From the NCBI GenBank assembly GCA_019058295.1, contig JAHPZI010000006.1:32001-96000 (forward strand): a stretch of 64,000 bases of DNA, in the 5' to 3' direction. The notes under the pieces were generated by a model, which was not told the origin of the DNA, did not search any database, and worked only from the letters and a program-made list of their open reading frames with translations. The translations under genes were made by a program, and so were the position numbers. Source of the stretch: Promethearchaeota archaeon. Its GTDB lineage: Archaea; Asgardarchaeota; Lokiarchaeia; Sigyniarchaeales; SOKP01. Of this stretch, positions 1 to 64,000 are shown piece after piece (within the stretch, counting starts at the first letter, position 1; the number at the start of each line of letters is the position of its first letter).

Positions 1-797
1 TGAGCTCCTTTGGAATATGAAGTAGTTCTTGTCTTTAAATAATGAATATAATCCTTTTTTGAAATTAAAATTACTAAAGAGATAATTCCTATAGAAAATA
101 TGATTAATGTCCATATCCATACATAAGACCAATAACTAACTTCGTAAATTGTTATATAATAGTCTGTATCTGCTTCAAGCTCTTTAATGCTAGTTTTCAA
201 GTAAGTTTCTGAATTTGATTCATCAACTTTCTCCTCTGTATCAACTAATTCCCACGAATCTTCATCTTCTTCATATATTGCTATTGAATATTCTATAAGG
301 GGGTCCAAACCATAGTTACTATCTTTTATGAATTCTAATTTTATTTTTTCAATTGAAGAGTTAGATTTTATAAGATAAATACATTTATATTGAGATCTTA
401 ACTCAAAATCTCCGTTTTTTGGTTCTTTTGGAGTTTTTGATAATCCAAAACTTTCCATACTTCGTTCTGATTTTATTTCGACAGAGATAGGCTTATTACT
501 ATAATCATTATTAATAATATCAAGAGATACTTCACGATTTTCGATTTTTTTATCATATTCAATATCAAGATGAATAAGCACATCTGTACTGATTTGTAAC
601 CTGTTATTATTCGAAAAAAGATAAGATTTTGATTCACCAGGATTTATTTCTCCTTTTTTTGAATATCCAGAAATATAAGTGTCTTTTCTTGCGAATCCAA
701 TAGAAATTAATAAACTAAATTCTAGAAGAATAATAGTTAAAAGTAAAAAACAAAATCCACGTTTTTTCCATTTATTAGTTATTGATATAAATACCAA
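1..797 (-). CDS. Partial (runs off left edge) single-pass membrane/surface protein, probable paralog of 879..1571
   Basis: Not in ORF track. Manual translation: TTG at 797 after in-frame TAG, open to window edge: signal-like RGFCFLLLTIILLEFSLLISIGFA, ectodomain with IAIYEEDEDSWELVDT, TM WIWTLIIFSIGIISLVILI, then cytoplasmic continuation. Confidence 0.8.
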   Translation of the reverse strand, partial: MVFISITNKWKKRGFCFLLLTIILLEFSLLISIGFARKDTYISGYSKKGEINPGESKSYLFSNNNRLQISTDVLIHLDIEYDKKIENREVSLDIINNDYSNKPISVEIKSERSMESFGLSKTPKEPKNGDFELRSQYKCIYLIKSNSSIEKIKLEFIKDSNYGLDPLIEYSIAIYEEDEDSWELVDTEEKVDESNSETYLKTSIKELEADTDYYITIYEVSYWSYVWIWTLIIFSIGIISLVILISKKDYIHYLKTRTTSYSKGA

Positions 798-878
798 CTA
801 TTATCAGTCCTTTTTTCAATAAATTTAATATAGAAAAAAAAAAATTTTAATATTAATTAAAAAAAATATCTCTGGTCT

Positions 879-1571
879 TTATTTTCTTCTTTTTATTATT
901 ATAACAGCAACCCCAATTATAATTGCAGCTCCGATTCCAACTCCAATCAAAATTATTAAAGTGTAATCTGTCTCAGGTACTAATATAGTCCAAGTTGAAA
1001 AATGATCAGTTTCACATTCTAAATTTCCATCTTCACTAGTCGTTTCAACAGGAACCCATTCTTCATCTTCTTCGTCATAATAAGCCCATGTACCACCTTT
1101 ATTCTGTTCGGTTTCTTGAATACTTAATTTTGCATCACAATCTTCCGTACATTCAATATCGGCAACAAAACCTTCTTGATACCTATATCGTACGCGATTA
1201 CGTGCTTCAATAATATTACCCTTTCTAAGTCCCTTTGAATTTTCTTCTTCTTTACAGTTCATAGTCATGTTAAAAGCTCTATCAGCCTCGACTTCAATTT
1301 CAAAATCTTTATCTCCGATTCTTTCACCATCACATTTTATATCCAAATTAGCGGGTTTATTTGCTTCGAATGTTACTTTTGTTTTTTCCTCGAAACGAAA
1401 CCTTATTTGATTTTCAGCCATTACATAATATTGAATCCTTTCACCATCATCTATATCAACTTTCTCATCGTCTTTAGCCGCTGCTACATCTTCAACATTA
1501 TATAACATAAACCCAGATATAAATGATGATACCAGAAATAACCCAAATAAAATTTTACTCATTTGTGTCAT
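879..1571 (-). CDS. Surface protein: signal peptide, ectodomain ending in CETDHFSTWTI, C-terminal TM anchor + KRRK
   Basis: N-terminal hydrophobic signal, acidic ectodomain, W..V.T...L.C.TDHFS.W motif, C-terminal TM with basic tail. Confidence 0.8.
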   Translation of the reverse strand: MTQMSKILFGLFLVSSFISGFMLYNVEDVAAAKDDEKVDIDDGERIQYYVMAENQIRFRFEEKTKVTFEANKPANLDIKCDGERIGDKDFEIEVEADRAFNMTMNCKEEENSKGLRKGNIIEARNRVRYRYQEGFVADIECTEDCDAKLSIQETEQNKGGTWAYYDEEDEEWVPVETTSEDGNLECETDHFSTWTILVPETDYTLIILIGVGIGAAIIIGVAVIIIKRRK

Positions 1572-1747
1572 TTTTTTTTATCACTCAAATTTGTTCTAAA
1601 AAAATAAAATTGATTTGGTTTAAAAAGGCTTAAGGAATAATTTTCCCCATATATAGGTTTAAATTTTCATTTGAGAGAATAATTAAATTAATATTTGAGG
1701 ATTAAATTTATAGTTTACATGTAAAGCGATTTATTTGTGAAAAAGTT

Positions 1748-3154
1748 ATGACCGAAAGATCTGAAGGAAATAAAGCTCTTTTTGAGCATAGAATATTATC
1801 TACAGGACAAGCAATAGCTTATGGTTTACCAATGGCCGGGTTGCAGGCAATATTGGGAATCCTGGTAAGTTTTACTCTGCTTTTTTATATCGAGATTATG
1901 GGGCAACCCCCAATTGTAGTAGGAGGCATTTTTTCGGCGGGATTAGTTATTTATGCGATTATGTGTATAATAGGTGGGGCAATAGCAGATAAAATCGGAA
2001 AAAAGAAAGTTATGTTAGTTTCTGGACCAATAATGGCAATCACCTTCATATTTATCTGGATACCCCCCATACCTGGTACAAATTTTGGTCAAATTTATAT
2101 TCCCTTAATAATATGGTTTATAATTTTTCTATTTTTGTTTCGAATAATGATTGCAGCTTTTCAATCTTCATTGTTAGCTCTCTTACCAGTGCTCAGCACT
2201 GAGGAGAAAAATAGAGTTAAAGTTAGCATGATTAATATGCTAATGACGATTTTAGGAATAGTGATTGGGATAGTGGGTCCCTTCATTCTAATGAGTAATG
2301 CAACTCAAAATCTTTCCAGAGAAGATCCTAATTTATATTATAAAGATTCTCCTTCCGGTCAAGCAATATATTCTGAAATTTTTTTCTTTGTTATATTGAT
2401 TGGAATTTTTTTCTTAGTACTTATGACTCTGATGATGCTCAAAATAAAAGAACCGAAGAAGAAAAATACAGAGCAAACAGGATTTAAAGAAATTTTAAGA
2501 GAGCTTTTTGAACCTTTAAAAGATAAAAACTATAGAAGATGGTTAATTACATTTTTTATATTTTGGGTACCCTTTATAGCTTTTGAATTTTTAGCCGTAA
2601 ATTTAGCTACATTTGTATTGGATTTGAGAGGGATAGAATTTTTAATTGCGATATTGATTGGGTTTATTTCAACGATCTTTTCATTTGTAATCTGGCAAAA
2701 AATTTCGCAGAAATTTTCGCTGAAGAAGACATTCACTATTTGTTTAATCCTTTCTAGTATATCGTTCTCTCTAATATTAATCTTAACAATACCTATGACA
2801 CATCAATTAATGTTTATATTTGGCCTCAGTATAATATGCCTCTGTTTTTGCTGCTTGGTGGGAACGATGACTTTTCCATCAGCAATAACGGGAGATCTTA
2901 TTGATTCTGCGGAATCAAAAGCTGGTGGAAAATCATTGAGCGGAACGTATTCAGGAGCATATATAATGATAGGATCGTTCGCCGCTGCTCTTTCTATTCT
3001 AATTATATCAATTATTTTGCAATTATTTGGTCCAGAATCACCGATGTCCTATGCGTTAATATTATCTGTAGTTGGCACTGGTTTAATTTTAATTGCTGTA
3101 ATCATCTTTCAGAAAGTTCCAATAGTAGGGACAGAGGAAAGACAGAAACAATAA
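1748..3154 (+). CDS. MFS transporter, GPH (MelB-like) family
   Basis: ~12 TM; GGAIADKIGKK MFS motif A; DLID...G.YSG loop motif. Confidence 0.85.
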   Translation: MTERSEGNKALFEHRILSTGQAIAYGLPMAGLQAILGILVSFTLLFYIEIMGQPPIVVGGIFSAGLVIYAIMCIIGGAIADKIGKKKVMLVSGPIMAITFIFIWIPPIPGTNFGQIYIPLIIWFIIFLFLFRIMIAAFQSSLLALLPVLSTEEKNRVKVSMINMLMTILGIVIGIVGPFILMSNATQNLSREDPNLYYKDSPSGQAIYSEIFFFVILIGIFFLVLMTLMMLKIKEPKKKNTEQTGFKEILRELFEPLKDKNYRRWLITFFIFWVPFIAFEFLAVNLATFVLDLRGIEFLIAILIGFISTIFSFVIWQKISQKFSLKKTFTICLILSSISFSLILILTIPMTHQLMFIFGLSIICLCFCCLVGTMTFPSAITGDLIDSAESKAGGKSLSGTYSGAYIMIGSFAAALSILIISIILQLFGPESPMSYALILSVVGTGLILIAVIIFQKVPIVGTEERQKQ

Positions 3155-3165
3155 AAATTATAAAT

Positions 3166-4584
3166 TTAAATTTTACCTTGTTTTTTTAGATGTTTAATAT
3201 ATTCTTTTTCCTTCTCATCGTGTATTTTTTTAAGTTCTGATTTTTGCTTGTCCCATTCTGGACCATCTAAAGGGAAAAATATCATAATAACTGCGCTAAA
3301 CAGAACAAATATCGCAGGTATTAATGTTAATGCTACCATTATTCCAATTTGTGCATTTATTGATTGTGTTTGTGCTTTTGCTTGAAAGCCGAAATACACA
3401 ATCACAAATAAAAACATCCAGTTTGCAATTGAGACTGCTGGTTTTTCAATTACAGCATTCATTCCACCATAACTTGTTTCTCTACGCTTACCAGTGCGAG
3501 TTTCGTCAAAATCTATAACATCAGCCATTATAGCTGGTTTTAAAAGAAGTAACGCTGAAAAACCAATTCCCAATAAAAGTAATGGAACTATTGCAGTTAA
3601 TAAAGACCAACCTAAGAAAAAGAAGCTGATAGAGATTACACCAGTAAATGCAAGGCCAAATATATATAATTTTTTTAATCCATATTTTCCAGACAATTTG
3701 GCGAAAATGGGAGTAAATATGAATGCCATTAAAAGAACAAGAAATAGAGGAACAATCGTTAAAAATCCACTCAAATTCAAAACATAAGAAACATAGTAAA
3801 AAATCCCTGTCGTCAAAATTGTTTGAGCTAAAAGGAAAGAAAAATTACTAATTTCATATTTTATAAATGGTCGATTTTTGAGTGTTTCTTTTATAGTATC
3901 TATAAATCCTAATGGTTCTTCAAGTTGAGTATAAAGATTTTCTTTTAAGAAAAAGCTACTTAGAAAAATAATAAAAGCACATATTATTCCAATGAAAATC
4001 ATTGCAATTAAGAACACTGGATTAACATTGGTAGATTTATCACCTGTTAGAAGAAACACTGGCATTATAAATGAGAAAATTAATGCTAGGCCCCCGAGAA
4101 CTACACCATAAGTCACGACCTCAGTTCTAGCTTTTTGTGTGATTGCCATTTCTGCAGGTAAGGCAAATCCAATAAGACCTATTATTGTAAATAACGTATC
4201 AAATAACATAAGTACAATTAAAAGATTTAAAAACAGCCCGAATTCATCATTCCTATCAACAAAAGGAAACCAACAAATAATAAATAAAATCCCAATAATC
4301 GGAGCTCCAAAGCGAACATAGGGAATTCTTCTTCCATATTTTTGAGATTTTGTACGATCTTGTATATAACCAAAAAGAGGATCATTTATCGTATTCCAAA
4401 TAGCAAAGATTAACCAAGCGATTCCAATTAATGCGGCACTCAATCCTAGTTTAACATTATAATAAAATGTTATACTAGAAAATGCTATTCCCGATAAAAC
4501 TCCATTACCTGCATTAAGAGCACCATAAGCTAATTTTGCTTTTCTTGGAATATATTCTTCAAAAGTTTCATTCTTAGAACTCAA
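3166..4584 (-). CDS. MFS transporter, GPH (MelB-like sugar:cation symporter) family
   Basis: WNTINDPLFGYIQDRT..KYGRRIPY and MADVIDFDETRTGKRRE signatures. Confidence 0.92.
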   Translation of the reverse strand: MSSKNETFEEYIPRKAKLAYGALNAGNGVLSGIAFSSITFYYNVKLGLSAALIGIAWLIFAIWNTINDPLFGYIQDRTKSQKYGRRIPYVRFGAPIIGILFIICWFPFVDRNDEFGLFLNLLIVLMLFDTLFTIIGLIGFALPAEMAITQKARTEVVTYGVVLGGLALIFSFIMPVFLLTGDKSTNVNPVFLIAMIFIGIICAFIIFLSSFFLKENLYTQLEEPLGFIDTIKETLKNRPFIKYEISNFSFLLAQTILTTGIFYYVSYVLNLSGFLTIVPLFLVLLMAFIFTPIFAKLSGKYGLKKLYIFGLAFTGVISISFFFLGWSLLTAIVPLLLLGIGFSALLLLKPAIMADVIDFDETRTGKRRETSYGGMNAVIEKPAVSIANWMFLFVIVYFGFQAKAQTQSINAQIGIMVALTLIPAIFVLFSAVIMIFFPLDGPEWDKQKSELKKIHDEKEKEYIKHLKKQGKI

Positions 4585-4719
4585 TTTATATCCTCTTTTA
4601 TTGCCTTTAATTTTGTATTTTTAGTTTTAAACAATTAATTTAAATATAAATAGATTCATATATTTATAATTTAATTTATTGATTTTTAAGTTCTTATCAC
4701 ACTTGATTCTTGATTTTCT

Positions 4720-6369
4720 ATGAATATTTTAATAAAAAATGGAAATATTGTTGATGGTACTGGTTCTCCGGGATATAAATCTGATGTTTATATTAAAAAT
4801 AATAGAATTGAAAAGATTGGATTGAACCTGGAAGAAGAGGACTGTGAATTAATTGATGCGTCTAATAAAGTTGTCTCTCCTGGATTTATCGATATGCATT
4901 CTCACGGGGATCTTACGATATTAGAAGTAAACAAAGCTGAAGCAACTGTCATGCAAGGAGTTACAACTCTCGTAGTTGGAATGTGTGGGATAGGTCTTGC
5001 CCCTGCTAACGATAAAGTTCGAGAATATTATTCAAATTTGGTGGAAAATTTGTTTGGTTCAAGTAGATTACAATTATTTGATACTATTCAAGAATATATG
5101 GACGTAATAGAGAAAAAAGGAATTTCTACAAACCTAGCATTTTTTATACCGCATGGAAATGTACGAGCGAGTATAATGGGAATGGATGACCGCCCTGCTA
5201 CGCCAGCAGAATTAGAGGAAATGAAAAATATCATTAAAAGAGAATTAGAAGCTGGGGCTTTTGGTATGAGTACGGGTTTAATATATCCTCCTGGATCCAT
5301 AACATCTACAAAAGAAATTATTGAACTTTGCAAGGTTGTAAGTCAATACGGAGGTATTTACGACTCTCATATAAGAAACGAAGGGACCAAAATCTTAGAA
5401 GAGAGCGAAGGCATGGGTGAATTCATTAAAATTGTAAGAGAAGCAAATATTCAAGGTGAGATATCTCATTGGAAAGCTTCCGGTAATCTCGCATGGAAAT
5501 TAACTCCTAAGATGATTAAAATAGTAGAAAATGCGAGAAATGAAGGTCTTAAAATTTACGCAGATGTTTATCCTTATGAGGAGAGTTCTACTAGTTTGGC
5601 AGGATTTTTATTAAAACCTTGGGTTTTTAAAAATTTTAAAGAAAATTTAACTAATCCAAATACTAGACAAAAAATCATAGATGAAACAATTGATATGTTA
5701 ACCTCTACATTTTTAACTGACCTCACATCTAAAATGCAAGAAATCCCTACAACTAAAATTATAGAGCTTATGTTCAATTTTTTAAAAGATGGCGTAAGGA
5801 TAATCAGTGTTTTGCATAATCATAAAATGGAGGGGAAATTTTTAAACGATGCTTTGGAAATTCTTTATCCAAAAAAAGAAATAGCTGAAGCTTTATTGGA
5901 TTTCATTAGAGATGAGGAAGGGTCGATTATGGTTTCTTTTAAAGGAATGAACGAGAGAAAGAGCATTCTATCTTTATTCAAGCAAGATTTTGTATGTATT
6001 GGCTCTGATGGTTTTTTAGTTTTAGAAGGTAATACCCATCCACGAGCCTATGGATGTTTTCCAAAAATCTTGGCAAGGTACGTCAGAGAAAAGAAAATTG
6101 TATCATTAGAAGAAGGAATTAGAAAAATGACCTCATTAACCGCATCAATTTTGGGATTGAAAGACAGAGGGATTATCAGAGAAAATTACAAGGCAGATCT
6201 CGTAATATTTAATCCTATTGAAATAAAAGATAAAGCTACTTATCAAAACGGGCGTCAATTTCCAGACGGGATAGATTATGTCATTGTAAATGGAGAAATC
6301 ACTGTTAAAAATGAAAAACATTTAGGAGTACTAAATGGTCAAATTTTAAAGCACAGAAATAACGATTAA
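4720..6369 (+). CDS. N-acyl-D-amino-acid deacylase (amidohydrolase superfamily)
   Basis: PGFIDMHSHGD, QGVTT, GAFGMSTGLIYPPG, SHIRNE, IGSDG, HPRAYG, ADLVIF motifs. Confidence 0.92.
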   Translation: MNILIKNGNIVDGTGSPGYKSDVYIKNNRIEKIGLNLEEEDCELIDASNKVVSPGFIDMHSHGDLTILEVNKAEATVMQGVTTLVVGMCGIGLAPANDKVREYYSNLVENLFGSSRLQLFDTIQEYMDVIEKKGISTNLAFFIPHGNVRASIMGMDDRPATPAELEEMKNIIKRELEAGAFGMSTGLIYPPGSITSTKEIIELCKVVSQYGGIYDSHIRNEGTKILEESEGMGEFIKIVREANIQGEISHWKASGNLAWKLTPKMIKIVENARNEGLKIYADVYPYEESSTSLAGFLLKPWVFKNFKENLTNPNTRQKIIDETIDMLTSTFLTDLTSKMQEIPTTKIIELMFNFLKDGVRIISVLHNHKMEGKFLNDALEILYPKKEIAEALLDFIRDEEGSIMVSFKGMNERKSILSLFKQDFVCIGSDGFLVLEGNTHPRAYGCFPKILARYVREKKIVSLEEGIRKMTSLTASILGLKDRGIIRENYKADLVIFNPIEIKDKATYQNGRQFPDGIDYVIVNGEITVKNEKHLGVLNGQILKHRNND

Positions 6370-6540
6370 GAACATTGTTTTGTTTTGTTTTGTTTTTTTT
6401 AACTAAAGTATAAATATTTTAATTGGTATCAAAATATTATTAAATTATATTTTCAATAAAATATTATTAAATAAATTCGAATATAATTTATTGTAATTTG
6501 TATTTGAACCTTATATCAAATCTAAAAAAACTGATTAATA

Positions 6541-8868
6541 ATGAGTTTAAAAGAAATAACTAAGGAATTATTTACGAGATACGGGTTAACTGAAGAAGAG
6601 ATTAGTGTCTACATTAAATATCTTGGAGTGCCACAAGCAACAATTTCAGAAGTATTCATGTATTTTGAAGAGGGTGAGATTGAATATTCAGAAGTTGAAG
6701 AAATTACTAAAAAACTCGTTGAATCAAATTTTCTACAAAAGGTCGAAGGGATTGTAGATAGGTACGTACCACTCGAACCATTTTTTGAATTATTTACGAG
6801 CGAATCTGAAGCATTTAGACAGAAAATTGCTACTACTAAAGATAATGCTCTTTCTGATCAATCTAGTCGATTTGAAAAGCTGGAATCGATTCAAAATAAA
6901 AGTATCGAAGAAGTTGAGACCGCAGTTGACACTCAAGTGAAGGAATTTTTTCAAGATTCAGATGATAAGAATGCAAGTAAAAAAGAAAGAATTAATAAAG
7001 CAACGACCAGATTTACAGAAACATCTAAAACTTTAGAAAAAGATCTACACGATAATATAGAAAAAGACTTTTCAGAATTAGACAATGATATAAAACAGCT
7101 TGATACTGAATTTCATCAAATAGTAGATGGATTAATTTCTACTAATGAAACTTCAATTAACGCAGCCAAAACTGATATCGACAAAATTATTACTGATTTA
7201 TTAGGAGATTTCTCAACAAGAGTAAGCAATTTAGAAACTGAATTAAAAAAGGATTTGGATGATCATGTAGACAGACATAAGAACATTGCCAATGAACTTA
7301 AACCTAAAATGGAACAAATTCTTGAGAAATACCTCGAAAGAATGGATAAAATCGTTACTGATCTAAAGGAACGCATTTCAAGATTATTAGCTGACCATAT
7401 GAGCCATGTAAAAAGCACAACAAGTAATATTGAATCAGATATTCATACAAAAGTCGAAGATAGACATTTAGAAATAAAAAATATAATCAATTCATATAAA
7501 AATAGAGCCTTGACATTATTAGAAAATCTAATTACCCAATCAAATAAATTTAGTGATCTTGCTGAAGCAATTCCGAATACAGGTTTTTTCTTTGGAAAAA
7601 AGAAGAAATTGAAATATATTAATGCTTGGAAGGTTATAGAAACAGAAGTTGCAGATATTTCAAGACCATTCAAAGATGATTTTGTGAATGAGTGCGATAA
7701 ATATATTAATGATACTCAAAGTACTTCTGATGAACTAAAAAAGGAAGTATCAGATACCGTGGCAAATGAGAATCAATCATTAGGAACAGAAACGACTGAC
7801 CTTGATAAAAGAGCGCAAGAAACGATTACTGCAGAATTAGATACGCTTGCTACTGATATGTCCGGCGAAATTGATAATACATTACAAACTGGAGTAAAAG
7901 ATTGTTCTGATACTACTGTAAAACTGAAAGATTCATTAGAAAATTCTTTAAAAACACATCATAAAGACTATGATGATGCTATAAATAAACATAAAGATGG
8001 ATCCTTGAAACATTATACCGATTTCGATGCTGAGATTAAAGCTAAGTCATCTGAGTTTAAAGATAAACATACGAAGACTGGTAATGATAGATTAAGCAAA
8101 ATTCGAAGTGATTTTGATGGATCTAAATCTAATACATCTGGAAAAATTGATGCTGAGATTAATCTTTGGAATGAAGAATCTGCTGATATGGATGTTATGT
8201 TGGCTGATATGCTTGAAAATCATAAAAATAAATACAAACTAAATGCTGAAACTCTACAAAATAGTTTATCTAATACAACTCGAGATACTACTCAAAATGT
8301 GAAAGACGCAATTGCCGATTTTACACTTAATTTTATGAATGCTATTGATGATGTGACAGAAGCAGCTGAAAATAACGAAGAAAAACTTAAAGATATTCAT
8401 AACGCCTCTAGCTCAATTCCAGTTTCAGAAATCGCAAAAGTTACCACGTGGCATACGGTTGGAAGAACGGCGTTAATAGCAGCTGTTAAAGATGCTATCT
8501 ATCGAACCAAATCTTCAGTCATAGTTGTCACTCCCGTGGTTGTACCTGAAATTTTACAAGTTATCTCTGAATTTGCATATGAGAGAAAGGTAGCAAGATT
8601 TATGATCACTACACATTGGGATTTGAGTCAATACCAAGATATCCTTAAGAAGATGATGCAATTGGGCAACATTCAATTCCGCAATTTAAATACTCAGGGA
8701 GATTATTTTGCTGTAACTCGAGATGCCGAAGAAGTGATTCTGGCGCCCTATTCAGAGAAAGATTCAGAGATAATTAGCGTTATCAGTAATCACGAGCAAT
8801 ACTGTAATCTTTACTCCCAGATCATCGGACCAGTTTTTACAGCCAATAGTAGACCAGTTAAACTCTAA
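6541..8868 (+). CDS. TrmB-like wHTH + very long helical/coiled-coil insert + C-terminal TrmB effector/PLD-like domain
   Basis: N-term YGLTEEEISVY...ATISEV...KKLVESNFLQ...RYVPLEP (TrmB wHTH); aa ~81-626 helical; C-term WHTVGRTALIAAVKDAIYRTKSSVIVVTP...RDAEEVILAP. Confidence 0.75.
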   Translation: MSLKEITKELFTRYGLTEEEISVYIKYLGVPQATISEVFMYFEEGEIEYSEVEEITKKLVESNFLQKVEGIVDRYVPLEPFFELFTSESEAFRQKIATTKDNALSDQSSRFEKLESIQNKSIEEVETAVDTQVKEFFQDSDDKNASKKERINKATTRFTETSKTLEKDLHDNIEKDFSELDNDIKQLDTEFHQIVDGLISTNETSINAAKTDIDKIITDLLGDFSTRVSNLETELKKDLDDHVDRHKNIANELKPKMEQILEKYLERMDKIVTDLKERISRLLADHMSHVKSTTSNIESDIHTKVEDRHLEIKNIINSYKNRALTLLENLITQSNKFSDLAEAIPNTGFFFGKKKKLKYINAWKVIETEVADISRPFKDDFVNECDKYINDTQSTSDELKKEVSDTVANENQSLGTETTDLDKRAQETITAELDTLATDMSGEIDNTLQTGVKDCSDTTVKLKDSLENSLKTHHKDYDDAINKHKDGSLKHYTDFDAEIKAKSSEFKDKHTKTGNDRLSKIRSDFDGSKSNTSGKIDAEINLWNEESADMDVMLADMLENHKNKYKLNAETLQNSLSNTTRDTTQNVKDAIADFTLNFMNAIDDVTEAAENNEEKLKDIHNASSSIPVSEIAKVTTWHTVGRTALIAAVKDAIYRTKSSVIVVTPVVVPEILQVISEFAYERKVARFMITTHWDLSQYQDILKKMMQLGNIQFRNLNTQGDYFAVTRDAEEVILAPYSEKDSEIISVISNHEQYCNLYSQIIGPVFTANSRPVKL

Positions 8869-9132
8869 TCTAATAAACCACTTTTTATTTTATATTTTAT
8901 TTTATTAAAGATCACAAATAATTAGATATTATTTTTTTTGTTATCCTTATTCCAGCCTAATAATTAAAATAATTATTAAACAAAATTAGAAATCTAAAAA
9001 TTCTTTAATAAATTTGAGGATAGAGGCTGAAATTTAATAGATACTACTCAAGAAAAAGATACAACTTTTATTAGATAAAATTAAAAACGAGATTTAAAAA
9101 AAATTAATTAGTTTCTAGTAGCTATGCGAAAG

Positions 9133-10419
9133 TCAATCCCAGGTTGCCTTTGTAACTGAGGAATCATCGTCCTCTTCGTGAATACGCTTTAGGTCTATGT
9201 CTTGATAACCTGGTAATGTTTGGAGAATCCTTCTCATCGCAAATTTTATATCTTTTGCAGAGGCAATAAAGCGACCCACTATTAGAATATCCGCTCCCTG
9301 CTTTAGAGCGAATATTGCACTATTCGGTTCAATACCTCCCGCTACAGCAACTAAAACACGATCCCTCCCCGAAGCCTTTTTGTGTTCTTTGTATAATTCT
9401 TTGATTTTTGGAACCAAAGCCCATCTTGCTTTTTGCGCGGCATCCGGCGATTGATCACCTTCTACAGACTGCTCAACATCAATTGCTCTATGAAGTATAA
9501 CAACATCGGGGATTTGTTTTAGCGAACTCAATTTCGCAATCGGATCAGTCACTTCCATAGTATCAATAAAAGCATGAATACCAAGGCGCTGTGCTTCTAA
9601 GATAAATTTATCAAGTGATGCTGTAGAGGCTAAACCACTTGCTACAACTCCATCCGCAGTAGCGTCAAATGCGAAATCAACCTCTAATTTCCCTACATCC
9701 AATGTCTTTAAATCAGCCACTATGAAAGCTTCTTTAGCTACTTTTCTAATTTCTCTAATTGCATCCATACCATACTTCTTGAGAAATGGCGTCCCTACTT
9801 CAAGTATGATACGATCACTTTTTGGAAGTTCTTTTACTACTTTAACCTGCTTTTCGAGAGCTGGATGATCCAAAGCTACTTGAATATAAGGAGGTCTCCA
9901 TAATCTAGGGATCCTTATACCTGCCACTGGGTGTTTTGCTCTATCTTTATCATAGAATATCTTTTCAATTGGAGGATATTCCTTCAATGCTCTCTGGATT
10001 GCTAATTTAGTTGCACCATAATTGTATTGATATATTTTTCTATAGTCAGTCGCACCAGGATGAATAAAAACACTAGCAATTATAACCCACTCATCGAGTT
10101 TATTCATTGGAATAATTCCTTCTTCAACAGCATCTGCTACTCCCTTTGCAACTGCGGCTTGAGCAGGTCCAAAAATTTTGTTCGCATCCTCCATTTTCGC
10201 AACAGTAACTTTCGGAACAACTAAACTTATTGGTTTAGATAAAAGATTGGGTCTAATAGCTGCTAAGAGGCCACCGTGACCTTTGGAAGGCTCACTCAGA
10301 GCATTTGCAAAAGATATTCCAACGGGACCGCTTTTGGATCCAATAATTAGGTCAATATGAGCTAGGTTTTCCCCCTCACCTACTAATGCCTCACCAATAT
10401 AATATTCATTTTTAACCAT
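9133..10419 (-). CDS. fae-hps: Bifunctional formaldehyde-activating enzyme / 3-hexulose-6-phosphate synthase
   Basis: IGEALVGEG..AHIDLIIG, FGPAQAAVAKGVADAVEEG, YNYGATKLAI (Fae); LEVGTP, VADLKTLDVG, LHRAIDVE, AVAGGI (Hps). Start placed at ATG of MVKNE. Confidence 0.95.
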   Translation of the reverse strand: MVKNEYYIGEALVGEGENLAHIDLIIGSKSGPVGISFANALSEPSKGHGGLLAAIRPNLLSKPISLVVPKVTVAKMEDANKIFGPAQAAVAKGVADAVEEGIIPMNKLDEWVIIASVFIHPGATDYRKIYQYNYGATKLAIQRALKEYPPIEKIFYDKDRAKHPVAGIRIPRLWRPPYIQVALDHPALEKQVKVVKELPKSDRIILEVGTPFLKKYGMDAIREIRKVAKEAFIVADLKTLDVGKLEVDFAFDATADGVVASGLASTASLDKFILEAQRLGIHAFIDTMEVTDPIAKLSSLKQIPDVVILHRAIDVEQSVEGDQSPDAAQKARWALVPKIKELYKEHKKASGRDRVLVAVAGGIEPNSAIFALKQGADILIVGRFIASAKDIKFAMRRILQTLPGYQDIDLKRIHEEDDDSSVTKATWD

Positions 10420-10622
10420 ACAAAACACGTCTAATGTATTTTATTTAAAACATTGTATTTTGGAGATATTATAAAATAATTTTTACTTACAATTAAAACA
10501 AGTTAATTCACTAATATTAAAATTTCTATAATTATAATAATTTGAAAATGAAAATTTGCTTCAATCTTCTGAAAAAAAAAAAGCAAGAAAAAAAAAAAAA
10601 ATAAAATTTAAAATTTGTTGAT

Positions 10623-11615
10623 TTATACCGAAATTTCTCTTTTCTTTAAGCTTATCAATCCATAGATTAAAAGAAATACAGCAATACCAATCCAAACTAA
10701 CAAGGAAACCCATGGATATACATAATCTGTCCTTTTCATGCCGCCAGGGTTGATGCCTTGGTCGGGATCCGTAGGTGATGCAATATCATATACCCCAGTG
10801 AACTGAGCAAACCAAGTTTGCCATTCTGCTACTGGAGGAATTGCATTAAAGAAGTCTAAAAAGCCAACATAGATATTTCCTAAATGATATCCAAGATCGA
10901 TGATATATAAATAATAAGTCTCATAAGAATCAGCGAGGAACATTTTGAGAATCATCATACCTAAGAAAGAAAAAATCACTAAGAAAATTACTATTAATCC
11001 AGCATTTCTTGGTCGATTTACGATCGATGATAGTGCTAATGTAATACTGCAAAAAATAAGTAAAAGGACCAAAGAATAAAGATAGGTCACAAATAGGAAC
11101 GGAATGATTCCAAAAAAGTGAATAATGTTGGCAGAATATCTTAGTACAGCTATCCATCCTATTGAAAAAATGGCAACAAAACTTAGAGTAGCACCATAAA
11201 GGAATAATCCAATATATTTACCAATAAATATTTTCACTCGCATAATTGGTTTACTTACTAATATCAACATAGTTCCTGAATGAACCTCTTCGGAAATAAG
11301 CGAAGCTCCACTAGTACCAATAATGCAGATAAAGGAAATTCCTAAAGTCCAAAAGAATAGTATAAAAACAATAGCAATACTTATAGCTGCTGCAGCGTGC
11401 TGAGGAGAGATTGATTCATATTCAATTGTTGATGGAAAAGCAATAGTGACTATTAGAGGAATGAGCATAATAATTAAGGAAACGAGAAATTTCTTAAGCG
11501 ATGCTAATTCCTGAAATGTTTTTTTAACTAAGATAAGTGTATTTCTGTGTGTTTCTTTCTCTACTCCTTCTGTATCTTTTCTTGAAAAAACTGTTTTTAA
11601 TTTTGCGATGCTCAT
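10623..11615 (-). CDS. ABC-2 type transporter permease
   Basis: ISEEVHSGTMLILVSKPI.R..IFIGKY motif, ~6 TM; ATGA overlap with ATPase gene. Confidence 0.92.
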   Translation of the reverse strand: MSIAKLKTVFSRKDTEGVEKETHRNTLILVKKTFQELASLKKFLVSLIIMLIPLIVTIAFPSTIEYESISPQHAAAAISIAIVFILFFWTLGISFICIIGTSGASLISEEVHSGTMLILVSKPIMRVKIFIGKYIGLFLYGATLSFVAIFSIGWIAVLRYSANIIHFFGIIPFLFVTYLYSLVLLLIFCSITLALSSIVNRPRNAGLIVIFLVIFSFLGMMILKMFLADSYETYYLYIIDLGYHLGNIYVGFLDFFNAIPPVAEWQTWFAQFTGVYDIASPTDPDQGINPGGMKRTDYVYPWVSLLVWIGIAVFLLIYGLISLKKREISV

Positions 11616-12592
11616 TTTTTATCACCCTTTTCTACATAAACTTCCATAAAAATATCTTGAAGTGAGATTTCAGGTATATGGAAGCTATATAATATTGCGT
11701 TATTTTCTAATATCACCTTAGGCATTTCCTGCTTAAGTTTGTCCGCATCTTTAGGTATTATTTGGATTGTTCCATCTTCTTCTTTTAGCCATGTATTTTG
11801 GATATAATCTTTCCGTTCTAAAGATTTTAAAATTTGCTCGTTCTTATTGGTGTCTAATTCATATGTATTGCCGATGTATTGTTGCTTAATATTTTTTAGA
11901 GTATCAGAGATAACAATTGCACCCTTATTAATCATAGTTACTCTGTCGCACATCTGTTCAATTTCAGATAAAATGTGGCTTGATACAAAAACACTTACTG
12001 TTTTAGAGATTTCCTTAATTTTATCAATAATATTTGCGCGTCCTATAGGATCTAAATTAGCTGTTGGCTCATCTAATATAAGAAGTTTCGGTTTGTGTAT
12101 TAATGCTGCCGCTATACCAATTTTTTGTTTCATACCACCTGAATATTCACCGATAGGTCTAGTTCTATCATTAAAAATATCAAAATAAACACACAATTCT
12201 TGAGCTCTCTTCCTTGCTTCCATCTTATTCAATCCTCCCAACTTTCCCATATAAATCAAATATTCTTCTCCTGTCATCTTGTCGTAAAACACTGGATCTT
12301 GAGGTAAAAATCCTATTAAGCGTCGTGCTTCTACTGTACCTGCTTTTTCGTTTCTGATTTTTGCTTCACCCGACGAAATAGCAAGGGCTCCAACCAACAT
12401 ATTCATTGTTGTTGTCTTACCAGCTCCATTAGGACCAAGAAAACCATGAATTCCAGGTTCTATGCGTAGATTTATTTTCTTTACAGCTTCAAATGCTTTG
12501 TCTTTTTTCCCATAGATTTTTTGAAGTTCATGACTCCAAATTTCATATTGAAATTCTGCTTCTTTCTCATATGCTTTCTTTCTCTTAATCAT
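11612..12592 (-). CDS. ABC-2 type transporter ATP-binding protein
   Basis: GPNGAGKTT Walker A, YSGGMKQK signature, LILDEPT Walker B, SSHIL. Confidence 0.97.
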   Translation of the reverse strand: MIKRKKAYEKEAEFQYEIWSHELQKIYGKKDKAFEAVKKINLRIEPGIHGFLGPNGAGKTTTMNMLVGALAISSGEAKIRNEKAGTVEARRLIGFLPQDPVFYDKMTGEEYLIYMGKLGGLNKMEARKRAQELCVYFDIFNDRTRPIGEYSGGMKQKIGIAAALIHKPKLLILDEPTANLDPIGRANIIDKIKEISKTVSVFVSSHILSEIEQMCDRVTMINKGAIVISDTLKNIKQQYIGNTYELDTNKNEQILKSLERKDYIQNTWLKEEDGTIQIIPKDADKLKQEMPKVILENNAILYSFHIPEISLQDIFMEVYVEKGDKK

Positions 12593-15500
12593 ATCTGTAT
12601 CTCCTCCATTTCTTTTTCTTTATCGACTAAAACGATATTTGCTTTTCTCTTTTTATTTCGTTTATAAAATATAACAAGAGCGCTAATAACTACGGCTATT
12701 ATTGCAGTTAAAATGAACATAGAATAATCGACTGGAACTATAATTGTAACTTCATCCACTGCGATGACTATACCACTTTTATCATACATGAAAATTTGAA
12801 CATTTTTTTCACCAGGTCCAAGAGATACTTTACAAGACAATGATTCTGTCCTATTATAAACATTTCCATCAATTATTAACTCGAAGAAATCGTAGTCTGC
12901 ATCCGTTTCCCATTCAATAGTGAATCTACTCGATGACATCTCATTATCCTCATCATCTTCGAGGTCAGAGAATTCAACTTCAAATTCTGAATTTATGCAA
13001 AAGAACGATTCACCACTTGCAATAATAAATTCCGATCTTCTATCACCTGTAAAATCATCGGTTAAATATATTCCGTCAACACTTCCTAAATTAAACCTAT
13101 AGAGTAATTCTTGATTGTATATATCTAATAGATCTGTAATAGAACCAGTTATATAAGCATCCTCTGAACGTGTATATGTATTATGGCTGCAAATAATTTC
13201 ATCCTTTCCATCTCCATTAAAATCACCTATGTTTTCGATAACATCGAAAAATTCATAAGTTACATCTTCCCAGTCATAAGTTTGTTCATATGGCTCTAAC
13301 TCCCATGCTTCTTTAGCAAAACCACTGTCATCATCATCATCATCGTCATCATCATCACCAACATCATCACCATAATCCCATTCGTCAGGTTCAATTTTTT
13401 CTAATTCAACACCAGAACTATGAGCAATATCTAATGGTAAAATTGCTGCGCCTTTTGAATATAAATTATCATCCCAACCACTCTTACAAGATTGCGTTCC
13501 AATAATTCCATCGAGAATATTGTCTTCATTGAGATCACTTGTATACGCAAATGGCAGCGTAAATGTTCGTTCGTCTGAAACGATTCTATTCCCTTCCTCA
13601 TAGTTTTCGCTAATCTTACCATCTTCAATTATTTCTTCTAGATCAATGTCAACAATTGCATCGCCAGGACTACCTGAAGATCCACTAAAAATTCTAATAC
13701 TTCGACCCCAATGGGCGGAAGCTAAATGCTCATAATAACCATCCCCAGTTAAGTCAGCGTACGAAAATTTAATTTTATAACCGATATAAGTCGGTCTAAA
13801 ATCATTCTTTACACGCGTCCATTCACTTCTTCCGAGGGGGTCCAAGTTAAGGAGATTTATATAACAGACAAGAGATTGGGTATAAGGATCAATAATTTTT
13901 ATTCTTTGTAAATTATTCTCTGTATCGTAATCACCTAAAATTAATCCTAACTTTCCAGATTTATACTCTGTTGTACCTGGAATTTCATAGAAACTCCATT
14001 GACTATAATTAAGAGACATTGCATCATTATAAGAAATCGTTGGATCTATATAATTATCATAGTTAGTTATTGCATTATCCCAATCAGCATCATTGATGTA
14101 TCTATGAGAAAATTTAGTTGAAGGAACCTGAAATGTGCCACTTAAAATCCAACCGTTTAAGCTGTGATTCAAATATGTAGCGCTAACACGATTATAAGGA
14201 ACTTTAGCTCTACAATCATGACCCCACTGAGTAGAAACGCTCTGATTTTTCACGTCATAAAGAATTAATCTTGATGACCAATCACTACACGTTTCAAATC
14301 CAGCTACTACTAATACATCAGGATACTCATCTCCGTTACCATTTATAACCTCAAAATCTTGAATTTTAAGATTTAAAATATTATCTAAATTCTCGTCCCA
14401 TTGATCAGTTTCCAAATTATACACATAATATTGGTCCCATTCATTTCCAAATACTCCCCAGTAGAACAATGCAACCCCAAAGCTATCAATAGATATATTG
14501 AATGGACTTGTGTGGTTAATGGTAATACGTAATCTCAAAGTATTGTCTGATCCTAAGAACGGTGTTAATAGAGACTTATTCTCGTAATCAAATCTTACAC
14601 CATTATCTACACCCCATACTTCTGTTGTATTATACGTTCCCCGTTGAATTACAAACACGCTATCATTTCTATATGTAGTAGTTAAATTAAAACTTAAATG
14701 ATTGTTTCTAAATCCGCCCGGGTTAGTTGTATCATCATTGTATCTACCAATCCATTGAGACAAATTATAATCATTATTATCCAAAGTTCTTTGGGATGCA
14801 TCAATCTGCATTTTTTCCCAAGTATTACCGTTTTCATTATAGATTTCATACTTAAAATCTGCAGGTTCAATAGTAATATTTGCTGCGATCATAGTCTGTA
14901 GTTTAAGAGCTGATATTCTTTCAATTTGAGTAAGAGCATGATAATCAGTTCCGAATTCTAAAGGAATGGTAAAATTAAGTATAATCTGCCATATATTGTC
15001 TTCGTCTAGGTCTTCTGCTTTGATCGTATAATTTCCGAGCTCATATAGATAATTGACAACTAATTCATCAATCGATAAATCAAAACTGCTAGAATGTTCT
15101 GCATCAATTCTAATCTTTACTAAGTTATTATTATCATCATCAACAAAATCAACGACCTCAGCCCATTCATCTTCTAAGAATTGCCATGTCTGAACAGTAG
15201 TCGAATTTATTGAGTTCGGACCTATACTTCTCCAATCATTAATAAAGAAATCAAATATTGAAATTTCTATCTCATCAACTACTTTTGAGAGGTTTCCGAT
15301 ATAGTCCACGATGAGATAATTTGGAAGAATTCCAAGATCTAATGGTTGATTGAAAGCCATTTCTATTGCTATTCTCTGTTTTCCTCCAGAAGAGACCGAA
15401 TCAACAGTCCAAAAATTATTATCCTCTTTTTCAGTATCTTCAGAGGAGCTAATTACAGCAGCACCGGTTTTTATATCTGCCGTTGCGTCAGTGGAAGTTA

Positions 15501-17901
15501 TAGTATGATTATCTCCGGTAAGACCAAATAAATCGAAAAATGAATCGGTTGAATTTCCTGATTCAAGTCCAACTTCCGTTGCATGTGTTAAAGTAGAGTA
15601 AGGCCAATAATCATACCATAGAATATCATTCCTATCTAAAGGATTGTGCCAACTATTTGGAATCTCACCATATGTTCTATGATATATATCACCCTCTTTC
15701 GATTCTAAACCAGAGGGACTAATGAAGGTTCCATCATTTTTGAAATCTCGATAATATTTATAAGGGAAATCGACTAAAGGTCTTTCCCAGATTATTTCAG
15801 CATTTTTACCGCTAATTGCCAAGAATCTTGTATAGGGTGCTAATAATGCTCTATTGATTGCTTCTTCCCTGTAATTATTTTCACCGTCCTCATCATAAGA
15901 TGTTATTGAAACGGTTGATTGTCCAGTAAGATCTTTAATATAATCTTCGAGCTCTGGAGGATATGCACTCGGCATTATCCATCCAGCATAATCATCAATA
16001 TTATCATCATCAATATCCCCGATGTTAACAATATCTCTAAATCCCTCGTAATAATTAATGGGGGATTTAGTCTCCCATATTACTCTTCCTGTTGCTCCAC
16101 TAATGGTCAAGAATTCAGAGATCAAAGTTTCATCCTCAGTAGGGTCTCCATCCTGTATCTTATACGATTGCCAGCAATTAACCCCCATATCTTCACCTTC
16201 AAATTCCCTCCATGTTGGGTCAAAACTACTGATTCTCTGAAATAGGAAGTCTCGTACTTTATCACCATCAATATCTTCAATCTGAATCAGTTCTGTACCT
16301 CCCGTTGCTTTAGATCTAGACCATAGAATTTGCCCGTTTTTCGTATCGATAAGCATATATTTACCATCATCACCAATAGCAAACAAATCATCAACACCAT
16401 CATCATTAGTATCTCCTACATTTAATAAATACTTACCAACAGTATCAGTATCGTCATAATCATCGTCCCAGTCATCTCCCGTCCTAACGACAATAGATGA
16501 TCCCGATGAGTCCAAGCCGTAGGAAAAATAATCATTATAGTAAATACCCTGATAATTTGAACCTTGACCTGTCGCACCTTCAAAATTATTTCTAAAGAAA
16601 TATCCTCTAGTCTTTGATCCTACATTAATGAATTCTGGATATGAAGCTGTATAAAGAGTATTATCGTAATCAAATTCACCTCCACTTATGTCTTCAATAG
16701 AATCACCATCAAAATTAAAAATAACACCCTCAAACTCGACCTCTTCTAAATTATTAAAATCCTCATCAGAATATTCCAGATGGTACGCAATTGCTATATA
16801 TTCTTTTGAACCGTCTCCATTAATGTCAATGGTATTTAATAATTTCATTCCAGCATGTTGAAAAATTCTCCGTTCACAGCTATAAGGGGAAGTTAATATC
16901 TCATTAGTTGATCCCACTTCATCATCATATTCTGGTATTTCATAAAGTTCATAGCTATCTATTTCTTCACCATCATCACCTGAGACCGCATATAAATATC
17001 CGTCATCTGTAGAAACTATTATATCATCACCGGATATAAGTATATCATCAATAGAGCTATCTACTTCTTTCTCTACTACCACTGCTAAGCTTCTAACTAA
17101 TATCGTTGTTGAAGGAGCTATTTCTGAAGTCCACTCAAGTTCTCCAGTATCCATATCAACTGCTACTAATTCTCCTGCTTCTGAACCCGCAATAATTTTA
17201 TCATCTAATTGTTCAATGTTCCAGATATCATTAGTACAAGCATCATCATTTACCCAAATTTCATCTCCCTCATCTCCCTCTAAAGCAATAATCCTATTCC
17301 AAGAGGAAATGACAACATCTTGGCCGTCTTGATCATCAATATCATCAACTACTTCAACATCCCATGTATAGGTAGTAAATTCTCGAACAGCAAAAGTCTC
17401 AGAATCATACCCTTTAACTCTTGGATCGTATTTCCAAATCTCACGCCCATCATCTGAAGCAATAGCAATGACATTAGCGTGATCTCTGTCGTATACCACC
17501 AAAACTATGTCTTTCAACCCATCTCCGGAAAGATCATTAATTAAATCAAATGCAATTACATCTCCAAATGTCATATAACTCATGCTTATGACACCATCCA
17601 ATGAGAGTGTTGCAATTCCTCCGTCAGTTCCTATAACAATGAATTCTTCTCCTCCATCTTCAAAGGTAACCTTTTGAGGCTGCATACTCGCTCCCTCACC
17701 TGGCATTCCACTTCCAAATCTCCATAATAATGAATCAATATCTTCATCTCCATTTTCTTTAGGTTCCTCGTAGTAATAATCTATTAAAGGAGGCAATATA
17801 ATCGCAAGAATTGGCACTGCTACTAATGCTGCTATTATCCCCATCGATATTGGTTTCTTATGTTTTTTAACAAATGGTTTGAGCTTAGATTTAAATTCCA
17901 T
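12589..17901 (-). CDS. 1770-aa acidic surface protein with FG-GAP/PQQ-like beta-propeller repeats, N- and C-terminal TM helices
   Basis: ~11 DxxGDG-type motifs (DLSGDGLKD, DINGDGSKE, GDTNDDGVDD, GDFNGDGKDE...), A.D..TG...W PQQ-like blades, C-terminal Ig-like segment, TM, short tail. Confidence 0.85.
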   Translation of the reverse strand: MEFKSKLKPFVKKHKKPISMGIIAALVAVPILAIILPPLIDYYYEEPKENGDEDIDSLLWRFGSGMPGEGASMQPQKVTFEDGGEEFIVIGTDGGIATLSLDGVISMSYMTFGDVIAFDLINDLSGDGLKDIVLVVYDRDHANVIAIASDDGREIWKYDPRVKGYDSETFAVREFTTYTWDVEVVDDIDDQDGQDVVISSWNRIIALEGDEGDEIWVNDDACTNDIWNIEQLDDKIIAGSEAGELVAVDMDTGELEWTSEIAPSTTILVRSLAVVVEKEVDSSIDDILISGDDIIVSTDDGYLYAVSGDDGEEIDSYELYEIPEYDDEVGSTNEILTSPYSCERRIFQHAGMKLLNTIDINGDGSKEYIAIAYHLEYSDEDFNNLEEVEFEGVIFNFDGDSIEDISGGEFDYDNTLYTASYPEFINVGSKTRGYFFRNNFEGATGQGSNYQGIYYNDYFSYGLDSSGSSIVVRTGDDWDDDYDDTDTVGKYLLNVGDTNDDGVDDLFAIGDDGKYMLIDTKNGQILWSRSKATGGTELIQIEDIDGDKVRDFLFQRISSFDPTWREFEGEDMGVNCWQSYKIQDGDPTEDETLISEFLTISGATGRVIWETKSPINYYEGFRDIVNIGDIDDDNIDDYAGWIMPSAYPPELEDYIKDLTGQSTVSITSYDEDGENNYREEAINRALLAPYTRFLAISGKNAEIIWERPLVDFPYKYYRDFKNDGTFISPSGLESKEGDIYHRTYGEIPNSWHNPLDRNDILWYDYWPYSTLTHATEVGLESGNSTDSFFDLFGLTGDNHTITSTDATADIKTGAAVISSSEDTEKEDNNFWTVDSVSSGGKQRIAIEMAFNQPLDLGILPNYLIVDYIGNLSKVVDEIEISIFDFFINDWRSIGPNSINSTTVQTWQFLEDEWAEVVDFVDDDNNNLVKIRIDAEHSSSFDLSIDELVVNYLYELGNYTIKAEDLDEDNIWQIILNFTIPLEFGTDYHALTQIERISALKLQTMIAANITIEPADFKYEIYNENGNTWEKMQIDASQRTLDNNDYNLSQWIGRYNDDTTNPGGFRNNHLSFNLTTTYRNDSVFVIQRGTYNTTEVWGVDNGVRFDYENKSLLTPFLGSDNTLRLRITINHTSPFNISIDSFGVALFYWGVFGNEWDQYYVYNLETDQWDENLDNILNLKIQDFEVINGNGDEYPDVLVVAGFETCSDWSSRLILYDVKNQSVSTQWGHDCRAKVPYNRVSATYLNHSLNGWILSGTFQVPSTKFSHRYINDADWDNAITNYDNYIDPTISYNDAMSLNYSQWSFYEIPGTTEYKSGKLGLILGDYDTENNLQRIKIIDPYTQSLVCYINLLNLDPLGRSEWTRVKNDFRPTYIGYKIKFSYADLTGDGYYEHLASAHWGRSIRIFSGSSGSPGDAIVDIDLEEIIEDGKISENYEEGNRIVSDERTFTLPFAYTSDLNEDNILDGIIGTQSCKSGWDDNLYSKGAAILPLDIAHSSGVELEKIEPDEWDYGDDVGDDDDDDDDDDSGFAKEAWELEPYEQTYDWEDVTYEFFDVIENIGDFNGDGKDEIICSHNTYTRSEDAYITGSITDLLDIYNQELLYRFNLGSVDGIYLTDDFTGDRRSEFIIASGESFFCINSEFEVEFSDLEDDEDNEMSSSRFTIEWETDADYDFFELIIDGNVYNRTESLSCKVSLGPGEKNVQIFMYDKSGIVIAVDEVTIIVPVDYSMFILTAIIAVVISALVIFYKRNKKRKANIVLVDKEKEMEEIQI
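13328..13357 (-). repeat. (GAT)n-rich trinucleotide run encoding poly-Asp in the large surface protein
   Basis: tcatcatcatcatcatcgtcatcatcatca on + strand; protein GDDDDDDDDDDSG. Confidence 0.85.
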
Positions 17902-18173
17902 TTTTTATCACATTTGTAATTAAATAGTTTTTTTATTAGATAAAAGATGAAAAAAATTAAGATGTCTATTTATTTAAAGCTTTAGTAAAATTAATTGATG
18001 AAAAAAGAGCGTTAATTATATGAATAATCTTAAAAATCCCTTAAATTAACTGAAAATAGCAAATGGGTGTAATTAATATGTCAAAAAAAAACCGGCATTA
18101 TTCTAGACTTAATAGGAGGGTTTCTTGCCAATTTTTCGACGAGTTTTTCTTTTTTTATTTTACAGAACGAGTT

Positions 18174-18959
18174 TTAATCTTCTTTTGGCAATTCCTCAGG
18201 TATTTGGAACGCATTAAATAATGTATCTAAATCCCCGCTTTTATTAAATTTTTCTTCGGTAAAAATAGGAATTGAAACTTGTAATAATTTAGTTTTAGGT
18301 TTATCTTTTTCGTGAATATATAATTCAATTCCCTGCATTTTTCTATCATTTATAATTAGACGGGGTGTGTAATTCTTAAAAAAAGTAAAACCTCTATTTA
18401 ACCTTCCTAATTTCAAGGGTTTTTTGATTTCCTTTTTTTCTGTTAAAAAAGATTCGGTTATCTCTTCATCAGTATATATATCTCCTCCTACAATCATAAA
18501 TTTTCTTATAAAATTTTCAGGGGGAGGAATTTGGTTTATATATTCTAATGATTGCTTTACACGCATCACTGGAAATATTTTAATATTAGCCTTAACTTTA
18601 AATCCACCTTCAAACTCTATAAAATCTTTTTTTCCAATAGCTAGTGCTCCTCCTCCACTAAGTGGTTTTTCCATTATATCTTGAAAAGTTTCATCTTTTT
18701 TAGAAAATTTGTTTAAAGGAGATATATTATATCTTAATTTAAGTTGTTGTTTAAGCATTTGTGCTAATCTATTACCATACATTTGTAATTTGAAAGAACT
18801 TTTATAACCATTATAAGTCCAAATTCTATTCATATTATGATCAACTATAAGGTAAACTTTGTTCTCTTTTATTACATCACTAACGATTTCACCTTCATGA
18901 ATTTCCTTAGTCATCATATAAGGAAATTCGTCTAATTTAACAACCTCAAAGACTTGCAT
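18174..18959 (-). CDS. Asgard gelsolin-like protein (one gelsolin-like domain + C-terminal X domain, 1DGelX-type)
   Basis: KVYLIVDH..NRIWTYNG..SS gelsolin core; C-term PPPENFIRKFMIVGGDIY...YTPRLII..KMQGIEL matches my recollection of the Asgard X domain. Confidence 0.65.
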   Translation of the reverse strand: MQVFEVVKLDEFPYMMTKEIHEGEIVSDVIKENKVYLIVDHNMNRIWTYNGYKSSFKLQMYGNRLAQMLKQQLKLRYNISPLNKFSKKDETFQDIMEKPLSGGGALAIGKKDFIEFEGGFKVKANIKIFPVMRVKQSLEYINQIPPPENFIRKFMIVGGDIYTDEEITESFLTEKKEIKKPLKLGRLNRGFTFFKNYTPRLIINDRKMQGIELYIHEKDKPKTKLLQVSIPIFTEEKFNKSGDLDTLFNAFQIPEELPKED

Positions 18960-19089
18960 AGAATATCCTAAAAATTTCTTTTTGTGTCAAATAAGCTATT
19001 ATTCAATAAAATATTTAAATTTTCATACCCTTTATTACTCAATTTTCTTTTTATAAGTTTACGATCTTCCTTTTGTAAGTTTGATAAAA

Positions 19090-19491
19090 ATGAGTTCTGA
19101 GAAAAGAGTATATAAATTAAATATTTCTGGTGGAAACAAAGGTCCTGGAAAGGGATTATCCAAATTAGTACAAATTGACGAGAATAAATTTAGATTTGAT
19201 GGCATGAAAATTGGAGATTCCATAAAAGGGGGATTAATTGGATTTCCTAACTACGAATTTGAGATTACAGGAGGGAGTGATGCTTCCGGTTTTCCAATAC
19301 GAAAAGACGTGCATGGTCCCGTAAAGAAAAAGATTTTAGTTTCCAAACGAGCTATAGGGTATAAACCCACAAGGAAAGGGCAAAAAAGGAGAAAAACGGT
19401 AAGAGGGAACGAAATAACCCACGATATAACTTTAATTAATCTCAAAGTTATAAAATATGGAGAAGTAGAACTTTTTAAAACAAAAGAATAA
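19090..19491 (+). CDS. rps6e: 30S ribosomal protein S6e
   Basis: EITGGSDASGFP, GQKRRKTVRGN. Confidence 0.97.
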   Translation: MSSEKRVYKLNISGGNKGPGKGLSKLVQIDENKFRFDGMKIGDSIKGGLIGFPNYEFEITGGSDASGFPIRKDVHGPVKKKILVSKRAIGYKPTRKGQKRRKTVRGNEITHDITLINLKVIKYGEVELFKTKE

Positions 19492-19510
19492 GATAAGAAG
19501 GTGACTTGAG

Positions 19511-19693
19511 ATAGTTAAGGTTAAGAAATGTTCTTTCTGTGGCTTCGACATCCCCATTGGAAGAGGGATAATGTTTGTTAGGGGAGATGGTACTATTCTA
19601 AACTTTTGTACAGCAAAATGCAGAAAATCAATGTTAAAATACAAGAAAAATCCGAGGAAAACTCGCTGGACTGCCCACTACGGCAAGCATTAA
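19511..19693 (+). CDS. rpl24e: 50S ribosomal protein L24e (apparent ATA start; absent from ORF track)
   Basis: Manual translation (M)VKVKKCSFCGFDIPIGRGIMFVRGDGTILNFCTAKCRKSMLKYKKNPRKTRWTAHYGKH; GGTGA SD 6 nt upstream; in-frame TGA at 19502. Confidence 0.93.
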   Translation: MVKVKKCSFCGFDIPIGRGIMFVRGDGTILNFCTAKCRKSMLKYKKNPRKTRWTAHYGKH

Positions 19694-19736
19694 AAATACT
19701 ATTTTTAAAAAAGAACAGCGTAAATCTACCTATCAC

Positions 19737-19937
19737 TTATTGAAGTCGTGGAAATTTTAAGAGATCATCGATTAGGTCAACATGCGAAACCACCATCCTG
19801 CGGCAGCAAAATCTATCAATACCTAGCTGAGTAAAGGCATCTTCAGAACTTACACCTTTTTCTAATAAATCAAGATAAGGTTGATAGATATGAGCGATAA
19901 GTTTACCACAAGAAAAGCATCTGATAGGAATAATCAT
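19737..19937 (-). CDS. rpo10: RNA polymerase subunit Rpo10 (N)
   Basis: MIIPIRCFSCGK...RFCCRRM. Confidence 0.98.
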   Translation of the reverse strand: MIIPIRCFSCGKLIAHIYQPYLDLLEKGVSSEDAFTQLGIDRFCCRRMVVSHVDLIDDLLKFPRLQ

Positions 19938-20089
19938 TATAATTAATTAAAAGATCCATCCTAAAAAAATTTTGATATTTTCAGCTCTAAATCATAAATC
20001 TTATTTTATAGTATATACTTATTTTCTCATTATAGACTCTATGATTAATGAAAATATATATTAATATATTAGAATGAGATGATAATGAA

Positions 20090-20461
20090 ATGTCATATGT
20101 TAAGTTTAAAGTTCCAGATAAATTAAAAGAATCAATTAAGAGTATTTTAAATGCTATCGCTGATACAAAAGATTCAAAAATCCGCAAGGGGATGAATGAA
20201 GTTACTAAAAGCATAGAACGAGGTCAAGCTAAATTTGTTGTGATGGCTGAAGATGTATCCCCTCCAGAAATATTATATCATGTACCTCTCCTATGTGAAG
20301 AGAAGAATATTCCTTATGCTTATATTACGACTAAAAAGAATTTAGGAAATGCAGCAAATTTAAATATTGGAGCTTCTTCAATCGCAATTGATAATGTTGG
20401 CACAGGAAATGAAAAGATATTAGATGATATAATAAAGCAGGTTGGAGCATTAAAAAAATAA
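20090..20461 (+). CDS. rpl7ae: Ribosomal protein L7Ae
   Basis: IRKGMNEVTKSIERGQAK..AEDVSPPEI..H.PLLCEEKNIPY. Confidence 0.98.
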   Translation: MSYVKFKVPDKLKESIKSILNAIADTKDSKIRKGMNEVTKSIERGQAKFVVMAEDVSPPEILYHVPLLCEEKNIPYAYITTKKNLGNAANLNIGASSIAIDNVGTGNEKILDDIIKQVGALKK

Positions 20462-20474
20462 TTGGTGAACCCTT

Positions 20475-20723
20475 TTGGCTAAACTTGATAAATCAAAAAG
20501 TATTGGGATGGTGGATCAATCAATTCCAGCTCAAGTTATTGCCGTTGTTGGGCGTACAGGACTTCATGGGGAGGTAACTCAAGTTAAAGTCCGTATCCTT
20601 GAAGGTAGAGATAAAAACAGAATTCTTACGAGAAATGTTAAGGGGCCTATAAGACTGGATGACATAATCATATTACGAGAAGTCGAGAGAGAAGCTCGAA
20701 AGCTGCGCGGTCGCAGACATTAA
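20475..20723 (+). CDS. rps28e: 30S ribosomal protein S28e
   Basis: [32 protein letters not shown]; TTG start 6 nt after GGTGA. Confidence 0.98.
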
Positions 20724-20770
20724 ATAAATGGTTCTTTTTCAAGCAAGGAAAATAAGAAGAATAAAAGTGG

Positions 20771-20983
20771 TTAGTCATTTTTATTGTTTTCAAAAAATTC
20801 GAGTAGTTCTAGATTTGTATCGTATTCTTTATATAGGAATTCTCTTAGAGCAGTTCTAATAGCTTCTGATCTGGATGCGATTAACTTTTTAGAAATGAGA
20901 TATTGAATGTTCTTTTCATAATTTTCAGGTAAATTTATTGTTATATTTTTCATGGGAGGTTTACCTTCTTTTTTATCTTTCAT
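20771..20983 (-). CDS. Ribbon-helix-helix (CopG/Arc/MetJ) DNA-binding protein
   Basis: MKNITINLPE.Y...I..L......SRSEAIRTALREFL. Confidence 0.9.
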   Translation of the reverse strand: MKDKKEGKPPMKNITINLPENYEKNIQYLISKKLIASRSEAIRTALREFLYKEYDTNLELLEFFENNKND

Positions 20984-21246
20984 TTAATTCGCTTCCATTA
21001 ATATTTGAGATGCATTGGTATTTTAGAGTTTAAAAGTCATTGGAATTAAAATTTTATTTTTATTTCTCATAAAGAGAAGCCCATAATATATTCCTATTGT
21101 ATTTTAATATAAGTATAATAATTAGAAGTGTAATATATATATTTGCTTCTATATAATGCGCTCTATATCAGATATAAGAGATTTAATTGAACGATTTAAA
21201 TTCATGTTTATAATATCATTGAAAAAATTTTATTTAAAATTCGAAA

Positions 21247-21906
21247 TTACAATCTTTCTTCCTTTTTGACGTATCTTCCCCGTGTTTCAATAACATCAAT
21301 GTTTTTTATTATTTGATGATTTTCTTCTGTTGCTTCTTTACGATATTGTTGGTGATAACCTGTTAGAAATGCATTAAAACACATATTAAAATCTTTACCA
21401 TGGGTGGAAATCAGTATTCTTTTTAATAAATGGAGATCAACGCTCTTATCTTCAATTGAGTCCGAATATTCATGAAGTCCAAAATCAATAAAAAAGATTT
21501 TTTGATTTTTTGTGAGAATAATATTACTCGTCGTAATATCGCCGTGGATATGTCCGTTCATATGTAATATAGCAATATAACGACCAATTTCTTTAAAGAT
21601 TTCCTCTTTCCTCGAATTAGCTAACCTATCAAGAACATTCTTCAATTTTTCGCCCTCTATGTATTTCATTACTATTATTGAATTCTTAGTGTCAATTTCA
21701 TACACTTGAGGGACATTTAGTCCATAATTTTTAACCCTAATAAGGGCTCGAGCTTCGTTTAATGTACGAATATTTCTAATAGTTTTATCTAGTTCCTCAT
21801 TACGATATTTTTTAGGTATTCTGTATTTAAAAATAACTTTCTTGTCAAACCAATTTCCACAGTAAAGATTAGCTTCAGCACCTTTATGAATGATTTTTTC
21901 TTTCAT
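21247..21906 (-). CDS. bud32: KEOPS kinase Bud32
   Basis: KGAEA, K.RIPKKYR, HGDITTSN, IDFGL, EDKSVDLHLL, RGRY. Confidence 0.96.
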   Translation of the reverse strand: MKEKIIHKGAEANLYCGNWFDKKVIFKYRIPKKYRNEELDKTIRNIRTLNEARALIRVKNYGLNVPQVYEIDTKNSIIVMKYIEGEKLKNVLDRLANSRKEEIFKEIGRYIAILHMNGHIHGDITTSNIILTKNQKIFFIDFGLHEYSDSIEDKSVDLHLLKRILISTHGKDFNMCFNAFLTGYHQQYRKEATEENHQIIKNIDVIETRGRYVKKEERL

Positions 21907-21928
21907 AATATTCGAATCTATTGTAATC

Positions 21929-22942
21929 CTAATCCCTCCATGGCACAGTAATCTGATCCATTCTTTCTTTGGGTTTTATAAATGTATCTGAGATTTCTTG
22001 CCCTCCTTCCATCTTATATCGTAAAATACCAGTCCAACCAATCATAACCCCATTATCTCCAGCGTATTTAAGAGGTACTACTTCAAATCTTGCATTATGT
22101 TCTTTGCAAATATATTCAATCATTTTTTGTAATTTTTTATTTGCAGCAACTCCACCAGTTAGTAATACTTCTTTTTTTTCAGTATGGGCTAACGCTCTCT
22201 CTGTAACCTCCGTCAACATAGCGAAACATGTTTCTTGAACTGAATAGGCTACATCGCTTAAATTATAATTCTTACCATATTGCTCCGATTCTATTAATCT
22301 TTTAGCAGCAGTATATAGTCCAGAAAAAGATAAATCCATACCTTTCACTACATAGGGCAATTCTAAGTAATTATTTGATTTTTGAGCTAATTTTTCTATT
22401 TTCGGTCCACCTGGATGGGCTAATCCTGCATCTCTAGCAAATGAATCCAACATATTTCCTATTGACAAATCTAGGGTTTCTCCAAATATCTGATATCTAG
22501 CAGATTCAAAAGCGCTTACAATTGTATTCCCTCCAGATACATACAAAGTGAGGGGATCTTCAATATTGCACATTAAACGTCCAATTTCGATATGTGCGAT
22601 GCAATGATTTACTCCGATAATTGGAATTTTTAAAATTTGACTGAGCATACGTGCTATAATAGCACCTATTTTCAATACTTGTCCAAGACCAGGACTATCG
22701 CTAAATGCAATAAGACCAATATCTTTTATTGAACAATTTGCATTTGAAAGTGCGTTTTTTATAGTTATCATAAAGTTGTTTAAATGATGTTCTTTTACTA
22801 AGACGGGATGCAATCCTCCCTCTTTAGGGGTATAAATGTCGTTTACAAGGCTATAAACATTCCCTTCAAAATCTAAAACTCCAACACCAAAAGTATGCGC
22901 TGTGCTTTCTATGCCAAGACAGATTTTTTTTTTGGATTCCAT
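21929..22942 (-). CDS. kae1: tRNA t6A threonylcarbamoyltransferase Kae1
   Basis: LGIESTAHT, VNHCIAHIE, LYVSGGNT, GETLD, GGVAAN, DNGVMI. Confidence 0.98.
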   Translation of the reverse strand: MESKKKICLGIESTAHTFGVGVLDFEGNVYSLVNDIYTPKEGGLHPVLVKEHHLNNFMITIKNALSNANCSIKDIGLIAFSDSPGLGQVLKIGAIIARMLSQILKIPIIGVNHCIAHIEIGRLMCNIEDPLTLYVSGGNTIVSAFESARYQIFGETLDLSIGNMLDSFARDAGLAHPGGPKIEKLAQKSNNYLELPYVVKGMDLSFSGLYTAAKRLIESEQYGKNYNLSDVAYSVQETCFAMLTEVTERALAHTEKKEVLLTGGVAANKKLQKMIEYICKEHNARFEVVPLKYAGDNGVMIGWTGILRYKMEGGQEISDTFIKPKERMDQITVPWRD

Positions 22943-23073
22943 ATATTTTACCTAATTTATTTATGAACTTATTTTTTATTTGAAAAGAGACCTATTAATA
23001 ATTGAGATATAATTGTGCGTAAAAGAAAATTATAAAGAGAATTTTTATTATTTTATTAATATGGTTAAATATA

Positions 23074-23286
23074 TTATCTCGATTTAATACGTTTTCGAGG
23101 AGATCTTCTTTTGGACGTTTGAGTCTTTTTTCCTTTTCTTTTAAAAACTGTATAAGCACAACGTCCACAACTCCAACGATCATAATGGTCCGCTAGAAAA
23201 AATCCTACACCACATTTTGGACATTGCCTGTGGGTTCTAATTAATTTATCATCTTCAATTTTATAATATTTTGATGCATCAGTCAT
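23074..23286 (-). CDS. rps27ae: 30S ribosomal protein S27ae (basic C-terminal extension)
   Basis: [22 protein letters not shown] zinc ribbon; position after S24e. Confidence 0.96.
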
Positions 23287-23312
23287 TTAAAACTCGCATT
23301 ATTATTGTTTTA

Positions 23313-23669
23313 TTATTTATAATCAAATAGATGTTTATAATTTTCCTTCTTTTTCTTAAGTTTGTAAATATTTTCTCTTTTATCTTTTGGTAAATTTCGC
23401 ACTTGTATGTGAAAAGGTTCAAAGTATTGAAGTTCTTCCACATTATCATATATATATACTTTTGCAATGTCTTGGGTTGCCCCAAAATGAGTTTGAATAT
23501 TTTTTATGATAGTAAGTGTTTCGTTGGATGTTTTTAAAGCTGATATTTTCTTTTTTATTTCAAGTCTATTTGGAGTTCCTCCACTCATTCTATCTATTCT
23601 AACTTTTAATTCTATTCTATCAATTAATAGATTCTTTTTTTCTTCCAAAATTTCTACTTCGAACGACAT
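23313..23669 (-). CDS. rps24e: 30S ribosomal protein S24e
   Basis: EEKKNLLIDR.E, GTPNR, I.THFG...AKVYIY; canonical synteny. Confidence 0.92.
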   Translation of the reverse strand: MSFEVEILEEKKNLLIDRIELKVRIDRMSGGTPNRLEIKKKISALKTSNETLTIIKNIQTHFGATQDIAKVYIYDNVEELQYFEPFHIQVRNLPKDKRENIYKLKKKKENYKHLFDYK

Positions 23670-23752
23670 ACTTAAAATATAAAATTATGAATAAGAAATA
23701 AAATTTTGTATTTTATAATTAAAATAATAAAAAGAGAGAAAGCTATAAAAAT

Positions 23753-24337
23753 TTAAAATTTTTCCATTAGATTTATATATTTTTTGACTTTATTTTGAAT
23801 TTCTAAATTGACATCTACAAGTACAATTCCTTCAGGAATGATAGTCCTTGCATCCGTAATTGGAGGCTGCCCATAAAAAATAAAATTCTTAACATTCTCT
23901 TCCAATGGAAGTTCTAATACTATAGGTAAGACTAATAAATCCTCCTCTCCTTTTGTAATTTTAAGTAAAGTTTTTTTTTTAGATTCAATGATATTTTTTA
24001 ATAGAGACCAGCTTTCTTTTTGAATAGTTCCTTTAGGATTTTCAAGTTCTACAATTTCCTCAAAATTCTCAGTTTCGATATAAATCTTCTTTCTCTGAGT
24101 TTTCTCATCAATGATACAGAGTTTTATAAACGTTTTTAGAAATTGATTAGCTAAGAAATCTTTAGTTACAATATCTCCTACTATATACAAATTGATTGAT
24201 AAACCAGATTTAATATAATTTTTGATAATATCTTCTACTTTTAGAAGCGTTTCTTCCCTCTTGCCAGATATTAATTTATCTAAAGGTTGAGCAAATTCAT
24301 ATCTTTTATCTTGGGGAATTTTTAAATTATATTCCAT
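23753..24337 (-). CDS. GTP-dependent dephospho-CoA kinase (DUF359)
   Basis: VGDIVT, IIDEKTQR, NPKGTI, GEEDLLVLP, YGQP; canonical position between spt4 and S24e. Confidence 0.93.
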   Translation of the reverse strand: MEYNLKIPQDKRYEFAQPLDKLISGKREETLLKVEDIIKNYIKSGLSINLYIVGDIVTKDFLANQFLKTFIKLCIIDEKTQRKKIYIETENFEEIVELENPKGTIQKESWSLLKNIIESKKKTLLKITKGEEDLLVLPIVLELPLEENVKNFIFYGQPPITDARTIIPEGIVLVDVNLEIQNKVKKYINLMEKF

Positions 24338-24396
24338 CCACATCAATGTAATATTAAATATGAATTCTAATTTATAGACTAAAATCTTAGAAAATT

Positions 24397-24594
24397 TTAA
24401 CGAACTCGTAGCGCATATTTGCCCGGCATTCCAACTTTAAGGTATTCAGCGATTTTTGATTCACCCGGTTTAAGAATAATAACCTCTCCCGTAAAATCGT
24501 CACTTAAAGTGTGAGTTTTGCATTTTGGGCAAACTTGCTCGCTTTTAGTTATAATATGGCACGTTTTACAAGCTTTTTCTTTAATAATAACCAC
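24397..24594 (-). CDS. spt4: Transcription elongation factor Spt4 (RpoE2); start GTG 24594 or ATT 24585
   Basis: KACKTCH...CPKC...G.VII..P.ES.IA..L....PGKYALRVR. Confidence 0.95.
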   Translation of the reverse strand: MVIIKEKACKTCHIITKSEQVCPKCKTHTLSDDFTGEVIILKPGESKIAEYLKVGMPGKYALRVR

Positions 24595-24598
24595 CCAT

Positions 24599-25162
24599 TT
24601 AGCTTGCCTTTTCAGCAAGTTCTTCTTCGATATCAGCTTGAATCCAATCTTCCTTCCCTAAGAATCTTTGTCGCATAGTTAATCCCAGTTTACCCGAGCG
24701 CCCCATACCGAGAGAGACCGCTATAATTCTTGCTCTCACTGAGTCTTTTACTTCAAGGATTTTTCCTGTTTCCTTTCCTATAAATCTATTTCCTACTTGT
24801 TCGTATGATATGTAGTCATCACATATTTGTGACACATGTACAAGACCATCAAGGGGCCCTAGGCGAATAAAGGCTCCAAAATCAACAATTTCAACGATAT
24901 CTCCCTCAATGATTTCTTGTAATGATGGTTTGAAAGAAAGAATTGTAAATTCGACCTCATGGAAGGTATTTGGCTGACCTGGGATTATTATACCAGGGCC
25001 AACATTGAGTACATCAACGATAGCAATAATAAAACCGTATTCTCTGGTAATAATTCCTTCATAATCTTCACTAAGAATAATTCTTGCCGATACAACTTTT
25101 TCCTGGCTAAATAAGAAGGGAGGAATTTCTATCTTTCCCGCGATTGTGTAAAGCTTGAATAT
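24599..25162 (-). CDS. rpo7: RNA polymerase subunit Rpo7 (E'), full length 187 aa with apparent ATA start
   Basis: Frame of the 78-aa track ORF extends upstream: (M)FKLYTIAGKIEIPPFLF...YEGIITREYG...FKPSLQEIIEGDIVEIVDFGAFIRLGPLDGLVHVSQICDD; bounded by in-frame TGA; GAGGTTGA SD 6 nt before ATA. Confidence 0.95.
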   Translation of the reverse strand: MFKLYTIAGKIEIPPFLFSQEKVVSARIILSEDYEGIITREYGFIIAIVDVLNVGPGIIIPGQPNTFHEVEFTILSFKPSLQEIIEGDIVEIVDFGAFIRLGPLDGLVHVSQICDDYISYEQVGNRFIGKETGKILEVKDSVRARIIAVSLGMGRSGKLGLTMRQRFLGKEDWIQADIEEELAEKAS

Positions 25163-25343
25163 AATTAATCAACCTCTTAATCTGAGCGCTCTCCTCAGAG
25201 CATATTGGTATAGATTCTAAAATTTAATACAAACACTTAAAATTAATAGTCCTTTAAACTGATTTATTTATATAAATTCTTAAACATATGATAGAATTAA
25301 TATTTTGTGATTTTTCTTGATTAAAAACATTTAGAAGTAGAAA

Positions 25344-25715
25344 TTAAATTATCTTCGCAATCTTATCACATGTACGTTTACAATCGAGAAATATTAAACC
25401 AAGCCTAACATCTTTCGTAGTAGATACAGTTAGCACTGCGTTTTGCCCCGCTGCTAGCACAAGCAAATATCCATCAGTTCCTTTAACATAAACTTGTTCA
25501 AAATCACCTTTACGCATTTCTTGTATCGCCCGCTCAGCTAATGATAAAAGTGCTGCTGTCATAGCCGCTATCCTCGTCTCATCGATCCCTTGAGGCAATG
25601 CTGAGGCAATGGGCAAGCCTTCGACTGAGACTATCGCTGCAGCCTTTACTTCTGGGATTGCCGATAAGAGTCTTTTTAAGATAATGTCAAGGGTTTCAGG
25701 TACTTGTTCGTCCAT
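25344..25715 (-). CDS. Roadblock/LC7 (MglB-like) protein
   Basis: AAAIVSVEGLPIASALP..DETRIAAMTAALLSLAERA..LGLIFLD. Confidence 0.95.
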   Translation of the reverse strand: MDEQVPETLDIILKRLLSAIPEVKAAAIVSVEGLPIASALPQGIDETRIAAMTAALLSLAERAIQEMRKGDFEQVYVKGTDGYLLVLAAGQNAVLTVSTTKDVRLGLIFLDCKRTCDKIAKII

Positions 25716-25981
25716 AGAATGATTTTCTCCAAAATTATAATCTTAATTTAAATTAGATTTTAATAAAGTTATAACTTTACTTATAATTAACTTAGTTTAA
25801 TAGTATTTATTTTTTTTTATTTCATACTTTATTTAATTTAATAATTTTTAAAAATAAAATCTAATTCTCAACAAGAAAACATTCATTTGGTCTCTAAATA
25901 AAAAGAAAATAAATAATATATCTTCCTAAGATTAATTCAGAGTAGTTCGGTTTTTATCTAAAGCATTTTACCAAAGAAGAG

Positions 25982-26782
25982 TTAAGGTTTGGTATTCTTT
26001 TCTTCTTTATATTCTTTTTTCAGCTTCACACGACCGTGTCTCCATATAGAAATCGCTTCAATTGGGTATTTAATTTTATTTTTACGCAGAATAAAGGTAA
26101 AAAGACCAATTAAAAAGAGGGCAATAATCAAGCTAATAATGATCCTTATAAAATTAATTTTGAGGATTATGGTGTAGAGATAAATAGAAATAATCGCAAG
26201 AAGTCCGTTAGTGATTAATATAATATGAATAAGGTCTGTTATTTTATTGGTCTTAAGTTTACGTGATTTATAAATACCTTCAATCCCAAACTGAAGATTT
26301 AGAAAAATGGTAAAGAAGGCTAATATCATTAAAATTTCCGAAATTTGAGAAATAAGACTTGGAATATGGAAATAAATAGAAAAGGGAAAAAATGGAGCAA
26401 TGTAAGCAAAATAACGCTCTTTATAAATAGTGAAATGATTTAAAAATAAGTTAACTAAAGAGCAATCTATTGCAAAGGCACATATTGGTGCAGTTTTTGC
26501 TGGATTTGTATCAAGGACATGAAGTATAAAAATAAAGGAATACAAGGAAAAAGTAGCTATACCAAGATTAAAAACTATAAATATTGCAAAAGATATTGAA
26601 AAAATTACTTCATCAACAGATGGCACAGGTGTTCTGATATTTCTATTAGAATCAAAAAGATTTAGGGGTATTATAGCTTCAAATAACCATATAAATTCAA
26701 TAAAAACAGTGATAATAGTCAACATAAAAAAAAATAGAATCTGAAAACCATACACAATCCAATTTTTTGTTTTAGGATTCAT
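25982..26782 (-). CDS. Hypothetical multi-pass membrane protein
   Basis: ~6 hydrophobic segments, basic C-terminus; no recognisable family. Confidence 0.7.
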   Translation of the reverse strand: MNPKTKNWIVYGFQILFFFMLTIITVFIEFIWLFEAIIPLNLFDSNRNIRTPVPSVDEVIFSISFAIFIVFNLGIATFSLYSFIFILHVLDTNPAKTAPICAFAIDCSLVNLFLNHFTIYKERYFAYIAPFFPFSIYFHIPSLISQISEILMILAFFTIFLNLQFGIEGIYKSRKLKTNKITDLIHIILITNGLLAIISIYLYTIILKINFIRIIISLIIALFLIGLFTFILRKNKIKYPIEAISIWRHGRVKLKKEYKEEKNTKP

Positions 26783-26872
26783 TTTATCAATATGAATTAA
26801 TTAAAATCGTGATTTTCTCTTATTTCCTCAATTTTATTAAAGAGATTGGCTATTTTTTTTTAAATTTTAATT

Positions 26873-28156
26873 TTAAATCCATTTTATTAATGAATGGCAG
26901 CCAATACCTTCACTTTCTGTAACTCTTCCTAAAATCCTAAATGTGCTTCCTTCTCTTCCTGTTTCTTTACACTTATTTCGGGAGACCAATTCTACGTGAT
27001 CATCTACAATCACCGCATGCTTTACGGAAGCGCTACTTCCAAAAGGCGTTAAAACTTCTAAAAAACCTCTATCACCCTCTTTTTTCAGAGGTTCTAGACT
27101 GTCAACATCTCTTAATATTATTCTAGAGTATTGTGGACAATGAAATATAAAATCTTCATATTTATCGGACCAATGGCTACCAAAAACAATGGGACATTCT
27201 GTAATCCCATATATATCAATCACACTTTTACTCTCAATTCCAAATAATTTAACTATATTAGATACATATTGCGATTTATTAATAGGATCATATTTCAATT
27301 GTGCTTTATGACCATCCCAGCCACCACCACCCGTTACAACATCAAGCCCGTCTCCAAAATTATAACTTATGTCTTTTTCTCTTAAATATTCCATGAATTT
27401 AGATATTAAATAATTACTACCCCCTATTCCAATGTTGTATCTTTTATCTTCTGGCTTTTGTAAAAGTTTATTTATAGTTTTTATAAGATAACTTTGTTTA
27501 ATATAAAATCCCCCTACAATACTTCGGGTCTTTATTATCGCCTCTAGTGCTTTTAAAATTGAGAAACTAAAGAGATATTTAACTTTAGTCATTTCTTCAT
27601 TAACTTTATAATAATTACCACTATATGCACGTACGGGTCTTTCTTTGGTAAATCTTATACAAAATCGATCCAACATTTTTGCACTAGGGGAAAAAAGAAA
27701 TACTTTTGCATTATCCCAATCTCTAGGAATAAAATCTAAAAAGCATTTTCTTGACATTTCATATAGAAAATTCATGTCATTTTTATTAACTCCGACGAGA
27801 GATGGATCGCCACTAGTAGTAGATGAACAGTTCCAATGCTGGAGGTTATCTTCAGGAATTTTTAATAATTTTTTATACATGCCCGCACTTTGTTTATAAA
27901 AAGTTGTCGAAATATATGGAATTGATTCTAAATCATCTATACTATTTAAATCATCTACCTTAAAACCTGCATGCTCAATCATATCTCTGTAGAATTCATT
28001 CTTATCGATATTTTCGGTAATTATTTCTCTCATTAATCTGATAAACTCCATATCTTTATAATCTTTTTTAAGAGTATTTTGAATTACAGATGGAGTTATA
28101 CTTTCTGACAATGATATTCCCTCTTCGATTAATTCTTCTCTTTTATTATTCATCAA
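26873..28156 (-). CDS. luxE: Acyl-protein synthetase, LuxE family
   Basis: SSTTSGDPS, TGGGGW, DIYGITE, RD..SLEP..G..G.L, F.ILGR..EGIGC C-terminal Cys. Confidence 0.8.
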   Translation of the reverse strand: MMNNKREELIEEGISLSESITPSVIQNTLKKDYKDMEFIRLMREIITENIDKNEFYRDMIEHAGFKVDDLNSIDDLESIPYISTTFYKQSAGMYKKLLKIPEDNLQHWNCSSTTSGDPSLVGVNKNDMNFLYEMSRKCFLDFIPRDWDNAKVFLFSPSAKMLDRFCIRFTKERPVRAYSGNYYKVNEEMTKVKYLFSFSILKALEAIIKTRSIVGGFYIKQSYLIKTINKLLQKPEDKRYNIGIGGSNYLISKFMEYLREKDISYNFGDGLDVVTGGGGWDGHKAQLKYDPINKSQYVSNIVKLFGIESKSVIDIYGITECPIVFGSHWSDKYEDFIFHCPQYSRIILRDVDSLEPLKKEGDRGFLEVLTPFGSSASVKHAVIVDDHVELVSRNKCKETGREGSTFRILGRVTESEGIGCHSLIKWI

Positions 28157-28452
28157 TTTTCTTAAACTTATATTAAAACGGGTAAATAAATAATTTAATA
28201 TAATAAATTATAAAGTTATTTTCATTAATCTATTTTTTCTTTTTCTAAATATTTAGAAAAATATAAAAATCCCCTTAAATACCAAGATATTTCAACTGGA
28301 ATTTGAGGAGTCTTTATTTTATAATTAGAATAAATTGTCTCAACATTTATTTCAAATTTTATTATTAATATTTGAATTAGGGTTATTTTTTTGAAAAAAT
28401 TTAATATAAATCAAAATTTATTGAATGGAAAGGATATAATACTATATTTGGT

Positions 28453-29607
28453 TTGTTAATCATTACAATTACAAATTTGGACTTATTAGCTAGTATATAC
28501 AATACAATTTTTTCACTATTTTTATTTCTTCTAGCTTGTATTATGTTTTATATAGCTAAAGAAGGTTATAAGGCAAATAATCGCTATGGAGGGAGTTCAA
28601 CATTAGTGTGTGGAATATTATTTTTAGTTTTTGGATTTTATAATTTATTTGTCGGATTTTTCCCTTTTCCTTTTATGGGATTCATGCTTTGGTGGATCGG
28701 GATGATATTTATCGTTTATATTGGGTTTGCTTTAATAATTAAGAATGTAGTGAAAAAATTGGATAAAGAAAAACCAAATTCTGAGAATTCAAAGAATTCG
28801 ATATTAAAAAAATATGTTATTCTAATGACTAAAGAAAATCCATATAAAAAAGAAATTTCTTTTAAAATGGAAATAGTAAGAAAAAGTTTCCATCTGTTTG
28901 GAATTTTATTTATTTTAGCATATTTTGGATTTTTCTTTCTTTTTCCTATAAGTCGAATAATAAATGATACACTTATTATCTTCTTTAAAGAATATGAATG
29001 GTTTTATGGTCTTTTATGGGGTAGCGTTCAAAATTACCCTTATTCTAAAGGGGATTTTCAAGCTGTTGTGGATCTTACATTGTTTGGTCTAATAGGAGCT
29101 TTGGTATTTGCTATAATTTCTGAATTCATTAGAATTTTTTGGGGTCCCGAATACTCAATTTTCAATTTTTTAACAAAAGCTATTCTCAGAGATAAGGAGT
29201 ACAACGCTTTCGGTGCACACATATATTTAATAACGGGTATTATCTTTTCTTATATGCTATATTTTATAGGAATCGTTAATATATTAACTGTGACAGTTGC
29301 GGTGCTTATATCATGCTTTTCAGATGCTCTTGCTGCCTTAATCGGGCGAAAATATGGCAATCATAAAGTTAAATGTATCGGCGGTGATATAAAATCTATT
29401 GAGGGATTTATAGCAGGAACCGGAATCGCATTTTTAATTGCTTTGATTGTCCTTGGTCCAATCTACGCATTAATAGCTGCTATAATTTTTTTCATATTGG
29501 ATTTCTTTCCAACGATTATTGCAGATAATCTTCTAAATCCAATATTAATTACAATAGGCATTTCAATAAGTATAATGTTATTAGGATTACCAATTGGATG
29601 GTTTTAA
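28453..29607 (+). CDS. Polyprenol (dolichol/phytol) kinase family CTP-dependent membrane kinase with extra N-terminal TM region
   Basis: E..RKSFH, SDALAALIGRKYG, KSIEGFIAG, DNLLNP motifs. Confidence 0.88.
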   Translation: MLIITITNLDLLASIYNTIFSLFLFLLACIMFYIAKEGYKANNRYGGSSTLVCGILFLVFGFYNLFVGFFPFPFMGFMLWWIGMIFIVYIGFALIIKNVVKKLDKEKPNSENSKNSILKKYVILMTKENPYKKEISFKMEIVRKSFHLFGILFILAYFGFFFLFPISRIINDTLIIFFKEYEWFYGLLWGSVQNYPYSKGDFQAVVDLTLFGLIGALVFAIISEFIRIFWGPEYSIFNFLTKAILRDKEYNAFGAHIYLITGIIFSYMLYFIGIVNILTVTVAVLISCFSDALAALIGRKYGNHKVKCIGGDIKSIEGFIAGTGIAFLIALIVLGPIYALIAAIIFFILDFFPTIIADNLLNPILITIGISISIMLLGLPIGWF

Positions 29608-29635
29608 ATATAATATTAATGTTGGTCACATAATA

Positions 29636-30478
29636 ATGAGAGAATTAATTGACGAATTAAAAGATATTAAGTTAGCGATTTTTGACTTGGATGGTGTAGT
29701 TTACAGAGGAAATACCTTAATCCCGAACGCTGATAAAGTTATTCAAAATTTAAAAGATCTATCTATTAAAGTAGTATATAATTCTAATAACTCAACAAAT
29801 ACCAGACTTAAATATGTTGAGAGATTAAAAGGCTTTAACATTCCAAGTGAGATTTCAGACTTTTATACAAGCGCTTCAATCACTTCAACTGAAATAACAA
29901 AAATAAAAAAAAATGCAAACATTTTTATAATTGGAGAGAGTGGCTTGCGAGAGGAATTAAAATCATTAGGGCATAAAATTATAAAAGATCCACCTAAGTA
30001 TGACGATATAGATTTTGTAATAGTAGGGCTTGATAGAAATTTTAATTATCAAAATTTATCTATTGCTCAAAAATGTATTTTGGAGGGAAACGCACAATTT
30101 TATGCAACTAATGCAGATTCGACTTTACCAGTTGCTCGAGGCTTAAAACCAGGGGCTGGTGTTATGGTCAATGCTGTAGAGATTTGTACAGGGAGAAAAC
30201 CAGTTAAAATTTTTGGAAAACCAGAACCTTACGGAATAAACCTTGCTTTAAAAGATTTGAATATCCCTCCTAACCAAGCTTGCATTATTGGAGATAGACT
30301 TAATACAGATATACTAGCAGGAAACCGCGCAGGAATAATAACTATTACTGTTTTAACAGGGATTACTTCAAATGTAGAAATTGAAGAAATGATAAAAAAG
30401 TCAAAAGAGAATCAAATTGAGGATCAAAATCTCCTGCCTAATATTGTGTTAAATACTTTAGAAGAGATTTTCATTTAA
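29636..30478 (+). CDS. HAD-IIA (NagD-like) phosphatase
   Basis: FDLDGVVY, SNNST, ATNAD, GKPEP, IGDRLNTDI. Confidence 0.95.
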   Translation: MRELIDELKDIKLAIFDLDGVVYRGNTLIPNADKVIQNLKDLSIKVVYNSNNSTNTRLKYVERLKGFNIPSEISDFYTSASITSTEITKIKKNANIFIIGESGLREELKSLGHKIIKDPPKYDDIDFVIVGLDRNFNYQNLSIAQKCILEGNAQFYATNADSTLPVARGLKPGAGVMVNAVEICTGRKPVKIFGKPEPYGINLALKDLNIPPNQACIIGDRLNTDILAGNRAGIITITVLTGITSNVEIEEMIKKSKENQIEDQNLLPNIVLNTLEEIFI

Positions 30479-31709
30479 TTTGTATTTTATTTCTAGTTTC
30501 TAAAGATAGTTCATTTTCCTCTGAATTCTCAATCTTAAAATCCTTGAATATCAAATAGACTAGGATTAGCATTAAAGATATAGCAAATAAACTTATTAAA
30601 AGCACATAAAAAATGTAACTTCTTATATCAGATATAAGGTTAGGTACTATAAAGTTAAATTGACTTTCGAAATAAAAGGGGCCAATTATTTGACATATGA
30701 GTAAAATTAATGTAATTATCAGGATCAAAATTAAATATTTTCTTTGAAGCGGATTTTTGAGTAAATATAAGCTTATTGGGATAATTATAGGAAAAGCTAT
30801 AAAAAAAATACGGGAATAATTTACTGATAAAAAACCCAGTAGAAATATAAATGGTAGAAGGATTATTGAATTCTTCAAAAAAGGATTTTCGATTTTTTTT
30901 AAATATAAATATAAAAAACTAATCAGCCATAAGACTCCAAATGTTCGATAAAACATATAGGGATGATAGAAAAGCTTCCTATTAAATAGGAACAAATTCA
31001 ATTGTAAGACAAATACAATTCTAGAAAATGAATAATAGATATAATTAAAACCCATAATATAACGAATTATTAGGAATACACTTATAGGAGGTATTGATAT
31101 TAACAATGTAGATAGAATACTTGACCTTAGATCTTTTTCTTTAAGTTCCAAGTAAAAGAATAAAACTAAAGTAATTAAAAGAATTTCCTTATTTATCGTT
31201 CCAATAGTTACACTAATAAGAAACAGTTTTTTATTTGAATCTACTAACGCATATAAAGCTAATAAAAAGAAGAAGAAGGTTAAGAATTCAACAAAACAGA
31301 TATTTTGGAGAAGGTAAATATTTATTGGACTTATAATAAATAAAAAAACACCACTCAAACTAATTGTAAAGCTAAATCCGATTTTTCTAAGAAAATAATA
31401 AAATAAAAGGGATGTAGCGTAAAATCCAGTTAAATTTACAATTATAAATCCTATAAGAGTCTCAACTGGTAGAATTGACACTAATAAGGGCGTTAATATT
31501 CTATACATGAAAATGGGTTTTCTATCTCTAAAATTAGAATCTGCCATAACATAATACATATGAGCATCGCCTTCCGTACTTACCGTTAAGAATGGATGTA
31601 TAAAAATCACGCCAATTACGATTATAGATAAAATTGTTAGGAAACACATTAGATTAAGTATAATAAATTGAAATCTAGGTGAATCTTTGTTTATAATTCT
31701 AATGCTCAT
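30471..31709 (-). CDS. Polytopic membrane protein, GT-C-fold (ArnT/PMT-like) glycosyltransferase-like; tandem copy A
   Basis: D...Y..MA....YRILTP first loop, ~11-12 TM, KE motif. Confidence 0.6.
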   Translation of the reverse strand: MSIRIINKDSPRFQFIILNLMCFLTILSIIVIGVIFIHPFLTVSTEGDAHMYYVMADSNFRDRKPIFMYRILTPLLVSILPVETLIGFIIVNLTGFYATSLLFYYFLRKIGFSFTISLSGVFLFIISPINIYLLQNICFVEFLTFFFFLLALYALVDSNKKLFLISVTIGTINKEILLITLVLFFYLELKEKDLRSSILSTLLISIPPISVFLIIRYIMGFNYIYYSFSRIVFVLQLNLFLFNRKLFYHPYMFYRTFGVLWLISFLYLYLKKIENPFLKNSIILLPFIFLLGFLSVNYSRIFFIAFPIIIPISLYLLKNPLQRKYLILILIITLILLICQIIGPFYFESQFNFIVPNLISDIRSYIFYVLLISLFAISLMLILVYLIFKDFKIENSEENELSLETRNKIQIK

Positions 31710-32685
31710 TTTAAGTAATGGAATTTTTATTTCTATTCTCTAAATTTATTTCATTTTCATCAGAATTCCTAATCTTTAAATCTTTGAATATCAAATAGAC
31801 TAGGATTAACACCAAATATATAGTGAATAAAGATGATAATAGCACATAATAAACATAACTTTCAAATTCAATTATAATTTTAGGTGTAGATCTGAAAAAA
31901 TAAAGAGTACCAATTATGTGACTTATGAGTAAAATTAATGTAATTATCAGGATCAAAATTAAATATTTTCTTTGAAGCGGATTTTTGAGTAAATATAAGC
32001 TTATTGGGATAATTATAGGAAAAGCTATAAAAAAAGGACGGGAATAATCTAATGCAAAAAGACCCTGTAGAAATATAAATGGTAGAAGGATTAATGATCT
32101 CTTTAGAAAAGGATTTTCGATTTTTTTTGAATATAAATATAAAAAACTAATCAGCCATAAGACTCCAAATGTTATATAGAACATATATGGATGAAAGAAA
32201 ATATTTATTTTGATCATGTTTAAATGCCATTGTAGAGTAATTATGATTGTAATATATGAATAATAGACAGCAATAAAATGCATAATATAACGAATTATTA
32301 GGAATACACTTATAGGAGGTATTGATATTAACAATGTAGATAGAATACTTGACCTTAGATCTTTTTCTTTAAGTTCCAAGTAAAAGAATAAAACTAAAGT
32401 AATTAAAAGAATTTCCTTATTTATCGTTCCAATAGTTACACTAATAAGAAACAGTTTTTTATTTGAATCTACTAACGCATATAAAGCTAATAAAAAGAAG
32501 AAGAAGGTTAAGAATTCAACAAAACAGATATTTTGGAGAAGGTAAATATTTATTGGACTTATAATAAATAAAAAAACACCACTCAAACTAATTGTAAAGC
32601 TAAATCCGATTTTTCTAAGAAAATAATAAAATAAAAGGGATGTAGCGTAAAATCCAGTTAAATTTACAATTATAAATCCTATAAG
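31053..32685. repeat. Direct repeat: 31053-31457 identical to 32281-32685 (405 bp, offset 1228); second identical block ~30697-30807 / 31925-32035
   Basis: Base-by-base reading of the two copies. Confidence 0.9.
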
Positions 32686-32946
32686 TGTTTTAACTGGTAG
32701 AATTGACACTAAAAAGGGCGTTAGTATTCTATACCTGAAAGGGATCCCTCCTTGCATAAGATTAATTTCTGCCATAAGATAATATTTATGCCCATCGTTT
32801 ATGGGAACTACCGATAAGAATGGATCTATAAAAATTACGCCAATCACTATTATAGATAGAATTGTTAGGAAACATATTAAATTAAGTATAAAGAATTGAA
32901 ATCTCGGCGAATCCTTGTTTATATTCATTGATCTAATACGTTTCAT
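31711..32946 (-). CDS. Polytopic membrane protein, GT-C-fold glycosyltransferase-like; tandem copy B
   Basis: NDGHKYYLMA...PFRYRILTP; close paralog of 30471..31709. Confidence 0.6.
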   Translation of the reverse strand: MKRIRSMNINKDSPRFQFFILNLICFLTILSIIVIGVIFIDPFLSVVPINDGHKYYLMAEINLMQGGIPFRYRILTPFLVSILPVKTLIGFIIVNLTGFYATSLLFYYFLRKIGFSFTISLSGVFLFIISPINIYLLQNICFVEFLTFFFFLLALYALVDSNKKLFLISVTIGTINKEILLITLVLFFYLELKEKDLRSSILSTLLISIPPISVFLIIRYIMHFIAVYYSYITIIITLQWHLNMIKINIFFHPYMFYITFGVLWLISFLYLYSKKIENPFLKRSLILLPFIFLQGLFALDYSRPFFIAFPIIIPISLYLLKNPLQRKYLILILIITLILLISHIIGTLYFFRSTPKIIIEFESYVYYVLLSSLFTIYLVLILVYLIFKDLKIRNSDENEINLENRNKNSIT

Positions 32947-33887
32947 AAAAATTCTAAAATTTGGTTATGTTTAATAATTATAGATTTTTAAAAAAATAAA
33001 TTTTTTTAAAACGATATTATATGTTCGGTATAATCCCTTTTATTGATAACGTTGCTGAAAAGAGCTCCAAATATTTTTCTTAACGTCATTAACTGATTTA
33101 TTTCGATAAAAAGATATTTAAGAGCAATCTTTATTAAAAAAGGGATTTATTGAATAAATAATTATCTTTAGTGAATTATAATATATGTTTTGGCTATATT
33201 TATATTAGCTATTAAAACGGATATGTTACTTTTCCTTTTTTTGTCTCTAAATTTGATAAAAAAGCTCTAGAGATTCTGTTTGGAAAAATATGTCATCAAA
33301 AAATCTATTGGGTTTTTTTAATATATCTATTAATCTCAATTTTTAATAATTATTATCAATCTGGGTAATAAAATAAGGAAAAAAAGATATCTTTAAGGTA
33401 AAAAATGGGAATGAATCCCCATTATTAAGGAGTTGATATGTTTTATTAATCACTTATTAAACATAGCATATTAATCTGCAAATATTGTTGTCTCGTTAAT
33501 AAAATTCTTTAAATAATGATTTTTCTTATAGCTTAATCTTTAGAAGATATTTTATGAAAATACTAAATTATTTGCGGATTCGGTTCATTCGTAATTAATT
33601 TAAGAGATTTTATAGAATTGGTTAAAAATACTATCGCCGACGAATATACGAAAACCCTTCTATTTCGTTTTTTTCAACTAATTTTTACTGATGCCGTAGT
33701 TCAATTGTTGGAATTAATTTTAATGATTATATTATTTTAAGAATATAAAAATATTCAAAAATCGAAAATAGCTTTCATTTTTTATAATATTCTTTAAAAT
33801 TTTGATAAAAAACTTTTTCAGAAAGAACTAGAATTTCATTGATTCATATCTCAATAGTAGAAAAAGGATATTTAAATAGAGCCTATT

Positions 33888-34418
33888 TTAAGTTAGCTCC
33901 AATTTATCCATCATCATCTGAGAGATTTTAATAAATATCTCCTCAACATTTTCACCAGTTTTAGAAGAGCATTCAATAATATCGTCGATATTATTTTTTC
34001 TTGCCAATTCAATAGCTAATTCAGTGGAAACCGTCCTCTTTAAATTAAGATCTAATTTTCCTCCTACCATTATCAATGGAATATCTATCTCTTTTTTATC
34101 AAAACCTTCTTTAAAAACATTTAACCATTCATAAATATTTAAGATGCTAGAGTGGCGTGTAATGTCGTACATAAAGATTCCCCCTGAAGCTCCCTTTGCA
34201 TAACTGGGTAAAAGAAATCTGAATTTATCTTCTCCAGCAAAATCCCATATTTGTAAAGTAATTTGTTTTTGAGCATGGTTTAATTTTTTCATATAAAAGT
34301 CAGCGCCAATTGTAACCTTATACTCGCTTTTAAATAGTCCTGTAAGATACCGATTGACCAAAGTAGTCTTCCCTACACCTCCGTTCCCGAAAACACATAC
34401 TTTATACTTTAATGACAT
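33888..34418 (-). CDS. Rab-like small GTPase
   Basis: GNGGVGKT, TIGADF, LQIWDFAGED.FR, GGKLD, CSSKTG; no C-terminal Cys. Confidence 0.95.
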   Translation of the reverse strand: MSLKYKVCVFGNGGVGKTTLVNRYLTGLFKSEYKVTIGADFYMKKLNHAQKQITLQIWDFAGEDKFRFLLPSYAKGASGGIFMYDITRHSSILNIYEWLNVFKEGFDKKEIDIPLIMVGGKLDLNLKRTVSTELAIELARKNNIDDIIECSSKTGENVEEIFIKISQMMMDKLELT

Positions 34419-34526
34419 AGTTTTAATTTAATTCAAATCTTAAAAAAAAACTTTTTAATCAAAATTTCTGTTAATTTCTTTAGAGTAAAATAATCCTATT
34501 TTTTATTAGAAGTTAAATGAATTTAA

Positions 34527-35060
34527 TTAAATTAACCCTGCTATTTCTACCAATTTTCGAGCTATTTTATAGAAAATTAATTCTACATTTACGCCTGTTT
34601 TTGCTGAACATTCAATATAATCGTGAAGCTCGTATTCTTTTGCTAGGAGAACCGCATCACTGCTAATAACAGATCGTCTATCGTGGAGGTCTAACTTACC
34701 ACCAACCAGGGTAATAGGAATTTCATGATCACTGTCCTTAGTACCTTCATAAAAACCTTCAAGCCATTTAGGTAAGTTTCTTAAACTAGAAACCCTTGTT
34801 ATATCGAACATAAAAATACCACATGAGGCTCCTTTTACATAACTTGGTAAAAGGAAACGAAATCTGTCTTCACCAGCAAAATCCCAGATTTGGAGTGCTA
34901 CTTTTTTACCCTCTATTTCTAAAGTTTTAAGTAAAAAATCAACTCCTATCGTCATTGTTGTATTACTTTTAAAGATTCCCGTTAAGTATCTATTGACTAA
35001 ACATGTTTTTCCTACTCCACCATCACCGAAAATGCATACTTTAAACATTGCGTCTTGCAA
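34527..35060 (-). CDS. Rab-like small GTPase (tandem paralog)
   Basis: GDGGVGKT, TIGVDF, LQIWDFAGEDRFR, GGKLD, CSAKTG. Confidence 0.95.
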   Translation of the reverse strand: MQDAMFKVCIFGDGGVGKTCLVNRYLTGIFKSNTTMTIGVDFLLKTLEIEGKKVALQIWDFAGEDRFRFLLPSYVKGASCGIFMFDITRVSSLRNLPKWLEGFYEGTKDSDHEIPITLVGGKLDLHDRRSVISSDAVLLAKEYELHDYIECSAKTGVNVELIFYKIARKLVEIAGLI

Positions 35061-35213
35061 AAGATTCTCCCGTAAATCTTATCTTATTTAAATAAATTAT
35101 TAATATACAATTTGTATTGTTCTTTTTTAAAGTTTTATTAAAAAAAACATTGATTTTCATTTATACCTTAAAATAATAATTAAAATAAAACTAAAATATT
35201 TAATCGTTTTTAT

Positions 35214-36638
35214 TTAAATTTCCTTATTTTTATAGAAATCAGAGTAGAATTTTAAGAAATAATAATTTGACAACCTTGTATTTATAATTGAATCTATTTG
35301 AATAAATTCATTAGGAGCGTGAGCGAATCCACCAACGCCCAGACCTCCACTGATAAAATTTAACCCCAACATTTTTTTTATTTCGCTTAGTGGAGCAGCA
35401 GCTGCGCTTATTGGCCATAATTCAGTAGAAACTCCTAAAAAATCTGCACTTTTTATCAGACTTTTAACTAACGCAACATCTTTTTTGACTCTACATCCTT
35501 CATACCCCGCATTCCTAATTAATTCAATTTTGGATTTAGTACCTTTAGAGAAATTTTCAATTTTTTCTTTAATTTCTTTGAAAATTTGTTCTACAGAAAT
35601 ATTATGTGCAAATCTAATGTCTATTTTGCAGATTGCTTCATTTGGGACATAATTTTTCGTTCCTTGTTCTAAATAGCCGGATTTTAATGTGGAAATATTA
35701 AAGGTTGGATTAAATAAGTAATTGGTAAATGTCAATTTAGGATCGATTTCAATTGTTTGCACTATTCCGGCTTTCTTTATTATTTTATTTATATTGAATT
35801 TTTTGATTAAATCGTCGATTAGCGTTTGTTCTTCTTCTGAAAGCACGTAAGGTTCTTTCAAGCAGTCAATGTGAAACTCATTACTAGAATAGATGGTATT
35901 AATTAAAGAGATCAAATCAGACGCAGGATTTGGGATCAATGCACTAAATGCTGAGTGTGGCTCTTTATTTTCTGATGAAACTTTTATGGTTAAAGATATA
36001 ATTCCCTTATAACCTAACTTTAAAACTGAAATTCCGTTAAGATCTTGCTTTGTTGATGGATAATAGGCGCCAATACAATTTTCAAAAATCTTATTGTTAA
36101 TTACATTTTCAAGATATTTCAATAAAGTTGGCGAACCTTTCTCCTCTTCACTGTCGAATAAAAGTACCAATGATATCGGTAATTCATTCTTCTCTTTCAA
36201 TAATTTTATAACGTTTAAGAAGCATAATAAAGGGGTTTTTGAATTATAAGCACCTCTAGCGATTATACATTTACCTAAAGTATTTAAGGGTGGGGAAAGA
36301 ATTCTTATTTCTGCACCAAAAGGGTCACATATCCATTGTTCTTTTTTATTTATTGGTTGAGTGTCGTACATCATATAAATAAGCAATTTTTTTTTTAATT
36401 TACCTTCAACTTTAGCAATAATTAAAGGATTAATTTCACCAGGACATTCAATGATCTCCTCAGAAAAGCTTGAAATATAAGAGATTAAAAATTTTTTTGC
36501 TTTTTTAATGCCTTTTTCATTTAGAGTATTACTAGGGATCTTCAAAAAGGGAATTAATTCACTTTTAATAAATTCATCATTGCTTATCTTTAATAGATCT
36601 TCTATTATTGGGATTTCATTCTCATTCTCATTTTTCAT
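35214..36638 (-). CDS. M20/M25/M40 family metallopeptidase/deacylase
   Basis: MYDTQP, W..DPF, ARGAYNSK, EEEKGS, HAPNE; first two metal ligands look atypical (HxD->MYD, DD->YN). Confidence 0.85.
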   Translation of the reverse strand: MKNENENEIPIIEDLLKISNDEFIKSELIPFLKIPSNTLNEKGIKKAKKFLISYISSFSEEIIECPGEINPLIIAKVEGKLKKKLLIYMMYDTQPINKKEQWICDPFGAEIRILSPPLNTLGKCIIARGAYNSKTPLLCFLNVIKLLKEKNELPISLVLLFDSEEEKGSPTLLKYLENVINNKIFENCIGAYYPSTKQDLNGISVLKLGYKGIISLTIKVSSENKEPHSAFSALIPNPASDLISLINTIYSSNEFHIDCLKEPYVLSEEEQTLIDDLIKKFNINKIIKKAGIVQTIEIDPKLTFTNYLFNPTFNISTLKSGYLEQGTKNYVPNEAICKIDIRFAHNISVEQIFKEIKEKIENFSKGTKSKIELIRNAGYEGCRVKKDVALVKSLIKSADFLGVSTELWPISAAAAPLSEIKKMLGLNFISGGLGVGGFAHAPNEFIQIDSIINTRLSNYYFLKFYSDFYKNKEI

Positions 36639-36705
36639 ATATAATAAAATAGTTAAATTAATAATTAATTTAATTAATCATTGGAATTTGAAGCAATCAA
36701 TTATA

Positions 36706-37092
36706 ATGAGTAAAGACATATCGTCATATTCTATGAACTTTGAAGCTATAAACTTAATATTAGATGAAATGAAAGAATTAGGCACGTTTAAAGGAATTTT
36801 ATTTTCTAAGCGTGATGGAGGATTAATTGCTGAAAATATTGGTAAAGATATTGACTATAATGAGTTTGCGGCGATGTGTGCTTCTGTTTTTGAAAGTGCT
36901 GAAGGATTAGGAAAGACCTTTGGAGTTAATAAAATTGGCAAGATTATTGCCGAATTAGGTGATCAAACAATAATAATTGTTGAATGCTCCAATAAGACTT
37001 TTTTAACATTCATAATTGGGAAAGAATCCAATGTTGATCTTGTATTTGATAATTGGGCTAAATATAATCAGAAAATAATAAACGCATATTAA
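36706..37092 (+). CDS. Roadblock/LC7 domain protein
   Basis: GILFSKRDGGLIAEN...FAAMCASVFESAE.LG; start moved to ATG 36706 to avoid overlap with the peptidase. Confidence 0.85.
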   Translation: MSKDISSYSMNFEAINLILDEMKELGTFKGILFSKRDGGLIAENIGKDIDYNEFAAMCASVFESAEGLGKTFGVNKIGKIIAELGDQTIIIVECSNKTFLTFIIGKESNVDLVFDNWAKYNQKIINAY

Positions 37093-37152
37093 ATTCAAAT
37101 TGAATTAAATCCTATAAGAAGTAATGTATACGAGCTTACCTGACATTAAACA

Positions 37153-37752
37153 ATGAAAGTAAAAATTATTGCCTATTCGGATAATATTTGTCCATTCTGT
37201 TATATTGGAGCAAAACGTTTTGAAAAACTCAAGCAAGAAGTTGATTTTGATATTGAATGGAGGGGATTTGAAATTCATCCTGAAGTTCCCAAAGAAGGAA
37301 TATCACTCAATATTATTTTCAAATCTCTTTATTTGAGTAAAGGTATTGAGTATATAGAGAACTTAGGCAAAGATGTAGGGTTAATAATTAGGTGCACTAT
37401 GCTTTATAATTCACATTTAAGTTTAAAGGCGAACGAATTTGCTAAAAAAAAAGGGATCTTTAAAGAATTTCATTTAGCAATTTTTAAGGCATATTTTGAA
37501 GAAAATAAAAATATCGGAAAGGTTAATGTGATACTTGATATCGCTGAGAGTGTAGGTTTAAATAATCAAAAGTTAGAGGAATATCTACAAAGTGATGAAG
37601 CTGAAAATATTCTAAAAGAAAACTCAAATTTTGCATTTAAGCATGGAATAACTGGAGTGCCTACATTTATCATTGGAAATTCAATTATTGTGGGAGCGCA
37701 GCCGTATGATTTCCTTAAAAAAGCAATCTTAAAAGAACAAATTATGGATTGA
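37153..37752 (+). CDS. DsbA-family (FrnE-like) oxidoreductase
   Basis: YSD.ICPFCYIG, GITGVPTFII, GAQP. Confidence 0.93.
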   Translation: MKVKIIAYSDNICPFCYIGAKRFEKLKQEVDFDIEWRGFEIHPEVPKEGISLNIIFKSLYLSKGIEYIENLGKDVGLIIRCTMLYNSHLSLKANEFAKKKGIFKEFHLAIFKAYFEENKNIGKVNVILDIAESVGLNNQKLEEYLQSDEAENILKENSNFAFKHGITGVPTFIIGNSIIVGAQPYDFLKKAILKEQIMD

Positions 37753-37824
37753 TAAACATTTTATAAAACTAAATATTAGGAAAAAAATTTTATTTTCTTT
37801 TTTAATTATGAAATTTGTTAATCA

Positions 37825-38619
37825 ATGAAGTTCAAATACACAGATTATCATGTTCATACACGTTGGAGCCACGATATTAAAGAGTTCGGCCCAGCTTTCG
37901 AAGAATACATAAAAGTGGCAGAAAAAAATAAAATTAATATCTGTTTTTTAGACCACTATGAACTTCATTATATTGAAAATGATAAAAATTATCCATTTTA
38001 CGGAGATGGCAAAATAAATCAATATCTTGAAAAAGTAGATAAACTTAAGGAAAATTTTGAATTTGTTTTTAGCGGTCTTGAAGTGGATTATTATATTGAC
38101 AGGGAAATGGAATTATGGGAATTTATGGATGATTATAGGAAACAAATAGATTTCATTGCAGGAACATTACACGAGACGGAAGTTGGATATCCAGTAACCA
38201 CAAGAGAAAAACTATTAGAGCTGTTAAGAAAAAAAAAAATAAAAGATATTGTGGATGAATATTTTGAATTAATGGAGCGATTAATAAATTCAAAAATTTT
38301 TAAAAATATTTGCCATCTTGATACCATTTTTAGATATTTAAATCCAAAAGATTTTAAACCGACTTTAGATTGTGATATATCGGATGAGAGAGTTTTAAAT
38401 CTTGGTAGACTCTGTATTGAAAATAGAATTAGCATAGAATATAATCTCTCTGGAATAAAATATCCTATAGCACGTTCATTTCCCTCAAAACCTGTCATAA
38501 AACAATTAAATAAGGAAGGCGCTCGTATTTTTGTTGGCTCAGATTCCCATTCGGTTAATTATTTTCGAACTAGAATTCAGAAAGTTAAAAAAGCTTATAA
38601 ATTTTTAAAGAAAAATTAA
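37825..38619 (+). CDS. PHP-domain histidinol-phosphatase (HisJ/HisK) family
   Basis: DYHVHT, DH, GLEVDY, HLD, GSDSH. Confidence 0.9.
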   Translation: MKFKYTDYHVHTRWSHDIKEFGPAFEEYIKVAEKNKINICFLDHYELHYIENDKNYPFYGDGKINQYLEKVDKLKENFEFVFSGLEVDYYIDREMELWEFMDDYRKQIDFIAGTLHETEVGYPVTTREKLLELLRKKKIKDIVDEYFELMERLINSKIFKNICHLDTIFRYLNPKDFKPTLDCDISDERVLNLGRLCIENRISIEYNLSGIKYPIARSFPSKPVIKQLNKEGARIFVGSDSHSVNYFRTRIQKVKKAYKFLKKN

Positions 38620-38634
38620 AAATTTCTTCAATAA

Positions 38635-39930
38635 TTAAAGATCTAATTTATGCTTTTTCTTAAATAAGTCTTTTAATTCGCCTAGAATAGAGGATCTTGA
38701 ATTAGGTGTTGGAGGCTCAATATTAGATTCTTCGAGGTGAATAGGCTCTTCAGCTGGTATTTCAGCTGGTACTTCAGCTGGTACTTCAGCTGATACTTCA
38801 GCTGGTACTTCAGCTGGTACTTCAGCTGGTACTTCAGCTGGTACTTCAAGATACTCCCTTCCTTCAATTGCTTCAATTCTCTGTTCTATTGCTGATAATT
38901 GGGATGAGATAGATTCAGAAAGTTTTATAATAGCATTCATTAGGCCTTCCACAATTTCTCCTAATCCATCAATTCTTGTAATAGCAGGGTCGCTTACACT
39001 ATAATTTGATTTCATAACATCTTTAATATATTTGGAAAATTTTGGTTCATTAGATATTAAGGAGTATATCGAAGTTAAATAGGTTTCATAATCTAATTTA
39101 AGCTCTATACGGTCAAATAATTCTTTCAGATTATCTTTTAAAAATTCAACATTCAACTCTATTGTTGGTTCCCCTTTTAAATCCGGGTCGTATTTATGTA
39201 AGAAGATTAGCAAGTAAGGATTTTCTTCTAAATTACCAAGTATTTCAAGTATTTTTTCAAAATACTCAAATGAAGCTGCAAATCTCTCAGAATCTTGTAC
39301 ATCAATTACATATAATAGTAAATCAATCTGAAGGAAATATTGCTCAGGATATTTCAGATATTTACTTCTATATTCTTTCTGCCCTCCCAGATCCCAGACA
39401 AATAAATCGAGCCCTGAACCTTCTATTACTTTTCTTTTGACCCCCTTTGTGGGTTTTAAACCAACCAGATCATCTATTCCTAACTTACCACCAAATTTAG
39501 ATATTATTGCGGTTTTACCGGCATTGTCTAGACCTACAACGACAACCTTTTGTTGTGTTTTATCTCCACTAATCGCATCGTCTTTGATGCTTGAGATAAT
39601 AGAGCTAATAGTAATGGCTTTTTCCAATTTTTTTTCAAATTGAGGATATTTATTGTAGAGTGCTTTAATTTTTTCATCAAATTTTTCTCGTGTCTTTTTA
39701 CTTTTAAATTTAGAAGCTTCGACGATATTGGAGATTTCTAAAAATTCTTCTAAATAATTCGCCTCATCTTTGTCAATAAAATTAAATATTTCAAGGGGTA
39801 AATTCTTAATATCATCAATAGATTCTATTTTTATGGTTTCCTCTCCGCCTGAATATTCTAATTTTTTAACGAATTTAGGTTCCAAGAATTTTGCCAGTGC
39901 ATCAATTATATTTGAGAAACCTGATTCCAT
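38635..39930 (-). CDS. Multidomain Arf/Rag-like GTPase with N-terminal helical domain, coiled coil, EVPA repeats and C-terminal amphipathic helix
   Basis: GLDNAGKT, LKPTKG, WDLGGQKEYR, HKYD, TSI. Confidence 0.9.
   Translation of the reverse strand: MESGFSNIIDALAKFLEPKFVKKLEYSGGEETIKIESIDDIKNLPLEIFNFIDKDEANYLEEFLEISNIVEASKFKSKKTREKFDEKIKALYNKYPQFEKKLEKAITISSIISSIKDDAISGDKTQQKVVVVGLDNAGKTAIISKFGGKLGIDDLVGLKPTKGVKRKVIEGSGLDLFVWDLGGQKEYRSKYLKYPEQYFLQIDLLLYVIDVQDSERFAASFEYFEKILEILGNLEENPYLLIFLHKYDPDLKGEPTIELNVEFLKDNLKELFDRIELKLDYETYLTSIYSLISNEPKFSKYIKDVMKSNYSVSDPAITRIDGLGEIVEGLMNAIIKLSESISSQLSAIEQRIEAIEGREYLEVPAEVPAEVPAEVPAEVSAEVPAEVPAEIPAEEPIHLEESNIEPPTPNSRSSILGELKDLFKKKHKLDL
38749..38848. repeat. 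Coding tandem repeat, 8 x 12 bp (ttcagctggtac) = (EVPA)8
   Basis: Eight units, two with single substitutions (EVSA, EIPA). Confidence 0.97.
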
Positions 39931-40122
39931 TACAATCTCTGTTATTAGTATTTTAATTATGTAATATTAATAGTTAGAATTAATTTTAAATTATGTATTA
40001 TAAATTATTTAATATCTAGATTTAATTAAGATTTATATAGTTGTTTTCTCTTTTTATATATACTAAGGATATATGAATTATCCAATTTATTTTTTGATTT
40101 AATCAATATAGAAGAAATATTT

Positions 40123-41028
40123 ATGCCTTCTGAATCCGATGATTTTAATGAAGATAAGGAAAACTGCTGTGATTCTCCTAAAATTAGCGAAGAGGATGGT
40201 TTTTATGTATGTTTAAACTGTGGATCTGTATTCTCTAGAATTCTCGATTCATCACCCAGAAGGGCATTTACAGCGGAAGAGATTCAAAAAAGAAAAAGTA
40301 CCGAACGTGTTTATAGCCCTATCGGCCCTCGTACAATTATTCGCGGTAGTCGTGATGCTCGAGGTACTTTGTTAAGCCCAAAATTTAAATCAAAATTTAA
40401 TAGATTAGCTAAAATCCATAGATCCTTAACAACCAGTTATGAAAGAAATTTATGGATAGCTTTACCAAATTTACAGCGTTTACAAAAAAGATTAGGTATT
40501 CCTGATATAGTTGCTGAGGATGCACTTCGAATATATACCCAAACCGTTAAAAAAAAGTTAACGATGGGACGAAGTATTGATACATTATTATCTGCATCTA
40601 TATTTTGTGCCTTAAGAATTCATGGTATTCCCAGAACTATAGAGGAAATAACTAAGATTGCTCAGATACCAAAGAAGAAAGTTATAAAAAGTTATAGATT
40701 AATTTTGATGGAGATTTTACCTCATTTAAATTTAAAAGTACAACATTTCACCTCAGACCGTTATGTAGATAAGTTTAATGATGAATTGGGATTGTCAATG
40801 CAAGTTAGAAATATTGCAGTTAAATTAATTAAAAGTGCGAAAGAAAATGGTTTTAACACTGCTGGTAAAGATCCAAAAGGAATTGCTGCTGCCGCTATCT
40901 ATCTCGGTTCTAAGATAGCAAATGAAAATCGCACTCAGAAAGAAATATCAAAACTCGCGATGGTTACAGAAGTAACACTTCGCATGAGAGTTAAGGACCT
41001 CCAAAAATACGCTAATATTATTCTATAA
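40123..41028 (+). CDS. tfb: Transcription initiation factor TFB (TFIIB family)
   Basis: CCD...VCLNCG Zn ribbon, RAFT.EE, ERNL, GRSI, AGKDPKGIAAAAIY, RTQKEI, VTEVTLR. Confidence 0.93.
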   Translation: MPSESDDFNEDKENCCDSPKISEEDGFYVCLNCGSVFSRILDSSPRRAFTAEEIQKRKSTERVYSPIGPRTIIRGSRDARGTLLSPKFKSKFNRLAKIHRSLTTSYERNLWIALPNLQRLQKRLGIPDIVAEDALRIYTQTVKKKLTMGRSIDTLLSASIFCALRIHGIPRTIEEITKIAQIPKKKVIKSYRLILMEILPHLNLKVQHFTSDRYVDKFNDELGLSMQVRNIAVKLIKSAKENGFNTAGKDPKGIAAAAIYLGSKIANENRTQKEISKLAMVTEVTLRMRVKDLQKYANIIL

Positions 41029-44000
41029 TATTGATTAATTCTTTTTCTTCCTCAAATAAAGGCAAAATATTTAATAGGTTTTCAATGTTAGAATTATATT
41101 GTTTCATATCGTAGATTTTTACATCAATAATGAATTTCATCAAAGTAAAATAGAACGTATCTTTAAGAATTTTTTCGCTCAATCCCATATTTTCAAAAAA
41201 TTTATTAAATTCAATTTTTATTTGCTTAGGAGATTTAATTTTTAATAAAGATAAACCATACAAAAAAAGTAGCATTGCACTGGTCTCATAATTCTTTCTT
41301 TTCAAAAAATTATTAGATAACTCTAAATATTTATTTGCTGCTTCCTTGAATTTTTTGTTTTTTACTAATAATAAAACCTCATCATAATATCGTTTTTTCA
41401 TTGCTTTTCTTTTAGTAAAAAAATCTTTAATATCCCTTTTTATATCACCTACTTTTTGTTGAAGACTACTATTAATACCGTCTAACTCAATTTTTATATG
41501 TTTAGGCTTTTTTATGAGAGTTGTGTCTTCAATTTTATCCTTTATTATTTCCTCTCCTAAAAGGGTTCTTAGAAAAGTGATTTCTGGTTCAAAAAGAATT
41601 AATTTATCAATGAGATGATTGATGCTTATTTGGATTAAATCTTGTAGATCTTCTTGATATGCAATGAAGATATATTTCATGAATTGAATTTCTGGTAACG
41701 TTTCTTCTATAATATTAAAATTTAAAACCTCTTTTGTATGATCTACAAAAATCGATTTCGCAAATTGAACATTCGTATCATAAATCTGAATTAAGGTTCC
41801 TAAAATTAAACTTACGGCTGCATATTTAAGAAGTTTTTTATCAGCGAGCTTTTGAAATGCGCTTAAATAAATTAAGGATGCTTCTTGTAAATTATTATTA
41901 ATTAATTCTTTGATAGCTTTATCCCAATAATCTCGTTTCATCATTTTTCTTTTAGCAATATCTTGGGTTTTTTTTTCAATGTTTTTTGCTATTTGATTAA
42001 TTTCTCTTCTAAGCTTTGCTATTTCCTCAGGAGGTAATTTAGTTTTTTCAGTTTTCTCTTCTTTTTCAATTTTTTTACCCAAATAATCATAAAGTACCAA
42101 AATTTCTTCTTCAAACATCGGTAAAAATTCTAAATAAGACATAGCTTTTTTTAATTTTGGTTCATCTTCGATTTTTTTCAGATCTATAACATATTCTATA
42201 AGAGTGACTGGGAATGTCTCGAATAACAAATTTCCTACTCTGGAAAATTCTTCTTTTATATCTTTCATTAAATTTATTAATTCATCTATTCTATCATCTT
42301 TTATTAACAATAGAGACGCTACAGCTAAGGATACTCCAGCTAAATTATATTTTTTAATTTTATTCAATTTAATTACACTCTCCTTATAAGAAATAATAGC
42401 GTTATCAAATTCTTGATTTTTTATGAATTCCAAAGCATTCTTAAAATAAGTTCGTTTCATACCACTTCTTTGTTTCATTTCATTTTCTTGATCCTGCTTT
42501 GCATCCCTTCCTTTTTTCATTATAATCGAAAGCTTTTCTTTTAATATTTCGGTCTTAACTGATTCTTTAGCTTTCTTGGTTTTTATTGCTGCTTTGCTAG
42601 TCTCTACTTTAGCTAATTTCTTGTGGATTTCATTTTTAAATGTTTTATTTTCAATTTTATCTGAAAATGTTTGGGCAGATGAAAAATCTTCTAAAGTAAT
42701 ATAGATTTCAGCAATTTTCTTATAGATTTTATCAAAATTAACTTTAAATTTTTCAACGTCTAAATAAGCTGCTGCAATTATATGAATTTTTTTTCTTAAT
42801 TCATTTGATTTTTCGATTCCTGATAAATTATTTTCAATTTCTACAATTTTTAGGGCTTCCTTTTTGATTTGTTTTATAAATAATTTATTTATTTCTCTGG
42901 ATTTTTCATACAATTGTTGACTTCTAAAGATTTTATTTGATTTTTCAAAAATTTTTTCTTTATTAGTGAAATCCTTTTCTGATGGCAATTTTTTCAATTT
43001 TTCAATGAAGAGTGTATAGATTCTTATTAAGTAATTTTTCTTAGTTTCATCTTTTAAATCTGAGTAGAACTCAAAGAAATTATCAAATAAATTACCTTCA
43101 ATTAAAATGTCCAAAGATTTTATCAAAATCTGATTTCCTGCTTCTTCTTTACCTATATCTTTGAGAAAAATAGAATGATTTTTTATTATTTGAGCAGCTT
43201 TAAGAAAATCATCTTTCTTAATATATTCATTAGACTCTTCTATTTTTTGAGAATTCATCTCAACAATAATATTTTCTTCAGCATCATAAAAATCTTGTAT
43301 AATATCAACCCCTTGTTGGACATATTCATTTATTTCTTTCTTTTTTAGTTTTTTATTCTTCTCTTCAATTTTTACACTAAATTCAGTTAATTCCTTCTTT
43401 AATTCCAAAGAATTTAATTTATTGATTAAAATAGTAGCCATCCCAAAATTCAATTCTTCTAAGAGTAATTTAATTAATTTTTCCAATTTGTTATCAATAT
43501 CTACTTTTTCTAACTCATAAGTCTCCCAAATATTTTCAATCTCATCGTGTACCTCTTTAGCAGCATATAAATCCTTTTCGTTGACTTTTTGTTCTAGTAA
43601 CTTTATTAATATCTCAATTACCTTTTCTTCAAATATTTTTAAGTCTTCATATAGCCCTTCTCGTTGATATTCATTTATACTGTAATATAATTGATCCCTT
43701 GCAGATTCTAGCTCTCCATTTGAAGATAAATATTCAGCAGCGTCAACAATTTTTTCAGAAACTTCACTTAAAATACCACTAGTTTCTTCGTGAGGTAACC
43801 TTTCAAGAATACTAAATGCGTTTTCAACTTTACAGGCTGAGATAAAAGAATTTATAGATAATTTAAAACAATCATTAACTAATTTTTTATCTTCTAGCTC
43901 AATTGATGCCCATTGAGCAGCGCTTTCATATTGTGAAGCGGCTAATTCGTAATCTCCATTATTAAATAGTTTATTTCCTTCTGTAATCATCGCTCTGTGA

Positions 44001-44743
44001 TATAATTTCTTAAAATCTATCGCTTTTCTTTTATCAAATTTATTAAAAATTTCTGAAGCTTCTAAAAAAAGGTTGATCTTTGAAAAAGTAAAGGCAGCTT
44101 GTTCATAATGAATCATGAATTCGCTATTATTGTAAATTTCTGAAATTATTGCTGCCTTTTTCATAGCCCGAGCAGCATAATAATAATTTTGTTCTTTAAA
44201 ATATTCATTCGCTAATTCTATAAATATAGGAAATCTCAACCAAGCATTTTCAATATTTAATGGAGTTTCTGCAGCAATCATCGCCAATGATAGGCATTCA
44301 AGCGCTTGATGAAATTTTTTTGGTGAAAGATTTATAAATACTTCAAGATCAGGGTAATTTAACCACATGCTTTCCAAAACATCGTTAGTAATAAGAGGAA
44401 GGAGACCATTTTTATCATAAAAAATAACTACTATAGGTATATTCCTTTTAACTGAATTTATAATAGGTAGACTCATTTCAAAAAACTCAAATTCCTCAAT
44501 TTTAAGAGGATTAATAAGAAATAGAATTCCATCAACAGTAGGAATAACTTCATCGTAATCTGCAGAAATAATATCCGTTAAAACGTCCACTTCCAAATCG
44601 CAAATATCTTCTAACGCATTAATTTCTTTATAAAATTCATAATAAGCATGCTTCTCCTCACCTACATCCTGAAATGATCTCACTATATATTCATATGTCG
44701 ATTCTGGTTCCCCCATTATTAAAACTTTAAATACATATCGCAT
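41018..44743 (-). CDS. 1241-aa protein: degenerate Rab-fold domain + TPR/alpha-solenoid + three ~175-aa C-terminal repeats
   Basis: YVFKVLIMGE, VDGILFLIN, IPIVVIF without a P-loop; TPR-like A..YE.AA helices; repeated KR..MKR.Y...LP.FEEE units. Confidence 0.7.
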   Translation of the reverse strand: MRYVFKVLIMGEPESTYEYIVRSFQDVGEEKHAYYEFYKEINALEDICDLEVDVLTDIISADYDEVIPTVDGILFLINPLKIEEFEFFEMSLPIINSVKRNIPIVVIFYDKNGLLPLITNDVLESMWLNYPDLEVFINLSPKKFHQALECLSLAMIAAETPLNIENAWLRFPIFIELANEYFKEQNYYYAARAMKKAAIISEIYNNSEFMIHYEQAAFTFSKINLFLEASEIFNKFDKRKAIDFKKLYHRAMITEGNKLFNNGDYELAASQYESAAQWASIELEDKKLVNDCFKLSINSFISACKVENAFSILERLPHEETSGILSEVSEKIVDAAEYLSSNGELESARDQLYYSINEYQREGLYEDLKIFEEKVIEILIKLLEQKVNEKDLYAAKEVHDEIENIWETYELEKVDIDNKLEKLIKLLLEELNFGMATILINKLNSLELKKELTEFSVKIEEKNKKLKKKEINEYVQQGVDIIQDFYDAEENIIVEMNSQKIEESNEYIKKDDFLKAAQIIKNHSIFLKDIGKEEAGNQILIKSLDILIEGNLFDNFFEFYSDLKDETKKNYLIRIYTLFIEKLKKLPSEKDFTNKEKIFEKSNKIFRSQQLYEKSREINKLFIKQIKKEALKIVEIENNLSGIEKSNELRKKIHIIAAAYLDVEKFKVNFDKIYKKIAEIYITLEDFSSAQTFSDKIENKTFKNEIHKKLAKVETSKAAIKTKKAKESVKTEILKEKLSIIMKKGRDAKQDQENEMKQRSGMKRTYFKNALEFIKNQEFDNAIISYKESVIKLNKIKKYNLAGVSLAVASLLLIKDDRIDELINLMKDIKEEFSRVGNLLFETFPVTLIEYVIDLKKIEDEPKLKKAMSYLEFLPMFEEEILVLYDYLGKKIEKEEKTEKTKLPPEEIAKLRREINQIAKNIEKKTQDIAKRKMMKRDYWDKAIKELINNNLQEASLIYLSAFQKLADKKLLKYAAVSLILGTLIQIYDTNVQFAKSIFVDHTKEVLNFNIIEETLPEIQFMKYIFIAYQEDLQDLIQISINHLIDKLILFEPEITFLRTLLGEEIIKDKIEDTTLIKKPKHIKIELDGINSSLQQKVGDIKRDIKDFFTKRKAMKKRYYDEVLLLVKNKKFKEAANKYLELSNNFLKRKNYETSAMLLFLYGLSLLKIKSPKQIKIEFNKFFENMGLSEKILKDTFYFTLMKFIIDVKIYDMKQYNSNIENLLNILPLFEEEKELINIIE

Positions 44744-44783
44744 TTTATCGTCGTATAAAATCTTTAAAATTATGAGTTTTATG

Positions 44784-44801
44784 AAATCATTTAAATGATT
44801 T
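44784..44801. promoter_or_regulatory. Perfect 18-bp palindrome AAATCATTTAAATGATTT in divergent intergenic region (candidate operator)
   Basis: Self-reverse-complementary; flanked by further inverted arms ttttatga / tcataaaa (44777-44814). Confidence 0.45.
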
Positions 44802-44893
44802 TCTCTTCATAAAATAAATTAATTCATTTAGCTTAATAAATTATTTAAATTAATTGATTGAAAAAGTAAAATCTAACAAACAATAAAATTTTA

Positions 44894-45556
44894 ATGATAA
44901 CATTGCTCGTCGAAAGGAATTATCGAATTGTAGAAGCGAAAATGATCGCCCAGATGGAAGAGGCCCTAGAATATGGGAAAAAATTGATTGATTCAGAATT
45001 GGATGCTGGGATTTTTGATTTTATTGTGAAACCTATAGTTAAAACCTTCTATAAATATTGGAGCGACAATGATGCCCGCGAAGGCACCTTACAACAAATA
45101 AAAGTAACTTTAGATTGTGCAAAGTTAATCCTAAATAATGGTATAGAAAATGAAGAATTTGAAAAAACGATTGAAGAAAATTTTCCAATTTATCTTAAAG
45201 GTGATCAAACCTATCGACAATGTAAAATGAAACATAAAAGTTTTAATAAATTAAAAGAAATTACAAGAGACTGTTTTATATCCCAAGTCAATGAAGCCGT
45301 ATTGTTTTTGAATGTGAAAGAAGATATTACGACTTATGATGATATAGTTAGGATTGTTTTTAAGACAAAAGAAAATGCTCTAAAATCTTTAATGCAACAA
45401 CTAGATTTTAATGAGGCTGGAATCAATGTCATTGAAAAAAATCCTTCAATTTTAAAGATTCCAACTGGCAAAAACATTCTTTTAAAATGCCTAAGAAAAG
45501 GTTTTGAGCACACAAAAACATTATTAATTGAGAGACTTGACAATATTTTCAATTAA
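44894..45556 (+). CDS. Hypothetical all-helical protein
   Basis: 220-aa ORF filling the gap; no recognisable motif. Confidence 0.75.
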   Translation: MITLLVERNYRIVEAKMIAQMEEALEYGKKLIDSELDAGIFDFIVKPIVKTFYKYWSDNDAREGTLQQIKVTLDCAKLILNNGIENEEFEKTIEENFPIYLKGDQTYRQCKMKHKSFNKLKEITRDCFISQVNEAVLFLNVKEDITTYDDIVRIVFKTKENALKSLMQQLDFNEAGINVIEKNPSILKIPTGKNILLKCLRKGFEHTKTLLIERLDNIFN

Positions 45557-45583
45557 AAAACAACTTTTTGCGTTGTTATATAT

Positions 45584-46672
45584 ATGGAAGAAAATAGTGA
45601 TGATATTGCCTTAGTAAAAAACACTAAAAATGAGCATAATAATCCTTTAAGAATTATTTTTTTAAATTTGTTTATTAGCGTATTTATAATAATGTGTTAC
45701 TTCTATTTAGCAGAATTTTTCGGTTCAATATCTACGATTTTTGTAGAAAATTCTGAATTGATAATATCATTCGGGATCACTTTGTTATTATTCACGTTTT
45801 TTTCCACATTAGCAGGTAAATATCATGGCTTTATTGCGGGTTTTATAGGAGAATTACTTTACCAATTGGCCTATTACGATGTGATTTATATTCATTGGTG
45901 TTTGATAGTTTCAATATGGGGATTATTAAATGGTATATGGAAATATAAACCATTAAGATATCATAATTTAAAGAATTTAGGCTATTCAGTAGTAATATTA
46001 TTTCTTTCTTCTCTCTTTACGATGTTTCTTATAATAATATTTCAAAAAATTTTGTATTTTAGGCATTTTCAATCAACTATAATAAATTACGGATTAAAAT
46101 TTCTTATTAATGCAGTTATAGTAATTGTAATGGTTCCACTCCTTCTTTTTCTCTATGATAAAACTCTTGCTACAGATGAACAACACCTCTATTATTTGTT
46201 ATTAACTCATCATACTGTCTCTCAGAGTGATCACACATTTGTTTTAAAATTTGGCAGAACTTATATTTATTTTTGTTCGAGATGTTCAGGGGTAATACTT
46301 GGAGGATTGATTGCATTCTTTTTTACACATTTATTTGAAAGGATATATCATACCGAAATAAATCCCATAACTGCTGTGTTTTTATGTGTTATTTTGCCAA
46401 TACCAGGATTAATTGATTGGGGAACTCAGAGGTTAACATTAAGAAAAAGTACGACTGAATCAAGATTGTTTACCGGATTCGTTATTGGCAGTGCAATACA
46501 TTTGATGTCTTTTACGAGAGAATATTATTTCATAACGATTTTTTTGGTTATTTTCTATTTCAGCATTGTAGGTATATTAATATTTTTGGGGGAACGCCGC
46601 GGTTATGGCCTCGAATATTTAGAAATAGAGGAAGAAGAAAAATTCGATGAACAGGATAATCTAACAGAATAA
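45584..46672 (+). CDS. Membrane protein: ECF S-component-like N-terminus fused to DUF2085-like domain
   Basis: GKYHGFIAGFIGELL (S-component-like); HH...HT...FCSRCSG, P.LIDWGTQ, R.FTGF (DUF2085-like). Confidence 0.7.
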   Translation: MEENSDDIALVKNTKNEHNNPLRIIFLNLFISVFIIMCYFYLAEFFGSISTIFVENSELIISFGITLLLFTFFSTLAGKYHGFIAGFIGELLYQLAYYDVIYIHWCLIVSIWGLLNGIWKYKPLRYHNLKNLGYSVVILFLSSLFTMFLIIIFQKILYFRHFQSTIINYGLKFLINAVIVIVMVPLLLFLYDKTLATDEQHLYYLLLTHHTVSQSDHTFVLKFGRTYIYFCSRCSGVILGGLIAFFFTHLFERIYHTEINPITAVFLCVILPIPGLIDWGTQRLTLRKSTTESRLFTGFVIGSAIHLMSFTREYYFITIFLVIFYFSIVGILIFLGERRGYGLEYLEIEEEEKFDEQDNLTE

Positions 46673-46705
46673 AATTTAGTTAAGAAAAAATTTATTAAAA
46701 AAAAT

Positions 46706-47212
46706 ATGCCAAATATTATTTTTATTCATGGTTTAGAGAGTTCAGGTCAAGGCTTTAAAGGTCAACTATTCAAAAAAGTATTACCGGGATGTATTACGCC
46801 TACTTTTGAAGAATTTACAGATAAAATTACTTATAATAAATTATTAGAAATTCGAATGGCTCAATTGAAATCAATTTTGAAAGAAAAAGATACTTGGATA
46901 ATTATAGGATCAAGCTTTGGAGGGTTGATGGGAGCACTATATACAAGTCATTTTCCAGAAAAAGTAGCCCAGCTAATACTTCTTGCACCTGCTTTAGCAG
47001 TACCAGAATTGGATCCTGCTGTAATCTCTCGCATCAATATCCCAGTTGTTATATATCACGGTAGATATGATAAAATTATCCCATTAAAGTCAGTTCGGTC
47101 TCGGGCAGAAAGAATTTTTCTTAATCTGGAATTTATTGAGGTTGATGACGATCATATGCTTCACTCCACGGTAACTCAGATTAGCTGGAAAAAATTAATT
47201 AGAGATACCTAA
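46706..47212 (+). CDS. Alpha/beta hydrolase (YqiA-like esterase)
   Basis: FIHGLESS, GSSFGG, HG.YD, DDDH. Confidence 0.9.
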   Translation: MPNIIFIHGLESSGQGFKGQLFKKVLPGCITPTFEEFTDKITYNKLLEIRMAQLKSILKEKDTWIIIGSSFGGLMGALYTSHFPEKVAQLILLAPALAVPELDPAVISRINIPVVIYHGRYDKIIPLKSVRSRAERIFLNLEFIEVDDDHMLHSTVTQISWKKLIRDT

Positions 47213-47289
47213 ACCATATAAGAAAAAAAAAATAAATATTATTCAGTTCGTCTTAAATTGTAAAATCATTATTATTATCGCTTTAAAAG

Positions 47290-48261
47290 ATGTCAGAAGA
47301 AAAGAGGAAAGAGAAAAAAAAAGAAGAAGAACGAAAACCATTAGAAGAAAGTCCATTTAGGCGAACTGATTTTGAACCATTAGAAAAAATAAATGATATT
47401 AAAAGAACCATAGCACCTGTAGAAATAAAACCTGTTGAAGTAGTTATAGATGAAGAATTAACAGAGATTGAAAATGATGTTCTGGAAATAGCTAAAGATA
47501 TTTTAAAATTAAAACGCTATGATGCTGAATTTGAAGTCGAATCAGAAGCTCATATTCAGAAATATCCGATTATTGAGAAATTATACGCTAAATGTATAGC
47601 TAAACTTTCTTTTAAGAAAGGATATAGTAAAGCTGATATTTTTCTGGCAATTCGAAGCTTAGAAGAAAAAAACTGGATAATAACCAATTCTAGAGTGACT
47701 AAGATGGAAATACTAGAAAATGAAAAACTTATGGGTGTATTAGACTTTATTAGAGAAAATGCAGGAATTCATGCCCGAGATAATAAAATAAAAGAGGAAC
47801 TAAAGATTACGAGAACTCCTTTTTTAAAGCATATCATGACTTTAGAAAGATTTAAGATGATAAGGTCAAAAAGAGTTGGAAAATCATTACATTATTTTCC
47901 AGCTGAAATACCAGAGGACGATAAAATAGATAAGCTTAGGATAATGCTATCGAATCCCTTAATCTTTAAAATTTTGGAAGAAATTTCAAAAGATAATACT
48001 ATATCCATATCAAAGATAGGAGACAATATAGATTATTATTCGGGAACAGTTCAGTATCATTTTAAAAAATTAAAAAAATTAGATTTATTAAAAATAAGTA
48101 AAGATAAAGAGGGTAGAAAGACTCATATAATAAACAAATCGATTATAAAAAAATATAAAAATATCTACAAAGAACCAGACTTCTCTAAAATACTTCTCTT
48201 ATACATCTCACTAATTTTTGGTCTTTTTAATATGATATTCTTTTTATCTATAATTATTTGA
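47290..48261 (+). CDS. Multi-winged-helix DNA-binding protein with hydrophobic C-terminal tail
   Basis: ILENE....LDFIRENAGIH, KH...LE.F..I.S..VGK...YF, TVQYHFKKL wHTH motifs; terminal ILLLYISLIFGLFNMIFFLSIII. Confidence 0.8.
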   Translation: MSEEKRKEKKKEEERKPLEESPFRRTDFEPLEKINDIKRTIAPVEIKPVEVVIDEELTEIENDVLEIAKDILKLKRYDAEFEVESEAHIQKYPIIEKLYAKCIAKLSFKKGYSKADIFLAIRSLEEKNWIITNSRVTKMEILENEKLMGVLDFIRENAGIHARDNKIKEELKITRTPFLKHIMTLERFKMIRSKRVGKSLHYFPAEIPEDDKIDKLRIMLSNPLIFKILEEISKDNTISISKIGDNIDYYSGTVQYHFKKLKKLDLLKISKDKEGRKTHIINKSIIKKYKNIYKEPDFSKILLLYISLIFGLFNMIFFLSIII

Positions 48262-48437
48262 TTTTTCTTTGTATCAATTAAGAACGAGTATATTGAAAAT
48301 CATTCAGGGAAATAAATACATATATTAAACATAGAGCTGCTAAAGAAATACAACAAGATATTTAAATAACCAGATTTTTATAAATTTTTAGAAGGGTTTT
48401 AATTGATATTAAATGAAATATCATTTGGAATTCTGTA

Positions 48438-49832
48438 TTATTTCGATTTATCAATTAACCCCCTCAAATTTTCTTTCTTTTTTAGAAATTCACGTATTGA
48501 ATTGAGGTCTTTGTTTATCATTCTCGCAGATCGTATATTAAATGGATTTCCTTCAAGCTTCAAGAAGAATTGTCGTAAATTTTTCAATTTCCTAATAATT
48601 CTAGGTATAGTAATGAAATCATTATGCCTTAAGTCCAATTCTTCGAGTGATTTTAAGTTTCCAATAGAATCTGGGAGTGAAGTCAATTGATTATTTCTTA
48701 AATCTAATATTCTAAGAGATTTAAGATTTCCAATAGAATTCGGAAGTGAAGTCAATTGATTATTAACTAAAAATATTTGTTGGAGCAATTTAAGGTTGCC
48801 AAATGAGTTTGGCAGTGTTTCTATCTGATTATTTTCAAGAAATAACTGTTTAAGAGATTTAAGATTTCCAAATGATTTTGGAAGGCTTTTTAATTCATTA
48901 TTTTCAGCATATAATCGTTCCAAATTTGATAAATTAAGGACTGGCTTAGGAAATTCCTTAAAGTTATTTTTACTTATATCTAATGATTGTAATGATTTTA
49001 ATTTTCCAAACGTTTTAGGGAGATCTTTTAAATGATTATCTCTTAATCTTAATACTTTTAATTTAGTTAAATTCTCTATAGATTCAGGAATAGATTTTAA
49101 TAGATTATGGCTAAAACCTAATACAAGTAGCGAATTTAACCTGAATAAAGGTTCAAGAATCTTATCTGGTAAAACTTTTAAAGAATTGCCTGCTAAAGAG
49201 AGAATTCGAAGATTTTTTAAACTGCATATATTATCGGGAAGAGTCGATATCCTATTATAATCTAAATATAATCCTTCAAGCGATTTTAAATTACAAACAG
49301 CCTTAGGGATTTGTGTAAATTTATTTTTGCTTAAATATAATTCTTTCAGTGAATTAAGGTTACTAAAAGATTCTGGAAGCGATTTAAATTGATTATTTCG
49401 TAAGATTAATTGTTGAAGCATGCTTAAATTTGCAAAAGATTCTGGTAGAGTTGTTAATTTATTTGTATCTAATTCTAATTCTTCTAGTAATTCAAAGTCT
49501 CCGAAAGTTTTTGGGAGAGCAGTTAAAGAGTTCCATCTTAAATTTAATTTTTCTAGCAATTGTAATTTACCAAATGATTCTGGGAGAATAGTCAATGAAT
49601 TATAACCTAAGTACAATTCTCTGATAGTATCTAGGTTCAAAATTTGTTTTGGAAGTTCTTTTAGACCACAACGTTCAAGCCATAAACTAACAACATTGTC
49701 ATCATCAATTTTAACTCCAAAAGAAGGTATTCCACGTTCATCAAGACAAGGAATTTTTTTACCGATTATCTTATTCAAATCGTTTAATGCTTCTGCTTGT
49801 TTGGGTTTAACGTTGTATTCTTCACTTTTCAT
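48438..49832 (-). CDS. Leucine-rich repeat protein (~15 x 23-aa repeats)
   Basis: L..L.L..N.L..LP.S.G.L repeats; LEGNP cap. Confidence 0.97.
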   Translation of the reverse strand: MKSEEYNVKPKQAEALNDLNKIIGKKIPCLDERGIPSFGVKIDDDNVVSLWLERCGLKELPKQILNLDTIRELYLGYNSLTILPESFGKLQLLEKLNLRWNSLTALPKTFGDFELLEELELDTNKLTTLPESFANLSMLQQLILRNNQFKSLPESFSNLNSLKELYLSKNKFTQIPKAVCNLKSLEGLYLDYNRISTLPDNICSLKNLRILSLAGNSLKVLPDKILEPLFRLNSLLVLGFSHNLLKSIPESIENLTKLKVLRLRDNHLKDLPKTFGKLKSLQSLDISKNNFKEFPKPVLNLSNLERLYAENNELKSLPKSFGNLKSLKQLFLENNQIETLPNSFGNLKLLQQIFLVNNQLTSLPNSIGNLKSLRILDLRNNQLTSLPDSIGNLKSLEELDLRHNDFITIPRIIRKLKNLRQFFLKLEGNPFNIRSARMINKDLNSIREFLKKKENLRGLIDKSK

Positions 49833-49895
49833 ACTATTATTCTTTTTCCTTTTTTAGCTGATTAAATTATCCTTTATAATATATAAATTATTATC

Positions 49896-50783
49896 TCACT
49901 TTAAAGCAGCTTTGATTTTTGGTAAAGAACTAATTAACATATTAATTGCATTATTAATCCCTTTCTCAAGATTAGGATGAATCTCATTCGTTTTAAATAT
50001 ATCATATTTAGAGGACGGCATATCAGATACGGATAGAATTGAGGCAGTTTTTATATTAAATAATTTTCCTAATAGAAATAAAATTGAATTTTCCATATCA
50101 ATTCCTAAGACATTTATTGATTTTAATGAGTTGATAAACTCGTCGGTCTCACAAAACAGGGCGTCAGTTGTCCAAAAATCAACCTCTTTAACTTGATTAG
50201 GATTTTTAGATTTAGCTTCGTTAAATAATAATTCCCTTAATTGATTGTTTGGCTTGGTAATGAATACCATTTGATTACCCGCTTTAATATCTTTAATTTT
50301 CGAAATGGGATTTGATATTGATTCTAATTGATTAATCAACTCGGGATACTTAAGAATATAATGAGGAGATGTCCCATCGCCACAATAAGCAAGTTTGGGG
50401 ATTAAAATATCACCCACGTTAATTTTATTATTCTGGTTATCAATACCTCCACAAAAATCAACTCTTAGAATTACTTTTGTATTACATCTTTTCAAGCATT
50501 CCATAGCAGTAGCACAGTTAGGACACCCAACTAAAGAACGGATTACACTTACCTTAACTCCATTTAGCAATCCATTATAAACTCTACCGCGAACTCTTTT
50601 GTTTTGAAGTTTGCTAATCAATTTTTTCATTACAAATTTGACTGCTGGTAGGATAACAATGTCGGGATTTACACTTTTAGAAGAGGTCTCTAAAAATAAT
50701 CTTACAATTTTCTCATCTACACTCATAAATTTTAATCCAACGTTTATCAAATCTGACTTTATTCTATTTAACATTTTAAACAA
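49896..50783 (-). CDS. Nucleoside phosphorylase family (PNP/UDP) protein; likely start at ATG 50726
   Basis: LRVDFCGGI, GDILIP, DGTS..Y, WTTDALF.E, IDMENS, SVSD. Confidence 0.85.
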   Translation of the reverse strand: MFKMLNRIKSDLINVGLKFMSVDEKIVRLFLETSSKSVNPDIVILPAVKFVMKKLISKLQNKRVRGRVYNGLLNGVKVSVIRSLVGCPNCATAMECLKRCNTKVILRVDFCGGIDNQNNKINVGDILIPKLAYCGDGTSPHYILKYPELINQLESISNPISKIKDIKAGNQMVFITKPNNQLRELLFNEAKSKNPNQVKEVDFWTTDALFCETDEFINSLKSINVLGIDMENSILFLLGKLFNIKTASILSVSDMPSSKYDIFKTNEIHPNLEKGINNAINMLISSLPKIKAALK

Positions 50784-50926
50784 TTTTTTTTATAATTTAT
50801 AACTACCACATTAATTACTTCAAAACTTATAATTATTAATCGTTTTTTTTTTTTATTTACTTACATTAAATACATTTATTAATAGATATTAAATCATCAG
50901 AAAAATACAGTGAAGCTTGGTTAACT

Positions 50927-52225
50927 TTGATGGGAAATAGATATATCATCGATAATAAAATTACAAATAAATTTGTTGAAATATATACGAAAACAACTTA
51001 TAGAATTATCGGAAATAATAAACACTCTGCTATTAAACCTTGTCATTGGCTCGAACAGAAATTAATGACAGGTAGAGAAAATAGAAATTGTTATAAGAGC
51101 ATTTTTGGAATTCAAAGTCATAAGTGTCTTCAGAATAGTCCCTCTTTCCCCTTTTGCAATCATCAGTGTGTTTTTTGCTGGCGAGATATTGAAAATGGAG
51201 ATCTAGGAAGCGATTTTATCGTTGAGCCAGACGAACCCAGAGATTTAGTTAATGAGATGATCCGACATCATCAAGACATTATCCAAAATCATTTACCCTT
51301 AAGAAGATATTTGGATAACTATGAAATTATGAATGAAATCCTTTATTACATGCTCAAAAATGGAGAGCACTGTGATATCAATCAGTTATCTAATATTATT
51401 CACGTTAGTCGAAATAAAATTGAACGAGCATTGATTTTACTAAAAAATCAAAAATTTATACACTCTATCGATAATACTTATAAAAATTTTAAACTTGAAG
51501 AAGATATTAAAAGTTGTATTAATTCAAAAGAAGAGATTCAAAGCTTAATCCATAGTGAACTTACAACTCCAGATGAAATTATGCAAACACATTCCGAAGC
51601 TATCTATCCAAATCACGCAGCTATTTCTCTTGATGGAGAACCGTTATTGTATCCTAAAATATCTGAACTCGTTGAAGAATTTAAAACTCGAAAGATGACT
51701 ACATTTATCGTGACAAATAGTACTTTACCAGAAAAGATTGAATCTTTAGATTCGTTACCTTCACAATTATATCTTACTCTGCCAGCTTCAAATGAAGAAG
51801 TTTACAAAAAAACTTGCCGTCCAATGATTAAAAATGGGTGGAAAAAAATTGAAGCCTCTTTAGATATGATTGAATCGCTATCCTGTAGAACTCTCGTAAG
51901 ATTAACTGCTGTTAAATCCCTTAATGTTAAGCTGGACGAAAGTCTAATAAAAAATTATGTTAAAATTATTGAAAAAGCAAATCCTAACTTTTTCGAAATT
52001 AAAGGTTTTACATTACAAGCAAAGGCTTTATTAATAAAAGAACGATTAAAAAGCGATAACCCAGTCAATTATTACTTTCCAGAATATGATTATTTAGAAC
52101 AAATCGCTTTAAAATTTGAGGAGTTGGGAAATTTTCCCTTGATTTATACAAATAAAGATAGCAGAGATTTCTTGTTTGCTGTGAACTGGGATAAAAATAA
52201 AGATCCTAAATTAAGAAAACCCTAA
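50927..52225 (+). CDS. taw1: Radical SAM 4-demethylwyosine synthase Taw1/TYW1 with internal insertion
   Basis: HSAIKPCHW, CYK..FGIQSH.C, CNHQCVFCWR, HAAISLDGEP, TTFIVTN, F.EIKG. Confidence 0.95.
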   Translation: MMGNRYIIDNKITNKFVEIYTKTTYRIIGNNKHSAIKPCHWLEQKLMTGRENRNCYKSIFGIQSHKCLQNSPSFPFCNHQCVFCWRDIENGDLGSDFIVEPDEPRDLVNEMIRHHQDIIQNHLPLRRYLDNYEIMNEILYYMLKNGEHCDINQLSNIIHVSRNKIERALILLKNQKFIHSIDNTYKNFKLEEDIKSCINSKEEIQSLIHSELTTPDEIMQTHSEAIYPNHAAISLDGEPLLYPKISELVEEFKTRKMTTFIVTNSTLPEKIESLDSLPSQLYLTLPASNEEVYKKTCRPMIKNGWKKIEASLDMIESLSCRTLVRLTAVKSLNVKLDESLIKNYVKIIEKANPNFFEIKGFTLQAKALLIKERLKSDNPVNYYFPEYDYLEQIALKFEELGNFPLIYTNKDSRDFLFAVNWDKNKDPKLRKP

Positions 52226-53440
52226 TCAGTTATTTAAAATAAGTTTCATGAATTCTTCTCCATTCTCAATTAAACCATACTCACCTTTTTCACCAGTGTT
52301 TTCAGAATATTCTCGCTGAGATTTTGATAGCTTTTTAGGATTATAAATAACAAAAGGTATTGGATCACTAGTATGTGTACGTTTTTTGCATGGAGTTGGA
52401 TGATCTGGTAGAACTACAATAACTAATTCATTATTAAATTCTTTTTCTGCTTCAATAAATGGTTTTACAATCTTTAAATCAAAATCTTCTAACGCAGCTA
52501 TTTTCTTTTTGGGATCTCCTGTATGGCCCATCTCATCTATAGCTTCTATATGTAAATATACAAAATCTTTTTCTCTTAATTGTTTTAAGGCAGCCTCTAC
52601 TTTGCCCTCATAATTTGTATCTGGTAAACCAGTAGCACCCTCAACTCGAATGGGTTTGAGTCCTGCAGCAATTCCGATACCAAATATTAGATCGACAGCA
52701 GAAATAACAGCGCCCTCTTTTCCGTATTTTTCTTTAAAAGATTTAATATTTGGTCTTTTACCAACCCCCCATGGCCAAATGTGGGTCGCAACTACTTTTC
52801 CCTCTTTTTTCCTCTCTTGATTAATCCTATCATTCCTAAGTGGTTCCTGACTCTCTTCAATAAGTTTATTTATATAACTTGCAGTTTTTATTGCTTTTTC
52901 GTCATTAGGATCTTTAGGTATTGTTAAGTAATCTTTATATGGTTTTCCAAGATGATCATGTGGAGGATATTGATGGATATTAGCGGAATAATTATTTCCA
53001 TCAAGCTTTAAAATGTGGCGATATTGTACACCAGCAGAAAATTCTGCACCAGTAGTATATGTTAGGTTATCAATTAAATGCTTAGCTTCGCCAGTAGTTA
53101 TATGACCTGAAGAATAATCATAAATAAATCCATCTTTAATATTTATTAAATTAACTCTAAACACAATATCATTCTCTTTTAATTTTACTCCAGCACTTAA
53201 AGCTTCAAATGGTCCACGACCACTATAGTCATTTTCAGGGGCATAACCTAAGATAGTCATATTTGCAACTCCACTATCCGCAGGCATATCGTCAGGAATT
53301 GTCTTTAACATCCCCATCTGACCATGACTGGCAAGCCAATCTAAGTTAGGAGTTTTTGCTGCTTCGAAGACAGTTTTATGCCCCAATTCCTCAATCGGCC
53401 AATCCGCTGCCCCATCACAAATTAATATGATATACTTCAT
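52226..53440 (-). CDS. apgM: 2,3-BPG-independent phosphoglycerate mutase (archaeal type)
   Basis: DGAAD, A.TPNLD, DSGVAN, GRGPFEA, DEMGH, PDHPTP, THTSDP. Confidence 0.96.
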   Translation of the reverse strand: MKYIILICDGAADWPIEELGHKTVFEAAKTPNLDWLASHGQMGMLKTIPDDMPADSGVANMTILGYAPENDYSGRGPFEALSAGVKLKENDIVFRVNLINIKDGFIYDYSSGHITTGEAKHLIDNLTYTTGAEFSAGVQYRHILKLDGNNYSANIHQYPPHDHLGKPYKDYLTIPKDPNDEKAIKTASYINKLIEESQEPLRNDRINQERKKEGKVVATHIWPWGVGKRPNIKSFKEKYGKEGAVISAVDLIFGIGIAAGLKPIRVEGATGLPDTNYEGKVEAALKQLREKDFVYLHIEAIDEMGHTGDPKKKIAALEDFDLKIVKPFIEAEKEFNNELVIVVLPDHPTPCKKRTHTSDPIPFVIYNPKKLSKSQREYSENTGEKGEYGLIENGEEFMKLILNN

Positions 53441-53485
53441 GAACTAATTATCGAGTGATAATAATTATTTTAAAATGATATTACC

Positions 53486-54127
53486 TTAAACTTTTTTGAT
53501 GTCTTTTTGATATTTATGAATTATCTTTCTGAGTTTCTCTAAGTTGGTTTTTTTCAATGCAGAAAATTCTAGAAAAGGAATCTCAGCTTCTTTACCATAC
53601 TTAAAATTGTCTAAATGGATAAAAGACAAACCATATTCTTTTGCTGATTCAAGAAATAAATTAATAATACTTCTTTTATCGATATGTGAAACTTTATCAA
53701 TTTTATTTATAAGAATTAAGAGTGGAATGCTATATTCTTTCAGAAAATTGATTAATTCAAAACTTAATGGAATTGACTCCCTATTTTGAATAAAATATTT
53801 ATTAATTTCATCTTCAATTCTTAGAGCATTTAAAACGACTAATCCAAGAAAATAATCTTTATTGCACTTTTCAATGTGAATTATTATTTGTTTTTTAATG
53901 TGTTCTTCTCTCCTACGACTCGAATGTTTCATATAACCGAATCCAGGTAAATCGACAATTTGATAGGGTAAATTAGGTTGCGAAATTGGTTTTATTAGCA
54001 TTGTACTACCAGGTTTTTTACCTGCTTTTCCCTTGAATTTGCTTGGATTTGGTAATAATAACCGAGTTATAGAACTCTTTCCGACATTAGAATTTCCAAT
54101 AATTAACAAGGATGATTTTTTCTTCAT
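53486..54127 (-). CDS. engB: GTP-binding protein EngB/YihA family
   Basis: GNSNVGKS, GKKPGST, DLPGFG, NKID, SA.K. Confidence 0.9.
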   Translation of the reverse strand: MKKKSSLLIIGNSNVGKSSITRLLLPNPSKFKGKAGKKPGSTMLIKPISQPNLPYQIVDLPGFGYMKHSSRRREEHIKKQIIIHIEKCNKDYFLGLVVLNALRIEDEINKYFIQNRESIPLSFELINFLKEYSIPLLILINKIDKVSHIDKRSIINLFLESAKEYGLSFIHLDNFKYGKEAEIPFLEFSALKKTNLEKLRKIIHKYQKDIKKV

Positions 54128-54146
54128 TTTACTATAATTAAAAAGC

Positions 54147-54995
54147 TTAAATATCTAAGAAATCGTCTTTGAGGAAGTCCCTAAACATTTCTTTTTTCTT
54201 TCCTTCTTCGATAACGGGTCTTGTGCTAATAGGCTTTCCTGCTTTTTCTAGAATCTCTTTTAAATCTTCAATATTAACTTTAGGATTAACTTTAAATTTA
54301 CCACTCATGTATCGGATAATTTTTTCATTCTTTAACGATAATCTTAAAATATAGCCGAGTCCAAAATAAAATTGAGGTTCTGGTATTGGATCGATTGCAC
54401 TTTTACTAGTTATTTCTTTTAAAATATCATATAATAAAGATTTACTCGCAGTATGATCTTCTACTTCGAAGACCAAATAATAAAGCGAATGGTACCATAT
54501 TTTTTCGCGCTTTTGTTTAACATACTCTAAAAATTTTTCAGGTGTAATTATTTCCTTTTCTTCTTTTTTTTTTTTTTCTAACAATTCCAGTTTAATTCTT
54601 TCTTCTAACTCTCCAGAAATCTCTTGAGTAGGTTTAGGCTCAACTTCACCTTCAGAAAGGCTGTGTAATTCCTCTTTTTTAACGCTTTCAATTGCTTGTT
54701 TCATTTCTTTTAATTCATCAAAATCAATTTGTTCTATATCTGAAAAATCTGAGATTAAATCCTCTTTTTGTTGTATATAATCACTTATTTCATTTTCACT
54801 CTCAGGAATCTCTGTATCTTCACTCTTTATATCTTCTTCTTTAACTTTAGCTATTGCTTCTTGCATTTCCTGAATCTCTTCGAATTCTAAATCATCTAAA
54901 TCTGAAAAATCTGTTTCAAGAAGTTCCATATCTTTTAAATAATCTTGTAAATCGTCTTCGTTTAATTCATCTTTTTCTTCATGATTTTCGTTCAT
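54147..54995 (-). CDS. Hypothetical protein: duplicated acidic N-terminal motif + folded (wHTH-like) C-terminal domain
   Basis: Two copies of L..DFSD....F.E..EM..AI..VK.E; C-term KIWYHSLYYL...FYFGLG..LRL. Confidence 0.75.
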   Translation of the reverse strand: MNENHEEKDELNEDDLQDYLKDMELLETDFSDLDDLEFEEIQEMQEAIAKVKEEDIKSEDTEIPESENEISDYIQQKEDLISDFSDIEQIDFDELKEMKQAIESVKKEELHSLSEGEVEPKPTQEISGELEERIKLELLEKKKKEEKEIITPEKFLEYVKQKREKIWYHSLYYLVFEVEDHTASKSLLYDILKEITSKSAIDPIPEPQFYFGLGYILRLSLKNEKIIRYMSGKFKVNPKVNIEDLKEILEKAGKPISTRPVIEEGKKKEMFRDFLKDDFLDI

Positions 54996-55111
54996 ATTTT
55001 AATCATTAATAAAATATTTTCGCTTTTTATCAATAAAATTATAGTTTTTTAATACTTTAAATATTAATAATCTGGAAAAAATAAAAATAAGCAATAAAAA
55101 TATTATATTCT

Positions 55112-57364
55112 TTAAGTTCTCTTGTAGATGAATCTCTCCCAGGATTTTGCGGATGGCATTGATTCTGGCATTCCTTTGCGTTTTCTTATCTCTAAAATAA
55201 CATCTTCTTCTAACGAACTAGGAACTTTTTCAAAACCAAGAAATTCATAGCCAAAGAAAGCACGGCCCTGAGTAGTGCTTCGAATCTCATCTGCAATTCC
55301 AATTATTTCCGCTGCGGGAATTTGTCCTTGAACTCTCACATATTCTCCTTCAGGAATAACATTATGAATCCGGCCTCGATGTTTGAGTATTATTGAATTA
55401 ACACCCCCTTCGGTTCCTTGAGGGGTTTTTACATCAATCTTCTGAATGGGTTCGAAAAGATGAGGTCCAGCTTCTAACATTGCCAATGATAAAGCAGAAT
55501 ATGCCATGCTGGCGGTTTGTGCAAATTGAGTGTGTCTAGGGTCCTCATGGATAACCATGTCTGTAAAAGTTGCTCTAATTCCCATGGCAGGTTCCTTCGC
55601 TATAATACACTCTTCAAGCCAATTTCTAAAGGAGCTCACTAAGTCATTTTTGACACGATCAAATCGCTGTAATCCAGATGTTCCATTAACAAGGATATTT
55701 CCTTTATAAACATCAACGATACGTCTTGCTTCTTTCGCATCCCATCCTGCTTCTTCTCTTAGGATTTGAGCCCGCTCTTTTTCATTTTGCAAATCGGTAA
55801 TTTTACCTAAATCTATTAATTCCTCGGTTTTATTATCTAAAGGTTCAACATATAATAATAACCGATTATGCGCATTTGATGATTTAGTGTGATATTCTTT
55901 GCTTTTCTTACTAATTTTTTCTCTATACACTATGATGGGTTCTCCTATTTCAATATTAACTTGATTATTTATCCTTTTGGTCAAGATTTCAATTTGCAAT
56001 GGGTCAATCCCGCTTAAGATATACTCCATTGACTCTTTATTGAGTCGGAATTCAGCCGTAGGATCCGCTTGCAACCATTTCCCTACGACTTCTCCTAATT
56101 TTGCTAGATCATGAGGATCTTTGGGTTTAATACTTCTCGATACAACTGCTCTACAGGCGTAATTTATTTTTTCAAACGATGGAAGATTTGCTGCTTCATC
56201 TTTATCCTTAGGTATTTTATCAGATGCTAAAAAAGTCTCTCCTGAAGGGCAAATAAATCCATATAATGCAAAAAGATTCCCTGCGGGAATACTTGAAATA
56301 TCTAATATATCTGTAATCTCCATAACACCTAATCTTTTTACTCGATTACTAGTTTTGCTATTAACCAGATATAATGAGTCGGTTTGGTCAAAAGTACCTG
56401 AGAATACTCGACCGATTAAAGTTGCTTGATAATTTTTCTTAGGATCAAGGAATATTTTAGTAATCATACCATAGAGAGGTCCTTTCGGATCACTTTTTTG
56501 TAAGGCTTGACCAAGTTCAGAATTAAGATCGCCCCCCCAAATATGAGGTATTCTATATTTTGCGGCAGAAATAGGATTGGGTAAATGATCAACAACCATT
56601 CGTAGTATTGGCTCATCAAGAGGTAAGTTTTCTCTTAACCACATGATATCTCCTTCGTTATATTTCGCAAAAACATCTTGAGGTTTTAATTTCTTCTCCA
56701 GCAAAATTTCATAAGTAAAACCCCATCCATGTTTTGCTGAACCGACTGCTACACTATTTTTAGCAAAGTCAATTGACCAATCTGATCCTTCAGGTCTTAC
56801 CTTCTTAATTAGATCATTAACATCTCGCGTAATTTTATCTATTTTTGCGAAAGTGTCTTTTGGACTTAATTTTAATTCGCTAATCAATCTGTCAACTTTA
56901 TTAATGAACAAAACTGGTTTGCAGAACTCTTCGCCTACAGCAAGTCTGATGTTCGTTTCCGTCTGAGTCATTATTCCTTCTAACGCATCAACTAATATGA
57001 TGGCCCCGTCACTTCCTCGAAGGGCACGAGAAACTTCACCAGTGAAAGATATATGCCCAGGTGTATCATTTAGCTGAAAAATATAAGGTTCATCATCATC
57101 AGGGTGTCTTGGATCTTGAAAAGCGAGCAATACGACACTTGTGAAAATTGTAATGCCACGTTCTTGTTCCTCATCGTCGCTGTCAGTCATTTGTAACTGA
57201 CCTGCGTCTTCAGGTCTCATAAGTCCAGCCCGTCTTAATAGATAATCAGTCGCTGTGGTTTTACCATGATCAATATGAGCTGTAATACTGAAAATTCTTT
57301 TTTTCTCGTATGAGCCAGAAGTAACAAGTTTAGCAATTTCTTCCGGATTCTTTACTTTAACCAT
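55112..57364 (-). CDS. fusA: Elongation factor 2, divergent (Asgard aEF-2/aEF-2p type)
   Basis: AHIDHGKT, EQERGITI, DTPGH, NKVD, PIIVYRE, HEDPRH, R..TQGRA, IRKRKG. Confidence 0.95.
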   Translation of the reverse strand: MVKVKNPEEIAKLVTSGSYEKKRIFSITAHIDHGKTTATDYLLRRAGLMRPEDAGQLQMTDSDDEEQERGITIFTSVVLLAFQDPRHPDDDEPYIFQLNDTPGHISFTGEVSRALRGSDGAIILVDALEGIMTQTETNIRLAVGEEFCKPVLFINKVDRLISELKLSPKDTFAKIDKITRDVNDLIKKVRPEGSDWSIDFAKNSVAVGSAKHGWGFTYEILLEKKLKPQDVFAKYNEGDIMWLRENLPLDEPILRMVVDHLPNPISAAKYRIPHIWGGDLNSELGQALQKSDPKGPLYGMITKIFLDPKKNYQATLIGRVFSGTFDQTDSLYLVNSKTSNRVKRLGVMEITDILDISSIPAGNLFALYGFICPSGETFLASDKIPKDKDEAANLPSFEKINYACRAVVSRSIKPKDPHDLAKLGEVVGKWLQADPTAEFRLNKESMEYILSGIDPLQIEILTKRINNQVNIEIGEPIIVYREKISKKSKEYHTKSSNAHNRLLLYVEPLDNKTEELIDLGKITDLQNEKERAQILREEAGWDAKEARRIVDVYKGNILVNGTSGLQRFDRVKNDLVSSFRNWLEECIIAKEPAMGIRATFTDMVIHEDPRHTQFAQTASMAYSALSLAMLEAGPHLFEPIQKIDVKTPQGTEGGVNSIILKHRGRIHNVIPEGEYVRVQGQIPAAEIIGIADEIRSTTQGRAFFGYEFLGFEKVPSSLEEDVILEIRKRKGMPESMPSAKSWERFIYKRT

Positions 57365-57504
57365 ATCTTTTCACATTATTTCAATTTTTGAGGTATTATA
57401 TCACAAAAAAATATGGGAAAACATAAAAATTTTGTGAAACAAGGCTATAAATCCTTAATTTTAGACAGTTTCATATTAAAAAAGATTAGTCGTTATTTCT
57501 TTTA

Positions 57505-58962
57505 TTATAAATAAAATGGCAAAACCATCTCCTTTAAGACATATATTACCCTTTTTCCCGTAACTGTCTTACAACCAAACGAGTTTGAAATATTTATAAT
57601 GTTTAAATTATCAGGAATTTTATTTCTGATGAAGTCTTTTAAAAATTCTAAAAATATTGTAAATTTTCTCTCCGTTTCAATCCATAAATATCCTTTTTCT
57701 TCGAAAAATTTAGGATTTTTCTCTTTAAATTGACGGGCATGAAATTTATCTTTCACTGGTGGACCTTTGCGTATATAAGTGGGAGAAATTATAGGTTTTT
57801 CGCAAAATATCGCTACATTATATTCATTAAGTTCTACTTCAAAATATAATTCAAAAACTATATTTTCAAATCTTTTTGCATGAGAAAACTCTTTTTCTCC
57901 GTTTGCTTTGATGCTATGGCATAATGAATATAATTTATCTCTATTAATCGTATAATGGACATCATCATTAACATTTTTAAATTCTAAAACATAAATTTTT
58001 GAAATTAAAGGATCTTCAGAATTAGATAAGTCCACTTTAGGGATTGGTTTTATTCTAAAAAAGTTAATATTTGGATTTTTTAAGAAAGCTTTAACTATTT
58101 TATTACAATATTTATATGCCTTCTCGGATATCGCCGATGCTACATTCCTATTTTTATCAATAGGATCTGTAATAATAAGAAAATCGTTTTGGAAATGAAT
58201 TATCTTCTCTAATTCTTTTTTACTTCTATTAAAATAGTCTAAAGGATTTTCTTTTAAATCATTAAAGTTTTCAAAAACTTTTTGAATCGTTCCAAAATGA
58301 TATATTAATAATTCAGCGCTATATCCAATGAAACCAACCTTTCCAACTGCGCTCTTGTCACCATAACTATGGCAAGATTTAAAAAATTGTTTTAAAAGCC
58401 TAACATCATTTTTTTGATTGTTTGAGAGATTATCCCTAACAAACCATCCATGCCATGGTGACCTATCAACTGCAGTTATAGGTCCATTTTCTCTTATAAA
58501 TTCAAGGTCCAAATCAAAATAAAGAACGATATTAAACTCAATTTTTGTATCCTGAGTAATATAATCTACAGTTACATAAGGATGTTCAGCATATAATAGG
58601 CGGGCATTTTGAAATTCTTTTAAATTTAAGACTTTTAGGATCCACTCATTACACAATTTTAAAAAATCTTTTTTCGATGCTTTCTTTAATTTATTTTTAC
58701 TTAATCCCCTATATCTTGGTTCATATGATTCGTAATTTAATCCAATAAATAAATCAATATCAAAATCGTTTTTTAACTGAGTTTGTTTAATTCCAGTGGA
58801 CCCTTGAGGTTCGATTTTAGTATATTCAATATTTAATTCCTTCGCTTTATTTTCTAATAAGGACTTTAAATTCTTAGTAACTCTTTCAATGATAGCTAAT
58901 TCTTGATCGGTTGGTATAATTTCCTTTAATCCTTTATTTAGGATATCATTTATTGAGTTCAT
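57505..58962 (-). CDS. cca: CCA tRNA nucleotidyltransferase, class I (archaeal)
   Basis: GS...T.L..DFDIDLF, YAEHPY, TAVDRSP.H, VRLLKQF, GF.GYSAELLI, DPID..RNVASA, GPP. Confidence 0.95.
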   Translation of the reverse strand: MNSINDILNKGLKEIIPTDQELAIIERVTKNLKSLLENKAKELNIEYTKIEPQGSTGIKQTQLKNDFDIDLFIGLNYESYEPRYRGLSKNKLKKASKKDFLKLCNEWILKVLNLKEFQNARLLYAEHPYVTVDYITQDTKIEFNIVLYFDLDLEFIRENGPITAVDRSPWHGWFVRDNLSNNQKNDVRLLKQFFKSCHSYGDKSAVGKVGFIGYSAELLIYHFGTIQKVFENFNDLKENPLDYFNRSKKELEKIIHFQNDFLIITDPIDKNRNVASAISEKAYKYCNKIVKAFLKNPNINFFRIKPIPKVDLSNSEDPLISKIYVLEFKNVNDDVHYTINRDKLYSLCHSIKANGEKEFSHAKRFENIVFELYFEVELNEYNVAIFCEKPIISPTYIRKGPPVKDKFHARQFKEKNPKFFEEKGYLWIETERKFTIFLEFLKDFIRNKIPDNLNIINISNSFGCKTVTGKRVIYVLKEMVLPFYL

Positions 58963-59043
58963 ACAATTTTAGTTTTAATTCAGTAATTAAAGTGAATAAC
59001 TTAACTGTTTTATATTGAAATTCTGATATTTTTAATCACCCGA

Positions 59044-60849
59044 TCACATCCCCCACCAGGGGTGTTCCTTTTCTCTCTTTAACTGAATATATTCTCTCAA
59101 TGCTTCTTTTTGATCGCTTGTTAATTCGTTTAGAAATTTTGCCATTAACTGTCTTACATGGGATTCTGGAACGTTAACAAATAGCGTTTCGTCTTTCCCA
59201 ATATCACGTCCGATTTCAATACCTCGAACAGATATTGCCACTTCCTTATCTTTATCAGCTTTATCTAAAGATTGACCTTTATCTTGTATTTGATGAACTC
59301 TTCCAATTAGTTTGCCCTTATCAGTTATTAAAGGAACTTTTGATTTTAAAGTGCCTCCTTCGACACTTACACCAAAAACCGCCGGATTTGAATTTCTGAA
59401 AATGTACTCTGGGAACATTTTAATTTTAGCTGGCAAAATTAATTCTCCCAATTCTTTTGCGGTATCTTCAGCTCGTCTAGTCTCTGCATATTCTATATAA
59501 TCCTCTAATAAGCGATATATAACATTATTAGTAAAAATTCTAATATTATCAATGTAAGCTTGCTCCTTCGCTTCAGGCAAAATAGGCACATTAAAGCCTA
59601 AAACCACTGCCGAATATGGATCAAACTCATTAACGATATTAGCGTTCATAATATCTTCTTTTTTAATTGGCCCTACATCTGCGATAGAAATACTTATGCC
59701 ATTTTTAGTTAAATGATTCTCTAAAGCTTCAAGAGATCCTAGAGTATCTGTTTTCAAAACAATACCAGCTTTTTCTGTTTTTATTTTAATACTTTCAACT
59801 TCGGCTTCAATTTCACTATATACGCTTTCTTCTTCGGAAGGGTCTGCAATTATCCTAAAAGGAGAACCAGCCACTACATCTTCAATATTTGGAGCGAGTA
59901 TTTTAAGACCAGCAGCTGCACTTATTAAATCCTTGTTATCAAATTTTTGTCTCGGATCCCTAATCTCATCTAAAGGTTTTGGCACCAATAATGCTCTAAC
60001 TTTTGATTTAATCGGTTTTTCTAAACCTCCAACGATAAAATTATCGCCTTTTCTAATGATTCCATCATATATTAAAAGATCTATTGTTTTTCCATATCCT
60101 TTTTCTTTTTTAACTTCTAATACGACGCCCTTTGCAGGTCCTTCAGAAAATTTCAAATTCTGAGTTAGGAATTGTTGGACTAATCCCATTAGTACCATTA
60201 AAAGAGTAGAAATTCCTTCTCCAGATTTAGCACTGGTGGGAATGATTGCAATTTTTTTTGTAAAGTCTTTTATTTTATCATATCGATCAATTCCTTTAAA
60301 ACCTTCTTCCAAAAAACTACCTACGATTTGAAGAATCTTCTCGTCTAAAAAATCTTTCACATGTGGTTTCTGTTTATTATAGGAATCCAAGAAGTCAGCG
60401 TCTTTTATTGATTTCCAACCTGAAATTCTATCGATTTTATTAGCAGAGATTATAAATGGCGTTTTTTTCTCTCGAAGAATTCGCACAGATTCCCATGTAA
60501 TTGGCATGGTACCAGCAGTTACATCAATGACTAAAATCGCGATATCTGCAACAGCACCGCCTCTTTTCCTTAAATTCATAAAAGCAGCGTGACCAGGAGT
60601 ATCAACAACCAAGATTCCCGGAAGCTTGATATCTTTCTCTGCAAATTCTTTCTTTGATTTTGCTAAGAAATCTTTAATGTTCTCAGTTGGAAAATAAGAT
60701 GCACCTATATGTTGTGTAATTCCTGCGGCCTCTCTTTTTTGAACTATAGTCCCACGGATATAATCCAAAAGGGACGTTTTTCCATGATCTATGTGCCCCA
60801 AAATACACGCTATTGGTGCTCTTATTATTTTCTTTTCTTGCTCAGCCAT
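59044..60849 (-). CDS. infB: Translation initiation factor aIF5B (IF-2)
   Basis: GHIDHGKTSLLD, EAAGITQHIGA, DTPGHAAF, NKIDR, DTLGSLEAL, FRNSNPAVFG. Confidence 0.98.
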   Translation of the reverse strand: MAEQEKKIIRAPIACILGHIDHGKTSLLDYIRGTIVQKREAAGITQHIGASYFPTENIKDFLAKSKKEFAEKDIKLPGILVVDTPGHAAFMNLRKRGGAVADIAILVIDVTAGTMPITWESVRILREKKTPFIISANKIDRISGWKSIKDADFLDSYNKQKPHVKDFLDEKILQIVGSFLEEGFKGIDRYDKIKDFTKKIAIIPTSAKSGEGISTLLMVLMGLVQQFLTQNLKFSEGPAKGVVLEVKKEKGYGKTIDLLIYDGIIRKGDNFIVGGLEKPIKSKVRALLVPKPLDEIRDPRQKFDNKDLISAAAGLKILAPNIEDVVAGSPFRIIADPSEEESVYSEIEAEVESIKIKTEKAGIVLKTDTLGSLEALENHLTKNGISISIADVGPIKKEDIMNANIVNEFDPYSAVVLGFNVPILPEAKEQAYIDNIRIFTNNVIYRLLEDYIEYAETRRAEDTAKELGELILPAKIKMFPEYIFRNSNPAVFGVSVEGGTLKSKVPLITDKGKLIGRVHQIQDKGQSLDKADKDKEVAISVRGIEIGRDIGKDETLFVNVPESHVRQLMAKFLNELTSDQKEALREYIQLKREKEHPWWGM

Positions 60850-61078
60850 TTTTTTAATGCTTGCTGGAAATAATTATCTATATGGAATAAAAAATGAATC
60901 TAAAGATTAGAATTTTATTAATGATTTAAAAGTTGAAATTTATATATAATGATTTTTTTTAAACAACATAGTGAGTAAATAGAGTTGGTTAATTATGATA
61001 TTTTTTTATTGGATTGGAAAAAATCTCACTAAAATTAAAAAAAATCGATGAAAATTATATCTAATTATTATATTTGAC

Positions 61079-61927
61079 ATGCCAAAAATTGAAATTAGAT
61101 GCCCAGCTTGTAATAAAAAAGGATATATGGAAGTAGATGGAGTCATTTTAGAAAGGAAAATGGAACGGGGCATTATGACTATAAATTTAGGAAAAGATCA
61201 AATATGTGAGCATACATTCGTAGCCTATATTGATAATAATCTCCAAGTGAGAGATTGTTTTATAACCGATTTTCAAATCGAAATTCCAGAATTAGCTCCA
61301 TCTGAAATAGTTTTAGAAACAAAAATTCCCAGTTCTGAAGAGCTTAATGTAGATTTGATCAAAATGAACTTCTATCCCCTTACACTAACTTTTATTATAA
61401 GAGGAGGTTTTTTAAACAAAAAAATATTAGTTTTGAGTGAAGATGAATTTTTAAATAATTTTCTCAAGAATTTCTTCGAATTTATTTATAAAAATTCCTT
61501 TAATTTAGATATTATCATTTTGTCAATGGAAAAATATAAAAAAAATAAGAAGAATTATGAAGACTTCTTAATTATTAAAGACAAAAAGATTATAAGAGAT
61601 AAGGATAAAATACTTGATGTTAAAAAACTAAAAATAGAAAGTTTAATTATTCAAAGGTTTTATTCTGAATATATAGCAAATTCTAGCTTACTTTTTCTGA
61701 AAAATGAAATTTATAAAACTTATTTATTATCAAAAAGCATTGTAGATTTTATTAAAGAATTTAAAGGAGAAGAATTACTTTCAAAAAATATCCTTGATAA
61801 TTTAGAAAAAGTTCATAATGTTAAAATACAAATACCATATTTGGATTTCTTACTTGAAATTGTTAAAAATTATTTTAAAGTGGAAGTGCCAAAAACATCT
61901 AAAATTTCAGATTTCCTAAAATTTTAA
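61079..61927 (+). CDS. Hypothetical protein with N-terminal CPxC...CxH zinc-binding module
   Basis: RCPAC.K.G...ICEHTFVAYIDNNLQVR...DF; a pattern I associate with an expanded Lokiarchaeia family. Confidence 0.7.
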   Translation: MPKIEIRCPACNKKGYMEVDGVILERKMERGIMTINLGKDQICEHTFVAYIDNNLQVRDCFITDFQIEIPELAPSEIVLETKIPSSEELNVDLIKMNFYPLTLTFIIRGGFLNKKILVLSEDEFLNNFLKNFFEFIYKNSFNLDIIILSMEKYKKNKKNYEDFLIIKDKKIIRDKDKILDVKKLKIESLIIQRFYSEYIANSSLLFLKNEIYKTYLLSKSIVDFIKEFKGEELLSKNILDNLEKVHNVKIQIPYLDFLLEIVKNYFKVEVPKTSKISDFLKF

Positions 61928-62010
61928 CATGAATTTTATATATAAGAGCATTGATTTATATTATAAATAAAAATATATCATAAAAATATAGAAAAAGTTG
62001 AAATCTGCCT

Positions 62011-62745
62011 ATGGCGTTATATATATTACCAACTGAACAATTAATTAGTGGATTATTCAGCCTTTTTTTTGTGATAATCTCATTAATTATTGGATTAATG
62101 TTAATCTCGAAATATTTCAGATATAAACAAAGTAACTTTTTATTAGTTGGTTTGACGTGGATTGGAATGGTTTCAATATGGTATCCTAGCGCAATCAATG
62201 TAATATATTTTTCCATTACAGGTAAGAGTATATCGGATTTATTATTTATGGCAATTGGAAATGGTTTAATTCCAATTACCGCATTTATTTGGATGATTAC
62301 GTTTACAGATCTTTTATATAAAGAGAAACAAAAAATAATTCTTATAATATTTGGGATTTTAAGCATTTTAACTGAAATCATATTCTTCTATTTTCTCTTT
62401 ACAGAACCATCTGTTCTTGGAAAAGTAGTATCCCCTGTAGACGCTATAACGACATTACCGGTTATAATTTATCATATATCCATATTACTCATGATCTTAA
62501 TAACAGGGATATTAATATGGAGAGAATCTTTAAAATCCACTGATCCAGAAGTTAATTTAAAAGGAAAATTACTTCTTACAGCAGTTTTATCTTTTATCAC
62601 TGGGGCCATTTTTGAAATTTTTAGCGATTTATCAATTATTATAATAATTATAGGTAGATTAATATTGATTTCCTCGAGTCTCGAATTTTATATGGGCTGG
62701 ATACTTCCATCGTTTATCAAAAATCGATTATTAAAAGAGAGTTAA
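62011..62745 (+). CDS. Seven-TM membrane protein of unknown function
   Basis: Seven hydrophobic segments; C-terminal Y.GW.LP motif. Confidence 0.75.
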   Translation: MALYILPTEQLISGLFSLFFVIISLIIGLMLISKYFRYKQSNFLLVGLTWIGMVSIWYPSAINVIYFSITGKSISDLLFMAIGNGLIPITAFIWMITFTDLLYKEKQKIILIIFGILSILTEIIFFYFLFTEPSVLGKVVSPVDAITTLPVIIYHISILLMILITGILIWRESLKSTDPEVNLKGKLLLTAVLSFITGAIFEIFSDLSIIIIIIGRLILISSSLEFYMGWILPSFIKNRLLKES

Positions 62746-62779
62746 TTTAAAATTAACTTATTATTTTTTTTTTAATCTT

Positions 62780-64000
62780 TCAGTTAGAAAAATTCAGAGA
62801 TTTTTTTAAATATTTAGCTGTATATGATCTTTCATTTCTAATAATCTCTTCCGGACTTCCCATAACAACAATTTCACCCCCTTCATCACCACCTTCTGGA
62901 CCTAAATCAATAATATAATCCACAGATTTTATAATTTCCATATTATGCTCAATAATTATTACGGTATTGCCTTTATCGACTAATCTTTGAAGGACTTTTA
63001 ACAAAATCTTTATATCATAAGCACTTAATCCTGTTGTTGGTTCATCTAGAATATAGAGAGTATTGCCTGTACTCGTTTTTCTTAATTCCCTAGCAATTTT
63101 TAGCCTTTGAGATTCTCCTCCACTTAAAGTTGTTGATGATTGTCCCAATTCTAGGTAACCTAAGCCAACATCCACAACAGTTTTTAGCGTTCTTTTTAGG
63201 TTTGGAAAACTATCAAAGAATTGTAAAGCGTGATCAAAAGTCATGTCCAGAACGTCTGAAATTGTTTTTTTCTTAAATTTAATTTCAAGAGTTTCCGCAT
63301 TATATCGCTTTCCTTTACATAAATCACATCTAATATAAACATCAGGAAGAAAATACATTTCCTTAAGGATGTAGCCTGTGCCTCTACATTTTCTACAATG
63401 ACCTGCCTTTGTATTAAAGCTGAATCTCCCTTTTTTATATCCTCTTTCTCTAGATTCCTGTAATGCAGCAAATATATCTCTAATATAATCCATAGCTTTA
63501 GAATAAGTTGCGGGAACTGACCTTGGTGTCTTTCCTATTGGTGATTGATCAATATTAATGATTTTATCAATGTTCTCAAATCCATTTATTTCATCAAAAT
63601 CACCTGTCCTTAATTTAGAGCTTCGAATATTAACAAGATTATGTAATCCTTTATAAAGACATTCAATAAACAAACTAGTTTTACCAGCTCCTGAAACTCC
63701 TGTTACACACGTAAATATTTCTAATGGAATTTTTACATTTACATTTTTTAAATTGTTTTCTCTAGCGCCTTTAATCTCAATAAAGTCATCTCCAATATTT
63801 CTTCTTTTTTTAGGGATTGCAATTTTCTCTTTTCCAGATAAATATTTTCCAGTTAAACTATTTGCTTTTATTATGTCTTCGACTGGCCCTTCTGCAACTA
63901 TTTCTCCACCGTGTTCTCCTGCCATTGGTCCTAAATCAATGATATGGTCAGCATTTCTAATTACAGCATCATCATGTTCTACAACTAATACAGTATTTCC
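62780..64000 (-). CDS. uvrA: Excinuclease ABC subunit A, C-terminal part (runs off right edge)
   Basis: [39 protein letters not shown], CxxC Zn finger, [23 protein letters not shown]. Confidence 0.98.

What the first reader, a model, noticed from the sequence alone, without database searches (positions are those of the whole stretch)
6541..8868. TrmB-like protein split by a symmetric helical hairpin with an FFFGKKKK tip: candidate chromosome-membrane tether
Seen: a wHTH (aa 1-80) and a TrmB effector/PLD-like domain (aa ~630-775) are separated by ~550 nearly proline-free helical residues. The only clear break, IPNTGFFFGKKKKLK (aa 344-358, nt ~7570-7614), lies almost exactly in the middle, giving arms of ~264 and ~270 aa. 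Known: TrmB normally has only a short dimerisation helix between these domains, and aromatic+polybasic loops are a common way to bind anionic membranes. Inference: the arms fold back as an antiparallel rod (~40 nm at 0.15 nm/residue), reuniting the TrmB halves at one end with a membrane-inserting tip at the other, as in SMC arms or dynamin paddles but with no NTPase. It could link DNA to membrane or polymerise as a cytoskeletal/nucleoid scaffold. The gene is stand-alone.
Basis: partly seen in the sequence, partly recalled or inferred. Interest (0 to 1): 0.82.

Follow-up and report, generated by a model that had tools for sequence, protein, structure and literature searches.

The report
Hairpin-armed TrmB-like Asgard rod protein
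An Asgard archaeon encodes a DNA-regulator-type protein whose two halves are joined by a folded-back helical rod about 40 nm long with a conserved greasy, positively charged tip. The fold-back is strongly supported by exactly matched insertions in the two arms, but the proposed role as a DNA-to-membrane tether is untested.

Summary
The ORF (6541-8868, +, 775 aa) is real. The family or its C-terminal domain matched in 206 of 301 Asgard genomes searched, and 62 of 68 in its own family.

**Ends.** They are the two halves of a TrmB/TrmBL2-type protein:
- a TrmB wHTH (Pfam, just above threshold);
- a PLD-like domain that superposes on TrmB residues 110-243 (Z 18, 1.9 A), with no HKD motif and no sugar-binding subdomain.

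**Rod.** About 545 residues of hendecad (11/3) helix lie between them. The fold-back is strongly supported:
- In 134 full-length relatives, insertions in the N and C arms are identical in length in every case (12 classes, +0 to +150 aa, at least 17 independent changes).
- The break sits at the exact midpoint.
- AlphaFold2 gives an antiparallel two-helix rod of about 40 nm.

**Tip.** It has Gly, two or three aromatic/hydrophobic residues and four or five Lys/Arg. It is conserved and is the most basic stretch of a protein with net charge -44.

**Open.** What the tip binds is untested. Membrane tethering is plausible, not shown. DNA binding by the unusually acidic wHTH is only inferred.

I found no paper describing the family. 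Earlier reports of this scan described giant, operon-encoded relatives on other DNA.

The parts
6541..8868 (+). Whole gene, 775 codons plus stop
   Evidence: There are 347 homologues; the 120 best are full-length.
6511..6518 (+). TATA-like TTATATCA, 23-30 nt upstream of the ATG, with no Shine-Dalgarno-like run. This suggests a possible promoter of a leaderless or short-leader mRNA (inference only; the spacer is very AT-rich).
   Evidence: sequence read directly
6577..6780 (+). TrmB-type winged helix-turn-helix, aa 13-80
   Evidence: Pfam PF01978 26.9 bits against cut-off 25.6. A family profile hits TrmB 3qph at E 4.7e-9 and TrmBL2 at 2e-7.
6781..7569 (+). N arm, aa 81-343: hendecad coiled-coil helix with core positions a, d/e, h. 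It starts where the TrmB linker helix starts.
   Evidence: period 3.66, register coherent over 130+ residues; helices 81-197 and 206-346
7054..7170 (+). N-arm length-variable zone (aa ~172-210). This is the site of the insertions that define the length classes, and it has low model confidence (191-210).
7570..7614 (+). Hairpin tip, aa 344-358: Gly, three Phe, Gly, then a Lys run. It is the most basic stretch of the protein.
   Evidence: conservation; loop 347-352; it sits at the exact midpoint of the rod in relatives; charge +5 here, family mean +7.2
7615..8433 (+). C arm, aa 359-631: hendecad helix antiparallel to the N arm. Its last ~60 residues correspond to the TrmBL2 linker helix leading into the PLD-like domain.
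   Evidence: (model 571-774 aligned to TrmBL2 5box_A residues 66-264)
8005..8130 (+). C-arm length-variable zone (aa ~489-530). It mirrors the N-arm zone (i + j about 700), and its insertions always equal those of the N arm.
8434..8865 (+). C-terminal PLD-like domain of the TrmB type, aa 632-775. It has no HxK(x)4D motif and no sugar-binding subdomain follows it.
   Evidence: (2f5t Z 18.1, rmsd 1.9 A; TrmBL2 Z 15.6; NucT Z 14.9), (no HKD)

Best explanation
**Shown or strongly supported.** The protein is a TrmB/TrmBL2-type two-domain head: a wHTH plus a catalytically dead PLD-like domain. Its single linker helix has been expanded into a ~545-residue hendecad coiled coil. The coil folds back on itself at a conserved Gly/aromatic/polybasic loop. 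The result is a straight, antiparallel two-helix rod of about 40 nm that reunites the two head domains at one end. Evolution changes the rod's length only by equal insertions in both arms, so the family behaves as a set of fixed-length rods: about 38 nm in the commonest 751-aa form and about 60 nm in 1050-aa relatives.

**Inferred.** The head, probably dimeric as in TrmB proteins, sits on DNA as the nucleoid protein TrmBL2 does. The strongly acidic rod (net about -40) is repelled by both DNA and anionic lipid, so it stands off. The tip, the only strongly basic and aromatic patch, docks on a second anionic surface, most plausibly the cytoplasmic face of the membrane. The protein would then act as a passive, ATP-independent spacer or tether between chromatin and membrane.
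For: **Head identity**
- Pfam TrmB is above its cut-off.
- A family profile hits TrmB and TrmBL2.
- The C-domain matches TrmB at Z 18.1 and rmsd 1.9 A.
- The C-arm end plus the C-domain align to TrmBL2 residues 66-264.

**Hairpin**
- dN = dC in 134 of 134 sequences, for increments of 0, 11, 22, 29, 40, 44, 51, 62, 73, 84, 106 and 150 aa. Fitch parsimony gives at least 17 independent changes.
- One relative (L021) has a second matched pair (-11/-11) nearer the tip.
- The tip lies at the exact rod midpoint in relatives down to ~20% identity.
- AF2 gives helices 81-197, 206-346, loop, 353-495, 507-624.
- In the minimal form the C arm is an unbroken helix, 367-603.
- The tip-centred part of the model aligns end to end with Smc coiled-coil fragments (5nnv_A, 227 of 233 residues; 5xg2_A, 230 of 237) and with chemoreceptor hairpins (2ch7_B, 300 residues; 1qu7_B, 221 of 221).
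- Weak co-variation ridges lie at i+j = 697-708 for both the tip-proximal and the head-proximal helix pairs.

**Hendecad register:**

**Tip:** conserved. Net charge is +5 here (family mean +7.2), on arms of -16 and -25.

**Constraint and expression**
- The family is near-universal in its own taxonomic family (62/68). The window's genome holds one full-length copy.
- More than 100 polar rod positions are at least 90% conserved.
- Contigs of four metatranscriptome studies lie inside the ORF. This is a weak hint of expression.

**Known biology:** TrmBL2 is a DNA-coating chromatin protein and an SMC roadblock (abstracts of PMC4877046 and PMC11840125; neither paper was opened).
Against: - No lipid or DNA binding was or could be measured here.
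- The wHTH is more acidic than those of TrmB and TrmBL2. This copy has Glu51 where they have the recognition-helix Arg; the family has T/K/R there.
- A Lys-rich tip could bind DNA or a protein partner equally well.
- The very high conservation of the polar rod surface suggests the rod is more than a passive spacer.
- Matched indels and co-variation cannot tell an intramolecular hairpin from an antiparallel dimer of extended chains.
- Global model confidence is modest (pTM 0.39 and 0.36).
Confidence: 0.4

Rival explanations
1. DNA-DNA bridging or nucleoid scaffold. The head binds one DNA segment, and the Lys-rich tip binds a second DNA segment or another tip. The rods would cross-link or space chromatin fibres at a fixed distance, as an ATP-free counterpart of SMC or Rad50 arms.
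For: The head is closest to the chromatin protein TrmBL2. The arm is SMC-like and length-matched. The tip carries four to five consecutive Lys/Arg. Stand-alone copies of the same C-domain often carry Lys-rich tails, so polybasic DNA-type contacts recur in this domain's relatives.
Against: The invariant aromatic residues next to the Lys run (F350 121/121; F/L351; W/T/F 352, aromatic in 92 of 121) are more typical of membrane-interface motifs than of DNA-binding loops (own knowledge). There is no hinge or CxxC hook for tip-tip pairing.
Confidence: 0.2
2. Self-assembling structural element. The rods pack side by side, or head to tip, into filaments or a lattice (cytoskeleton or nucleoid shell). 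The head domains serve mainly as dimerisation or partner-binding modules rather than DNA binders.
For: Surface conservation is unusually high for a coiled coil: polar positions average 0.69-0.78 identity among 37 representatives below 80% identity, and more than 100 polar rod positions are at least 90% conserved. The wHTH is acidic. PLD-like domains commonly dimerise (own knowledge).
Against: A net charge of about -40 on the rod argues against simple lateral packing without counter-ions or partners. The hydrophobic stripe is narrow: about 26% large hydrophobic residues.
Confidence: 0.2
3. Transcription regulator controlled by sequestration. A TrmB-type repressor or activator whose tip reports on a membrane or partner state and thereby holds the head away from, or releases it to, its operators.
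For: TrmB family membership of both end domains. Other membrane-sequestered regulators are known (own knowledge).
Against: There is no effector-binding subdomain; the protein ends with the PLD-like domain. No conserved target gene lies next to it. A length-conserved 40-60 nm rod is unnecessary for sequestration. The recognition helix is acidic and variable.
Confidence: 0.1
4. The topology is not an intramolecular hairpin. Either two fully extended chains pair antiparallel (about 80 nm, with a mixed head at each end), or the four helices fold at the variable zones into a four-helix bundle of about 20 nm.
For: Matched indels and i+j co-variation fit an antiparallel extended dimer equally well. 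Both models have low confidence at the variable zones.
Against: A conserved Gly-containing loop sits at the exact midpoint. AF2 folds the monomer back. The C arm of the minimal form is one continuous helix of 237 residues, which excludes the fold-back bundle in that model. There is no co-variation ridge at the registers a four-helix bundle would need, 402 and 1002. The hydrophobic stripe is too narrow for a four-helix core.
Confidence: 0.07

Closest known systems
TrmBL2 and TrmB of Thermococcales (PDB 5box/5bpd/5bpi/5bqt; 3qph, 2f5t)
   Same: Same N-terminal wHTH family. Same PLD-like domain (Z 15-18). Same order: wHTH, then helix, then PLD-like domain. As in TrmBL2, nothing follows the PLD-like domain (in one search its alignment runs to TrmBL2 residue 264 of 263-264-residue chains). 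There is no HKD motif.
   Different: The single linker helix (TrmBL2 residues about 66-122) is replaced by a ~545-residue antiparallel hendecad hairpin with a conserved tip. The wHTH is more acidic. The family was found only in Asgard archaea in these searches.
SMC / Rad50 / MukB coiled-coil arms
   Same: A long intramolecular antiparallel coiled coil reunites N- and C-terminal head parts. The strands are length-matched in evolution. The tip-centred model aligns end to end with Smc arm fragments.
   Different: There is no ABC ATPase head, no Walker A, and no hinge or zinc hook. The repeat is a hendecad, not a heptad. The head is a TrmB-type DNA-binding module.
Methyl-accepting chemotaxis protein signalling hairpin
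   Same: An antiparallel helical hairpin that changes length by symmetric insertions in both arms and has a conserved functional tip (own knowledge of the MCP heptad classes). The model aligns with 2ch7_B and 1qu7_B.
   Different: Insertions are in units of 11 (or 29+11n) residues, not 7. There is no MCPsignal Pfam match. The tip motif and end domains are different, and there is no chemotaxis context.
Giant Asgard TrmB-headed rods reported earlier in this scan (1,440-1,478 aa, ~75-90 nm)
   Same: Same head domains, hendecad rod and length-matched halves, and Asgard-only distribution. Relatives of 1,000-1,790 aa also appeared in my own search.
   Different: Those are two to three times longer and are reported to lie in an operon with a P-loop ATPase and a coiled-coil protein. 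This gene has no such neighbour, and its genome, 79% complete, shows no giant copy.
RacA and Noc of Bacillus subtilis (functional analogues; own knowledge, not tested)
   Same: A DNA-binding domain joined to a second site that attaches to the pole or membrane. RacA does this through a coiled coil, Noc through a basic amphipathic membrane-targeting helix. This is the logic proposed here.
   Different: No sequence or fold relationship. Neither has a fold-back rod, and the analogy rests on the untested tether hypothesis.
Apolipoprotein A1/A4/E 11-mer repeats (PF01442)
   Same: An 11-residue amphipathic helical period gives sub-threshold Pfam hits (35 bits here, up to 91 bits in a distant relative).
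   Different: The hit is below the cut-off here. There is no Pro punctuation, the hydrophobic stripe is narrow and coiled-coil-like, and there is no evidence of lipid-surface binding along the rod.

Membership tests
TrmB family (archaeal TrmB/TrmBL2) | N-terminal TrmB-type winged helix-turn-helix (PF01978) | tested here: met
   26.9 bits against gathering cut-off 25.6 at aa 13-80. A family profile hits TrmB 3qph at E 4.7e-9 and TrmBL2 5bpd at 2e-7.
TrmB family (archaeal TrmB/TrmBL2) | PLD-like domain C-terminal to the linker helix | tested here: met
   Structural match of aa 635-775 to TrmB 2f5t residues 110-243 (Z 18.1, rmsd 1.9 A, 132 aligned) and to TrmBL2 (Z 15.6), repeated with the second model. 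By sequence, Pfam PF11495 gave no hit.
TrmB family (archaeal TrmB/TrmBL2) | One short linker/dimerisation helix between the two domains | tested here: not met
   About 545 helical residues in two arms, against roughly residues 66-122 in TrmBL2 (alignment ranges).
TrmB family (archaeal TrmB/TrmBL2) | Sugar-binding C-terminal subdomain (TrmB proper) | tested here: not met
   The protein ends at aa 775 with the PLD-like domain. The alignment to TrmB stops at chain residue 243. In this respect it resembles TrmBL2.
TrmB family (archaeal TrmB/TrmBL2) | Binds DNA through the wHTH | not testable with these tools
   Only indirect evidence: wHTH net charge is -9 (family mean -4.5; TrmBL2 +1, TrmB -1), and Glu51 aligns with the recognition-helix Arg of TrmB and TrmBL2.
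SMC / Rad50 superfamily | ABC-type ATPase head (Walker A/B, signature motif) | tested here: not met
   No Walker A pattern. No SMC_N or AAA Pfam hit.
SMC / Rad50 superfamily | Intramolecular antiparallel coiled-coil arm with length-matched strands | tested here: met
   dN = dC in 134 of 134 sequences, 12 classes, at least 17 changes. AF2 gives a hairpin. The model aligns with Smc arm fragments.
SMC / Rad50 superfamily | Hinge domain or CxxC zinc hook at the apex | tested here: not met
   The apex is a loop of about 6 residues. There is no CxxC; Cys occurs only at 385, 455 and 755.
MCP signalling domain (PF00015) | Heptad-based hairpin with an MCPsignal sequence signature | tested here: not met
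   The period is 3.66-3.68, not 3.5. Indels come in units of 11 or 29+11n. There is no PF00015 hit.
Apolipoprotein A1/A4/E (PF01442) | Score at or above the Pfam gathering cut-off (90 bits) | tested here: not met
   35.3 bits. The hit reflects the shared 11-residue period only.
Catalytic phospholipase D / Nuc superfamily | HxK(x)4D catalytic motif | tested here: not met
   No H.K....D anywhere, and no HxK within the C-domain. The fold match to NucT and Nuc is Z 14-15.

The most novel reading that the evidence does not exclude
The family is an Asgard-specific, ATP-independent chromatin-to-membrane tether. TrmBL2-like heads coat or mark DNA, and fixed-length acidic rods (about 38 to 60 nm, set by lineage) hold the nucleoid at a defined distance from the membrane through the aromatic/polybasic tips. 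This would be a prokaryotic functional counterpart of the chromatin-envelope tethers of eukaryotes, in their closest archaeal relatives.
Probability: 0.2. Interest if true: 0.9.

Novelty: new variant of a known kind. Interest (0 to 1): 0.72.

Why it matters
- **How widespread it is.** The family or its C-domain matched in most Asgard genomes searched. In this genome and most of its close kin there is one full-length copy. It is constrained along its whole length, and I found no paper describing it.
- **A new architecture.** It joins a chromatin-protein head to an SMC-like fold-back arm without any motor. I found no description of this combination.
- **A clean example of evolutionary coupling.** At least 17 independent paired insertions of identical length occur in units of the 11-residue repeat. 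This makes the family a useful natural system for studying hendecad coiled coils and molecular rulers.
- **If the tip binds membrane or a second DNA.** The protein would then be a direct handle on how the nucleoid is organised in the archaeal lineage from which eukaryotes arose. The question is now testable with a single recombinant protein and a few point mutants.

Tried and rejected
- **Complex prediction**, two copies of aa 206-495: verdict 'no answer' (score 0.26, mark 0.42). It says nothing either way about rod dimerisation.
- **First motif-based anchor script** gave wrong N-arm lengths (r = 0.38). It was discarded in favour of alignment-based counts.
- **One MAFFT run** timed out.
- **Co-variation (MI with APC)** on only ~29 effective sequences. 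The ridge at i+j about 700 is weak (about 2.7-2.9 sd), and the parallel-register control is contaminated by tip-near pairs. I use it only as minor support.
- **Sequence searches of the C-domain.** No Pfam or NCBIfam family and no PDB sequence hit. Its identity came only from the fold.
- **NCBIfam ZorA hits** (E 7.5e-4, 17.9 bits against cut-off 190) are long-helix noise.
- **Independent replicates of the matched-indel test.** The Heimdall subfamily of P0148 has 9 members, all 763 aa. Another subfamily, seven genomes of taxonomic family f29, has no internal indels. Neither is informative.
- **Long-rod relatives (~1000-1140 aa).** They show single central deletions of 22 and 114 aa near the rod midpoint. 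This fits shortening at a tip but does not discriminate.
- **Conserved partner genes.** None beyond close kin. Small ORFs downstream of two distant relatives are unrelated to each other. An ABC ATPase and permease upstream of the Heimdall relative, and an ABC pair 1.7 kb downstream in the window, look coincidental.
- **Literature.** No paper on this architecture.
- **Metatranscriptome contigs.** Four studies cover parts of the ORF and not its flanks. Contigs cannot prove transcription.
Full report
**The object.** Window 6541..8868 (+) is an open frame of 775 codons in a ~30% G+C region. A 171-nt AT-rich spacer separates it from the upstream amidohydrolase gene. A convergent Fae-Hps gene follows it. 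The spacer has a TATA-like TTATATCA 23-30 nt before the ATG and no Shine-Dalgarno-like run, so a leaderless transcript is possible; this is inference only.

**The gene is real and conserved.** A word-indexed search returned 347 proteins with E<=0.001. The best 120 are all full-length at 46-95% identity and come from Promethearchaeota, Loki-, Hermod-, Hod- and Thorarchaeota MAGs. An exhaustive HMMER scan of 1.84 billion representatives gave 207 hits.

Among 301 Asgard genomes sampled, 206 have a match to the protein or its C-domain, and 62 of 68 in the window's own family. Genomes of that family mostly show one full-length copy. The window's genome (79% complete) has one full copy plus one stand-alone C-domain paralogue. 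Language-model and fold look-alikes with long rods are all Promethearchaeota clusters. A 763-aa subfamily at ~22% identity is named Heimdallarchaeota by NCBI.

**The two ends are the two halves of a TrmB/TrmBL2-type protein.**
- Pfam finds the TrmB wHTH at aa 13-80, just above its cut-off.
- A profile of the family's N-termini hits TrmB (3qph, E 4.7e-9) and TrmBL2 (2e-7) as best solved structures.
- The C-terminal 140 residues match no sequence family. In the AlphaFold2 model (mean pLDDT 77 overall, above 90 in this domain) they superpose on the PLD-like subdomain of TrmB (2f5t residues 110-243, Z 18.1, rmsd 1.9 A), on TrmBL2 (Z 15.6) and, less well, on Nuc/NucT/Zucchini/FAM83 (Z 12-15).
- There is no HxK(x)4D motif, no Walker A and no CxxC.
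- The protein stops where TrmB's sugar-binding subdomain would begin, as in TrmBL2.
- The last ~60 residues of the C arm plus the C-domain align with TrmBL2 residues 66-264.

The rod is therefore, literally, an expansion of the TrmB linker helix.

**The rod is a hendecad coiled coil.** Family-averaged hydrophobicity has a single sharp period of 3.66-3.68 residues in every segment of both arms. In the N arm the power is 350 at 3.67 against 3.7 at 3.5. Stacking the sequence in rows of 11 shows a register (a, d/e, h) that stays in phase for more than 130 residues. Large hydrophobic residues make up only ~26% of the rod, a narrow stripe typical of a two-helix pairing. The sub-threshold 'Apolipoprotein' Pfam hits reflect this 11-residue period.

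**The rod folds back.** Four lines of evidence agree.

1. *Matched insertions.* Length variation in the family is confined to two zones, aa ~172-210 and ~489-530. These lie mirror-symmetrically about the central motif. I counted residues between conserved anchors in 134 full-length sequences, including a second tier at 36-52% identity fetched from genomes. The N-arm and C-arm increments are identical in every sequence: 0, 11, 22, 29, 40, 44, 51, 62, 73, 84, 106 and 150 residues. On a tree built from the constant regions, parsimony needs at least 17 changes of length class, each a coordinated pair of insertions or deletions. One relative also carries a second matched pair (-11/-11) in the otherwise constant tip-proximal segments. 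The increments are multiples of 11, or 29 plus multiples of 11, so they preserve the helical phase.
2. *Midpoint.* The central motif lies at the arithmetic midpoint between the end of the wHTH and the start of the C-domain. This holds in the close family, in the second tier and in ~20%-identical subfamilies, where it reads differently but keeps the same character: Gly or Pro, two hydrophobic/aromatic residues, two or more basic residues.
3. *AlphaFold2.* For this protein it gives helices 81-197, 206-346, a loop at 347-352, then helices 353-495 and 507-624. Low-confidence stretches at 191-210 and 489-508 mirror each other (i+j about 699). For the minimal 751-aa form the C arm is one uninterrupted helix of 237 residues. 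That excludes, in the model, a four-helix fold-back bundle. The tip-centred parts of the models align end to end with Smc arm fragments (5nnv_A 227/233, 5xg2_A 230/237) and chemoreceptor hairpins (2ch7_B 300 residues, 1qu7_B 221/221), at Z about 10. For long helices that shows a common arrangement only.
4. *Co-variation.* A crude scan (about 29 effective sequences) gives its highest ridges at i+j = 697-708 for both the tip-proximal and the head-proximal helix pairs. It gives none at the registers a four-helix bundle would require. I treat this as minor support.

At 0.15 nm per residue the arms (266 and 272 helical residues) give about 40 nm. The commonest 751-aa form gives about 38 nm and the 1050-aa relatives about 60 nm. 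These data cannot exclude an antiparallel pair of fully extended chains, which would satisfy the same symmetry. The conserved central loop and the monomer models argue against it.

**The tip.** In 121 close homologues G348 (119), F350 (121), F/L351 (120), K355 (121), K/R356 (121) and K358 (120) are conserved. Residue 352 is W in 83 sequences, T in 22 and F in 9, so aromatic in 92. The consensus is Gly, Phe-Phe, then Trp, Thr or Phe, one variable residue, Gly, then four Lys, Tyr, Lys, Ala, Arg. The 20-residue tip has net charge +5 here (family mean +7.2) and contains the most basic 15-mer of the protein. The arms carry -16 and -25 and the whole protein -44. There is no transmembrane-like segment.

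**What remains inference.**
- *DNA binding by the head* rests on homology alone. The wHTH is more acidic than those of TrmB and TrmBL2. In this copy Glu51 aligns with their recognition-helix Arg, while the family mostly has Thr, Lys or Arg there.
- *Membrane binding by the tip* rests on its resemblance to aromatic/polybasic membrane-targeting motifs (own knowledge). It is equally a candidate DNA- or partner-binding patch.
- *The rod surface* is far more conserved than a passive spacer needs: more than 100 polar positions are at least 90% conserved among 37 representatives below 80% identity. This hints at lateral assembly or bound partners.
- *A homodimer test* of the tip-proximal hairpin gave no verdict.
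- *Neighbouring genes* are conserved only among close kin (amidohydrolase upstream, Fae-Hps downstream) and differ in distant relatives. The gene appears to stand alone, unlike the giant relatives described below.
- *Expression.* Contigs from four metatranscriptome studies cover parts of the ORF at 90-99% identity and not its flanks. This is a weak hint of expression.

**Relation to what is known.**
- The closest characterised proteins are TrmBL2, a DNA-coating chromatin protein (PMC4877046) and SMC roadblock (PMC11840125), as their abstracts state (neither paper was opened), and TrmB.
- The arm behaves like SMC/Rad50 arms and, in its symmetric length classes, like chemoreceptor hairpins. It lacks their ATPase, hinge/hook, heptads and signalling signature.
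- I found no paper on this architecture.
- First readers of this scan flagged the same family in several other genomes.
- Earlier follow-up reports described giant (1,440-1,478 aa) Heimdall-group relatives encoded with a P-loop ATPase. My searches also recovered 1,000-1,790-aa relatives with the same end domains. The present gene has no such ATPase neighbour, and its genome shows no giant copy.

**Verdict.** The fold-back rod is strongly supported, and I put it near 0.9. The tether function is a reasonable but untested hypothesis. I put membrane tethering at roughly 0.2-0.4 depending on how strictly it is defined, with DNA bridging and self-assembly as serious rivals. I class the gene as a new variant of a known kind: a TrmB-family protein with an SMC-like, motor-less arm.

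Noticed in passing
own genome G000:C21:216244-216597 (locus L003 1375-1944, +): A stand-alone 189-aa paralogue of the C-terminal PLD-like domain (39% identical to aa 643-763) ends in a Lys-rich tail. Similar stand-alone copies (145-217 aa), several with K-rich tails, are common among the representatives (P0151, P0153, P0177). They might pair with or cap the head domain.
   Followed up: partly
proteins P0141 (749 aa) and P0144 (586 aa): The same C-domain also occurs fused to TPR repeats, zinc ribbons and a helix-hairpin-helix domain. It is therefore a mobile module used in other architectures.
   Followed up: no
window 6376-6402 and 6511-6518: A (TTTTG)n / T-rich run lies directly after the stop of the upstream amidohydrolase gene and looks terminator-like. 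A TATA-like TTATATCA lies 23-30 nt before the ATG of the rod gene, with no Shine-Dalgarno-like run, suggesting an independent, possibly leaderless transcript.
   Followed up: no
window 9133-10428 (-): A Fae-Hps fusion gene (formaldehyde-activating enzyme / hexulose-phosphate synthase type) lies convergent to the rod gene. The pairing is kept in relatives at 56-58% identity (L001, L004) but not in distant ones. This looks like local synteny rather than a functional link.
   Followed up: partly
window 10623-12592 (-); locus L006 4126-5643 (+): An ABC ATPase plus a multi-pass permease lies 1.7 kb downstream in the window. A similar pair lies directly upstream, on the same strand, of the Heimdall 763-aa relative. 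The pair is absent from the other loci inspected, so this is probably coincidence.
   Followed up: partly
proteins P0189/P0221/P0258/P0208/P0229/P0213/P0247/P0249: In a ~1000-1140-aa subfamily, length differences are single deletions of 22 and 114 residues centred within about 13 residues of the rod midpoint. It looks as if these rods are shortened from the tip rather than at paired internal sites.
   Followed up: partly
family-wide: Arm increments fall into two series: multiples of 11 (0, 11, 22, 44) and 29 plus multiples of 11 (29, 40, 51, 62, 73, 84, 106, 150). This suggests one ancestral 29-residue (8-turn) insertion followed by hendecad additions.
   Followed up: no
window 6658-8874: Contigs from four independent sediment or wetland metatranscriptome studies match parts of the ORF at 90-99% identity. 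None covers the flanks 6200-6587 or 8916-9100.
   Followed up: partly

Follow-up and report, generated by a model that had tools for sequence, protein, structure and literature searches.

A conserved Lokiarchaeial protein that joins a predicted Ras/Rab-fold pseudoGTPase domain to a large array of TPR-like helices

PseudoGTPases serve as protein-interaction modules in CENP-M, the pG domains of p190RhoGAP, AAGAB and dynein LIC, and CENP-M binds a partner of the HEAT-type solenoid class (PMC4080450, PMC5593906, PMC12490416, PMC4359372). The archaeal protein described here is like CENP-M, p190RhoGAP pG1/pG2, the AAGAB N-domain and dynein LIC in having a Ras-like fold, degenerate G motifs and a presumed rigid binding role within a larger assembly. 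Asgard genomes are known to encode greatly expanded sets of working small GTPases. A search of the literature found no published account of a conserved dead small GTPase in these organisms; the identifiers DSAG12_01390, NEF87_003838, A0A5B9D8W9, QEE15564 and UYP47553, used as queries, were not found in any paper, and the architecture is absent from a 2026 preprint on Asgard solenoids.

The gene occupies positions 41018-44743 on the minus strand of the window, a stretch of 64,000 nucleotides from a Promethearchaeota archaeon. It is a single uninterrupted reading frame with an ATG start at 44743 and a stop codon at 41018-41020, and encodes a protein of 1241 aa (146 kDa, pI 5.6). The computed charge is polarized, with pI values of 4.2-4.8 in the N-terminal half versus 7.3-9.5 in the C-terminal parts. 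The initial annotation had read the first 160 residues as following the strand order of Rab, and the four sequence strings on which it relied were found at residues 3-12, 35-54, 62-78 and 101-108. The same annotation made a Ras-like fold the point on which its reading would stand or fall. The predicted model of this domain (44264-44743, minus strand; pI 4.2) shows the complete Ras-like topology, b1-a1-b2-b3-a2-b4-a3-b5-a4-b6-a5, and structure searches with it returned Rab and Ras small GTPases (Rab23, Rab32, Rab3C, Sec4 and H/K-Ras) at 9-19% identity.

The loss of GxxxxGKS/T, DxxG and NKxD, also proposed at the outset, was borne out by pattern searches and by the family alignment. Residues 1-170 contain no GxxxxGK[ST], not even a bare GK[ST], and no [NT]KxD. 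The sole DxxG in this region, D110-K-N-G, lies past strand 5, in the position of G4 and not of G3; no DxxG follows strand 3, Y-D-K-N-G takes the place of N-K-x-D after strand 5, and the SAK of G5 is missing at its structural position. The P-loop is some 5 residues short, and both profile alignments show a 5-residue gap there. None of 117 family N-domains has the P-loop motif, and the lysine and the serine/threonine are missing in all 117; an [NT]KxD string, counted anywhere in the domain, occurs in 3 of the 117. The loss is family-wide: it extends to relatives of as little as 23-31% identity, the most divergent lineage among them. We therefore expect no GTP/GDP switch function from a domain with a truncated P-loop and without G3, G4 and G5, and we infer that it is unable to bind guanine nucleotide; some pseudoGTPases retain nucleotide binding. 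The N-terminal domain is predicted to be a Ras/Rab fold with degenerate G motifs, that is, a pseudoGTPase of the class I type.

Sequence comparison gave no link to true GTPases. The protein matched none of the Ras, Arf, Roc or small_GTP models of Pfam and NCBIfam and is not among the 45 PF00071 matches of its genome (E <= 1e-10). When the G-domain profile was aligned by hhalign with a Ras protein of the window, with an Arf/Rag-like neighbour and with a 30-sequence alignment of the genome's Ras family, the alignments were co-linear, though not significant (probability 1-3%). Against 1.84 billion representative proteins the profile yielded 48 matches with no true GTPase among them; the longer ones belong to the same family, and the two short ones that were checked lie on contigs of 1-2 kb. 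Profiles of the G domain, module C (below), the central region and the 220-aa neighbour (below) found nothing under E 0.07 among PDB sequences. By sequence, the family is an orphan.

The dead G domain is the most constrained part of the protein. Compared with four orthologues of the same genus, dN/dS was 0.20-0.34 for the whole protein and lowest, at 0.13-0.25, in the G domain. Residues C48, E51, D71, G72, P79, P103, W127, E134 and N138 are invariant in this domain, and the lowest entropy in the protein was found at residues 61-80, the most conserved stretch and the equivalent of switch II plus strand 4, and at the junction formed by residues 161-180.

Past residue 160 the full model is all helix by DSSP; strands occur only in the G domain, which has six. 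The expectation of a single alpha-solenoid of about 1000 aa was thus right as to the helices and wrong as to the solenoid, for the helical part divides into two stacks, a long helix and three modules on linkers. The first TPR-like hairpin stack (residues 161-445; 43409-44263, minus strand) was delimited by DSSP at 164-442, by the entropy profile and by a TPR_2 match below threshold. It is separated from the second stack, which is basic (residues 510-716, by DSSP 513-716; 42596-43216, minus strand; pI 9.2), by a lone helix of 64 residues (446-509; 43217-43408, minus strand; pLDDT 80-92). The pTM of the full model was 0.43, which leaves the overall arrangement of the domains uncertain. The TPR-like character of the repeats was supported by Foldseek, with matches to SKI3, IFT-A TPR subunits, Ctr9 and Naa15 at E 7e-8 to 1e-4, and by TPR_2, which matched 31 of 61 relatives at about residues 251-277 (best E 1.3e-6); the query itself has one TPR_2 match (E 0.0011, 19.3 bits) under the 27-bit cut-off. 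The SNAP-like character proposed with it found no Pfam match. Searches of the whole protein against Pfam and NCBIfam gave nothing beyond a sub-threshold DUF357.

The C-terminal part consists of three homologous modules of about 165 aa each, at about residues 728-890, 905-1062 and 1080-1241. Module A (with its linker residues 728-904; 42032-42562, minus strand; unit HMM 740-917, 181 bits) is made of a long basic helix and about 9 further helices, and shares 25-29% pairwise identity with modules B and C. Module B with its linker spans residues 905-1079 (41507-42031, minus strand; unit HMM 913-1087, 145 bits), and module C, identified also by alignment, is basic (residues 1080-1241; 41021-41506, minus strand; unit HMM 1092-1238, 153 bits; pI 9.5). 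Three low-confidence linkers were seen in total; pLDDT is below 50 in the linkers that part the modules, and at 715-728 and 893-901. The number of modules varies among 149 relatives: 33 have two, 115 have three and one has four. Relatives of about 1070-1100 aa lack module B, with a deletion at about 897-1083 (26 short homologues). The divergent C-terminus of one orthologue (L058) was suspected of being a carboxylate-amine ligase, but Pfam gave no match for it. The VIA and Atlas structure searches were run with a 1200-residue model, and the matches listed were dominated by GTPases; these lists say little about the helical modules, which were folded only within the full model.

Besides this genome, 143 of 153 in one Lokiarchaeia order carry the family, usually as a single copy. 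By taxonomic family the counts were 125/134, 1/1, 14/14 and 3/4 genomes, the last rising to 4/4 in a profile search. Promethearchaeum syntrophicum (DSAG12_01390) and Lokiarchaeum ossiferum (NEF87_003838), both with closed genomes, are among the carriers, and in Asgard outside this order no copy was detected. More than 236 homologues (43-93% identity) were collected. In a dataset search the sequence of 40900-45700 was present only in sediment and soil DNA metagenomes and in no RNA dataset. We take the gene to be functional because it is near-universal in the order, usually single copy, low in dN/dS and low in entropy at residues 61-80 and 161-180.

On the strength of sequence and model, we think it probable that the protein is a nucleotide-independent, non-enzymatic pseudoGTPase-TPR scaffold. 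A scaffold role, which is argued from anatomy, would fit the domain layout, the conservation and the purifying selection. The G domain would have kept its Ras topology while giving up GTP/GDP switching with the truncation of the P-loop and the loss of G3, G4 and G5. As the conservation suggests, the segment 161-180 may hold it rigidly on the first TPR-like stack, so that the two together might present a fixed protein-binding surface centred on residues 61-80. The unit could then be regarded as a permanently 'locked' pair resembling a GTPase and its effector. The 2-4 copies of the ~165-aa module, on flexible linkers in the basic C-terminal half, would from their anatomy be repeated docking sites that move independently, either for several copies of a partner or for an acidic surface.

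Gene order was compared at 14 loci, ten from the window's own taxonomic family and four from a sister family. An AT-rich intergenic region of 150 bp (44744-44893) was read between the gene and a divergent gene for a 220-aa orphan (P0168; 44894-45556, plus strand), whose locus tag is adjacent in several MAGs at NCBI. The orphan gene lies within about 2-3.2 kb in 14/14 loci, in 1-2 copies. Searches of Pfam, NCBIfam, PDB and Atlas found nothing for the orphan, and an Atlas feature search gave no usable match either. A gene for a DUF2085 multi-pass membrane protein (45584-46672, plus strand; Pfam E 7e-15), 28 bp downstream of it, is likewise syntenic in 14/14 loci. These two are the sole order-wide neighbours, and their placement suggests, but does not show, a membrane-associated partner system. 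The 220-aa protein is independent of the pseudoGTPase protein because Lokiarchaeial orders in which the latter was not found also have it. At the 14 loci, whether the protein has 2 or 3 modules did not correlate with whether the orphan gene is present once or twice, and a complex prediction of residues 1-716 with the orphan returned no answer (score 0.00, mark 0.32). The initial annotation had pointed to neighbouring GTPases and Roadblocks; the Ras genes and the Roadblock nearby are not conserved neighbours, and an Arf/Rag-like GTPase is syntenic only in the window's own family.

That GTPase (431 aa; 38635-39930, minus strand; Pfam Arf 3e-22, Gtr1_RagA 1e-19) has intact G1 and G3 and is a candidate partner in an alternative in which the protein regulates live small GTPases or acts as a decoy for them. 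A live Ras/Arf/Rag-like GTPase would be partnered by the dead G domain, on the pattern of inactive septins and other pseudo-subunits, while the TPR part served as a platform of the effector, GAP or GEF kind. The genome offers at least 45 Ras-family matches, the most conserved surface (switch II and strand 4) is a usual GTPase interface, and large TPR proteins of Myxococcus serve as effectors for GTPases of the MglA type. The Arf/Rag-like gene is found two genes away in 9/10 own-family loci, in up to three copies, but all 4 loci of the sister family, to which P. syntrophicum and L. ossiferum belong, lack it, and Pfam and NCBIfam detected no GAP or GEF domain. We regard this alternative as unlikely. 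A more ambitious and doubtful form of the scaffold reading makes the protein the core of a membrane-associated machine specific to the Promethearchaeales, in which a permanently 'on' Rab-like module, fused to its own TPR effector arm and bearing 2-4 flexible docking modules, would organise live small GTPases, the DUF2085 protein and the 220-aa orphan, either at the membrane or on cell protrusions. If true, the machine would be the archaeal counterpart, whether by separate evolution or by ancestry, of the way in which eukaryotic coats, tethers and IFT combine a GTPase with a solenoid.

A domain that still switches with a nucleotide or ligand through non-canonical residues, or that has been re-purposed for another small molecule, is more improbable still. 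The very strong conservation and the invariant residues could be explained by a ligand pocket instead of an interface, and the DxxG-like string past strand 5 (D110-x-x-G113) is conserved; however, the phosphate-binding loop is shortened by some 5 residues, its lysine and serine/threonine are missing from all 117 sequences, the guanine-specificity elements NKxD and SAK are missing at their structural positions, and a domain as acidic as this one is unfavourable for phosphates without a P-loop. A signalling or defence NTPase of the STAND or ROCO kind, with TPRs as its sensor, is disfavoured to the point of being scarcely credible: an N-terminal P-loop-class fold ahead of a long array of TPRs is superficially like NB-ARC-TPR and Roc-COR-repeat proteins, but the matches of the N-domain are to Ras-like small GTPases, not to the AAA+-like modules of STAND proteins, the Walker A motif is absent, COR, NACHT and NB-ARC are absent from the whole protein in Pfam and NCBIfam, the hairpins begin right at residue 164, and the gene, usually single copy, near-universal and syntenic, is unlike patchy defence genes.

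The scaffold reading can be set beside several known systems. The long TPR scaffolds SKI3/TTC37, the IFT-A TPR subunits, Ctr9, Naa15 and Tom70 were returned by Foldseek with E of 7e-8 to 2e-4 over 600-1300 aligned columns and share the local geometry of helical hairpins, but TM-scores of just 0.07-0.13 indicate differing overall shapes, and none has an N-terminal Ras-fold domain or three tandem modules of about 165 aa. Profile searches detected no sequence similarity of the helical part to any solved structure. Archaeal SNAP-like TPR clusters (PF14938; mostly Promethearchaeota and Thorarchaeota) are nearest to module C by language-model features (0.90, 177/256 features), a likeness that we treat as a lead only: the SNAP HMM had 0 matches at E <= 0.1 in 120 module copies and 61 central regions, and the lone structural SNAP match listed was to gamma-SNAP, a non-rigid alignment with an rmsd of 22 A. 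The link to a proto-coat or tether that had been drawn from the sequence found no support. A protocoatomer is a beta-propeller followed by an alpha-solenoid, whereas here no propeller is present and strands are confined to the G domain; the coat and IFT structure matches reflect generic TPR likeness (TM about 0.1), and the finding on its own does not establish homology with eukaryotic coats or tethers.

With the Rab and Ras small GTPases the protein has the fold in common, and it differs in the ~1080 residues of helical repeat fused to it. No sequence kinship to the class I pseudoGTPases named above was detected, and none of them is among the 50 structural matches listed. The most constrained part of a large, near-universal protein would then be a Rab-fold domain that is no longer a switch and is hard-wired to a TPR arm, which offers a testable entry point to GTPase-derived modules as structural parts in the Lokiarchaeia order from which P. 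syntrophicum and L. ossiferum have been cultured. Most other documented cases of such modules are eukaryotic (CENP-M, dynein LIC and AAGAB), and where CENP-M binds its solenoid in trans, the archaeal protein carries one fused in cis.

The 1241-residue protein is encoded by a single uninterrupted reading frame with an ATG start (41018-44743, minus strand) in a stretch of about 29% G+C whose other genes include TFIIB, Ras-, Arf- and Rag-like GTPases, Roadblock and leucine-rich-repeat (LRR) proteins. The database names of its homologues place it in the Lokiarchaeia/Promethearchaeota. An AlphaFold2 model of the N-terminal domain, built from residues 1-165 of 117 relatives (alignment A1), was of high quality (mean pLDDT 93, pTM 0.89). 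The modeled elements, b1(2-11)-a1(13-24)-b2(34-43)-b3(46-55)-a2(63-69)-b4(72-77) followed by a3(82-96)-b5(104-108)-a4(119-129)-b6(134-137)-a5(145-157), are predicted to follow the order of a Ras-like G domain, b2-b3 hairpin included. When the model was compared with the PDB by Foldseek, at least 500 matches were obtained at E <= 0.001 and every one of the best 50 was a Ras-superfamily small GTPase. H-Ras and K-Ras matched at E 6e-8 to 1e-7 with TM 0.72-0.74, and Rab33, Rab8 and Rab7 were also among the matches listed. This topology and these matches argue against a non-Ras-like fold and uphold the Ras-like fold proposed in the initial annotation, whose cited peptide strings were all found in the reading frame.

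The motifs of a working GTPase are missing. Neither GxxxxGK[ST], GK[ST] nor [NT]KxD occurs in residues 1-170, and the sole DxxG in this region (D110-K-N-G113) lies after strand 5 and so occupies the position of G4, not G3; the loss of the G motifs noted earlier was thus confirmed. A profile-profile comparison with 30 Ras proteins from the same genome was co-linear over 100 columns with b1-b5 in register, at a probability of only 3%. This alignment and a second profile alignment agreed on a five-residue gap exactly where Ras proteins carry GVGKT; the phosphate-binding loop is mutated and also shortened. The same degenerate state was common to all 117 close relatives, to members at 23-31% identity and to the order's most divergent lineage ('MRYFFKILVLDLLPE...'), from which we infer that the G motifs were gone before the order radiated.

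As judged by sequence, the N-terminal domain is an orphan. No model in Pfam or NCBIfam matched it, and a profile search of PDB sequences found no match. The same profile retrieved 48 proteins from 1.84 billion representative proteins, none a genuine GTPase; the longer ones belonged to the family of the 1241-residue protein and the others resembled its fragments, the two short hits that were checked both coming from 1-2-kb contigs. The Ras family model (PF00071, E <= 1e-10) had at least 45 matches in the 3.2-Mb, 79%-complete genome from which the window derives, and the 1241-residue protein was not included. Two matches to this model lie inside the window, at 33888-34418 and 34527-35060.

The dead domain was the most constrained part of the protein, as shown by its dN/dS, which relative to same-genus orthologues was 0.20-0.34 overall and reached its minimum in the G domain (0.13-0.25). 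The G domain and the first helical stack were the best-conserved regions. Entropy was lowest at residues 61-80, in the a2/b4 region equivalent to a GTPase's switch II side, and at junction residues 161-180.

A model of residues 1-1200 from an 80-sequence alignment (A4) had a mean pLDDT of 84.7 and a pTM of 0.43, indicating that local structure is confident but the global arrangement is not. Every element past residue 160 was helical, with a first set of hairpins (164-442), a lone 64-residue helix (446-509) and a second set of hairpins (513-716), and the three C-terminal blocks were parted by linkers of pLDDT < 50 (715-728, 893-901 and 1065-1080). The alpha-solenoid of about 1000 residues described initially was therefore correct as to its helical, TPR-like character but not as to its continuity, as it resolves into two stacks, the long helix and three linked modules. 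A TPR_2 motif (about residues 251-277) was recognized in 31 of 61 relatives and was sub-threshold in the protein itself. Foldseek with the full model returned long TPR scaffolds (SKI3/TTC37, IFT-A subunits, Ctr9, Naa15 and Tom70; E 7e-8 to 2e-4) at TM of only about 0.1, pointing to a generic repeat likeness. The protein is charge-polarized, the G domain and first stack being acidic (pI 4.2-4.8) and the second stack and modules having a pI of 7.3-9.5.

The three C-terminal blocks were homologous to one another (pairwise identity 24-29%, BLAST E 1e-10 to 5e-17), and an HMM built from all module copies scored 145-181 bits on each. Among 149 relatives, 115 had three modules, 33 had two and one had four. 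The middle module is missing from the short forms (about 1070-1100 residues), while the homologue with four copies of the ~165-residue module (P0005, 1410 residues) shows that the array grows as well as shrinks. For the modules, neither a Pfam family nor a relative in the PDB sequences was found. Module C lay nearest archaeal SNAP/TPR clusters in a language-model feature search, a score of 0.90 that serves as a lead only, and the single structural match to gamma-SNAP had an rmsd of 22 A. In the most divergent family of the order, an orthologue of 1132 residues (L058:256-3654, minus strand) retained the dead G domain and helical stacks; its last ~330 residues were unlike the three modules, had no Pfam match and may be a fusion or another kind of C-terminal domain.

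In a search of 400 genomes of the phylum, the protein was found in four families of one order (125 of 134, 1 of 1, 14 of 14 and 3 of 4 genomes), the last rising to 4 of 4 with a profile search. The protein search found no copy in seven genomes from other families of the class, the sampled genomes of the other Asgard classes were all negative as well, and a full-length profile gave nothing convincing in five of the class-level genomes lacking hits. Most genomes had one gene, and many with two matches carried the two halves of a two-module form. Orthologues are present in Promethearchaeum syntrophicum (DSAG12_01390, QEE15564.1), Lokiarchaeum ossiferum (NEF87_003838, UYP47553.1) and Ca. Harpocratesius repetitus; they are annotated only as 'hypothetical' or 'tetratricopeptide repeat protein', and we found no publication naming their identifiers.

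Across 14 loci from two families of the order, the only neighbors kept throughout were a divergently transcribed 220-residue protein (P0168; 44894-45556, plus strand), present in one or two copies and often tandemly duplicated, and, directly downstream of it in 14 of 14 loci, a DUF2085 membrane protein (45584-46672, plus strand). In several MAGs, neighboring NCBI locus tags gave independent evidence of the pairing with the 220-residue gene. The 220-residue protein had no match in Pfam, NCBIfam, PDB or Atlas; its 546 homologues are class-wide in Lokiarchaeia, and it is thus also present where no copy of the 1241-residue protein was found. Together with the DUF2085 protein it looks like a conserved module. 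Loci of the sister family (25-29% identity) have two or three extra genes between the pair and the gene, and among these are always a double winged-helix protein and a ~140-residue ORF specific to that family. This ORF (140-160 residues; L013:12005-12424, L014:7548-8048, L015:12017-12487, L025:11238-11660), restricted to the sister family that includes P. syntrophicum and L. ossiferum, is directly divergent to the gene, is followed by an HVO_0163-like double winged-helix regulator, belongs to no Pfam family and is absent from the window.

In the window, TFIIB (40123-41028, plus strand) is convergent with the gene, the 3' ends overlapping by 11 nt. TFIIB flanks the gene convergently in 10 of 10 loci of the window's own family, and an Arf/Rag-like GTPase is a neighbor in 9 of these 10. 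Neither is a neighbor in the sister family, and the Ras and Roadblock genes of the window were not conserved as neighbors in the 14 loci. Of the motifs in the Arf/Rag-like GTPase (38635-39930, minus strand; 431 residues), GLDNAGKT and WDLGGQ are intact and HKYD replaces NKxD; the protein also carries an N-terminal extension of ~120 residues and a C-terminal linker of (E/A)VPA repeats. In one relative (L016) there are three tandem paralogues. A 464-residue LRR protein (48438-49832, minus strand; LRR_8 E 2e-53) belongs to the alpha/beta-solenoid class, recently reported to be enriched in Asgard archaea (bioRxiv 10.64898/2026.10.28.762692).

We consider the protein to be probably a nucleotide-independent scaffold with a class-I-type pseudoGTPase interaction module. 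The G domain would serve as this nucleotide-independent module and be clamped to the first TPR stack, multivalent docking sites would be provided by the C-terminal modules, and the assembly may cooperate with the neighboring membrane protein system. The main alternative is a narrower form of this proposal, with live small GTPases being bound and regulated by the dead domain and the TPR arm; it is possible but rather unlikely. A ligand-binding switch of a non-canonical kind is improbable, and an NTPase of the STAND/ROCO type is very improbable. Of the interpretation offered initially, the fold and the dead state stand and a scaffold role is plausible, while the links to coats, tethers and SNAPs were unsupported.

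Judged by any of the motifs, the protein does not qualify as a functional Ras-superfamily GTPase. It lacks the propeller-solenoid architecture of a protocoatomer, so that, with the low TM of its TPR-scaffold matches, a proto-coat finds no support. The fusion of a pseudoGTPase, a TPR arm and two to four repeated 165-residue modules was unmatched among our search results. Although not a sequence member of any family of pseudoGTPase modules or TPR scaffolds, the protein resembles TPR scaffolds, and in working as a pseudoGTPase interaction module it would be akin to CENP-M, the p190RhoGAP pG domains, AAGAB and dynein LIC, in which such modules are known (PMC4080450, PMC5593906, PMC12490416, PMC4359372).
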